DNA of 32,000 bases from positions 270,001 to 302,000 of the forward strand of contig JAMWCX010000003.1 in NCBI GenBank assembly GCA_023818895.1, in the 5' to 3' direction. Origin of the DNA: Candidatus Omnitrophota bacterium. GTDB taxonomy: Bacteria; Omnitrophota; Gorgyraeia; 2-01-FULL-45-10. The position numbers were made by a program, and so were the translations under genes. The stretch's first letter is position 1. Each line of letters starts with the position of its first letter. The notes under the pieces are model-generated. The model did not search any database. It saw only the letters and a program-made list of their open reading frames with translations, and was not told the origin of the DNA. Below are positions 1 to 32,000 of the stretch, one piece after another.

Positions 1-872
1 TTGCAGAGATACTACCGGCACTCGCTATAGGATTTTTCATAAGCGGCCTGGTACATGAACTTGTCCCAGAAGAATCGGTTCTGAAATACCTGGGCTCGGG
101 TGGCATAAAACCGATACTGGCCTCCACCGTTATCGGAACAATCCTTCCGGTCTGCTGTATTGGGAGCCTCCCGATAGCGGTTAGTTTCTACAAAAAAGGA
201 GCTAAGCTCGGTCCTGTGCTCGCCTTTCTCGTTGCTACCCCTGCAACGTCTGTGAGCGCGCTACTCGTAGCCTACAGTGTCTTGGGCCCGCTTTTTACAG
301 TCTATATTTTCTTCGCGGTAATATTAATGGGTGTCGCTATGGGATTTATAGGTGACGCTATAAGGTATACGCCAAGGACTGCGCCTGCCAAAGAAGTCTG
401 CCCACATTGCGAGATAGACTCAACGCATATTCACAAACACATGAAAAAGTCGCCGAAAGAGAGAATCGTCTCTGCTCTTAAATATGCGTACTTAGAATTG
501 CCAAGGGAAATAGGCCTAGAGCTTCTAGCCGGAATACTGCTCGCCGCATTTGTGGCCACTTTTGTGCCTGTGGGGCGGCTTATAAAGATATATCTCAGCG
601 GACCGCTAGGGTACGCCTTTGCTATCATATTTGGCATAGTTATGTATATTTGCTCAACCGCCACAGTGCCTCTGGTAGACAGCCTCATGAGACAGGGAAT
701 GAATTCCGGCGCCGGCATGACGCTTCTTCTTATCGGCCCGGTCACAAGCTATGGAACTATTCTTGTCCTTAGGAAAGAATATGGCCCGAAGGTTCTTGCC
801 ATATTTATCATTTCGCTTATAATACTATCATTGATACTGGGTTTAGGCTTTTACGCTATAAGACCCACTTGA
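1..872 (+). CDS. UPF0718/YraQ (ArsP-like) family permease, N-terminus beyond window edge
   Basis: The frame of listed ORF 216..872 stays open to base 3 (my translation AEILPALAIGFFISGLVHEL...GTILPVCCIGSLPIAVSFYKKGAKLGP). Two halves each carry a Cys-containing membrane motif (LPVCCIGSLP; ICSTATVPL), separated by a Cys/His-rich loop CPHCEIDSTHIHKH. Polytopic hydrophobic profile. Confidence 0.75.
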   Translation, partial: AEILPALAIGFFISGLVHELVPEESVLKYLGSGGIKPILASTVIGTILPVCCIGSLPIAVSFYKKGAKLGPVLAFLVATPATSVSALLVAYSVLGPLFTVYIFFAVILMGVAMGFIGDAIRYTPRTAPAKEVCPHCEIDSTHIHKHMKKSPKERIVSALKYAYLELPREIGLELLAGILLAAFVATFVPVGRLIKIYLSGPLGYAFAIIFGIVMYICSTATVPLVDSLMRQGMNSGAGMTLLLIGPVTSYGTILVLRKEYGPKVLAIFIISLIILSLILGLGFYAIRPT

Positions 873-935
873 GGTTGGAAATACGTTTGAGGTCAGGTGG
901 CTCTTGGCGAGAGACGAGTTATGGAGGATTAATAA

Positions 936-1097
936 TTGGATAAAGTTCGTCCTGTCTTCATCAGGCTGCTAATCGCGGCAGCCACCGTATATGTAATCGG
1001 AACAACTTTTATATTGTCAGAACTGATAGAAAAAATCGGCAGGCTGGAGTTTGAGATGATTCATCTTACCGGAAAATGCACCGCGCACCATAAGTGA
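936..1097 (+). CDS. candidate small membrane protein (53 aa, TTG start)
   Basis: Not in the ORF track (under 60 aa). GGAGGA at 923..928 lies 7 nt before TTG 936. Translation MDKVRPVFIRLLIAAATVYVIGTTFILSELIEKIGRLEFEMIHLTGKCTAHHK has one clear TM helix. Stop TGA 1095..1097. It fills the gap between two transporter genes. Confidence 0.35.
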   Translation: MDKVRPVFIRLLIAAATVYVIGTTFILSELIEKIGRLEFEMIHLTGKCTAHHK

Positions 1098-1113
1098 TTG
1101 AAAGATTAAGATC

Positions 1114-2376
1114 GTGAAACCGCTGGTGATATTAATATTTTTGGCGGCATATACGCTCATAGTCCTTAAAAAAGGTAACCCATTCGTTGTCCTCGCCTCG
1201 GCAATAGGCGCATTCCTTGCGATAGGCGCGCTTAGTTTTCGCGAGGCCTTCCTTAGCATAAACTTCAATGTGTTGGGAGTCTTTTGGGGCACGATGGTCC
1301 TTTCAGGATTATTTATCTTTTCAAAAGTTCCCGCTTTTTTGGCCACAATGCTCGTTGACAGGGCACGCTCCATAGGGACAGCGATGCTCTACGTATGCTT
1401 TTTATCTGGTTTCATTTCGAGTTTTGTCGAGAATGTCGCCACCGTCCTCATCGTGGGCCCTATAGCGCTTGAGGTTGCCAGAAAACTTAAGGCAGATCCA
1501 GTCCCTTTCCTTATAGGGCTCGCCGTCTCATCGAACTTGCAGGGCTGCGCCACAATGGTTGGTGACAGCCCTAGCATAATACTCGCCATGTCGAGCGGGA
1601 TGAATTTTATGGATTTCTTTTGGATGAAAGGGAGGCCCGGCATAACGTTCGCCGTTGAGCTGGGAGCGCTCGCCTCATTCTTGGTGCTCTGGCTAATGTT
1701 CAGGAAATACAAGGAGCCTGTCAGCCGGGTTGAAGAAACGAGTGTCAAGACATGGATTCCGACCATTCTAATGACCATGATGATGTTGACGCTCGGCCTT
1801 TCCAGCTTTATTCCTGATAAACCACCTTATACGGTAGCCGGTATCTGCGTCATATACGGCATCGTGGGCCTTCTCTGGCACGAGCTGCGTCACAAAGAAT
1901 CAATATCTATTTTTAGAGATCTCGACTGGCATACCTTCTTTTTCCTGATAGGCATATTTATATTAGTCGGCACTCTTACGCAGCGGGGGATAGTAGACGA
2001 CATAGCGAAATATATCATAACCTACACAAAGGGCAATGTATTTATTGCCTTCACAATTATCGTCTGGGTTTCGGTAATACTATCAGCCTTCATCGACAAT
2101 ATTCCATATACGATAGCGATGATACCTGTCGCCAAGATTGTCGCAAGCTCTATGGGTATAGGGTCGGAACTTTTTCTATTCGGGCTTCTGGTGGGCACCT
2201 CTTTAGGCGGCAATATAACACCTATCGGGGCTTCTGCGAATATCGTCGCCGTTGGCATGCTTCGGAAAGAGAAATATCAAGTCAGCTTCGGCGACTTTGT
2301 GAAGATAGGACTGCCTTTTACTATAGCGGCCGTTGGCACGGCCTATCTTTTTCTTTGGGTCGTGTGGGGAAAATAA
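1114..2376 (+). CDS. ArsB/NhaD (citrate-transporter-like, SLC13-type) family permease
   Basis: 420 aa with roughly 10-12 hydrophobic helices and a GTG start. The two-repeat architecture and motifs such as SSNLQGCATMVGDSPSIIL and GGNITPIGASANIV are typical of the ArsB/NhaD ion transporter superfamily. Confidence 0.8.
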   Translation: MKPLVILIFLAAYTLIVLKKGNPFVVLASAIGAFLAIGALSFREAFLSINFNVLGVFWGTMVLSGLFIFSKVPAFLATMLVDRARSIGTAMLYVCFLSGFISSFVENVATVLIVGPIALEVARKLKADPVPFLIGLAVSSNLQGCATMVGDSPSIILAMSSGMNFMDFFWMKGRPGITFAVELGALASFLVLWLMFRKYKEPVSRVEETSVKTWIPTILMTMMMLTLGLSSFIPDKPPYTVAGICVIYGIVGLLWHELRHKESISIFRDLDWHTFFFLIGIFILVGTLTQRGIVDDIAKYIITYTKGNVFIAFTIIVWVSVILSAFIDNIPYTIAMIPVAKIVASSMGIGSELFLFGLLVGTSLGGNITPIGASANIVAVGMLRKEKYQVSFGDFVKIGLPFTIAAVGTAYLFLWVVWGK

Positions 2377-2399
2377 TTACTCTTTAGCAGTGGCTGCTG

Positions 2400-2408
2400 T
2401 GATATAAT
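2400..2408 (+). promoter_or_regulatory. possible extended -10 promoter (TGaTATAAT)
   Basis: TGA-TATAAT at 2400..2408, about 30 nt upstream of ATG 2439. No convincing -35 hexamer. Confidence 0.3.
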
Positions 2409-2438
2409 CTAAAGTTGCATAACGAATGGAGAAATGCC

Positions 2439-2669
2439 ATGCCGATCCGCAAGATGCTGTTATTAGGCCTTACAGCGCTTTTGATAGCCACCGGGCTCAT
2501 CGCATTGACATGTGCGGTCACAAGCGCTCAAGGGCCCGCTTCTCAGGGTGAAGAGCTTTTGGCTAAGATTAATGAAATACTAGCTAATCAGAAAGATATC
2601 ATCGAAGATTTAGCCGCCATCAAGGAAGAACTGCGGATAATAAAGATAAGGGTTACCCAGCAGTTGTAG
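2439..2669 (+). CDS. small secreted or membrane-anchored coiled-coil protein, unknown function
   Basis: The listed ORF starts at TTG 2415. ATG 2439 is preferred because GGAGA lies 6-7 nt upstream. N-terminal signal/anchor MPIRKMLLLGLTALLIATGLIALTCAVTSAQG, then a heptad-like acidic helix EELLAKINEILANQKDIIEDLAAIKEELRIIK. Confidence 0.55.
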   Translation: MPIRKMLLLGLTALLIATGLIALTCAVTSAQGPASQGEELLAKINEILANQKDIIEDLAAIKEELRIIKIRVTQQL

Positions 2670-2688
2670 CGCGAAAGGACTATGTGAC

Positions 2689-3414
2689 ATGGCTACCGAA
2701 AACGTCTCTTATCTGGTTGCGTTCACAGCCGGAATTCTGACATTTCTTTCACCCTGCATATTGCCTTTAGTGCCCTCATTCATCGCCTATATAACAGGTG
2801 TTTCATTCGGCGATCTTAAAGACGGACACAAGAGCGAAAAGATACGTTTCAGCATACTGAGCCATACCATACTATTCATACTCGGTTTCTCTATCGTGTT
2901 TATAATTCTCGGTCTTACCGCTACAGCTATAGGCCAAGCGCTCTTTCACTATCAGAGACCTATCAGGATAGGAGGGGGTGCGCTGATAGTGATTTTTGGT
3001 CTTACGCTGGCCGGCATAATAAAGATACCGTTTTTGCAGAAGGAACATCAGTTCCATGTGCACGCGAAAAAGGCCAGCTACGTCGGTTCATTTTTGGTGG
3101 GAGTGACCTTTGCCGCCGCATGGACACCTTGCGCCGGTCCGATACTCGGTTCGATACTCGTGATGGCCGGCACAGGGGAGAGCGTTGCCGAAGGAGCGAG
3201 GTTACTAACTTTATATTCGGCCGGTATAGCGATACCGTTTCTCTTCACAGCGCTTGCGACGCATTCTTTTTTGGGGTATTTTAATCGCTTCAAGAGGGTA
3301 ATGGCCGGCGTCAATGTGATAGCGGGTATATTCCTGATCATAATAGGTATCCTTATAATGACCGATTACCTCAATGTTCTATCGGAAAAGATGCTCAGTA
3401 TCTTTTCGAAATAA
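2689..3414 (+). CDS. ccdA: cytochrome c biogenesis / thiol-disulfide electron transporter CcdA (DsbD beta-domain family)
   Basis: 241 aa, 6 TM helices, the two conserved Cys in LSPCILPLVP and WTPCAGPILG. Followed by a thioredoxin-fold partner gene. Confidence 0.85.
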   Translation: MATENVSYLVAFTAGILTFLSPCILPLVPSFIAYITGVSFGDLKDGHKSEKIRFSILSHTILFILGFSIVFIILGLTATAIGQALFHYQRPIRIGGGALIVIFGLTLAGIIKIPFLQKEHQFHVHAKKASYVGSFLVGVTFAAAWTPCAGPILGSILVMAGTGESVAEGARLLTLYSAGIAIPFLFTALATHSFLGYFNRFKRVMAGVNVIAGIFLIIIGILIMTDYLNVLSEKMLSIFSK

Positions 3415-3433
3415 TAGTTAAGGAGACGTTTCC

Positions 3434-3508
3434 ATGATAGCGCGCCGGCACTTTGTCAATAGCTATCGTAGTATATATTATAAAATAGGGAAAAGCGCAT
3501 ATGAATAA
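3434..3508 (+). CDS. possible 24-codon upstream ORF overlapping the TlpA-like start
   Basis: AAGGAG at 3420..3425 lies 8 nt before ATG 3434. Translation MIARRHFVNSYRSIYYKIGKSAYE, stop TAA 3506..3508, overlapping ATG 3501 of the next gene. Very short with no homology support. Confidence 0.2.
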   Translation: MIARRHFVNSYRSIYYKIGKSAYE

Positions 3509-3995
3509 AAGGATATTTTTTAAATCGCTTGCGCTCATGCTGGCCGTGTTTGTTCTGAGTGCATGCGCCCCAAGAGGCTTGCGCGTGGCGGACGCAGCGC
3601 CCGATTTCAGGCTTCGTGACATAAATGGGAATATTGTCCAGCTGTCTGACCACAAAGGAAAGGTCATAATACTTGACTTCTTCGCCACGTGGTGTCCACC
3701 GTGCAAGATGGAAGTCCCGGATTTTGTGGAATTGCAGCGGCGCTACGGCGATAGAGGCTTCACGATAATAGGAGTATCGCTTTCAAGACTGGGCGATACG
3801 CAAGGCTTCGTGCAGGCTTTCGGCGTCAATTATCCGGTTCTTATAGCCGATAGTGCCGTAGCGGAGGCATATGGGCCAATAAGGTCGATACCGGTCACTT
3901 TTGTTATAGACAAGGATTTCAATATTGCCAGGAAGTATATAGGTTACAGGCCTAAAGAGGTCTTCGAGAACGATATAAAACAGCTGCTCAAATAG
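3501..3995 (+). CDS. TlpA/ResA-family thiol:disulfide oxidoreductase lipoprotein
   Basis: Lipobox VLSAC after a signal peptide. Thioredoxin fold with a WCPPC active site (ILDFFATWCPPCKMEVP). Typical CcdA partner. Confidence 0.85.
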   Translation: MNKRIFFKSLALMLAVFVLSACAPRGLRVADAAPDFRLRDINGNIVQLSDHKGKVIILDFFATWCPPCKMEVPDFVELQRRYGDRGFTIIGVSLSRLGDTQGFVQAFGVNYPVLIADSAVAEAYGPIRSIPVTFVIDKDFNIARKYIGYRPKEVFENDIKQLLK

Positions 3996-4009
3996 AAAAG
4001 AAAGGAAAT

Positions 4010-4234
4010 ATGACGGACGATAAGATAAAGAAAGCACTCGAGAAGATCAGGACAGCGCTTCAGCAAGACGGCGGTGATATAGAACTTGTGAGCGTAGAGG
4101 ATGGGGTGGTCAAGGTGCGCCTTGTGGGCGCTTGTGCGGGTTGTCCGATGAGCCAGATGACGCTCGCGAACTTCGTCGAAACTAAACTTAAGGAAGCGGC
4201 GCCGGAGATAAAGCGAGTCGAGCCCGTGCAATAA
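4010..4234 (+). CDS. NifU C-terminal-domain (Nfu-type) Fe-S cluster carrier
   Basis: 74 aa. GGDIELVSVEDGVVKVRLVGACAGCPMSQMTL contains the CxxC of the Nfu domain. Confidence 0.85.
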   Translation: MTDDKIKKALEKIRTALQQDGGDIELVSVEDGVVKVRLVGACAGCPMSQMTLANFVETKLKEAAPEIKRVEPVQ

Positions 4235-4315
4235 ACTGGACAAAATCCGCGCTTGCGCACCTTCTGGCGCTGAATGCCGGCCGGCGACATCCCCAGAGCC
4301 GCGGGAAACCAAATC

Positions 4316-4963
4316 ATGATAGTAACAAGACAAAAAGGGATCAAGGAAATACTCAAGTATATTGAGGGACGGAAAAATATATTTGTGGTCGGATGCGGCG
4401 AATGTTCTACGACTTGCAAGACAGGGGGCGAGGAAGAAGTGAAGGCTTTGAAGGACACCCTAGAAAAGGAGGGTAAGTTTGTTACCGGCTGGTGCGTTCC
4501 GGAGGCTCCTTGTATCGCCGCTAAAGTGAAGATCGAGCTTGCCAAACACAGGGCTCAGATAGAATCTTCGGATGCCATACTTGTGATGGCGTGCGGCCTG
4601 GGTGTACAATCGGTGAAGGAGAACTTGCGCCTCGAGAGAGAGGTCCACGTAGGTTGTGATACCCTTTTCATGGGGGCCATCGACCCTGCCGGGTCTTTCT
4701 TGGAAAAGTGCGCGGCATGCGGCGACTGCGTACTCGAACTCACCGCGCTCATATGTCCGGTTACGAGGTGCGCAAAATCGCTTTTGGACGGTCCTTGCGG
4801 CGGCCAGGATAAGGGCAAGTGCGAGGTCGATAAGAACAAAGACTGCGCATGGATACTTATTTATAATGAGCTCAAGAAGCAGAATAAGCTTCAACTGCTT
4901 AAAGAGCGAAAACCGCCCAAAGACCATTCCAAAAACATAAAACCGCGTTCACTCACGTTATAA
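4316..4963 (+). CDS. MTHFR C-terminal-domain (MetV-like) Cys-rich protein
   Basis: The listed ORF begins at ATG 4274. In-frame ATG 4316 (MIVTRQKGIKEILKYIEG...) fits better with how I recall homologues starting. Motifs VVGCGECSTTCKTGG, ACGLG, CAACGDC and LLDGPCGG resemble the MetV/MTHFR_C family. No metF is adjacent. Confidence 0.65.
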   Translation: MIVTRQKGIKEILKYIEGRKNIFVVGCGECSTTCKTGGEEEVKALKDTLEKEGKFVTGWCVPEAPCIAAKVKIELAKHRAQIESSDAILVMACGLGVQSVKENLRLEREVHVGCDTLFMGAIDPAGSFLEKCAACGDCVLELTALICPVTRCAKSLLDGPCGGQDKGKCEVDKNKDCAWILIYNELKKQNKLQLLKERKPPKDHSKNIKPRSLTL

Positions 4964-4989
4964 CCGGCATATGCTGCCAGAGGAAACCT

Positions 4990-5448
4990 ATGCGCAGAAT
5001 ATGCGGCGCTGTCTTTCTGATCGTGTCCATAGCAGCTTTCAGCTCTCTTTCTTCTGAGCCCACTTTTGAGGAATGGCAGAGCCTTACCGACGAGGCGCTC
5101 GACCATTACTATTACCATCGGTATAAGGAGGCCGTCGAAGTGGCCCGGGAAGCGCTTAAGGTTGCCATAGAACTGTTCGGTCCCGAAGACCTGAAGGTAG
5201 TCGGCTCGCTTGATAATCTTGCCTCGTATCTAGCGGCAACCGGCGAATATGAGGAAGCCGATGAGCTGTATCAACGGGCTTTTTCCATACTCCAGAAAAA
5301 GCTGCCAGCCGATGATGGCTACCTTGCTATCTTCATGGATTACTTGGCGATATTCTACGAGAAGATAGGCCGCGTCGAATACGCGGAAGAGCTGAGATCG
5401 CGCGCCAGAAGTATCAGGTTAAAAAAAACTAAGCAGGACCAAAAATGA
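4990..5448 (+). CDS. signal-peptide TPR-repeat protein
   Basis: N-terminal hydrophobic signal. TPR_12-like repeats (YKEAVEVAREALKVAIELFG; SLDNLASYLAATGEYEEADELYQRAFSI; LAIFYEKIGRVEYAEEL). Confidence 0.7.
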   Translation: MRRICGAVFLIVSIAAFSSLSSEPTFEEWQSLTDEALDHYYYHRYKEAVEVAREALKVAIELFGPEDLKVVGSLDNLASYLAATGEYEEADELYQRAFSILQKKLPADDGYLAIFMDYLAIFYEKIGRVEYAEELRSRARSIRLKKTKQDQK

Positions 5449-5460
5449 GGATAATGTCTT

Positions 5461-8046
5461 ATGTTGAATTTCGATAAAATGACGCTGAAGGCGCAAAGCG
5501 CCGTCCAGTCGGCTCTTGATATCGGTCGTCGCTACTCAAATCAGGAAATAGGCCCGGAGCATCTTATTCTGGGGCTTCTCGCTGTAGACGGAAGCATTGC
5601 CGTCTCCATACTCGAAAAGATGGACGTCGATATAGCCGCCTTCAAAAGGGATATAGAGGCCTTGATCGCCCAAAAGCCCAAGGTCGAAGCCTCGGAAAGT
5701 CAGCAATATTTTTCCAGGGACGCCAGAGAGCTGCTCGAAGGGGCCGCACGACAGGCCCACGCTCTTCGCGATGAATATATCAGTGTTGAGCATATCCTTC
5801 TGGCCGCCGCCGAATTTAACCGCAAAGGGGAGCTTGGGGCTATCCTGCGAAAATACGGTATAAATAGAGAGGCTATTCTCAATGTGCTGCGAGAAGTAAG
5901 GGGTTCGCAAACGGTGACAGATCAGAACCCGGAAGATAAATACAACGCTCTCGAAAGATATGGTAGAGACCTTACGAAGCTTGCTCGCGAAGGTAAGCTC
6001 GATCCAGTCATAGGCCGCGATGAGGAGATACGCCGCGCTATCCAGGTGCTTGCCCGCAGGACCAAAAATAATCCGGTTCTCATAGGCGACCCCGGTACGG
6101 GGAAGACCGCTATAGCAGAAGGCCTTGCCAGACGTATAGTAAGCGGTGATGTACCTACGACTCTGAAGAATAAAAGGATAGTGGCGCTTGATATCGGTGC
6201 GCTCGTGGCGGGGGCCAAGTACCGAGGAGAGTTTGAAGACCGGCTTAAAGCGGTATTGAAGGAGATTCAGACAAAAGCTGGAGAGATCATTCTGTTTATC
6301 GATGAGCTCCATACGCTTGTTGGCGCGGGCGGGGCGGAAGGCGCCGTTGATGCCTCAAATATGCTCAAACCGGCTCTTGCGCGCGGTGAGCTACGATGTA
6401 TCGGAGCCACGACGCTGGATGAGTACCGCAAGTATGTGGAGAAGGATAAGGCGCTTGAGCGCAGGTTCCAGCCGATATTTGTAGGCGAGCCTTCGGTGGA
6501 GGATACCATAGCGATATTGCGTGGATTAAAGGAACGCTATGAAATTTACCATGGCGTAAAGATAAAGGACGATGCCTTGGTGAGCGCCGCCGTTCTTTCC
6601 GACCGGTATATATCGGATAGATTTCTGCCGGACAAGGCGATAGATCTTGTTGATGAGGCCGCCGCAAAGCTGCGTATAGAGATAGACAGCCTTCCTACTG
6701 AGCTTGATGAGCTGGAGCGCAAAATAATGCAGTATGAAATAGAGCGCGAAGCGCTTAAAAAGGAAAAAGACGCCTCATCCCGCGAAAGGCTTAAGAAAAT
6801 GGAAGAGGAGCTCGAAGGCCTAAAGAAGAAATCCGCTGAACTTAAGAGCCACTGGGAAAAGGAGAAACAGACCATAGATAGGATCCGCAAGATAAAAGAG
6901 AGGCTGGAGCAGGCCAGACTGGATGAGGAAAGGTTCGAAAAGGAGGCGCGGCTCGACAAAGTCGCGGAGATACGCTATGGAGTGATAAGGGATCTCGAAA
7001 GAGAGCTTGATGCGGAGAATAAGAAGATGCGGGAGATCCAGAACAAGAATAGGATGCTTAAAGAAGAGGTAGATGAGGAGGACATTGCTGAGATAGTATC
7101 AAAATGGACGGGGATACCGGTATCGAAACTGATGGAGGGTGAGAAAGAAAAACTTGTCCATATGGAAGAGCGTCTCAGATCCCGCGTTGTTGGCCAAGAT
7201 GAGGCGGTTACGCTCGTATCCAACGCGGTGCGTCGGTCGCGTTCAGGACTTTCCGACACTAACAGGCCGATAGGCTCGTTTTTATTTCTCGGGCCAACAG
7301 GCGTGGGGAAGACATATCTTGCGAAGACGCTGGCATGGTTTCTTTTTGACGACGAGAACGCCATAGTACGAATAGATATGTCGGAATATATGGAGAAGCA
7401 TTCGGTGTCGCGTCTAATCGGCGCCCCGCCGGGCTATGTGGGATACGAGGAGGGAGGGCAGCTCACTGAGCGAGTGCGGCGCAGGCCGTACTGCGTGATC
7501 CTCTTTGACGAGATAGAGAAGGCGCATCACGATGTATTTAATATACTTTTGCAAATACTTGACGACGGCCGTCTTACCGACGGGCAGGGGCGGGTTGTGA
7601 ATTTCAAAAACACCGTTATTATCATGACCTCCAACATAGGCAGCACCTATTTCCAGGACGATTCCATTTCGAAAGAAGGTTTGAAGCGCGCTGTGCAGGA
7701 TGAGGTGCGCAAACATTTCAGGCCTGAGTTTGTAAACCGACTGGACGAGATAGTCATATTCAATAAATTGTCCGAAAATGATATCGAAAAAATAGTTGAC
7801 CTCCAGCTCAAGGAACTTTCAGAACGCCTTGCATCGCAGGGCATAAAGCTAGAGATCGACAAGAAGGCGCGCGAAAAACTCGCCAAAGAGGGGTTCGACC
7901 CCGACTTCGGCGCCAGGCCGCTTAAACGCTTAATACAGCGGGAAATAGAAGACAAGCTTGCCCTCGAACTTCTCGAAGGTAAGTACAGCGACGGCAGCAA
8001 GGTCACTGTAAGTATCGATCCCAAGAGCGGCAAATTCACCTTATAA
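5461..8046 (+). CDS. clpB: ATP-dependent disaggregase ClpB
   Basis: 861 aa. Clp N domain, two AAA+ modules (Walker A GDPGTGKT and GPTGVGKT), a long coiled-coil middle domain between them, and no ClpP-docking tripeptide seen. Confidence 0.97.
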
Positions 8047-8094
8047 TAACGATCCCAGAAAGCGGTTAGCAACGGGTTTTTAATAAAATAATAG

Positions 8095-8123
8095 TTGACA
8101 AAAATAGTCAGGTATGATATCTT
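8095..8123 (+). promoter_or_regulatory. sigma70-type promoter of the Rrf2-iscSU operon
   Basis: TTGACA (8095..8100), a 17-nt spacer ending in TGa, then TATCTT (8118..8123). The predicted transcription start falls at or within a few nt of ATG 8132. Confidence 0.45.
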
Positions 8124-8131
8124 ATTTACGT

Positions 8132-8572
8132 ATGAAGCTTTCAACGAAATCTACATACGGATTAAGGGCGATGCTTGCGATTGCTATGAAAGATAAGAAT
8201 ACGGCAACGTCTATAAATGATATATCAGGCGCCGAAGGCATATCGGTGGCGTATCTTGAGCAGCTTCTCAACAGGCTCAGAAGGCATGGGCTTGTCGAGA
8301 GCGTCCGTGGTCCAAAAGGCGGTTATATATTATCAAGGCGCCCTTCTGAGATAACCGTCGCTGACATAGTAAAGACGCTCGAAGGCAATATTTATCCGGT
8401 ACACTGTGTATCACCGAAGAACGGCCCTTTGAGCGCCTGCTCTAGAGGAGCGTCATGCGTTCCGAAAATAGTATGGCACAAACTAGCCAGGGCCATAAGC
8501 GATTGTCTTGAATCCATCACCCTGGAAGATCTGTGCGCCGAAGCGATAAGGATTAAACGAAGAAAATCTTAA
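8132..8572 (+). CDS. iscR: Rrf2-family transcriptional regulator (IscR-like)
   Basis: The listed ORF starts at 8114. MKLSTKSTYGLRAM from ATG 8132 is the canonical Rrf2 N-terminus. Winged HTH plus three Cys (HCVSPKNGPLSACSRGASC) as cluster ligands. Directly upstream of iscS-iscU. Confidence 0.85.
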   Translation: MKLSTKSTYGLRAMLAIAMKDKNTATSINDISGAEGISVAYLEQLLNRLRRHGLVESVRGPKGGYILSRRPSEITVADIVKTLEGNIYPVHCVSPKNGPLSACSRGASCVPKIVWHKLARAISDCLESITLEDLCAEAIRIKRRKS

Positions 8573-8580
8573 GGAATACC

Positions 8581-9750
8581 ATGCGAAAAGTATACCTTGA
8601 TAATAACGCCACCACGAGGATGCGTGAAGAAGTTCTTGAGGCTATGCTACCATATCTAAAGGATATCTACGGAAATGCCTCAAGCGTTCACCAATTCGGC
8701 CGAGCGGCGCGCGCGGCACTTGACAATGCGCGTAACCAGGTCGCCTCATTTCTTGGGGCAGCAAGCCCTGAAGAGATAATATTTACCTCCGGCGGAACAG
8801 AGTCAGACAACCTGGCGATAAAAGGCGTAGCACACGCAATGCGCTCAAAAGGAGATCACCTCATCACAACCGCAATAGAGCACAGCGCTGTTTTAAATAC
8901 TTGCCGGGCGCTCGAGAAAGATGGCTATAAGGTTACATATCTGCCTGTAGACGAATACGGCTTGGTTTCAGTGGATAGCTTGCGTAAGGCTATAGGCCCC
9001 CAAACAGTACTTATTAGCATAATGTATGCCAACAATGAGGTTGGAACGATCGAGCCGATAACCGAACTCGCTGAGGTGGCAAAAGAAAGAGGGGTTTATT
9101 TCCATACGGACGCGGTGCAGGCACTAGGAAAGATATCTTTTGACCTTAGTTCTCTTCCGGTGGACCTTTTGTCGATGTCCGGCCACAAGATTTATGGCCC
9201 GAAGGGCGTGGGAGTTCTTTATATAAGGAAGGGAACACGTATAGATGCCATTGCTCACGGCGGCCATCATGAGATGAATAAAAGGGCCGGTACCGAAAAT
9301 GTGCCTGCCATTGTAGGGCTTGGCAGGGCTTGTGAACTCGCCAAAAAAGAACTGCCAGACGAGTGGCGGAAGTTGATAGCGCTTCGTGACAGGTTATACC
9401 AGGGCATAATGTCAAAGATACCGCACGTTAGTCTGTTCGGACATCCGGAAAAGCGGCTTCCCAATACCCTAAATGTCGGATTCAAATATCTTGAAGGGGA
9501 GTCAATCCTTCTCAATCTCGACATGGAGGGCATAGCGGTCTCCACAGGCTCAGCCTGCACTTCCGGCACCCTTGAGCCTTCGCACGTTCTAACCGCTATG
9601 GGCATAGACCCGGCGGACGCTCAAGGGGCGATACGGTTTTCTCTCGGCAGGGACAATACAGAGGAGGACATTGATTACGTTCTTACGATGCTGCCTCCTA
9701 TAATACAGAGACTAAGGGATATGTCGCCTCTTTACGAGAAAGGAAATTAA
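8581..9750 (+). CDS. iscS: cysteine desulfurase (NifS/IscS type)
   Basis: 389 aa. PLP-lysine motif SGHKIYGPKGVG and catalytic Cys loop STGSACTSG. Confidence 0.93.
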   Translation: MRKVYLDNNATTRMREEVLEAMLPYLKDIYGNASSVHQFGRAARAALDNARNQVASFLGAASPEEIIFTSGGTESDNLAIKGVAHAMRSKGDHLITTAIEHSAVLNTCRALEKDGYKVTYLPVDEYGLVSVDSLRKAIGPQTVLISIMYANNEVGTIEPITELAEVAKERGVYFHTDAVQALGKISFDLSSLPVDLLSMSGHKIYGPKGVGVLYIRKGTRIDAIAHGGHHEMNKRAGTENVPAIVGLGRACELAKKELPDEWRKLIALRDRLYQGIMSKIPHVSLFGHPEKRLPNTLNVGFKYLEGESILLNLDMEGIAVSTGSACTSGTLEPSHVLTAMGIDPADAQGAIRFSLGRDNTEEDIDYVLTMLPPIIQRLRDMSPLYEKGN

Positions 9751-9751
9751 G

Positions 9752-10195
9752 ATGGAAGGCCAGTATTCAGAAAAGGTTATGGAACATTTCAGGAACCCCC
9801 ATAATGTTGGCGAGATACCGGATGCCGACGGCGTAGGAAATGTAGGCAATCCTGTTTGCGGCGACATCATGAGGCTTTATATAAAGGTCGATGAAAACGA
9901 GGTTATAACAGACGCTAAATTCAAGACATTCGGCTGTGGGGCAGCTATAGCCACCTCTAGTATGGTGACCGATCTCGTTAAAGGTAAGACCATAACCGAG
10001 GCACTTAGGATATCCAACCGGGCGGTGGCCGAAGCGCTCGGAGGACTGCCAAAGATAAAGATGCACTGCTCGGTTCTTGCCGAACAGGCTCTTCGTAGCG
10101 CGATTAATGATTATCTTGCCAAACACGGCAAGCCTACAATTAAGGAGCCTCGCTCGATCCATGAGAATTCTGGTGAACCTAATCTGGGGGATTAA
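9752..10195 (+). CDS. iscU: Fe-S cluster scaffold IscU/NifU N-terminal domain
   Basis: Three conserved Cys in NPVCGD, FGCGAAIATSS and HCSVLAEQA. Starts 1 nt after the iscS stop. Confidence 0.93.
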   Translation: MEGQYSEKVMEHFRNPHNVGEIPDADGVGNVGNPVCGDIMRLYIKVDENEVITDAKFKTFGCGAAIATSSMVTDLVKGKTITEALRISNRAVAEALGGLPKIKMHCSVLAEQALRSAINDYLAKHGKPTIKEPRSIHENSGEPNLGD

Positions 10196-10252
10196 GGTAA
10201 GCCCCGTCGGCCCAAAAAGTTCGGCGCGGTAAAATAAAAAAGGTTCCGCAGG

Positions 10253-10801
10253 ATGAAGCACAAGATACGCATCCATATCAAGGAAAAGCATAAATCCTAT
10301 TCCTTGCTTGAAAAAGCAGCCAAAAGTGATATAATAAAAAATAAGCTTTTTAATGAGGAGGAATTTAAAAAGGCAAAGGTTGTGATGTTTTACGTCTCGT
10401 TAAAGGATGAAGTCAACACGATTTCCATGATAGACGAGACTATTAAGATGGGAAAGAAGGTCTGCGTACCGGTGATACTGAAGGAAGATAAGAGGCTTGT
10501 AGCAGGCGAGATCAAAGATAGGGAAAAAGATTTGGAAAGACAGCATTTCGGAATCTACCAGCCCAAAGCTGGACATGTTAGGGAGGTTCCTTTAGACGAT
10601 ATAGATCTGGTTGTGGTGCCCGGCGTAGCCTTCGACAGAAATAATGTCAGGCTGGGCCGCGGTCACGGTTATTACGACCGGTTCCTATGCGGTCTTCCCG
10701 AAAAGACAAAGACCATAGGTCTTGCCTTTGATTTTCAGGTAGTCGAACATCTTCCCAAAGACTCACACGATATTCCCGTCTCCAAAATCATCACAGCTTA
10801 A
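10253..10801 (+). CDS. 5-formyltetrahydrofolate cyclo-ligase (MTHFS)
   Basis: 182 aa. Signature VVPGVAFDRNNVRLGRGHGYYDRFL and the upstream MFYVSLKDEVNT motif. Confidence 0.85.
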   Translation: MKHKIRIHIKEKHKSYSLLEKAAKSDIIKNKLFNEEEFKKAKVVMFYVSLKDEVNTISMIDETIKMGKKVCVPVILKEDKRLVAGEIKDREKDLERQHFGIYQPKAGHVREVPLDDIDLVVVPGVAFDRNNVRLGRGHGYYDRFLCGLPEKTKTIGLAFDFQVVEHLPKDSHDIPVSKIITA

Positions 10802-10907
10802 AATAATCAATATCCAGAAGTCCGTAGCCAATTTAAGCTAAGAAAGCGCCAATTGACTACAGAACATGCGCTATTGACTTCTGATTCTAACCACGGAGGA
10901 TACAAAC

Positions 10908-12479
10908 ATGCATCAGGATACTACAATAATTTACATAGGGCTAGCAGGACTGGCAGCGATCTTCTTCTTCGCTCTCGGGTATTTTATAAGGAAGATTCAC
11001 GCCAAAGGCAAAGTCAAAAACGCCGAAGATAAGGCTAGGAAAATTACAGAAGAAGCCAAGGTTGAAGCGGAAAAGATAAGACATGAGGCAGAGCTGCAGG
11101 CGAAAGACCTTCTGCTTAAATTAAGGACGGAATTTGAGAGGGAAACGAAGGACCGGCGGCAGGAACTTATCGTTCTGGAAAAGAGGCTTATACAGAAAGA
11201 GGAGAATCTGGACAGAAAAGTCGATATACTGGAACGAAAGGACAAGGACATTGAAAGGCGCGAACACTCTCTTTCGGATAAAGAGAAGCTCGTTATCTCT
11301 AAAGAAAAGGAACTTGAGAAACTGCTGCAGGAAGAGAAGGAAAGGCTCCAGAGTATATCCGGAATGACTCGCGATGAGGCTAGGCAGCTTCTGTTGAAAA
11401 AGCTGGAAGACGAGGTTAAGCAAGAGGCCGCGCTTATGATAAAAAGGACTGAGGAGGAAGCCAAGGAAAAGGCCGACAAAGAGGCGCGTAAGATAATAGG
11501 ACTTGCGATACAGCGGTGCGCCGCTGATCATACCGTCGAGACAACCGTAAGCGTGGTAAACCTGCCTAATGACGAGATGAAGGGCAGGATAATCGGCCGC
11601 GAGGGTAGGAATATCAGAGCTCTTGAAATTGCTACTGGCATAGACGTCATCATAGACGATACGCCGGAAGCCGTGATACTTTCCGGATTTGATCCGATAA
11701 AGCGCGAGATAGCTAAAATAGCGCTCGAGCGGCTCCTTGAGGACGGGCGTATTCATCCTGGCAGGATCGAGGAGATAGTCGAGAAGGTTAAGAAGGATAT
11801 GGAGAATACCATCCGTGAAGAGGGTGAAAAGGCCCTTTTCGATACCGGTTTACATGGGCTACACCCCGAGATAATCAAACTCCTCGGCAGGCTTAAATAC
11901 AGGACGAGCTACGGCCAAAACGTGTTGCAGCATTCTGTGGAGGTCGCTCATCTTATGGGTGTTATGGCGAGTGAGCTTAAGCTGGATTTTAATCTCGCCA
12001 AACGTATAGGCCTTCTGCATGATATAGGAAAAGCCGTAAGCCATGAAATGGAAGGCACGCATTCAAAACTGGGGGCAGATCTGGCCAGGAAATACGGAGA
12101 AAGCGAAAATATCTGCCATGCGATAGAGGCACATCATCAGGATATAGAACCCAAGACGCTTTTAGCCGTACTTGTCCAGGCGGCCGACTCTATAAGCGCA
12201 ACGCGGCCAGGCGCAAGGCGCGAAACACTTGAAACCTATGTTAAAAGGCTTGAAAAACTCGAAACGATAGCCGATTCCTTCAAAGGAGTCGCCAAGGCGT
12301 ATGCCATACAGGCGGGCAGAGAGATACGAGTTATGGTGCAGCCGGATAAGGTATCAGATGCTCAAGCTGCCGTACTAGCGCGCGATATTACCAAAAAGAT
12401 AGAAGAAGGCCTTGAGTATCCGGGCCAGATCAAAGTGACAGTGGTAAGAGAGACCAGGGCAGTGGAATATGCTAAATAG
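10908..12479 (+). CDS. rny: ribonuclease Y
   Basis: N-terminal TM anchor, a long charged coiled coil, KH domain ([15 protein letters not shown]), HD domain (LLHDIGK...HH). Confidence 0.95.
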
Positions 12480-12556
12480 TTGGTAGTCAAGAACCAATAG
12501 TTCATAGACAGGTTTATTACTAACCTCCTGGCTGTTAAATAAAACGAGGTGTTTTG

Positions 12557-13342
12557 ATGAAGATCCTATTCATTGGCGATATTGTGGGCGAGCCCGGTAG
12601 GCGAGCTGTCGAGAAACTTTTGCCAAAGATAAAAAAGCGGGAGGGCTTAGAGTTCGTGGTGGCTAACGGCGAAAATGTTGCTGGGGGAAGTGGGGTTACA
12701 CCGGCGCTCGCGGACGAACTTTTTGAGCATGGCGTTGATGTCCTGACCTCAGGAGACCACATCTGGAAGCGTAAAGAGATCGTGGAGAAACTTGATTCTG
12801 ACAGAAGACTCTTAAGGCCGGCTAACTATCCCTCCAGTGTGCCCGGTTTCGGCTCAACAGTGATAGCTTCATCCTCCGGCACGAGCGTAGGGGTTATTAA
12901 TCTGGTTGGCAGGGTCTTTATGCAGCCGGTCGAATGCCCCTTCAGGGTTGCCAGAGAAGAGATCGAAAGGATGAAGACCAAGTCACGTGTGATAATCATT
13001 GATATTCATGCTGAGGCTACAAGCGAGAAGATCGCCCTCGGCTGGTACCTCGACGGGATGGCGAGCGCTGTCATTGGAACGCATACGCACGTCCAGACCG
13101 CCGATGATAAGATACTGCCGGGCGGCACAGCTTTTATTTCGGATGCGGGAATGACAGGACCTTTCGACGGCGTAATAGGCCGCAAGAAAGAACAGATACT
13201 AACGCGTTTTATAACCCAGATGCCGGCGCGTTTCGAAATGGCAGAAGGCGATATACAGATGCACGGAGTTGTCATTGATGTAGATGACAAGACGGGCAGG
13301 GCCGAGTCGGTCAGGCGCATCCAAGAAAAACTTTGCGACTGA
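12557..13342 (+). CDS. ymdB: YmdB-like (TIGR00282 family) metallophosphoesterase
   Basis: MKILFIGDIVGEPGR, VVANGENVAGGSG, GTHTHVQTAD. GAGGTG 5 nt upstream of ATG 12557. Conserved rny-ymdB synteny. Confidence 0.9.
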   Translation: MKILFIGDIVGEPGRRAVEKLLPKIKKREGLEFVVANGENVAGGSGVTPALADELFEHGVDVLTSGDHIWKRKEIVEKLDSDRRLLRPANYPSSVPGFGSTVIASSSGTSVGVINLVGRVFMQPVECPFRVAREEIERMKTKSRVIIIDIHAEATSEKIALGWYLDGMASAVIGTHTHVQTADDKILPGGTAFISDAGMTGPFDGVIGRKKEQILTRFITQMPARFEMAEGDIQMHGVVIDVDDKTGRAESVRRIQEKLCD

Positions 13343-13361
13343 TCTTTTCAGCAGAAATCAG

Positions 13362-14582
13362 ATGAGCGTGAACAATCAAAAAGAAAAACACATATACACT
13401 GTTTCGGAGCTTACCAAATATATACGCGTCATACTCGAAGATTCATTCCCCGCCCTTTGGGTTGAAGGCGAGATATCTAACTACACGCTCCATTCATCCG
13501 GCCATATGTATTTCAGTCTGAAGGACGCAAACTCCGTTATACCTTGCGCGATGTTTAAGCGCGCTAACGAGAAACTCAAATTCAAGCTAAAAGACGGCCT
13601 GAAGGTCATAGCGTTTGGGAAGGTCTCGGTATATGAACCGCGTGGAAGCTATCAGCTCATCGTTGAGGAGATGGAGCCAAAAGGTATAGGCGCGCTGCAG
13701 CTTCAGTTTCAGCAGCTTAAGGAGAAGCTCCAGAAAGAGGGTCTCTTTGAGCAGTCGCACAAAGTGGCGATACCGCACCTGCCAACAAGGATCGGTGTGG
13801 TGACAAGCCCGACGGGGGCGGCGATACAGGATATACTTAATATAGCTCGCAGACGGTTTTCGAACGTCGAGATAATCCTTTACCCTGTAAAAGTACAGGG
13901 TGAAGGAGCAGCCGGCGAGATAGCGACAGCGATACGTGATTTTAACAGATTGAAGAATATAGATGTGATGATAGTGGGCCGAGGGGGAGGCAGCCTGGAG
14001 GACCTATGGGCCTTCAATGAGGAAGTTGTGGCGCGCGCAATATATGATTCGGCGATACCGGTAATAAGCGCGGTGGGGCATGAGATAGATTATACCATTG
14101 CGGATTTCGTCGCGGACATGAGGGCGCCAACCCCATCGGCCGCGGCAGAGCTAGTGATACCGAAAAAAGAGGACCTTCAAAACGCCATCGCTGCTAATGT
14201 AGATAGGCTTAAGAACGCGCTTTTTAGCAAACTCGATATTCTTAGCCACAGGCTCGAAGCCCTAAAGGATAGCTATATCTTTAGGCAGCCGCTCAATATG
14301 GTCATGCAGTATGAACAGATGATAGATGACCTTCGAAAAGATATGGCGATCAGGATAGAGCATCTTTTGAAGATCAGAAGTGAGAATTTTAATCTTCTGG
14401 CCCAAAAGCTTGATGTCTTGAGCCCGCTCGCCATACTAAGTCGTGGCTACAGTATTACCGTAAAGCTGCCAGGCCGATCTATACTTAAGGATGTCCGCTC
14501 AATAGGTGCGGGGGATAGAGTAGAGACGCGGCTTGGCAAGGGAAGGTTTGTAAGCAGAGTAGAGGAGATAGAAAATGGCTGA
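13362..14582 (+). CDS. xseA: exodeoxyribonuclease VII large subunit
   Basis: The listed ORF (13284) overlaps the ymdB end. ATG 13362 gives the usual N-terminal OB-fold (VSELTKYIRVILEDSFPALWVEGEISNY...SGHMYFSLKD). Catalytic region GRGGGSLEDLWAFNEE. Confidence 0.92.
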   Translation: MSVNNQKEKHIYTVSELTKYIRVILEDSFPALWVEGEISNYTLHSSGHMYFSLKDANSVIPCAMFKRANEKLKFKLKDGLKVIAFGKVSVYEPRGSYQLIVEEMEPKGIGALQLQFQQLKEKLQKEGLFEQSHKVAIPHLPTRIGVVTSPTGAAIQDILNIARRRFSNVEIILYPVKVQGEGAAGEIATAIRDFNRLKNIDVMIVGRGGGSLEDLWAFNEEVVARAIYDSAIPVISAVGHEIDYTIADFVADMRAPTPSAAAELVIPKKEDLQNAIAANVDRLKNALFSKLDILSHRLEALKDSYIFRQPLNMVMQYEQMIDDLRKDMAIRIEHLLKIRSENFNLLAQKLDVLSPLAILSRGYSITVKLPGRSILKDVRSIGAGDRVETRLGKGRFVSRVEEIENG

Positions 14583-14874
14583 GATGAAATTCGAGGAAGC
14601 GCTGAAAAAGCTGGAAAAGATCGTATCTGACCTAGAAAGTGGTAATCTTTCGCTTGACGATGCCTTGGAGAAATACGAGGAAGGTATAAGGCTCTCCAGG
14701 GCTTGCTCCAAGAAGCTCGAAACGGCGCGTAAGAAAGTGGAAATACTTCTAAAATCGGACAACGGTTCGTTTGAGCTTAAGGATTTCGACGAGAAGGCCG
14801 TGAGCGAAGAAGAGACAGGCTCAGCCGTTGAGCCCAAGAAGAAGAGGGCAAAGGCAGGAGAAGAGTTGCTCTAA
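14575..14874 (+). CDS. xseB: exodeoxyribonuclease VII small subunit
   Basis: FEEALKKLEKIVSDLESGNLSLDDALEKYEEGIRLSRAC. Start overlaps the xseA stop by 8 nt. Confidence 0.9.
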   Translation: MAEMKFEEALKKLEKIVSDLESGNLSLDDALEKYEEGIRLSRACSKKLETARKKVEILLKSDNGSFELKDFDEKAVSEEETGSAVEPKKKRAKAGEELL

Positions 14875-14908
14875 GGCGCCCCCCTGTATTTTCGACACTC
14901 GCAAAATA

Positions 14909-15730
14909 ATGAATATTAAAAAATATTTCAGCAATTCAATAAGGTTAATTGACAAGGCGCTCGACCGGATTCTCCCTAAAGAGAGCGCTGAGCCGCGCAC
15001 CCTACATAAGGCTATGCGGTACAGCGTCTTTACGGGCGGTAAGCGGATAAGACCTATTATCGTTATAGAATCGGCAAAAGCCTGCGGTAGGAAAAATTCC
15101 AAAGGTGTGCTTGCGGCAGCCTGCGCTATCGAGCTGGTGCATAGCTACTCTCTTATACATGACGATTTACCATGCATGGATAACGATGACTATAGGCGTG
15201 GTAAGCCTACCTGCCATAGGGTGTTTGGAGAGGCGAATGCCGTGCTCGCCGGAGATGCCCTTCTTACGCTGGCATTTAAGGTGATAGCCGAAAGCCTGCC
15301 GGCCGAGTCAGCCGTGGCAGCGATAAGAAAACTTTCCAGCGCTATAGGAAGTTTCGGTATGGTTGGCGGGCAGGCTATGGATATCGCAAAAACCAAATAT
15401 AGATCAGTGGCCCGTGTCTTGAATACAATAAATACTCTCAAAACTGCCAAGTTGTTTGAGGCTTCGGCCGCCATCGGGGCGATATCGGCAGGGGCCGATG
15501 GCAGAAGGCGTCGTGCGCTTGCCTCATATGGTCTTTCTGTCGGGATAGCTTTTCAGATAGCTGACGACATAATAGATGGCGAAGGATATGCGCGGATTGT
15601 CGGCCACGAGAAGGCGCGCCGTGACTGTGAGGCGCTTGTCCTCGAAGCGAAGGCCTCGATAGCGTCTTTAGGGCTAAGCGCCTCGGTTCTAAAGGCAATA
15701 GCGGATTATATAGGGGTAAGGCGGCGATAG
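14909..15730 (+). CDS. ispA: (2E,6E)-farnesyl/geranyl diphosphate synthase (polyprenyl synthetase)
   Basis: The listed ORF (14828) overlaps xseB, so ATG 14909 (MNIKKYF) is preferred. First Asp-rich motif LIHDDLPCMDNDDYRRGKPT, second FQIADDIID. Confidence 0.9.
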   Translation: MNIKKYFSNSIRLIDKALDRILPKESAEPRTLHKAMRYSVFTGGKRIRPIIVIESAKACGRKNSKGVLAAACAIELVHSYSLIHDDLPCMDNDDYRRGKPTCHRVFGEANAVLAGDALLTLAFKVIAESLPAESAVAAIRKLSSAIGSFGMVGGQAMDIAKTKYRSVARVLNTINTLKTAKLFEASAAIGAISAGADGRRRRALASYGLSVGIAFQIADDIIDGEGYARIVGHEKARRDCEALVLEAKASIASLGLSASVLKAIADYIGVRRR

Positions 15731-15756
15731 GCATTGTATACCAGTTGGCGGCAAAA

Positions 15757-17622
15757 ATGGAAAGACTGCTAAACAGAGTAAAAAGCCCGGCCGATTTAAA
15801 GAAATTAAATCCGGATGAATTGCACAAACTGGCCGACGAGATACGCGAGGAGATCCTGCGCACCGTATCTAAAAACGGTGGTCATCTCGCCTCCAGTCTT
15901 GGCGCTGTGGAGCTCACGATTGCCATTCATTATATATTTGACACTCCGAAAGACAAAATAGTTTGGGATGTCGGACACCAGACATACGCACATAAGATAC
16001 TGACAGGCCGTCTAGAGAAATTCCCGACGCTGAGACAGTTTGGCGGATTGAGTGGTTTTCCAAATAGAGACGAAAGCCCTCATTACGACCTCTTTACCTG
16101 CGGTCATAGTTCCACCTCCATTTCGACCGCCCTTGGGTTAGTGACTGCGCGCGACCTTTCCCAGTCATCGGAAAAGGTGATCGCGGTGATAGGTGACGCT
16201 TCTTTAGGCGGCGGGATGGCTTTTGAAGCCCTGAACCACGCCGGTCACGCCGGTAAAGACTTGATCGTAATACTTAACGATAACGAACTTTCCATATCGC
16301 ATAGCGTGGGGGCGCTGAGCGGTTACCTGAATAGAATCATAACGGCGCCGGCTTATAATAAGATAAGAAAAGATGTGGAAAAACTTGTCAAGCGCATACC
16401 CCGTTTTGGCTTCCGGGCCTACAGGGCTGCAAGAAAACTTGAAGAGGGGCTGAAAAACCTTCTGATACCAGGCATGTTATTCGAGGAGATGGGATTCAGA
16501 TATTTCGGCCCTATAGATGGCCACAATATTTCGAAACTTATCTGGGCATTTAAAAATCTTAAAGATCTGCATGAGCCCATACTTATCCACGTTATAACGA
16601 AAAAAGGAAAAGGTTATAGATTCGCGGAGAATGACCCAGCTTCATTCCATGGGACAGGGCCGTTTGATCTCAGCACCGGAGAGAAAAAAGTTATAAAAGA
16701 AAGACAGACTTTTACAGACGCATTTGGCGAAAAGATCTGTGAACTTGCAGCGAGCGACACGAAAATAGTAGCCATAACCGCGGCTATGATAGATGGAACG
16801 GGTCTTAATAAATTTGCGTCTATCTATCCAGAGCGTTTTTTTGACGTCGGTATAGCCGAAGAGCATGCGGTTGGTTTTAGCGCCGGTCTTGCGAGAGGTG
16901 GGTTCAGACCCATTGTTGCCATATATTCGACTTTCCTACAGAGAGGATACGACCAGATATTGCACGACGTAAGCCTGCAGGGCCTTCCTGTCGTCTTTTG
17001 TCTTGACAGGGCCGGCCTTGTCGGCGAGGATGGACCGACGCACCACGGCGTTTTCGATATCGCGTATCTGCGCCATATACCCAACATGGTCGTTATGGCG
17101 CCCGCTTCGCCGGACGAACTTAAAGCGATGCTGGAGCTCGCAGTCGGTCTTGATGTGCCCGCGGCGATACGATACCCGAAGGGATCGACAAGTTTCGGAA
17201 AGGCCCCTTCACCTTTAGCGCTTGGAAAAGCCGAGCTTTTTAAAAAAGGCGAGGGTGTGGCGATAATATCGGTCGGCAGCATGGCTGAGACGGCTATGAG
17301 GGCGGCGGCCGCTCTCGAAAGTAGAAAGATAAACGCCATGGTGATAAACGCGCGCTTTATAAAACCTCTTGACGAAGAGTTTTTTGAGCGTATTTTCGAA
17401 GATATAAAGAATATTGTAACCCTCGAGGATGGTGTCATAGAAGGAGGATTTGGATCTGCGGTACTCGAATTCATCGAAAGGCGCCGCATAAGAGGTGTGA
17501 GAGTTAAAATACTGGGCCTTCCCAATAAATTTATAGAACATGGAAGCCGGCAGGAGCTGTTTTCAAAGTATAACTTGACACCCGACGCTGTTTGCGATGT
17601 AATTGTTAAAGAGGTTTCATGA
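15757..17622 (+). CDS. dxs: 1-deoxy-D-xylulose-5-phosphate synthase
   Basis: The listed ORF uses TTG 15745; ATG 15757 is equally possible. GGHLASSLGAVELTIAIHYIFDTPKDKIVWDVGHQTYAHKILTGR and the TPP motif GDASLGGGMAFEALNHAG...LNDNELSI. Confidence 0.95.
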   Translation: MERLLNRVKSPADLKKLNPDELHKLADEIREEILRTVSKNGGHLASSLGAVELTIAIHYIFDTPKDKIVWDVGHQTYAHKILTGRLEKFPTLRQFGGLSGFPNRDESPHYDLFTCGHSSTSISTALGLVTARDLSQSSEKVIAVIGDASLGGGMAFEALNHAGHAGKDLIVILNDNELSISHSVGALSGYLNRIITAPAYNKIRKDVEKLVKRIPRFGFRAYRAARKLEEGLKNLLIPGMLFEEMGFRYFGPIDGHNISKLIWAFKNLKDLHEPILIHVITKKGKGYRFAENDPASFHGTGPFDLSTGEKKVIKERQTFTDAFGEKICELAASDTKIVAITAAMIDGTGLNKFASIYPERFFDVGIAEEHAVGFSAGLARGGFRPIVAIYSTFLQRGYDQILHDVSLQGLPVVFCLDRAGLVGEDGPTHHGVFDIAYLRHIPNMVVMAPASPDELKAMLELAVGLDVPAAIRYPKGSTSFGKAPSPLALGKAELFKKGEGVAIISVGSMAETAMRAAAALESRKINAMVINARFIKPLDEEFFERIFEDIKNIVTLEDGVIEGGFGSAVLEFIERRRIRGVRVKILGLPNKFIEHGSRQELFSKYNLTPDAVCDVIVKEVS

Positions 17623-17628
17623 TAGCAT

Positions 17629-17829
17629 ATGGCGAAGATAAGGATAGATAAACAGCGTTGCAAGGGGTGCTACCTTTGCGTCGTCAATTGCCCTAACAAC
17701 CTGATAAAGATAGCCAAAGATCTTAATTCCAAGGGCGTTAAAAGCGTCTATTTTTCCGGAGGCAAGTGTACCGGTTGCGCCATGTGCGCACTTGTATGTC
17801 CGGAGTGCATTATAGAGGTATATAGGTAA
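17629..17829 (+). CDS. korD: 2-oxoacid:ferredoxin oxidoreductase delta subunit (2x[4Fe-4S] ferredoxin)
   Basis: 66 aa with two cluster motifs, CKGCYLCVVNCP and CTGCAMCALVCP. Confidence 0.88.
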   Translation: MAKIRIDKQRCKGCYLCVVNCPNNLIKIAKDLNSKGVKSVYFSGGKCTGCAMCALVCPECIIEVYR

Positions 17830-17837
17830 GAAGCAAT

Positions 17838-18890
17838 ATGAGCAAAAAAGAGATACTGATGTGCGGAAACGAGGCCTGCGGCGAAGGGGCGATCCTGGCC
17901 GGATGCAGATTTTATGCCGGTTATCCTATAACTCCGCAGAACGAGCTTACTGCGTACATGGCCAGACGGATGAACGAGACCGGCGGTGTCTTCATACAGG
18001 CGGAATCCGAGATAGCTGCCATCAATATGGTCTTTGGCGCTGCGGTAGCGGGAGCGCGGGCTATGACATCATCCTCCAGCCCAGGCGTGAGCCTAAAACA
18101 GGAAGGAATATCATATCTTGCCGCGTGCGAGCTTCCATGCGTGATTGTAAATATTCAGAGGGGCGGTCCTGGCCTGGGCAACATCGCCCCGGCCCAGGGA
18201 GATTATTTTCAGGCGGTGAAAGGCGGCGGTCATGGCGACTACAAGATGATAGTTTTAGCCCCCAATTCGGTGCAGGAGCTTCTTGAGCACACATTCCTTG
18301 CCTTTGATCTCGCGGACAAATACCGAAACCCCGCTTTCATACTTGGCGACGGCCTTCTCGGGCAGATGATGGAACCATTACAGATACCATCCAGGCTTGA
18401 ATCGAAAACCTATGATAAGAGGTGGGCGCTTACAGGCTGTTCCGGCCGCAAACCAAATATCATAAGATCACTCCTTTTAAGCGAAGGGGCGCTTGAAGAG
18501 CATAATAAAAGACTTCAGGCAAAATTCAGTGCTATAAAAGAGGCGGAGGTTCGCTATGAGGCGCTGAATGTAAAGGATAGCGATCTTATACTTGTCGCTT
18601 ACGGCTCCGTGGCAAGGATGGCCAGGGCAGCTATGAGCGAGGCCAGGGCAAAAGGGATGAAAGTCGGATTAATAAGACCGATCACACTATGGCCGTTCCC
18701 GGAAAAAATATTAAAGGAAACGTGCGCCCGCGCGAAAAAGTTCCTTGTGGTGGAAATGAGCGCAGGCCAGATGGTCGAAGATGTAAAGCTTGCCGTCGGT
18801 GATAAGGCTGAGGTAAACTTCTTGGGTAGAATGGGCGGTGGAATACCGAGCGAAGAAGAGATATTACAGCACATAGAGGCGATTATTTAG
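17838..18890 (+). CDS. korA: 2-oxoacid (probably 2-oxoglutarate):ferredoxin oxidoreductase alpha subunit
   Basis: NEACGEGAILAGCRFYAGYPITPQNE N-terminal signature. Delta-alpha-beta-gamma gene order as in OorDABC/KorDABG enzymes. Substrate assignment is an inference. Confidence 0.88.
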   Translation: MSKKEILMCGNEACGEGAILAGCRFYAGYPITPQNELTAYMARRMNETGGVFIQAESEIAAINMVFGAAVAGARAMTSSSSPGVSLKQEGISYLAACELPCVIVNIQRGGPGLGNIAPAQGDYFQAVKGGGHGDYKMIVLAPNSVQELLEHTFLAFDLADKYRNPAFILGDGLLGQMMEPLQIPSRLESKTYDKRWALTGCSGRKPNIIRSLLLSEGALEEHNKRLQAKFSAIKEAEVRYEALNVKDSDLILVAYGSVARMARAAMSEARAKGMKVGLIRPITLWPFPEKILKETCARAKKFLVVEMSAGQMVEDVKLAVGDKAEVNFLGRMGGGIPSEEEILQHIEAII

Positions 18891-18902
18891 TCGATAATAC
18901 AA

Positions 18903-19742
18903 ATGAGCAATATCATAAGAACCAAAAACGCCAAAGATAAAATACGAAAAAACAGCGTCTTGCGTCCAGAAAGCGCGCCTTCGGCGCAGGCGTTAAAGTC
19001 TGATACACAACCGGCTGTCGTTTTTTGCCGGCCCGCCAGTCTGCGCGATATCGAGACTCATTACTGCGCAGGGTGCGGTCACGGGATCATTCATCGCCTC
19101 ATCTGTGAGGTAATTGACGAATTGAATATAAGGGAGAAGACAATTGCTGTAGCGCCGGTTGGCTGCGCCGTGATAGCTTACGATTATTGGGATTTTGATG
19201 TGAGCGAAGCCGCTCACGGCAGGACACCCGCGGTTGCCACTGGCATAAAGAGGGTTAGGCCAGACAACATTGTTTTCACCTATCAGGGAGACGGCGACCT
19301 TGCCGCCATAGGAACGGCAGAAATAGTCCACGCGGCTAACCGCGGAGAGAATATCACCGTCATATTTGTAAATAACGGCGTTTATGGCATGACGGGAGGG
19401 CAGATGGCGCCTACAACGCTTGCCGGCCAAAAAACAGCCACAACTCTGCAAGGTAGAAGTCTGCGGCGTGAAGGCTATCCTCTCAAGGTTCTTGAGATGC
19501 TGGCCGTGCTACCTGGAACAAAGTATCTGGAGCGTGTAGCTGTTAATTCAGCACAAGAAGTGATGCGCGCAAGGCGCGCTATACGCAAGGCGTTTGTCAC
19601 ACAGATGCAGGGGAAAGGTTTTTCAATGGTTGAGGTGCTTTCTATGTGTCCTACATATTGGGGTATGACGCCCATACAAGCCGCTGAGCGGATAAAAAAC
19701 GATGTCGCGACATTTTACCCTCTCGGTTTGGTGAAGGGATAG
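18903..19742 (+). CDS. korB: 2-oxoacid:ferredoxin oxidoreductase beta subunit (TPP-binding)
   Basis: HYCAGCGHG motif and TPP-binding GDGDLAAIG...[11 protein letters not shown]. About 35 aa of low-complexity N-terminal extension. Confidence 0.88.
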
Positions 19743-19746
19743 TTCG

Positions 19747-20301
19747 GTGGTTGTGAAGAAAATATCCAAAAGCGGATGCGAAGGGATTCTGTGCGCCGGA
19801 TTCGGCGGTCAGGGCATAATGTTTATGGGGAAGCTTCTTGCCGAAGCTGGGCTTCTTGCGGGAAAACGTGTGACATGGATGCCTTCCTATGGTGCCGAAG
19901 TAAGAGGTGGCACCGCATATTCAATGACTAAGATATCTAAGGAGGCGATAGCAAGTCCCATAGTTACAAGTCCGGATGTCTTGATAGCGATGAATAAGCC
20001 GTCGCTTGTGAAATATGAGGCAAATGTCAGGCCCGGTGGTCTGCTGATATACAACAAAACGCTCGTGGATGTTTTGCCTAAGAGAAAAGACGTAAAGATA
20101 ATCGGTGTGCCAATGACGGAACTTGCTTCAAAACTAGGCAATACCAGATGCGCGAACATGATAGCTCTCGGCGTGTTTCTAAAAAGGTCAAAAGCCGTCT
20201 CGATTAGATACGCTGTAAACGCCCTTAAAGCTGCCCTCAAGAATAGGGAAGATCTTTTTGCTCTTAATAAAAAAGCGCTTGAGAAAGGGTACAGTCTGTG
20301 A
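19747..20301 (+). CDS. korC: 2-oxoacid:ferredoxin oxidoreductase gamma subunit
   Basis: GTG start. ILCAGFGGQGIMFMGKLLA and SYGAEVRGG motifs typical of gamma subunits. Confidence 0.85.
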   Translation: MVVKKISKSGCEGILCAGFGGQGIMFMGKLLAEAGLLAGKRVTWMPSYGAEVRGGTAYSMTKISKEAIASPIVTSPDVLIAMNKPSLVKYEANVRPGGLLIYNKTLVDVLPKRKDVKIIGVPMTELASKLGNTRCANMIALGVFLKRSKAVSIRYAVNALKAALKNREDLFALNKKALEKGYSL

Positions 20302-20302
20302 T

Positions 20303-21583
20303 ATGGTCCGTGTAAGATTTGCCCCCAGCCCTACCGGTTATCTCCATATCGGGAGCGCAAGGACCGCGCTCTTCAACTGGCTCTACGCCCGCCATTACGG
20401 CGGTAAATTCCTTTTGCGCATAGAAGATACCGATAAGACCCGTTCAGAAAAGAAGTACCTCGATGAGATATTGACCGACCTGCGCTGGCTCGGTCTGGAC
20501 TGGGACGAGGAGCCGATATATCAGTCAGAGCGTTTCGACGTCTATCGTGCCTCCGCTGAGGAACTCGTAAGGTCGGGCAAGGCCTATCGCGAGGGAGAGG
20601 CTTATATATTCAGGATCGAAAAAGGTAGAACCATTACCTTCGATGACATGATCCACGGCAAGGTCTCCGTGAACACTGATGATATCAAGGACCAGGTTCT
20701 TATAAAATCGGACGGCTCTCCCGCATACAATTTCTGCTGTGTTATAGACGACGCATTCCTCAATATAACCCATATAATTCGCGGGGACGATCATATTTCA
20801 AATACCCCAAAGCAGATACTTTTCTACGAAGCGCTGGGGCTACAAAGCCCGCAGTTCGGGCATATGCCGCTTATCATGGGCCAGGATGGAGCAAAGCTAT
20901 CCAAGCGGCATGGCGGAGTGGCTGTAGAAGAATATAAGCGTCAGGGTTTCCTGCCGGAGTCGTTGGTGAACTATCTGCTTCTTCTCGGATGGTCGCCAGG
21001 TGACGACCGGCAGATAATTTCGCTTTCAGAAGCCGTAAAAATTTTTGATATAAAGGATATGAGAGGCGTTCAGGCGAAATTCGATTTGCAGAAATTGCGC
21101 TGGATGAACGGTGAGTATATAGCAGCGAAAAAGACTTCGGAGCTTCTTCCGCTCATTAAAAAACAGATTGCCGATGCCGCCAAAGAGATTCCGCCCGACG
21201 ACAAGCTTGCTAAAGTCATAGACCTTTACAAGGTGAGAATAAAGACGCTTTCCGAATTTATACCGATGACAGACCACTTCTTTAGTGATGTGTACACAGT
21301 CGAGGAAAAGGGCGTGGAGAAGTATTTAAAGCCCGCGGAGTCTAAAATGATCCTGCGCCAATTTGCCGATCGCATCGAGAGCTTGTCTGAATTTTCGCAT
21401 GAGAACCTTGAAAAGACATGCCGCACCCTTGCCGAGGAAAAAGGCCTCAAGACAGCCCAGATAATCCATCCGACGCGGGTCGCGATAAGCGGCAAGACAA
21501 CAGGGGCGGGGCTTTTCGAGATGATGGAGGTGCTGGGTAAAGAAAAGGTTCTGGAGCGTCTTCGGATGGCGCAGGGCGCCTAA
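20303..21583 (+). CDS. gltX: glutamate--tRNA ligase (short form, 426 aa)
   Basis: The listed ORF (20258) overlaps korC. ATG 20303 gives MVRVRFAPSPTGYLHIGSARTALFNW (HIGS) and KLSKR (KMSKS). It lacks the Cys-rich insertion between AY(K/R) and the IFRI strand (see findings). Confidence 0.93.
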   Translation: MVRVRFAPSPTGYLHIGSARTALFNWLYARHYGGKFLLRIEDTDKTRSEKKYLDEILTDLRWLGLDWDEEPIYQSERFDVYRASAEELVRSGKAYREGEAYIFRIEKGRTITFDDMIHGKVSVNTDDIKDQVLIKSDGSPAYNFCCVIDDAFLNITHIIRGDDHISNTPKQILFYEALGLQSPQFGHMPLIMGQDGAKLSKRHGGVAVEEYKRQGFLPESLVNYLLLLGWSPGDDRQIISLSEAVKIFDIKDMRGVQAKFDLQKLRWMNGEYIAAKKTSELLPLIKKQIADAAKEIPPDDKLAKVIDLYKVRIKTLSEFIPMTDHFFSDVYTVEEKGVEKYLKPAESKMILRQFADRIESLSEFSHENLEKTCRTLAEEKGLKTAQIIHPTRVAISGKTTGAGLFEMMEVLGKEKVLERLRMAQGA

Positions 21584-21592
21584 ATTTTTGGC

Positions 21593-23287
21593 ATGGAAAA
21601 GAGTATAACCACCAATTTCATACGCGATATAATCGACGAGCACATAAGAATCGGTCGTTTTGGCGGCAGAGTACATACACGTTTTCCGCCAGAGCCTAAC
21701 GGATATCTTCACATAGGCCACGCTAAGGCCATTTGCATAAGCTTCGGCATAGCGCGAGACTACAACGGCCTTTGCAACCTGCGGATGGATGACACAAACC
21801 CAGAGAAAGAGGAGTCCGAATATGTAAACGCCATAATCGAGGATGTGCGTTGGCTCGGTTTTGACTGGGGCGATCGCCTTTACTACGCTTCGGATTACTT
21901 TGAAAAGCTTTACGGGTACGCACTCGAGCTGATAAAACTCGGAAAGGCCTATGTCTGCGACCTTAACGCTGAACAGATCCGGGATTTTAGAGGCACCCTT
22001 ACCGAGCCCGGGAAGAATTCTCCGTTTCGCGACCGTTCCGTAAAGGAAAATCTCGATCTTTTTGAGCGCATGAGAAAAGGAGAATTCCCGGATGGCAGCC
22101 GCACCTTGCGCGCAAAGATAGACATGGCAAGCCCCAATATCATAATGCGAGATCCGGTTCTTTATCGCATAAAGCGGGAAAATCACCACAGGACAGCGGA
22201 TAAGTGGTGCATTTATCCAATGTACGATTTCGCCCATTGTCTTTCCGATTCGATAGAAGGTATAACCCATTCCATATGCACCCTTGAATTCGAGAATAAC
22301 AGACCGCTTTACGACTGGATACTCGACCAGTTGAAGGTCCACCATCCCCAGCAGATAGAATTCGCCAGGCTCAACCTATCGCACACAGTTCTTTCTAAGC
22401 GTAAACTTTTACAGCTGGTGCAGGATTCAAATGTAGAGGGCTGGGATGATCCGCGCATGCCTACCATATCGGGCTTAAGGCGCCGTGGCTACACGCCGTC
22501 TTCAATAAGAAATTTTTGCGACAGTATCGGCGTGTCGAAGGTAGATTCCATAGTTGATATTACCGTGCTGGAAAACACTATACGAGAGGAACTTAACAAG
22601 AGTGCGCCGCGAGCGATGGCGGTAATAAAGCCGCTCAAAGTCGTCATAACCAACTACCCCGAAGGCAAAACTGAGGAGCTGGAGGCTATAAATAATCCAG
22701 AGGATCTATCAGCCGGTACACGCAAAGTGCCTTTTTCGAGAGAGCTTTATATCGAACAGGAAGATTTTCAGGAGACCCCCCCGCCTAAATTCTTCAGGCT
22801 TTCGCCAGGTAAGGAGGTCCGGCTGAGGTACGCCTATTTCGTGAAATGCATAGGGGTCGTTAAAGACCCAAAGACGGGCCAGATCATCGAAGTCCATTGC
22901 ACCTATGACCCGGCTACGCGCGGGGGAGACGCGCCTGACGGACGCAAGGTCAAGGCTACGCTCCATTGGGTGTCCGCTCGCCATGCCATAGAGGCCGAGG
23001 TCAGACTGTATGAGCTTCTCTTTACAGCAAGAAACCCCAATGATGTGCCGGAGGGCGTAGATTTCAGATCCAATCTGAACCCCAAGTCGCTTGAGATACT
23101 TAAAGAAGCCAGGCTTGAGCCATTCCTCAAAGATGCCCCACCAGGCAGCCGTTATCAGTTTGAGAGGCTGGGGTATTTTTATCTAGATCCGGTTTTTGCA
23201 AAGGCGGGAAAAAGAGTCTTTAACCGAATAGTTACCCTTAAAGATAGTTGGGCGAAGGAGGCTAAAAAGGGCCTTGAAAAGCGTTGA
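21593..23287 (+). CDS. glnS: glutamine--tRNA ligase
   Basis: 564 aa. [17 protein letters not shown] (HIGH), VLSKRKL (KMSKS), and C-terminal beta-barrel anticodon-binding region characteristic of GlnRS. Confidence 0.95.
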
Positions 23288-23312
23288 AAATCGGGCGCTT
23301 TTGATATAGAAT
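23284..23312 (+). promoter_or_regulatory. candidate promoter for the tRNA-Gln transcription unit
   Basis: TTGAAA (23284..23289, overlapping the glnS stop), a 17-nt spacer, then TAGAAT (23307..23312). About 100 nt upstream of tRNA-Gln. Confidence 0.4.
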
Positions 23313-23412
23313 TTAGAGGCGATTTTTCGTAATGTTTGCGCCGATATGTCCGCAATGCCTCTTCGTATATTTCTTAACGGCGTTTTGGTGTCAGAATTTA
23401 TCTCGCAAACAC

Positions 23413-23486
23413 TGACGGGTAGTGTAACGGCAGCACAGCAGACTCTGGATCTGCTTGTCTAGGTTCAAATCCTAGCCCGTCAGCCA
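23413..23486 (+). tRNA. tRNA-Gln (anticodon CUG), CCA encoded
   Basis: Manual cloverleaf. Acceptor tgacggg/cccgtca (U1-A72, G73), D stem gtgt/gcac, anticodon stem gcaga/tctgc with loop ctCTGga, T arm ctagg-ttcaaat-cctag, 3' gCCA. Confidence 0.9.
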
Positions 23487-23633
23487 ATATAAAAAATCCT
23501 CCTGTAGCTTGAGATGCTAGGATTTGAAACAAAATTTGCGCCGACCAACGGGAGGAAAAGGCCTCTGGCCGTAAGCAAATTTTGATGGTCTGAAGCCACC
23601 TCTGGCGGATGAAGACCAAATCCTAGCCAGGCA
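23487..23633 (+). ncRNA. tRNA-linked structured element, copy A (core 23516..23627)
   Basis: About 80% identical in its core to the units after tRNA-Leu. Predicted helices: P1 23516..23525/23618..23627, P2 23530..23539/23575..23584, P3 23587..23591/23613..23617. The 3' strand of P1 copies the T-loop/T-stem segment caaatcctagcc of the adjacent tRNA-Gln. A terminator follows. Confidence 0.45.
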
Positions 23634-23638
23634 ATAAT

Positions 23639-23677
23639 AAAGACTCTACAAGTACTTCTGGGGAAGTCTTTTTATTT
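23639..23677 (+). terminator. probable intrinsic terminator (may also serve the convergent DedA gene)
   Basis: Outer stem aaagact/agtcttt, inner stem acttc(23654..23658)-tggg-gaagt(23663..23667), then cTTTTTaTTT. Located between the converging tRNA-Gln unit and the minus-strand gene. Confidence 0.5.
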
Positions 23678-23685
23678 GCGAATAT

Positions 23686-24306
23686 TTATTTCAGATACTT
23701 GATCGCTAGAAAACCGCCGACGAGGAGCAGGATAAATACGATAGAGAATATATCGAAATATTTCTCGATCGTATTTTCTATCTTCTTGCCGAATATCCTC
23801 AGGGCACCTGCGACGATAAAGAACCGGCCGGCCCTGCCTATGATAGAGGCTGTCACAAGTGTTAGAAGCGGGATTCTGAAAAGTCCGGCGGCGATTGTTA
23901 TAACTTTATAAGGTATTGGCGTGAAAGCGGCGGTGAAGATCGTCAAGAACGCGTTCTCCGCGTATTTTCGACCCACAACATCCATCATCGGCTGCAGATG
24001 GTATGTGTTTACTATGAGTTTTCCCACCGTTTCATATAGGCTCCAACCTATGAAATAACCGAAAAACGCCCCTGTTACAGATCCGACCGTGCATACCGCT
24101 GCGTCAACTATCCACCTTTTTCTGTTCGCCACTACCATTGCGATAAGGAGAATATCTGGAGGGATAAGGAAGAACGAGCTTTCGATAAATGCGATGCCGA
24201 ATAGGGCATACGGAGCCTGGGGTGTCTTTGCCCAATGCAGTGTCCAGTCATATAGATATCTGAAGAAACGTATCGGCAGTATTATTATGTCCGCAACCAT
24301 CCGCAT
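23686..24306 (-). CDS. DedA/YqaA-family membrane protein
   Basis: 206 aa. FIESSFFLIPPDILLI motif, GRAGRF motif, 4-5 TM helices. The only convincing minus-strand gene in the window. Confidence 0.85.
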   Translation of the reverse strand: MRMVADIIILPIRFFRYLYDWTLHWAKTPQAPYALFGIAFIESSFFLIPPDILLIAMVVANRKRWIVDAAVCTVGSVTGAFFGYFIGWSLYETVGKLIVNTYHLQPMMDVVGRKYAENAFLTIFTAAFTPIPYKVITIAAGLFRIPLLTLVTASIIGRAGRFFIVAGALRIFGKKIENTIEKYFDIFSIVFILLLVGGFLAIKYLK

Positions 24307-24393
24307 ATTCTTTTGGGCCTTTCCTTAAAAATCGCTTTCGTATATTCTACCAATATCCTAAAGCTATGCAAGGTATTTCGGAGAGAAAACTGC

Positions 24394-24422
24394 TTGATAT
24401 TTTAAGCCTGCCTCACTATAAT
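24394..24422 (+). promoter_or_regulatory. near-consensus sigma70 promoter of the tRNA-Leu/repeat/tRNA-Glu unit
   Basis: TTGATA (24394..24399), a 17-nt spacer, then TATAAT (24417..24422). 27 nt before tRNA-Leu. Confidence 0.65.
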
Positions 24423-24449
24423 AACATGGTAAAAGTTCGCTCTTTTTAC

Positions 24450-24534
24450 GCGGAGATGGTGGAACTGGCAGACACGCATGTTTGAGGGGCATGTGCCGCA
24501 AGGCTTGGGGGTTCAAATCCCCCTCTCCGCACCA
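24450..24534 (+). tRNA. tRNA-Leu (anticodon GAG), CCA encoded
   Basis: 85 nt. Acceptor gcggaga/tctccgc, anticodon stem catgt/gcatg with loop ttGAGgg, long variable arm gcc-gcaa-ggc, T arm ggggg-ttcaaat-ccccc, aCCA. Confidence 0.9.
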
Positions 24535-24678
24535 TGTTGTTTGATAGTAGTAACGGCAGAAGGGATTTGAAGCCAATTTGCGCCGACGAACAGGAGGAAA
24601 AGTCCTCTGGACGTAAGCAAATTGGCCGGTCTGAAGCAAGCTATGCGAGCGGAAGACCAAATCCCCCTCTCCGCACCA
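24535..24678 (+). ncRNA. tRNA-linked structured element, copy B1 (core 24562..24665)
   Basis: Helices: P1 gggattt 24562..24568 / aaatccc 24659..24665; P2 ccaatttgc 24573..24581 / gcaaattgg 24617..24625; inner hairpin caggagg/cctctgg; P3 ggtct 24628..24632 / agacc 24654..24658. Lies inside a tRNA operon. Confidence 0.45.
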
Positions 24679-24822
24679 TGTTGTTTGATAGTAGTAACGG
24701 CAGAAGGGATTTGAAGCCAATTTGCGCCGACGAACAGGAGGAAAAGTCCTCTGGACGTAAGCAAATTGGCCGGTCTGAAGCAAGCTATGCGAGCGGAAGA
24801 CCAAATCCCCCTCTCCGCACCA
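24679..24822 (+). ncRNA. tRNA-linked structured element, copy B2
   Basis: Identical to copy B1, shifted by 144 nt. Followed after 7 nt by tRNA-Glu. Confidence 0.45.
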
Positions 24823-24829
24823 TAAACCT

Positions 24830-24907
24830 GGCCCCATCGTCTAGCCCGGCCTAGGACGTTAGGTTCTCAGCCTAAAGACCGGGGTTCAAATCCCCGTGGG
24901 GCTACCA
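24830..24907 (+). tRNA. tRNA-Glu (anticodon CUC), CCA encoded
   Basis: Acceptor ggcccca/tggggct, D arm gtct-agcccggccta-ggac, anticodon stem ttagg/cctaa with loop ttCTCag, T arm cgggg-ttcaaat-ccccg, aCCA. Confidence 0.9.
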
Positions 24908-25000
24908 CTTATCATAACTCAAGTTTGTAACCACGCCCAATAAGGTCGGCAAAATTCGAACCTCAGTTCAGTATCGAGCGGATGAAGCGGCTTCAGTTTA

Positions 25001-25051
25001 TTTCGAAAATCGAAAAAAAAATTTCGAAAGCACTTGACAAAACTTTCGAAA
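25001..25051 (+). promoter_or_regulatory. three phased TTTCGAAA palindromes (candidate operator array)
   Basis: Perfect 8-bp palindromes at 25001..25008, 25022..25029 and 25044..25051. Centre-to-centre spacing is 21 and 22 bp. The third lies inside the promoter spacer. Confidence 0.55.
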
Positions 25052-25062
25052 TATGATATATT
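25034..25062 (+). promoter_or_regulatory. sigma70-type promoter of the hspR-like gene
   Basis: TTGACA (25034..25039), a 17-nt spacer, then TATATT (25057..25062). GGAAGGAGGAAG RBS precedes ATG 25087. Confidence 0.6.
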
Positions 25063-25086
25063 TTTTTCGGAAGGAGGAAGAGGCGT

Positions 25087-25383
25087 ATGAAGCGCAAAAC
25101 TGTGGCAAACGAAGCGGAATCAGCAGGTATCAGCATGGACGAGCCGATAATGACCACAGGGGTGGTGTCGGGTATTCTTCATATGCCTCTATGGGTTCTC
25201 AAACAGCTCGACAAGCATAAGATAGTTTCGCCAAAACGCAGGAAAGGGATGGGCAGGCTGTATTCTCAAAGAGAATTTAACAAGTTAAAGCATATATGGT
25301 ATTTAATGAAAGTTCGCCGTGTGAAGGTTGATGGGATTAAAGTTATATTAGAGATGGAAGCAAAAGGATATAAGACGGTATAA
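25087..25383 (+). CDS. hspR: MerR-family heat-shock regulator, HspR-like
   Basis: 98 aa. The MerR HTH plus wing, GVVSGILHMPLWVLKQLDKHKIVSPKRRKGMGRLYSQREFNKLKHIWYL...GIKVILEME, aligns by eye with HspR (VAAQLSGLHPQTLRQYDRLGLVSPDR..GRRYS..D...L). Sits in front of chaperone genes. Confidence 0.75.
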   Translation: MKRKTVANEAESAGISMDEPIMTTGVVSGILHMPLWVLKQLDKHKIVSPKRRKGMGRLYSQREFNKLKHIWYLMKVRRVKVDGIKVILEMEAKGYKTV

Positions 25384-25400
25384 ATTTTTTTGAGCAGGAA

Positions 25401-25427
25401 TTAGCACTCGCATAGAAGGAGTGCTAA
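25401..25427 (+). promoter_or_regulatory. CIRCE operator (HrcA binding site), perfect consensus
   Basis: TTAGCACTC-gcatagaag-GAGTGCTAA matches TTAGCACTC-N9-GAGTGCTAA exactly. 41 nt upstream of the first hsp20 ATG. Confidence 0.9.
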
Positions 25428-25467
25428 ATAATTAGATTCAGAACAGGAACGAAAGGGGGTGTTTGTT

Positions 25468-25938
25468 ATGGCACTTGTACCGTGGAGACCGAGGGATTTT
25501 TGGTGGGACCCGCTGTATGACCTGGATAACATCCAGAGGCAGATGAACAACCTTTTCAATCTCTCGCTTTCTCGCTTTCCGGAAAGGGAAGTAGGCCTTT
25601 TGGAGGGGGTGTGGAATCCCGCTATGGATATCTATGATTCTAAGGATAACTTGCTCGTGAAGGTAGATATACCAGGGATGAAAAAAGAAGATATAGATGT
25701 TTCAGTTCACGGAAACACCCTTGTCATAAAAGGCGAAAAGAAGCAGGAACGCGAAGTGAAGGAAAAGGATTATGTAAGAACCGAAAGGTTCTACGGGACC
25801 TTTAACAGGGCAGTAACTCTTCCTGCCGCAGTGGATGCTGGTAAGGTCCAGGCAACGTACAAGAATGGTGTCCTTGAGCTTGTCTTGCCGAAAAAGGAGG
25901 AGGCCAAGCCCAAACAGATTAAAGTAGATGTGAAATAA
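25468..25938 (+). CDS. Hsp20/alpha-crystallin small heat-shock protein
   Basis: ATG 25468 (MALVPWRP) is preferred over GTG 25459. ACD motifs PAMDIYDSKDNLLVKVDIPGMKKEDIDV and TYKNGVLELVLPK. Confidence 0.92.
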   Translation: MALVPWRPRDFWWDPLYDLDNIQRQMNNLFNLSLSRFPEREVGLLEGVWNPAMDIYDSKDNLLVKVDIPGMKKEDIDVSVHGNTLVIKGEKKQEREVKEKDYVRTERFYGTFNRAVTLPAAVDAGKVQATYKNGVLELVLPKKEEAKPKQIKVDVK

Positions 25939-25981
25939 CCATCTTTAAAGACGAAATCCAGACGAAAGGGGGTGTTAAGTT

Positions 25982-26350
25982 ATGGCACTAGGTCTTAAAA
26001 AGAATGCCAAGCAAACCTTAGCGCAGATAGCTCCGCTGGTAACCGTGCGTGAAACAGATAAAGAGGTTATCCTCGAAGCCGAAATGGCGGGTCTGGATAA
26101 AGATAGCATTAAAATAGAGTTAAAAGGCGATGAACTCACGATAGGGGGTGTCCGTAAAAATGAAGATGTACCGAAGGGCTACACACCTCTTAGCAGAGAA
26201 AGATGCCCATTCGAGTACTCGCGGACGTTTGTACTGGGCAATGAGGTGGATAAAGAAAAGCTGAGCGCCCAGTATAATGACGGTGTTCTTAAAATCACCG
26301 TGCCCAAAAGTGAGAGTAATCAGCCAAAAAAGATACCTATTAAGGATTAA
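25982..26350 (+). CDS. Hsp20-family small heat-shock protein (short N-terminal arm)
   Basis: VRETDKEVILEAEMAGLDKDSIKIELKGDELTIGG ... AQYNDGVLKITVPK. Shares a 15-nt leader block with the previous gene. Confidence 0.85.
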   Translation: MALGLKKNAKQTLAQIAPLVTVRETDKEVILEAEMAGLDKDSIKIELKGDELTIGGVRKNEDVPKGYTPLSRERCPFEYSRTFVLGNEVDKEKLSAQYNDGVLKITVPKSESNQPKKIPIKD

Positions 26351-26425
26351 GAATGGCGGGCGCCTGAGGCCTAGAAGGACTGCCTCACGCGCCCAGGAGC
26401 TATGTGTTTCGAGGTGGTGAAGACA

Positions 26426-27073
26426 ATGAAGATGAAAATATTGATCGGAGTGGTTATTCTGCTTTTATTAGTGCTGATCGGAGAGACGGCATATATTCTG
26501 TATATAGGGAAAGAACCGAATAGAGTAGGTATCCAAAAGACATCAAAAGCTCCGCATTCAATAGTTTCTCTCAAAAGGCATCCTATTACCCTATACGAAG
26601 AGGCCTATGACGAATGGGATCCTTTTGAAGAGATGAGGCTTATGCAAGCGCAGATGAACCGAATATTTAGAAATAGTTTTTCCCGCGCCTTGCTGAGTCA
26701 AGCATTTCCTGTGTCAAAACGAAGCGCTTTTTTTGAGCCGGATATAGACTTTGAAGACAGCGGTAAATTCTATATAGCAAGAATAGACCTCCCCGGGATG
26801 GATAAAGATAAAATAAATATAGAACTAAAAAATAACATGCTGACCATATCGGGCGAAAGGAGTATAGAGCGCGAAGAGGCTCGACCTGCCGATCAATTCT
26901 ATTCTAAGGAAAGAAGTTTCGGATATTTTTCAAGAACTATCCCGATGCCGGCTGACGCCAAAAGCGAGGGCATGACGGCAGAGTATGACAAAGGGGTGCT
27001 TGTAATAAAAATTCCGAAGGAAGACGTAGGTGTATCAACTCAAAAGGCATCCACAAAAATCAGAGTAGATTAG
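26426..27073 (+). CDS. membrane-anchored Hsp20-domain protein
   Basis: GAGGTGG 8 nt before ATG 26426. N-terminal TM helix MKMKILIGVVILLLLVLIGETAYILYIG, a linker of about 90 aa, then an ACD (PDIDFEDSGKFYIARIDLPGMDKDKINIELKNNMLTISGER ... AEYDKGVLVIKIPK). Confidence 0.8.
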   Translation: MKMKILIGVVILLLLVLIGETAYILYIGKEPNRVGIQKTSKAPHSIVSLKRHPITLYEEAYDEWDPFEEMRLMQAQMNRIFRNSFSRALLSQAFPVSKRSAFFEPDIDFEDSGKFYIARIDLPGMDKDKINIELKNNMLTISGERSIEREEARPADQFYSKERSFGYFSRTIPMPADAKSEGMTAEYDKGVLVIKIPKEDVGVSTQKASTKIRVD

Positions 27074-27098
27074 AATGCGAGAAGAAGGAGGGCAATTT

Positions 27099-27191
27099 AT
27101 GGATTCGTTTATGTATGTCCAGAATTATTGCGCCCTTCTTTCATATATTTATGAAAAATGGAGGAAAAAGATAAGACAAAGAAGCAGTTAA
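27099..27191 (+). CDS. possible 30-codon small ORF
   Basis: AAGGAGGG (27085..27092) lies 6 nt before ATG 27099. Translation MDSFMYVQNYCALLSYIYEKWRKKIRQRSS, stop TAA 27189..27191. No other support. Confidence 0.2.
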   Translation: MDSFMYVQNYCALLSYIYEKWRKKIRQRSS

Positions 27192-27581
27192 AAAGAGGGG
27201 CGCGTTTTTGAATAATAGTCTATCGCCGCAATCTATTAATAGATATTCTGAAGGCTGTTGTGCGCATTAATTTATGAGGACAAAATAACACCTATCAAAA
27301 ACGGGTCTTAAAAAACAATTTCAGATAAAACAAAGGCAGAAACTGAAAAGGCGCAAAGAGCGAAAACGCCTTTTGGAGAAGAAGCTGAACCCAGACGACT
27401 TCTTCTACGGCAGATACTATGTAGGGGATAGCGTTATCAAGTTCTGCGATAATCTGGTCAGGGGAACCGAAAGTTCCGCAGAAGCGGCATCCAAAAAATA
27501 AAATCAACCGGACGCCGTAAAAATTTCTATACGGCGAAAAACTATATTGGAAAAATAAAACAGAAAAGGAGGGATTGAGGT

Positions 27582-27872
27582 ATGCAGATAGTGCCATTAG
27601 CCGACAGGGTATTGGTCAGGCCTCTCGAGGCTGAGGAGAAGACCAAGGGAGGGATAATTCTGCCGGATACCGCAAAAGAAAAACCGCAGGAAGGAAAAGT
27701 CATAGCTGTGGGCAAGGGGAAGGTATCAGACGACGGCAAGTTACAGCCTATGGAAGTTAAGGTAGGCGATAAAGTTCTCTATGGGAAATATTCCGGAACA
27801 GAGATCAAAATAGAGGATATAGAACATCTTATAATACGCCAAGAAGATATACTAGCGGTCATTAAGGATTGA
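27582..27872 (+). CDS. groES: co-chaperonin GroES
   Basis: [55 protein letters not shown]. Confidence 0.97.
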
Positions 27873-27878
27873 ATTTAG

Positions 27879-29507
<1,629 letters not shown>

Positions 29508-29522
29508 AGAAAGTTTCAAGAC

Positions 29523-29564
29523 AGCCCGCCACAAGCATTATGCCTGTGGCGGGCTTTTAATTTT
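29523..29564 (+). terminator. strong intrinsic terminator after groEL
   Basis: 11-bp perfect GC-rich stem agcccgccaca (29523..29533) / tgtggcgggct (29545..29555), followed by TTTaaTTTT. Confidence 0.85.
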
Positions 29565-29658
29565 ATGGTATCAGCCGGTCTTGATTACCGGCTGTGAAGA
29601 GACACGATTTGAAAATAGAAAGTAAGCGACTAGAATATAAAAGGTCGTAAAGATAAAA

Positions 29659-29691
29659 ATCGCACATTTATCGCACATTTATTGCATAGTT
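29659..29691 (+). repeat. 11-bp direct repeats (2 perfect plus 1 degenerate)
   Basis: atcgcacattt (29659..29669), atcgcacattt (29670..29680), attgcatagtt (29681..29691). Ends 15 nt before a -35 hexamer. Confidence 0.6.
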
Positions 29692-29705
29692 TCCACCCTT
29701 TTAGT

Positions 29706-29734
29706 TTGACATCCAATCTGCCTTAATATAAAAT
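29706..29734 (+). promoter_or_regulatory. sigma70-type promoter upstream of the coiled-coil genes
   Basis: TTGACA (29706..29711), a 17-nt spacer, then TAAAAT (29729..29734). Confidence 0.5.
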
Positions 29735-29862
29735 ACCTATGTATATCAATATTATATGGAAAACACACTGAATATTTTCATTTCCGAATTTCCACTCTGC
29801 AGCCGTCGGCGAAAACCATTGTATATCCCACAAAAAACCATCAAGCGATCCGGAGGTAACCT

Positions 29863-30228
29863 ATGTTAGGATTCAGCCTGGCAGAGGCAGTGTTGCTATT
29901 TTTTGCTATATCGATATGCCTGGGTCTCGTTATAGCATGGATATTGAAGTCAGAGGCAAGTAGAAACGTTTTCCGAAGGGAAGTGATGAAGCTTAAATCC
30001 CAGATTGATAAGCTCGAGCGCGACAGAGCGATACTTTTGGAAGAGATGGAAAACGCCAGGGCTGGCGCTCCAGTAGAAGAAATCGGCAAGAACGCCATCA
30101 CTGCCGCTGCGTTAAAGGAGATGGCGGATAAGAACGATGCCTTGGAAAGAGAAATAGCACGGCTTAAAGCCGAGCTCCAGGACGCTAAAAGTTCACTCGA
30201 AGAGGTATATAAGGCGCTGGTTCAATAA
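29863..30228 (+). CDS. membrane-anchored coiled-coil protein, unknown function
   Basis: GGAGGT 5 nt before the ATG. TM helix LAEAVLLFFAISICLGLVIAWIL, then heptad-rich KLKSQIDKLERDRAILLEEMENA ... EREIARLKAELQDAKSSLEE. Confidence 0.6.
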   Translation: MLGFSLAEAVLLFFAISICLGLVIAWILKSEASRNVFRREVMKLKSQIDKLERDRAILLEEMENARAGAPVEEIGKNAITAAALKEMADKNDALEREIARLKAELQDAKSSLEEVYKALVQ

Positions 30229-30247
30229 ATTCCCCCGTCCATTTGAT

Positions 30248-30285
30248 ATTTGTGCTTCAAGAAACAATTTGTGCTGCAAGAAACA
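30248..30285 (+). repeat. tandem 19-bp direct repeat (1 mismatch)
   Basis: atttgtgcttcaagaaaca (30248..30266) and atttgtgctgcaagaaaca (30267..30285), 27 nt upstream of ATG 30313. Confidence 0.7.
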
Positions 30286-30312
30286 GGAACATAAAAATAG
30301 GCAGGTCTGGCT

Positions 30313-32000
30313 ATGAGCGAAATGTTCGATAAATTAAAAAAGATAGGAAGCGGCAAAGAGGACTTATCCCCGGATGCCATGAAAGGATCGGCAAACTTGG
30401 ACGTAAAGGAGATGAAGAGACAGATCCTTGAGAAGCTAAAGGAGAAAAGAGCGGCCGCGCAGGCATCTCAAACCGAAATAAAACCTGCCGCTACTGCTGA
30501 AGAAACGCCGGCGACCATTCAAAAAGCGTCGCCTCCGCCACTGCCGGATGCGATTAAAGACGAGCTTGGCTCTCTCAGAAAAGAGATCGAAGAGTATCGA
30601 AGCAAGTTAGATGAGGAACGGGCCTCTTTACGGAAGACCGTCGAGCTTTATGAGGAAGTTAAGAAAAAACACGCCGCCTTGCAGAAAGAATGCGACTCTA
30701 AAAATGAGATTATACGGACCCTTGAAAGCCGTATCGCCCAAACGCCGAAAATTGACACAGATGCCCAGAAGCGTATGGACGCTATGTCAAAAGAGCTGGA
30801 GGCCGCCAGGCAGGAAATATCGGCTTACCGCGCCAAAATCGCCAGCATAGAAGACGATGCCAGGAAGGTGAGCGCGATTCGCGAGGAGGCGGCAAGACAG
30901 TCCGATAAGCTGCGGTCGGAACTTGCGGAAAAAGAGAGTGCCATTCAATCCCTGCAGAAAAGGCTTGCCGAAGAGTCGGCGAGTTTAAGGGAACAAAAGG
31001 ACAAGGCCGCGTTGCAAGCGGAGGCCCTGAGAAACATGGAAAAGAAGGCCTCTTATGCAGATTCCCTTGCGCGGGAGCTTGAAACTGTCCGGAAAGAACT
31101 TGAGGGATATCGTTCTCAGTTAGGAGGCATCAAGTCGGAACACAAAAGCGCCGCCAAGGCAAGGGAGGACGCGTTAAGGCATTGCAAACGCATGCGTTCA
31201 GACCTTCAAAAGAAAAACGATATCATAGATGAGCTTCAGAAAAAAATCGTTGCCTTGGCCGAAGAAATTAAGAAGGAAAAATCCAAAGCAAAAGAAGAGG
31301 CGGAGGTTTTCAAAACCAAGCTGTATCAAGCCAGGACGGAGCAGTCCGCTAAGATATCGCAACTGGAAGAGGCACTTAAAGCGCGCGATAAGAAGTTAGC
31401 AGAAGCCGAAAACATTAGTCGAGAGCTTGACGCGGCTCGAAAGACGGCCGAGGATTATAAGATCAAGCTCGAAGCGTCCCAGGCGGAGATAGCAAGGATA
31501 AAGCAGCTTCACGAAGAGGCGATAACACATCATGATGTGCTACGGGAGGAACTTGGGAAGAAACAGGAAAGCCTGCAGGATGTTGAGAAAAGGCTCAATA
31601 TGGAGATAGAAGAGCTTCGGAAAGAAAAGGAGAAAGCCGCCACCAACGTTGAGAACTTGCGATCTAAGCTTTACACCGCGACGAAGGAAGCGAAAGAATA
31701 TATGACGAAAATAGCGCAGCTCGAAGAGGCCGTCCGCGCAAGAGACCGTAAGATAGCGGACCTTGAGAAACTCCAATCGGAAGCGGCTGGCGAAAAGGCG
31801 GACATCGAGAGTAAGCTGACGGCAGCCTCCGAAGAAAATAAGGCCTTGCGGGAAAAGATAGCCGCGATGCAGCAGGAATTCGAATCGCAAGGTGACAGGG
31901 CGGCAGAAACGGAGAGTAGGTGCAGGAAAATCGAGGGGTTGTTGGCGGAAACGGAGCTCAATCTACAGGCGAAAGAACGTGAAAATAAGAGTCTCGAGGC
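30313..32000 (+). CDS. large coiled-coil protein with internal repeat modules, C-terminus beyond window
   Basis: Absent from the ORF track because no stop occurs in the window. My translation from ATG 30313 (MSEMFDKLKKIGSGKEDLSPDAMKG...) stays open for 562 codons to the edge. Very rich in E/K/A/L/R with recurring modules. The minus-strand ORFs listed here (31540..31890, 31671..31961) are antisense artefacts. Confidence 0.75.
   Translation, partial: MSEMFDKLKKIGSGKEDLSPDAMKGSANLDVKEMKRQILEKLKEKRAAAQASQTEIKPAATAEETPATIQKASPPPLPDAIKDELGSLRKEIEEYRSKLDEERASLRKTVELYEEVKKKHAALQKECDSKNEIIRTLESRIAQTPKIDTDAQKRMDAMSKELEAARQEISAYRAKIASIEDDARKVSAIREEAARQSDKLRSELAEKESAIQSLQKRLAEESASLREQKDKAALQAEALRNMEKKASYADSLARELETVRKELEGYRSQLGGIKSEHKSAAKAREDALRHCKRMRSDLQKKNDIIDELQKKIVALAEEIKKEKSKAKEEAEVFKTKLYQARTEQSAKISQLEEALKARDKKLAEAENISRELDAARKTAEDYKIKLEASQAEIARIKQLHEEAITHHDVLREELGKKQESLQDVEKRLNMEIEELRKEKEKAATNVENLRSKLYTATKEAKEYMTKIAQLEEAVRARDRKIADLEKLQSEAAGEKADIESKLTAASEENKALREKIAAMQQEFESQGDRAAETESRCRKIEGLLAETELNLQAKERENKSLE

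Follow-up and report, generated by a model that had tools for sequence, protein, structure and literature searches.

The window analysed here, a stretch of 32,000 nucleotides from an Omnitrophota genome, carries three copies of an element that lies 3' of tRNA genes, folds into a conserved structure and matches no described RNA family. We tentatively interpret it as an undescribed structured RNA cognate to tRNA and tmRNA, with a scaffold and an antisense arm masked by an internal decoy, which would spread by recombination between tRNA loci; we place the probability of this interpretation at roughly 40%. A sequence-only reading of the window had suggested that the copies represent a new kind of structured element, tied to tRNA genes and built around a three-helix core. 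This proposal is supported, and each part of it that could be checked held.

Copies of the element in the window

The first copy lies directly 3' of its cognate tRNA-Gln(CUG) (23413-23486, + strand; detected by ARAGORN and scoring 62.7 bits with the Rfam tRNA model), and all of its parts are on the + strand. A locus-specific spacer (23487-23515) leads to the 5' arm a' (GCTAGGATTTGAA, 23516-23528), which provides the 5' strand of helix P1 and is antisense to the T-loop and the T-stem 3' strand of tRNA-Gln (a 13-nt perfect complement of 23464-23476). The P2 domain (23530-23584), delineated from minimum free energy (MFE) folding and family covariation, comprises P2 itself (23530-39 with 23575-84), the P2a hairpin (23541-23555, CC-GA-CC..GG-GA-GG), an A-rich linker (23556-59) and the P2b mini-hairpin (23560-23570, GGCC-TCT-GGCC). 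The P3 hairpin of the MFE fold comes next (23587-23617, ggtct ... agacc with internal loops). The copy closes with the 3' arm a (CAAATCCTAGCC) followed by a degenerate tail (23617-23633), which serve as the P1 3' strand. Arm a is a sense copy of tRNA-Gln from C56, forming a direct repeat with 23466-23482 (88% over 17 nt), and this downstream copy pairs with a' over 11 bp.

The other two copies are tandem units of 144 nt each behind their cognate tRNA-Leu(GAG) (24450-24534, + strand; ARAGORN and Rfam), at which a promoter-like site was found (24394-24422). Unit 1 (24535-24678, + strand; covariance-model match at 24562-24665, 73.9 bits) is composed of a spacer (24535-24561), a' (24562-24571), P2 (24573-81 with 24617-25), P2a (24583-97), P2b (24602-12), P3 (24628-58) and, finally, arm a with the tRNA 3' end through CCA (24658-24678). 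Unit 2 (24679-24822, + strand; match at 24706-24809) is 100% identical to unit 1. The Leu units are inside a tRNA operon, since tRNA-Glu(CUC) (24830-24907, + strand), which has no element of its own, begins 7 nt past unit 2. Downstream of the window units, the next gene is another tRNA or a convergent gene, and the neighbouring genes encode GluRS, GlnRS, DedA, HSP20 and GroEL. A synteny walk from the DedA gene showed that gene order is poorly kept, with only L130, L136 and L137 being informative.

The three copies align with a mean column identity of 82%, and the Gln and Leu versions share one 49-nt block at 92% identity and one 46-nt block at 74%. Their spacers, described earlier as 27-29 unrelated nucleotides, are indeed unalignable between Gln and Leu, but those of the Leu copy partly lengthen P1. 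A 22-nt exact repeat (CAAATCCCCCTCTCCGCACCAT) is found three times in the window: the 3' part of the tRNA flanks the insert and the tRNA is intact, an arrangement that is also seen at most loci of the family.

Helices P1 (23516-23525 with 23618-27 in the Gln copy; 24562-68 with 24659-65 in the Leu copy), P2 and P3, whose ggtct/agacc strands abut the P1 3' strand, are located where the sequence-only reading had placed them, and the coordinates and strands that it quoted all agree with the sequence. MFE folding reproduces the three-way junction proposed for both versions (z-scores of -3.4 to -4.1), and only 0-1 of 200 shuffles folded as well as the window versions. The suggested compensatory changes were also found: the core of the Gln copy differs from that of the Leu copies by four substitutions, all of them in paired positions (P2a G.A to C-G, P2b U-A to G-C). 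The interior of P2 does not form one hairpin; in the family there are two, P2a and P2b. Finally, the P1 5' strands complement the real upstream tRNAs better than the downstream copies (13 and 10 nt versus 11 and 8 nt).

Conserved fold and tRNA-matched arms across the family

The element has homologues beyond the window. The family comprises 89 copies in 68 loci, with elements of 105-200 nt, from Omnitrophota, Spirochaetota, Planctomycetota, Nitrospirota, delta-proteobacteria and others, and at least seven phyla carry the same scaffold. The family was gathered with a core-motif pattern (GCGCCGAC..GGAGGAAAAG), and the sequence conservation of this motif is therefore overstated; the motif occurs three times in the window against 0.29 expected. 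A covariance model recovered all three window copies (E-values of 1e-19 to 1e-20) and 76 copies elsewhere. The predicted position 3' of tRNA genes was borne out when copies were tabulated: 65 of the 89 are found behind a tRNA or tmRNA gene, same-stranded with it and at a distance of 0-150 nt, and 15 tRNA isotypes are represented. The same gene is occupied in several species, as for tmRNA in four Treponema loci and tRNA-SeC in three loci (L025, L051, L074).

The scaffold of ~90 nt consists of P2 with tandem G.A pairs, P2a (family consensus CC-GA-C..G-GA-GG), an A-rich linker, a variable P2b, which is a mini-hairpin of 3-4 bp in the window, and P3 with one 3x3 and one 2x2 purine loop. This core (P2, P2a, P2b and P3) presents strong covariation: double changes were observed in 18 of 20 pairs, and none of 500 shuffles reached the observed pairing values. 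The P2b stems are nearly all Watson-Crick despite many different sequences, and P3 covaries at 10 of 11 pairs in the spirochaete class. Complementarity is kept among homologues, with 92% of cells paired compared to 71% in shuffles. The family therefore has a covariation-supported secondary structure on one strand, the generic criterion for a structured non-coding RNA, and these patterns speak for selection on a single-stranded fold.

The + strand is preferred for folding: in 56 of 69 distinct copies its fold is more stable than that of the - strand (mean difference -2.9 kcal/mol, p ~1e-6). Purines make up 66% of the core, and it is this strand that carries the tandem G.A motifs, the GNRA loops and the purine-rich loops. 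We also considered a minus-strand RNA, in which the better tRNA copy would be 3'-terminal and for which the nested terminators are bidirectional; it was rejected as the main reading because of the better + strand folding and of the G.A, GNRA and purine loops on that strand. G.U pairs are rare (~1-3% of pairs): they number 34 against 22 A.C pairs overall and 7 against 6 outside P1. This scarcity, with G.U no more common than A.C outside P1, fits single-stranded DNA as well as RNA. We infer that the folded species is RNA.

The claim that P1 mirrors the upstream tRNA was confirmed across the 15 isotypes. Arm a' is antisense to the upstream tRNA from T54 to position 63-73, covering the T-loop, the T-stem 3' strand and the acceptor 3' strand, with a perfect complement of 9-21 nt (it reaches, for instance, 21 nt in L084 and 20 nt in L005). 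Arm a is a shorter sense copy of the same stretch, from C56, and in nearly every locus the match of a' to the tRNA is longer than its match to this downstream copy. The arms differ at every locus, matching the tRNA, and no duplication flanks them. Matching tRNA-Pro loci of two Treponema genomes (L005 and L019) illustrate how a' changes: the spacer has diverged, the acceptor 3' strand of the tRNA reads TGTTGTCCC in one and TGTCATCCC in the other, and a' reads GGGACAACA and GGGATGACA, having changed in step with the tRNA. These results show that a' follows its tRNA, including in this one matching pair of loci.

In the mechanism that we propose, P1 formation by a would close the three-way junction and hide the inner part of a'. 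Two partners would compete for a': the built-in decoy a, in the closed state, and the 3' strand of the genuine tRNA, in the open state. The element would thus work like a guide or a decoy that is specific for one tRNA and is mounted on a protein-binding scaffold. Pairing of a' with the tRNA itself is predicted from the complementarity, and a partner protein presumably exists; none was identified among the neighbouring genes. Recombination through the near-universal T-loop would carry copies from one tRNA locus to another, where their arms would afterwards be re-matched to the new neighbour. Among the points that count against this interpretation, a folded mature tRNA is not easily reached by an antisense arm, and the tandem, truncated and chimeric copies look like the behaviour of a selfish repeat.

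Transcription, database searches and competing explanations

No promoter-like site was found between tRNA-Leu and tRNA-Glu, where the window Leu units sit. Placed in tRNA transcription units, the window units must therefore be transcribed, on the + strand, and a stable transcript of the element is predicted solely from this position inside the window tRNA operons. At many other loci, the tRNA is separated from a' by a terminator-like hairpin with a T-run, so that in some of them only 10-20 nt remain for a promoter, and these upstream terminators argue for caution on transcription of the element.

The earlier statement that the element belongs to no known RNA family agrees with our searches. 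With Rfam 15 at the gathering threshold, only the three tRNAs scored in the window, and only tRNAs and one group I intron scored across 19 family loci; at E<=10 over 23300-25000, no match overlapped the units except weak chance miRNA and plastid matches on the tRNA T-arm. The families covered include tRNA, tmRNA, RNase P, 6S, SRP, Y RNA-like, self-cleaving ribozymes, HEARO and GOLLD/ROOL, among others. Neither ARAGORN nor the Rfam tRNA, tmRNA and mascRNA models scored on the units, and full-text literature searches returned no description of such an element. Two further candidates were dismissed: a small ORF behind a GGAGG motif has its ATG, which is not conserved, in a hairpin loop, and a similarity to the RNase P-like GGAGGAAAG does not extend to the next bases, which are not conserved, while no RNase P model scores.

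The strongest competing explanation, which we consider somewhat unlikely, is a protein-less selfish integrative repeat that homes to tRNA and tmRNA genes, at their T-loop and 3' end. The fold would be recognized by a trans-acting recombinase, probably host-encoded and possibly acting on single-stranded DNA as for attC or CTX-phage attP; the P1 duplex would give target homology and transcription would be incidental. Several features of the family point in this direction. tRNA and tmRNA genes are typical integration targets, partial tRNA duplications from integrating elements are widespread and frequent (PMC9897764), and the att-like repeat runs from C56 to the exact end of the gene (after CCA if encoded, at the discriminator if not). 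An origin by reverse transcription of mature tRNA was rejected, as copies in genomes that do not encode CCA have none (L092, L022, L089, L073). At least two copies are found in 17 of the 68 loci, in tandem arrays, and truncated and chimeric copies are common. The window Gln and Leu copies suggest recent spread, with copies at different tRNAs of one genome sharing subfamily features. The element can also be dispensed with: on three contigs from related Omnitrophota, tRNA-Glu(CUC) is found downstream of tRNA-Leu(GAG) and no copy separates the two, and L130 presents a possible deletion footprint. Furthermore, a few orphan copies adjoin accessory-type genes (TIR-like, metal-efflux, Fic), G.U pairs are few, with a frequency close to that of A.C, and the upstream terminators suggest that the element need not be transcribed.

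However, the mobile-element context expected from such a repeat was not observed. Integrase, transposase or reverse transcriptase genes are not recurrent near at least 60 loci. Clustering of neighbouring ORFs from 61 loci gave no recurrent family, and all-against-all clustering of 355 neighbouring ORFs gave only ABC-F, HD-domain and similar housekeeping groups. Among 136 neighbouring ORFs searched with Pfam, the families common to at least two ORFs were all housekeeping, which leaves room for an isolated integrase. Two pattern scans of viral contigs produced zero matches and then two chance matches in coding sequence, and blastn against plasmid and phage collections produced none. The MITE-like scenario that had been raised, with scattered copies and target-site duplications, was not seen: copies have no constant terminal repeats, no terminal inverted repeats with target-site duplications and no flanking duplication, and there is no attC-type R box. 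The spacers are locus-specific and different at every locus, so that the tRNA 3' end comes with no conserved segment borne by the element. Finally, a' is kept perfectly complementary while the spacer diverges, which is not expected of a dead insertion unless gene conversion maintains it, and conservation of a 90-nt scaffold across phyla would be unusual for a non-coding selfish repeat.

A role in cis, as a signal for the processing or insulation of tRNA transcripts, is improbable. P1 and the tRNA-derived tail would mimic an acceptor/T-arm minihelix, at which RNase P, RNase Z or 3' exonucleases would cut or stop and thereby set the ends of the tRNA and of the element. In line with this, some units begin 0-4 nt past the tRNA 3' end and finish with the acceptor 3' strand and CCA (L091, L014 and the window Leu units, whose tails end in NCCA), P1 runs through the acceptor strand in some copies (17 bp in L040, 15 bp in L047 and partly in the window Leu copies), and the window copies are inside tRNA operons. 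However, the 3' arm has often lost its acceptor part or keeps it in decayed form (window Gln copy, L084, L019, L050, L024), a mimic needs neither a match to the neighbouring tRNA nor a conserved 90-nt scaffold, and related genomes process the same tRNA-Leu/tRNA-Glu pair without the element. Ordinary scars or att sites of integrase-driven genomic islands, with the conserved region being the attP arm next to attR in double-stranded DNA, are very improbable: the direct repeat of the tRNA 3' end, the orphan copies at the edges of accessory gene clusters and the frequency of integration-derived tRNA fragments (PMC9897764) would fit, but most copies lie 0-130 nt from the tRNA without cargo or integrase, the antisense arm is foreign to ordinary att sites, and stems that change freely yet covary indicate a single-stranded fold rather than protein-binding duplex sites.

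Relation to known systems and significance

The closest parallels to the element are found among integrative elements that target tRNA and tmRNA genes and their recombinase-less, cis-mobilisable derivatives. They share the site at the tRNA/tmRNA 3' end, the direct repeat from the T-loop to the gene end, the intact tRNA, the tandem accretions and the decayed distal copies. In contrast to these systems, the units described here are only ~100-200 nt long with no nearby cargo or integrase. To our knowledge, neither a covarying single-strand fold nor a tRNA-matched antisense arm is known for att sites. Integron attC and CTX-phage attP(+) sites are likewise conserved in structure over sequence, have imperfect stems with unpaired purines, fold on one strand and form arrays of short units in which the outer repeat of the terminal hairpin is common to the next unit. 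Unlike them, the element has no R''/R' box (no GTTRRRY within 23487-23633 or 24535-24822), cassette ORFs, intI or dif context, and it has a T-loop target, long target-specific arms and a branched 90-nt core whose sequence is conserved across phyla. For recombination as folded single-stranded DNA, as carried out by IntI at attC sites, the low number of G.U pairs and the folding on one strand are at most indirect hints.

Among RNAs, the element resembles riboswitch aptamers in its multi-helix junction, which is closed by a P1 helix with a second potential partner for one of its strands, and T-boxes in that base pairing, here predicted, makes each copy specific for one tRNA. Unlike both, it is found 3' of a tRNA gene instead of in a 5' mRNA leader and has no regulated downstream gene; the complementarity is to the T-loop and acceptor 3' strand, and not to the anticodon and NCCA as in T-boxes. 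A structured scaffold with a target-complementary segment is also found in archaeal box C/D sRNAs, TnpB/IscB omega RNAs and IS110 bridge RNAs. In contrast to these, no box C/D is present (seven RTGATGA in the window, none in the units), no nuclease or recombinase gene is adjacent to or recurrent near the copies, the guide would be partly masked by an internal sense copy, and the target would be a tRNA. The tandem sheared G.A motifs recall K-turn-type protein-binding sites, although they are symmetric and without the 3-nt bulge. Finally, minihelices, mascRNA and viral or retroplasmid tRNA-like ends similarly combine T-stem and acceptor 3' strands with CCA (as in the window Leu units), and P1 is likewise able to extend into an acceptor-like helix; unlike those structures, the element has no T-loop, D or anticodon arms, its T-loop bases are buried in a helix and its tail is often truncated.

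A more ambitious version of our preferred interpretation, which we regard as unlikely, is that the scaffold, the programmable arm of 10-21 nt against one specific tRNA and the decoy gate form a guide-RNA-like system directed against the cell's own tRNAs and tmRNA in several bacterial phyla. If so, the arm may pair with RNA, for surveillance, repair, sequestration or modification, or it may instead pair with the gene in a form of RNA- or ssDNA-guided homing; both versions would make it the first guide family of bacteria that is cognate to tRNA.

Whichever interpretation applies, the copies have consequences for the genomes that carry them: they give rise to partial tRNA genes and to spurious ORFs, a source of confusion in annotation; rearrangements such as the tRNA-Val duplication in L061 are mediated by them; and they account for tandem repeats that follow tRNA genes in metagenome-assembled genomes. 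If the element is selfish, it would be a protein-less mobile element whose target is set by base complementarity and a conserved fold, and thus a natural, compact and programmable targeting module. If it is instead a functional RNA, as we prefer, it would count among the more widely distributed structured RNA families of bacteria that await description, and it would be the only such family with a specificity arm against the T-loop and acceptor strand of tRNA. This would raise questions on tRNA surveillance, tRNA-fragment sensing and the control of tRNA maturation in host phyla that are poorly studied, namely Omnitrophota, Spirochaetota and Planctomycetota.

Element copies in the window

In the window, tRNA-Gln(CUG) (23413-23486, + strand) is followed by a single diverged unit (23487-23633), and tRNA-Leu(GAG) (24450-24534, +) by two units of 144 nt each (24535-24678 and 24679-24822) that are 100% identical to one another; tRNA-Glu(CUC) comes next (24830-24907, +). 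Two blocks of the Gln unit align with the Leu units, one of 49 nt at 92% identity and one of 46 nt at 74%. The helix coordinates proposed in the sequence-only reading were all right when checked against the sequence, and minimum-free-energy folding recovered the three-way junction that it had attributed to both versions (z-scores of -3.4 to -4.1, with 0 or 1 of 200 shuffles equally stable). That reading had also described the Gln unit as a diverged third copy with compensatory changes. Indeed, the four core substitutions between the Gln and Leu copies are confined to two pairs, G.A to C-G in P2a and U-A to G-C in P2b, so that the Gln copy passes as a small covariation test. The window units matched no Rfam family, whether gathering thresholds or a cut-off of E<=10 were applied.

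A promoter-like site was identified upstream of the Leu units (24394-24422), and none was found around them between tRNA-Leu and tRNA-Glu. Flanked in this way by two tRNAs, the Leu units must, judging from the sequence, be transcribed. Directly after the Gln copy, a hairpin AAAGACT...AGTCTTT followed by TTTTATTT (23639-23680) resembles a terminator serving the tRNA-Gln unit; it was not flagged by the consensus scan. Gene callers might annotate three ORFs of 83-157 aa across the tRNA/element array (24364-24837, -; 24513-24764, -; 24534-24854, +), all of them almost certainly artefacts. The genes for GluRS and GlnRS lie directly upstream of tRNA-Gln (20258-23287), and a heat-shock cluster encoding a MerR-type regulator, three HSP20 proteins and a Cpn60/GroEL-family chaperonin lies downstream of tRNA-Glu (25087-29507).

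Family size, fold and strand

Scanning one-genome-per-species contigs with the core pattern GCGCCGAC N4-6 GGAGGAAAAG matched at least 119 stretches, and approximately half of the matches listed were true relatives. A covariance model built on 25 copies yielded at least 79 copies from at least 62 sources, and ten further copies of the window's own subfamily were found on eight metagenome contigs. Together with the three in the window, the family amounts to at least 89 copies at no fewer than 68 loci. Hosts among the matches listed were Omnitrophota, Treponema and other Spirochaetota, Planctomycetia, Nitrospira, delta-proteobacterial bins, Elusimicrobiota and Gemmatimonadota. The window's DedA protein is 100% identical to one from a Candidatus Omnitrophica bin, which assigns the window to such a bin. 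We did not find family members in the collections of viral contigs, phage genomes and plasmids that were searched.

From the 5' end, the fold consists of the P1 5' strand, a junction whose first bases are AA, P2 with a tandem G.A in its inner part (replaced by two Watson-Crick pairs in the window's subfamily), a single G, the small hairpin P2a of the form CC-GA-C(N)...(N)G-GA-GG, AAAA, the hairpin P2b of free sequence (only 3-4 bp in the window), (C)GNCA, the P2 3' strand, a short junction, P3 (stem, 3x3 purine loop, 2 bp, 2x2 G.A loop and hairpin) and, without a linker, the P1 3' strand. Complementarity is kept across homologues: 92.3% of the cells of the model alignment were paired relative to 70.6% in shuffles, with changes on both sides in 18 of the 20 pairs. 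None of 500 shuffles matched any observed pairing measure, and slid controls on the same alignment fell far below it. P2b is nearly all Watson-Crick despite dozens of distinct stem sequences, and in the spirochaete class 10 of the 11 P3 pairs covary. The terminal loops of P2b and P3c are near-identical in the family alignment of this class (C-A-N-G-G-A-Y-G and C-A-G/C-G-A-R-G), a likeness that hints at a pair of equivalent binding sites or at contact between the loops.

Of 69 distinct copies, 56 give a more stable fold on the + strand, which is the tRNA sense strand, than on the - strand (mean difference -2.9 kcal/mol, p ~1e-6), and the core contains 66% purines on the + strand. Tandem G.A pairs and GAAA/GAA loops are likewise + strand motifs; the tandems would read U.C on the other strand.

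Linkage to tRNA genes and the antisense arm

The location 3' of tRNA genes, first noted in the window, extends to the family. Fifty-two of the 89 copies lie within 150 nt 3' of a tRNA or tmRNA gene on the same strand and 13 lie behind another copy, leaving 12 at contig edges and 12 without a detectable upstream tRNA. Of these last 12, several are second copies behind a contig-edge copy, one comes after a tRNA-like 3' end and one sits behind a tRNA holding a group I intron (locus L079, 6191-6413; Rfam RF00028, 61.6 bits), immediately upstream of the element and overlooked by ARAGORN. The family uses fifteen tRNA isotypes as well as tmRNA. The ssrA-linked loci (L052, L070, L073, L104 and L032) comprise four from Treponema, each with one to three copies whose arms match the tmRNA T-arm, and one other.

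In sense orientation, the 3' arm a repeats the tRNA from C56 of the T-loop, usually exactly to the gene end: after CCA if the gene encodes it, otherwise at the discriminator. Because of the latter endpoint, mature tRNA cannot have been the source.

The key feature of the element is the antisense arm a', a perfect complement of 9-21 nt to the actual upstream tRNA that begins at T54 (G52 in spirochaetes) and extends to position 63 to 73. P1 had been proposed to mirror the upstream tRNA, and in nearly every locus a' does match the actual tRNA over a greater length than it matches the downstream copy. In L084, a' complements positions 52-72 of a tRNA-Leu, and the hairpin of that tRNA's terminator lies nested between these complementary stretches. 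In L005, it complements positions 54-73 of tRNA-Pro. The matching tRNA-Pro locus of a second Treponema genome, L019, has a heavily diverged spacer and two differences in the acceptor 3' strand of the tRNA, and a' differs at both complementary positions. The complementarity has therefore been maintained over time and is more than an insertion relic.

Recombination and interpretation

Of the 68 loci, 17 contained more than one copy, often arranged as perfect tandems, and truncated copies were present at L083, L109, L114, L070 and L005. There are also chimeric copies, among them one in L110 with arms derived from different tRNAs. In the array of L061 (1129-1946; tRNA-Met, element, tRNA-Val, element, tRNA-Val, element), the middle copy, with its Val-type 5' arm but Met-type 3' arm and flank, is recombinant between copies 1 and 3; tRNA-Val was apparently duplicated by unequal recombination between element cores. 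The element is absent from a related Omnitrophota contig, L130, in which 25 nt separate tRNA-Leu(GAG) from tRNA-Glu(CUC). This spacer (3803-3829, - strand), TTATTTGTACCATAAAAC / TTATTTGTACCATAAAACTACACCC, resembles the start of the window unit joined to ACCA+TAAACC, and may be a deletion footprint. Two other relatives, L136 and L137, likewise lack the element. Between the same two tRNAs they carry a 249-aa ORF without a Pfam match (L136 1680-2429, -, and the same region of L137). A partial repeat of the 5' end of tRNA-Glu (GACCCCATCGTCTAACCC...) precedes this ORF, and the arrangement suggests an insertion of another kind in the same tRNA operon.

The att-like repeat of the element, its tandem arrays, decay and patchy presence are best explained by a protein-less selfish integrative repeat, whose fold would be a handle for a trans-acting recombinase, possibly on single-stranded DNA as in attC or CTX attP hairpins. 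The same holds for the scarcity of G.U pairs (outside P1, no commoner than A.C) and for the terminators found upstream of the element in many loci. However, genes adjoining the copies are housekeeping genes among which no recombinase recurs, and a' staying matched to its tRNA is not easily explained; we consider this reading the main rival, possible but somewhat less likely than the RNA reading given below. The few orphan copies with no tRNA nearby adjoin accessory-type genes and are perhaps the distal boundaries of larger islands. Their neighbours are a ThsB-TIR-like protein together with DUF5655 and several hypothetical ORFs in L024 (1-6200), cation-efflux, cupredoxin and Fic genes in L110, and a 2166-aa MutS-domain ORF in L011. 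A processing or minihelix signal is improbable, and ordinary island scars even more so.

The element shares single features with each known system tested but fails one defining feature of each. The adjacent integrase of tRNA-targeting integrative elements was not found, nor were the R boxes of attC, which with CTX makes up the folded sites compared. The element lacks the leader location of riboswitch P1 switches and T-boxes, and the box C/D or adjacent nuclease of guide-RNA scaffolds; tRNA-like 3' ends also share single features with it. Terminal repeats with target duplications were not found on the element. Integration-derived tRNA fragments are a documented general phenomenon (PMC9897764); our full-text literature search found no description of such an element, which we rate as real and new.

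We tentatively prefer, with a probability of roughly 0.4, to view the element as a tRNA-cognate structured RNA, since this accounts best for why the fold is under selection in several phyla, why one strand is favoured and, most of all, why a' has stayed complementary to the tRNA. As a structured RNA, its conserved scaffold would present an arm antisense to the 3' half of the neighbouring tRNA, an internal decoy strand would gate this arm by forming P1, and recombination through the near-universal T-loop would account for both the spread and the loss of copies.

Follow-up and report, generated by a model that had tools for sequence, protein, structure and literature searches.

Why should a stretch of DNA behind a tRNA gene end, twice in tandem, exactly as that tRNA ends? 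The question is raised by a window of 32,000 nucleotides from a Candidatus Omnitrophota bacterium (the whole stretch of DNA that was analysed), in which two units of 144 nt lie between a tRNA-Leu and a tRNA-Glu gene. The features of this locus are as follows:

24394..24422, + strand: putative promoter-like site TTGATA-17-TATAAT, with 11 of 12 consensus matches
24450..24534, + strand: tRNA-Leu(GAG), called by ARAGORN and Rfam, with an encoded CCA
24535..24678, + strand: A-type tRNA-linked unit 1, recognized by sequence, fold, covariance model and covariation
24679..24822, + strand: A-type unit 2, base-for-base equal to unit 1 (P1 5' arm 24706-24713, tail 24802-24822)
24830..24907, + strand: tRNA-Glu(CTC), called by ARAGORN, starting 7 nt past unit 2

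We consider it somewhat likely that each 144-nt unit represents a conserved RNA, structured and about 120 nt long, here termed an 'A-type' tRNA-linked repeat, which would be transcribed in the tRNA-Leu/tRNA-Glu precursor. The preliminary description of this DNA had reported the two identical units, and their coordinates were all confirmed by the sequence, ARAGORN and Tandem Repeats Finder (24514-24823, period 144, 2.2 copies, 100% matches, score 620). Each unit ends in 21 nt (CAAATCCCCCTCTCCGCACCA) that equal tRNA-Leu 24514-24534, and CCA ends recur at 24534, 24678 and 24822 with a 144-nt period, as had also been described. The tRNA-Leu itself has the T-arm GGGGG-TTCAAAT-CCCCC and the acceptor 3' strand TCTCCGC. 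The promoter-like site lies 27 nt upstream of it, again as previously noted, and is a candidate for driving a tRNA-Leu/units/tRNA-Glu transcription unit; a TATAAT box likewise precedes tRNA-Leu by about 20 nt in the loci L016, L022, L030, L037 and L038. Simple scans called no internal promoter or terminator in the stretch from tRNA-Leu to tRNA-Glu, in agreement with the earlier placement of the units, and of the tRNA-Glu gene after them, within one tRNA transcription unit. Among relatives, the Leu-Glu tRNA pair is a conserved operon, with units between both genes present or absent.

The repeat might be a recent and meaningless slippage product, or an assembly artefact of an ordinary spacer. 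In favour of this, the two copies are 100% identical, most relatives carry one copy, and a second assembly breaks within the repeat. That assembly (L001, GCA_023818765.1) has an identical sequence, indicating that the repeat is real; since its short-read contig begins within unit 1, the 'two' of the window should be read as at least two, copy number being uncertain in short-read assemblies. However, tandem copies recur independently in L019, L025 and L040, and the unit is conserved and structured across many genomes, so that a recent event could account for the duplication only, not for the unit. Slippage or artefact is therefore very improbable as an explanation.

The conservation of the unit is evident from its homologues. 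The family comprises 25 distinct homologues on 19 contigs, belonging to Candidatus Omnitrophota or to unassigned metagenome contigs, and the occurrence of homologous units in 18 other contigs puts the units far beyond chance. A tail-gap-tail scan yielded one genome locus and 17 metagenome loci, and in all of these, units 138-153 nt long come after a tRNA-Leu(GAG); the pattern itself demanded the last 14 nt of the tail, so that their constancy in Leu-linked units is no measure of conservation. Most loci hold one copy, the window, L019 and L040 hold two, and L025 holds at least three. The preliminary description had left it to a comparison of relatives, for copy number and conservation, whether the unit is a strain-specific slippage product; it is not, being conserved across genomes.

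Conservation extends to the structure. With MAFFT and RNAalifold, compensatory changes were found in 13 of 26 predicted pairs. In the covariance-model alignment of the 25 distinct units, 86.0% of the cells are paired, compared with 69.4% in shuffled alignments and 23-41% when the partners were slid, and both sides have changed in a compensatory manner in 26 of 38 pairs, although these pair counts come from a model-fitted alignment that is biased towards structure. The covariation score is 0.373, against 0.116 in shuffles, and was reached by none of 500 shuffles. The non-Watson-Crick cells comprise 104 G.A/A.G and no C.U/U.C, which favours the + strand as that of the RNA. Rfam searches (the window at the gathering score and at E <= 10, the 17 loci at the gathering score) returned only tRNAs and one cobalamin riboswitch, and the covariance model describes a new RNA family with no entry in Rfam 15.

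Unit 1 folds with -51.9 kcal/mol (z -3.6) and scores 141 bits with the covariance model. The family fold has five helices (P1, P2, P2a, P2b and P3), which are arranged in unit 1 as follows:

24535-24561, + strand: unpaired U-rich leader of about 27 nt
24562-24569, + strand: 5' arm of P1 (GGGATTTG)
24572-24581, + strand: 5' strand of P2, a helix of 10 bp with its 3' strand at 24617-24626
24583-24597, + strand: P2a hairpin with tandem G.A pairs (CC-GA-N...N-GA-GG)
24602-24612, + strand: P2b hairpin of 4 bp and a triloop
24628-24658, + strand: P3 hairpin with a GNA/GNA internal loop
24658-24678, + strand: tRNA-derived tail, the first 7-8 nt of which are the 3' arm of P1

P1 is the closing helix, in which an inverted copy of the T-loop (GGGAUUUG) pairs with the first 7-8 nt of the tail (CAAAUCCC), the paired tRNA-derived bases being CAAAUCC(C). 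Both P2, which carries P2a and P2b, and P3 are enclosed by P1. The last ~13 nt of the tail, namely the acceptor 3' strand and ACCA, have no conserved pairing partner. An acceptor-like mini-stem between gcgga and tccgc, as proposed in the preliminary description, did not stand: GCGGA sits in the 3' strand and internal loop of P3, and the pairing of P3 itself covaries. Other acceptor-like stems, including a leader-to-acceptor 'P0' pairing, were rejected as well, the duplex energies being no better than those of shuffled leaders (mean z 0.0, n=20). Neither ARAGORN nor the Rfam tRNA model called a cloverleaf or tRNA-like structure in the units. Degeneration of a second tRNA copy into the unit was also discarded as an idea, since the leaders show no consistent colinear match to the 5' portion of the tRNA that they follow; isolated 10-mers were noted in that comparison.

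The length of the unit invites a coding explanation, namely a small repeat protein with an in-frame period of 48 codons, like Tpr of the E. coli tyrT locus. Indeed, 144 equals 3 x 48, and both units are spanned by ORFs on the + strand (106 aa) and the - strand (157 aa). However, just eight of 24 units have a length divisible by 3, none of the frames stays open in every unit, and in L002 the frame used in the window contains a stop codon and indels. A HMMER search against 1.84 billion representative proteins gave nothing beyond chance matches (three of the five matches were eukaryotic CCCH zinc-finger repeat proteins) and one spurious ORF over another unit array. A repeat protein is thus refuted for practical purposes, and the frame analysis of homologues bears out the earlier remark that the units carry no convincing coding signal.

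Upstream of the tRNA-Leu locus, the window contains a further unit that the preliminary description had missed:

23413..23486, + strand: tRNA-Gln(CTG), called by ARAGORN and Rfam, with the T-arm CTAGG-TTCAAAT-CCTAG
23493..23629, + strand: third A-type unit, linked to tRNA-Gln (covariance model 78 bits, E ~2e-19; fold)
23633..23678, + strand: weak terminator-like hairpin and U-run, from folding, directly after the tRNA-Gln-linked unit

This unit has diverged from the two Leu-linked units of the window. Its P1 is formed by CTAGGATTTG (23517-23526) and CAAATCCTAG (23617-23626), and in its tail the match to tRNA-Gln stops after 12 nt (CAAATCCTAGCC), the rest being divergent. The fold is intact even though the acceptor/CCA part of the tail is absent, so that this part is not needed for retention of the body. 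The hairpin at 23633-23678 is graded weak because the simple terminator scan did not call it.

Generally, the tail and the P1 arm match the upstream tRNA, including tRNAs with variant T-loops, and the bodies are common to the tRNA types. The units sit behind four of these, tRNA-Leu, tRNA-Gln, tRNA-Glu and tRNA-Arg, and for seven out of the eight tRNA/locus combinations the tail is a copy of the resident tRNA running from C56 of the T-loop to CCA, the exception being the tRNA-Gln unit of the window with its 12 nt. Five loci that were not chosen by the tail pattern (L014, L027, L025, L039 and L040) served for this comparison. The Gln-linked units of L014 and L027 end in the 21 nt of tRNA-Gln, and the tail of the Glu-linked unit of L025 matches tRNA-Glu at 20 of 21 positions. 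In L039, where a variant tRNA-Leu has the T-loop TTCAAGT, the unit ends in CAAGTCCTGTCCCGCGCACCA and has the arm GGACTTG; its body is 84% identical to that of the L029 unit, whereas the tails differ at seven of 21 positions. In L040, both units behind a tRNA-Arg(ACG) with the T-loop TTCGAAT end in CGAATCCTGCTAGCCGCGCCA and have the arm GGATTCG. The P1 helix varies with the tRNA, and three of eight P1 pairs covary. Meanwhile, the non-Leu units are 82-95% identical to a Leu-linked unit on another contig, compared with 54-77% to the Leu-linked unit of their own contig. Since the nearest counterparts of the bodies lie in other genomes and behind different tRNAs, the units appear to move between tRNA genes.

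Integrative elements duplicate tRNA 3' ends as att sites, with the T-loop as one sublocation, and Williams is said to have described in 2002 the repeat from T-loop to 3' end of a tRNA gene as the classic att core of tRNA-targeting integrases. The units could accordingly be read as an integrase insertion scar, in which the repeat is an attL/attR duplication and the interior has been almost wholly deleted. As in att duplications, the inserted DNA lies between direct repeats that reach from T-loop to CCA, and the tRNA ahead of it is intact; the repeat has the extent typical of such att cores, and in one relative a large serine recombinase gene, together with DUF2924 and HTH_17 genes, lies about 2 kb from the same tRNA cluster. 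Unlike in att duplications, the insert of an A unit is a structured RNA of 123 nt without integrase, one body occurs behind four tRNAs, each time with a matching tail, and its 5' arm is complementary to that tail. An insert of only 123 nt with the same size and fold in 19 contigs, and with compensatory changes, argues against a scar. In addition, an element that carried its tRNA 3' end from tRNA-Leu to tRNA-Gln, tRNA-Glu or tRNA-Arg would give a chimeric tRNA, whereas the upstream tRNAs are intact. No integrase or other recombinase gene was found among the ten neighbouring ORFs of the window that were scanned, which upholds the earlier statement on this point, and only 123 nt lie between the repeats. 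The ten ORFs encode XseA, IspA, Dxs, oxoacid:ferredoxin oxidoreductase subunits, a Glu/Gln-type tRNA synthetase, a VTT-domain (YqaA/DedA-like) protein, MerR and one product without a family. An insertion scar is very improbable, and we disfavour it.

Having set these readings aside, we return to a structured RNA of the tRNA precursor. The preliminary description had drawn a parallel to E. coli tyrT and rtT, whose elements belong to a class called 'tRNA-linked repeats' (TLRs; PMC8144298). First reported for E. coli in 1978, TLRs lack an agreed function to this day (PMC8144298). They are defined as lying within a tRNA or rRNA operon, immediately downstream of a gene, with a 3' end (18-19 nt) identical to that of the upstream gene, in one to several copies, and as being transcribed with and processed from the tRNA precursor; their tail has been proposed to be a 3'-processing signal (PMC8144298). 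The parallel holds for location, 3'-end identity and copy number: the units begin with the base next to the tRNA-Leu CCA, and tRNA-Glu comes after them, both Leu-linked units of the window match the tRNA end at 21 of 21 nt, and there are two of them. The overall interpretation of the preliminary description is thus partly supported; it had recognized neither a conserved structured RNA family in the unit nor the dependence of the tail on the tRNA ahead of it. Further likenesses concern the place right behind a tRNA of the same operon, a tRNA 3'-end copy that sets in at the T-loop (21 nt here; 19 nt for E. coli, AATCCTTCCCCCACCACCA), the tandem arrangement (3 x 178 nt after tyrV) and a hairpin with tandem G.A pairs (10.1101/2020.02.04.933952). 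In the Rfam RtT consensus (RF00391), too, the closing stem is made of an upstream segment and the tRNA-derived tail with ...CCA left single-stranded, although this resemblance is architectural only.

The two families differ in other respects. The phylum here is Omnitrophota and the unit is shorter (138-153 nt), and P1 comprises the T-loop and 2-5 nt of the T-stem, whereas the RtT stem comprises the T-stem and 2-3 acceptor bases. No homology was detected in either direction: the RtT model had no match in the window at the gathering score or at E <= 10 but scored 133-137 bits on the E. coli units as a positive control, and the A-unit covariance model did not exceed 6 bits when run against the E. 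coli locus. Judged from sequence comparison and modelled folds, the A units are a second TLR family, in a distant phylum, unrelated in sequence to that of E. coli and built on the same plan. Because a second, unrelated family shares it, this plan, a multi-helix RNA closed by a tRNA tail within tRNA operons, is probably under selection and not an enterobacterial quirk. The Omnitrophota family differs from the E. coli TLRs by its deep covariation, and supplies a testable secondary structure together with a covariance model.

How the unit RNA might be made can be outlined from the arrangement of the locus: we infer that the units would be co-transcribed with the tRNAs, released by nucleases and stable thereafter. 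Since every unit shares its exact end with the tRNA, and a leader of one kind comes next each time, tRNA 3'-maturation nucleases would meet the same 3'-end context at all three ...CCGCACCA junctions; the leader is identical after the junctions 24534/35 and 24678/79. RNase P cleavage at tRNA-Glu, together with 3'-end nucleases, would split the precursor into tRNA-Leu, unit RNAs and tRNA-Glu, and the released unit would be a stable folded RNA, whose conserved loops (CGCCGA, GAGGAAAAG and GACAG) are predicted to contact, most likely, a protein or RNA partner. Tandem identity in the window is probably the result of recent unequal recombination between tails. The mascRNA of MALAT1 and the t-elements of plant mitochondria are tRNA-like processing signals, in which a tRNA-like end recruits tRNA-processing enzymes. 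The A units share with them the idea of a tRNA-like end that defines the ends of another RNA; unlike them, the A units have no cloverleaf or acceptor stem, and only the 3' strand of the top half of the tRNA is copied. In the case of 3'ETS-leuZ of E. coli, according to the summary given in PMC8144298, an RNA cut from a tRNA precursor by tRNA-maturation nucleases acts in its own right, and the A unit may do likewise; however, 3'ETS-leuZ is a short unstructured sponge without a copy of a tRNA 3' end, whereas the A unit has a five-helix fold and a tRNA-derived tail.

The distribution of the units raises the question of whom the RNA serves. Among six independent loci, reached by way of their neighbouring proteins and not of the tail pattern, an A unit follows tRNA-Leu only in L039; L003, L033, L037 and L038 have none there, and L036 has a different family at this position, a third and unrelated one of two 180-nt units that also closes on the CCCCC of the tail. 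Given such patchiness, the RNA is dispensable or accessory. The unit could therefore be a selfish, non-autonomous mobile cassette that targets the T-loop and 3' end of tRNA genes, with a fold serving its own mobilisation or the survival of its transcript and not the host. This would fit the differing presence and absence among close relatives, the filling of the same site by other module families, the variable copy number (one, two, at least three), and bodies that recur behind four tRNA types, each time with a tail rebuilt from the local tRNA. In L016, L033 and L036, a sibling module that lies between the Leu and Glu tRNA genes also has an ORF for a GIY-YIG endonuclease, but this ORF belongs to a different module and is circumstantial. 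Against a selfish cassette, the ten scanned neighbour ORFs are housekeeping genes or without assignment, no mobilising protein lies in or beside the window units, empty and filled alleles of one strain were not seen, and the dense covariation and conserved loops exceed what known small mobile repeats need. We regard a purely selfish element as unlikely, though worth keeping in mind.

With the structured RNA of the tRNA precursor as the favoured reading, mobility has a place as well. The units probably relocate among tRNA genes by re-copying the resident tRNA from the T-loop on, and the landing homology may be the T-loop sequence common to these tRNAs (TTCAAATCC in most). It is a tentative and rather doubtful extension that A units, sibling spacer families and perhaps the E. 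coli TLRs are all mobile RNA cassettes homing to tRNA genes via T-loop landing homology, where each insertion would re-copy the resident tRNA from T-loop to CCA, leave the tRNA intact and keep the closing helix matched, and where a GIY-YIG-type endonuclease of a neighbouring module might start the break. If true, it would explain the 45-year-old puzzle of the tRNA-like ends of TLRs. A tail and arm that track the upstream tRNA while the body moves make the origin and role of the tRNA-end copy an answerable question.

Two other approaches were abandoned. A phage or viral origin was rejected when two interior patterns compared with IMG/VR gave one chance match each, both in coding sequence. YqaA synteny was given up as a path to orthologous loci, as close YqaA homologues occur in unrelated contexts; GlnRS synteny proved successful in its place. 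The YqaA-like ORF of the window has a 100%-identical database protein of 204 aa, compared with 206 aa from the listed start codon.

Two identical 144-nt units follow tRNA-Leu(GAG), each ending in a copy of the tRNA 3' end, with tRNA-Glu(CTC) 7 nt past the second; this part of the preliminary description proved exact to the base, and the near-consensus promoter claimed before tRNA-Leu was recovered as a promoter-like site. The features of the locus are as follows:

24394-24422, + strand: promoter-like site TTGATA-17-TATAAT (promoter scan)
24450-24534, + strand: tRNA-Leu(GAG) (ARAGORN)
24535-24678, + strand: unit 1, 144 nt (sequence, Tandem Repeats Finder)
24679-24822, + strand: unit 2, 144 nt, identical to unit 1 (sequence, Tandem Repeats Finder)
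24830-24907, + strand: tRNA-Glu(CTC) (ARAGORN)

Tandem Repeats Finder reported a period of 144, 2.2 copies and 100% matches, and the final 21 nt of tRNA-Leu(GAG), CAAATCCCCCTCTCCGCACCA, form the 3' end of both units. The identical sequence is present in a second public assembly (L001, GCA_023818765.1; other loci and contigs are numbered L001-L040), whose contig starts within unit 1. The repeat is therefore real, and an artefact is highly improbable. Short-read assemblies set only a minimum for copy number, so that the "two" units of the window mean at least two.

The unit, termed A unit together with its homologues, consists of a leader, five helices and the tRNA-derived tail. Coordinates below refer to unit 1, with helices placed using the predicted fold:

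24535-24561: leader, unpaired, U-rich
24562-24569: P1 5' arm, GGGATTTG
24572-24581: P2 5' strand, forming a 10-bp helix with 24617-24626
24583-24597: P2a, CC-GA-C...G-GA-GG, with tandem G.A
24602-24612: P2b, 4 bp plus triloop
24617-24626: P2 3' strand
24628-24658: P3, with outer stem, GNA/GNA loop, inner stem and triloop
24658-24678: tail, beginning with the 7-8 nt of the P1 3' arm

The motif GGATTTGAA is the T-loop TTCAAATCC in reverse complement. Against an expectation of 0.5, the window has six copies: three lie on the minus strand and are the tRNA T-loops, one per tRNA, and the other three lie on the plus strand, in three units. The acceptor-like gcgga/tccgc mini-stem proposed previously is not supported: it uses P3 bases, which covary as P3. 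Any pairing between leader and acceptor strand was also rejected (mean z = 0.0 over 20 units), and no conserved partner exists in the unit for the final ~13 nt of the tail (CCUCUCCGCACCA). The 10-mer GTAACGGCAG in the leaders of the Leu-linked units of the window (24550-24561) and of L030 equals the D-arm of tRNA-Gln (z 6.7 versus shuffles), and TGTTTGAGGG in the leader of the L014 Gln-linked unit (L014:6461-6500) equals the tRNA-Leu anticodon arm and is also the common leader motif TGTTTGAnnGTAGT; such 10-mer matches are possibly due to chance.

The unit is a conserved RNA family. A search for the tRNA-Leu tail, 115-145 nt and the tail again picked up 17 metagenome loci, most on contigs without established taxonomy, and a single genome locus (L002, an uncultured Planctomycetia MAG); at all of them homologous units of 138-153 nt lie directly behind tRNA-Leu(GAG). 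This Leu-linked sample was baited with the tail, so nothing can be concluded from how well its last 14 nt are conserved. The unit sequences diverge widely with the helices unchanged; the P2 stem is GCCAATTTGC/GCAAATTGGC in the window and GCCACGTTTGC/GCAAACGTGGC, GCTCGCGAGC/GCGAGCGAGC or GACAAATTTC/GAAATTTGGC in other loci. Compensatory changes were found at 13 of 26 predicted pairs (MAFFT and RNAalifold). All matches were then re-aligned to a covariance model built from a hand-written five-helix structure (25 distinct units); this alignment is model-fitted and biased toward the structure, and the independent MAFFT result agrees with it in direction. Standard pairs fill 86.0% of its cells versus 69.4% in column shuffles and drop to 23-41% when the pairing columns are offset from each other by 1-3 positions, both sides have changed in 26 of 38 pairs, and the covariation score of 0.373 (0.116 in shuffles) was matched by none of 500 shuffles. 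The non-standard cells hold G.A/A.G 104 times and C.U/U.C never, corresponding to tandem sheared G.A pairs on the plus strand and indicating that the structure is that of RNA of the tRNA strand, not of the opposite strand. The units have no match in Rfam 15, at gathering score or at E <= 10.

These structured homologues, with compensatory changes across loci, rule out a slippage product lacking conservation of the unit. Protein coding is ruled out as well and retains almost no weight as an explanation: unit length is divisible by three in only 8 of 24 units, no reading frame is open throughout all units, and in L002 the frame of the window contains indels and a stop codon, bearing out the earlier impression of no convincing coding signal.

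The covariance model located units beyond the reach of the tail pattern: a third A unit in the window (23493-23629, + strand), directly after tRNA-Gln(CTG), and others behind tRNA-Gln in L014 and L027 and behind tRNA-Glu in L025. The L014 and L027 units end in CAAATCCTAGCCCGTCAGCCA, a copy of their own tRNA; the L025 unit ends in CAAATCCCCATGGGGCTACCA, identical to its tRNA-Glu at 20 of 21 positions; and the window's Gln-linked unit keeps 12 nt of tail (CAAATCCTAGCC), followed by a terminator-like hairpin. Two more loci were found independently of the tail pattern, L039 via GlnRS synteny and L040 via a HMMER search with translated units. L039 carries a tRNA-Leu(GAG) variant (T-loop TTCAAGT, acceptor strand CCCGCGC) and a unit with 3' end CAAGTCCTGTCCCGCGCACCA and P1 arm GGACTTG, and in L040 tRNA-Arg(ACG) (T-loop TTCGAAT) is followed by two identical units with 3' end CGAATCCTGCTAGCCGCGCCA and P1 arm GGATTCG. 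Since these tails and arms match their own T-loops, there are three covarying forms of P1, one for each T-loop version (AUUUG/CAAAU, ACUUG/CAAGU and AUUCG/CGAAU); the adjoining pair is G-C in Leu-linked and A-U in Gln- and Arg-linked units. The L039 and L029 units are 84% identical in the body and differ at 7 of 21 tail positions, each tail being 100% identical to its own tRNA. Tail and P1 arm track the resident tRNA, a rule whose unbiased basis is seven units (three Gln-, one Glu-, one variant-Leu- and two identical Arg-linked). At L036:6675-6712, a truncated A unit behind tRNA-Gln has CTAGGATTTGAAGCGAGTGAGCGCCGAC joined directly to AGCCA and looks like an internal deletion.

Unit bodies have been exchanged between tRNA types. 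For every non-Leu unit of the four compared, the closest match is a Leu-linked unit on another contig (body identity in brackets):

L027-Gln: L026-Leu (95%)
L014-Gln: L018-Leu (92%)
L025-Glu: L030-Leu (88%)
window-Gln: L023-Leu (82%)

Against the Leu-linked unit of their own contig, the four show only 54-77% identity. The similarity is bounded by GGATTTGAA and CCAAATCC and also takes in part of the leader. Presence of the A unit is patchy: in L003-L005 and L037, tRNA-Leu and tRNA-Glu are separated by 25-28 nt with no unit, and L033 and L038 have other modules. Most loci have one copy, the window, L019 and L040 two, and L025 at least three. A segmental duplication is present in L029 (1-1120): the contig opens with a unit tail, tRNA-Glu follows, and a second tRNA-Leu with unit comes 854 nt on, the same downstream sequence following both tails.

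Other modules occupy the same spacers. Family B is rod-like, with its two ends pairing to close it (UCCUACUUCGC.../...GCGAAGUAGA; z -3.8), and was found at L002:2402-2530, L025:6859-7010 (minus strand), L016, L033:3765-4119 and L036:8176-8579. Its 3' end is a 16-nt copy of that genome's tRNA-Gln variant in L002 (CCTTGCCCGTCAGCCA) and CCCCCTCTCCGCAC in L025, where it lies between the last Leu-linked unit and tRNA-Glu; in L016, L033 and L036 it lies between tRNA-Leu and tRNA-Glu, with a GIY-YIG endonuclease ORF of ~96 aa in the inner loop. In L036, which by GlnRS is the closest relative (83% identity), a pair of identical 180-nt units from yet another family comes after tRNA-Leu (7815-8174). They have the same tail as the A units, with 3' end AAATCCCCCTCTCCGCACCA, fold strongly (z -4.6) and use the CCCCC of the tail for a closing stem; L002 has a related fragment (2950-3040) upstream of its tRNA-Leu. 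Further recurrent modules in tRNA trailers (L014, L015, L017, L024, L037 and L039), none with an Rfam match at gathering score, include UUUGAUCCUGAAG...hairpin...UGAAGGACCUUAA, AAGGGGAAAACGUAGUUUUCCCCUUAUGACGCUCGC, and one with AAACGUUYGG/CCAAACGUUU as its closing strands, which in L037 has a decayed tRNA-Glu tail (TAAATCCCCATGAGCTACCA) at its end; L024 has tRNA-Glu tail copies at +280 and +688. An orphan inverted tRNA 3'-end fragment, TGGTAGCTG..GAAGGATTTGAA, with no matching tRNA nearby, stands directly past the tRNA-Glu terminator in L024 (~11155-11180) and L038 (~6905-6950), and in L038 is fused to an opposite-strand sequence that resembles a decayed A unit.

Escherichia coli contains 22 tRNA-linked repeats (TLRs) at 10 loci, each sharing its 3' 18-19 nt with the tRNA or rRNA upstream; apart from in vitro Hfq/CsrA binding by three of them, they are not known to have a function, and the repeat was proposed to be an RNase E processing signal (PMC8144298). 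The E. coli tyrT/tyrV locus has one 175-nt and three 178-nt elements (RtT), all recovered by the Rfam RtT model (4/4, 133-137 bits) and all with the 3' end AATCCTTCCCCCACCACCA, which begins in the T-loop as the window units' tail does. In the RtT consensus, the closing stem GgGaaGGAU/AUCCuuCcC is made with the tail, and ccaCCACCA is single-stranded; a tandem G.A motif has been noted in RtT (10.1101/2020.02.04.933952), and one is visible in the predicted fold. The likeness to rtT drawn in the preliminary description thus holds for class definition, tail and architecture, but homology was detected neither by the RtT model on the window (E <= 10) nor by the unit model on the E. coli locus. A stem closed on the tail also occurs in the unrelated 180-nt family of L036. 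The design looks general.

The tRNA-operon position, the fold, the tail-closed P1, the tracking of the resident tRNA and the exchange of bodies form the observed basis for a mechanism. Units and tRNAs would share one transcript. At 24534, 24678 and 24822, the three ...CCGCACCA ends would offer the same 3'-end context, the first two followed by an identical leader, and the tRNA 3'-end endonuclease/exonuclease set, with RNase P at tRNA-Glu, could free tRNA-Leu, the unit RNAs and tRNA-Glu. The folded unit RNA may then act on a partner via its conserved loops. Unequal recombination between tails may have produced the two identical copies, and in a move to a new tRNA the switch would land on shared T-loop sequence and re-copy the tRNA 3' end. 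On balance we lean, with modest confidence, towards such a conserved structured RNA, co-transcribed with and released from a tRNA precursor, acting via its conserved loops and relocating between tRNAs. That the cassette is essentially selfish seems to us rather unlikely. A scar left by an integrase is very improbable. A Pfam scan of ten neighbouring ORFs in the window found no integrase, as anticipated, and no transposase or reverse transcriptase.

The neighbours scanned with Pfam are housekeeping genes, apart from one ORF without a family: XseA, IspA, Dxs, oxoacid:ferredoxin oxidoreductase subunits, a Glu/Gln-type tRNA synthetase, a VTT-domain membrane protein and a MerR regulator. Database names or the translations themselves identify GlnRS, three Hsp20 genes and GroES/GroEL. 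The gene order is GlnRS, tRNA-Gln, the YqaA-like gene (minus strand), the tRNA-Leu/Glu operon, MerR, Hsp20 and GroES/GroEL. For both the YqaA/DedA-like protein and GlnRS of the window, identical proteins bear the NCBI name Candidatus Omnitrophica/Omnitrophota. The contig of protein P0206 (ENA ERZ1426660) carries genes for a large serine recombinase (Resolvase/Recombinase/Zn_ribbon_recom), DUF2924 and HTH_17, the recombinase ~2 kb downstream of the Gln-Leu-Glu tRNA cluster, indicating use of this cluster by integrative elements in some relatives. A promoter-like site, TTGACA-17-TATATT (25034-25062), precedes the MerR-family gene and the Hsp20/GroES/GroEL cluster, and around its -35 box the palindrome TTTCGAAA occurs three times (25001, 25022 and 25044; 25001-25051). 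The palindrome has seven copies in the window versus 1.3 expected and is probably the operator of a heat-shock regulator.
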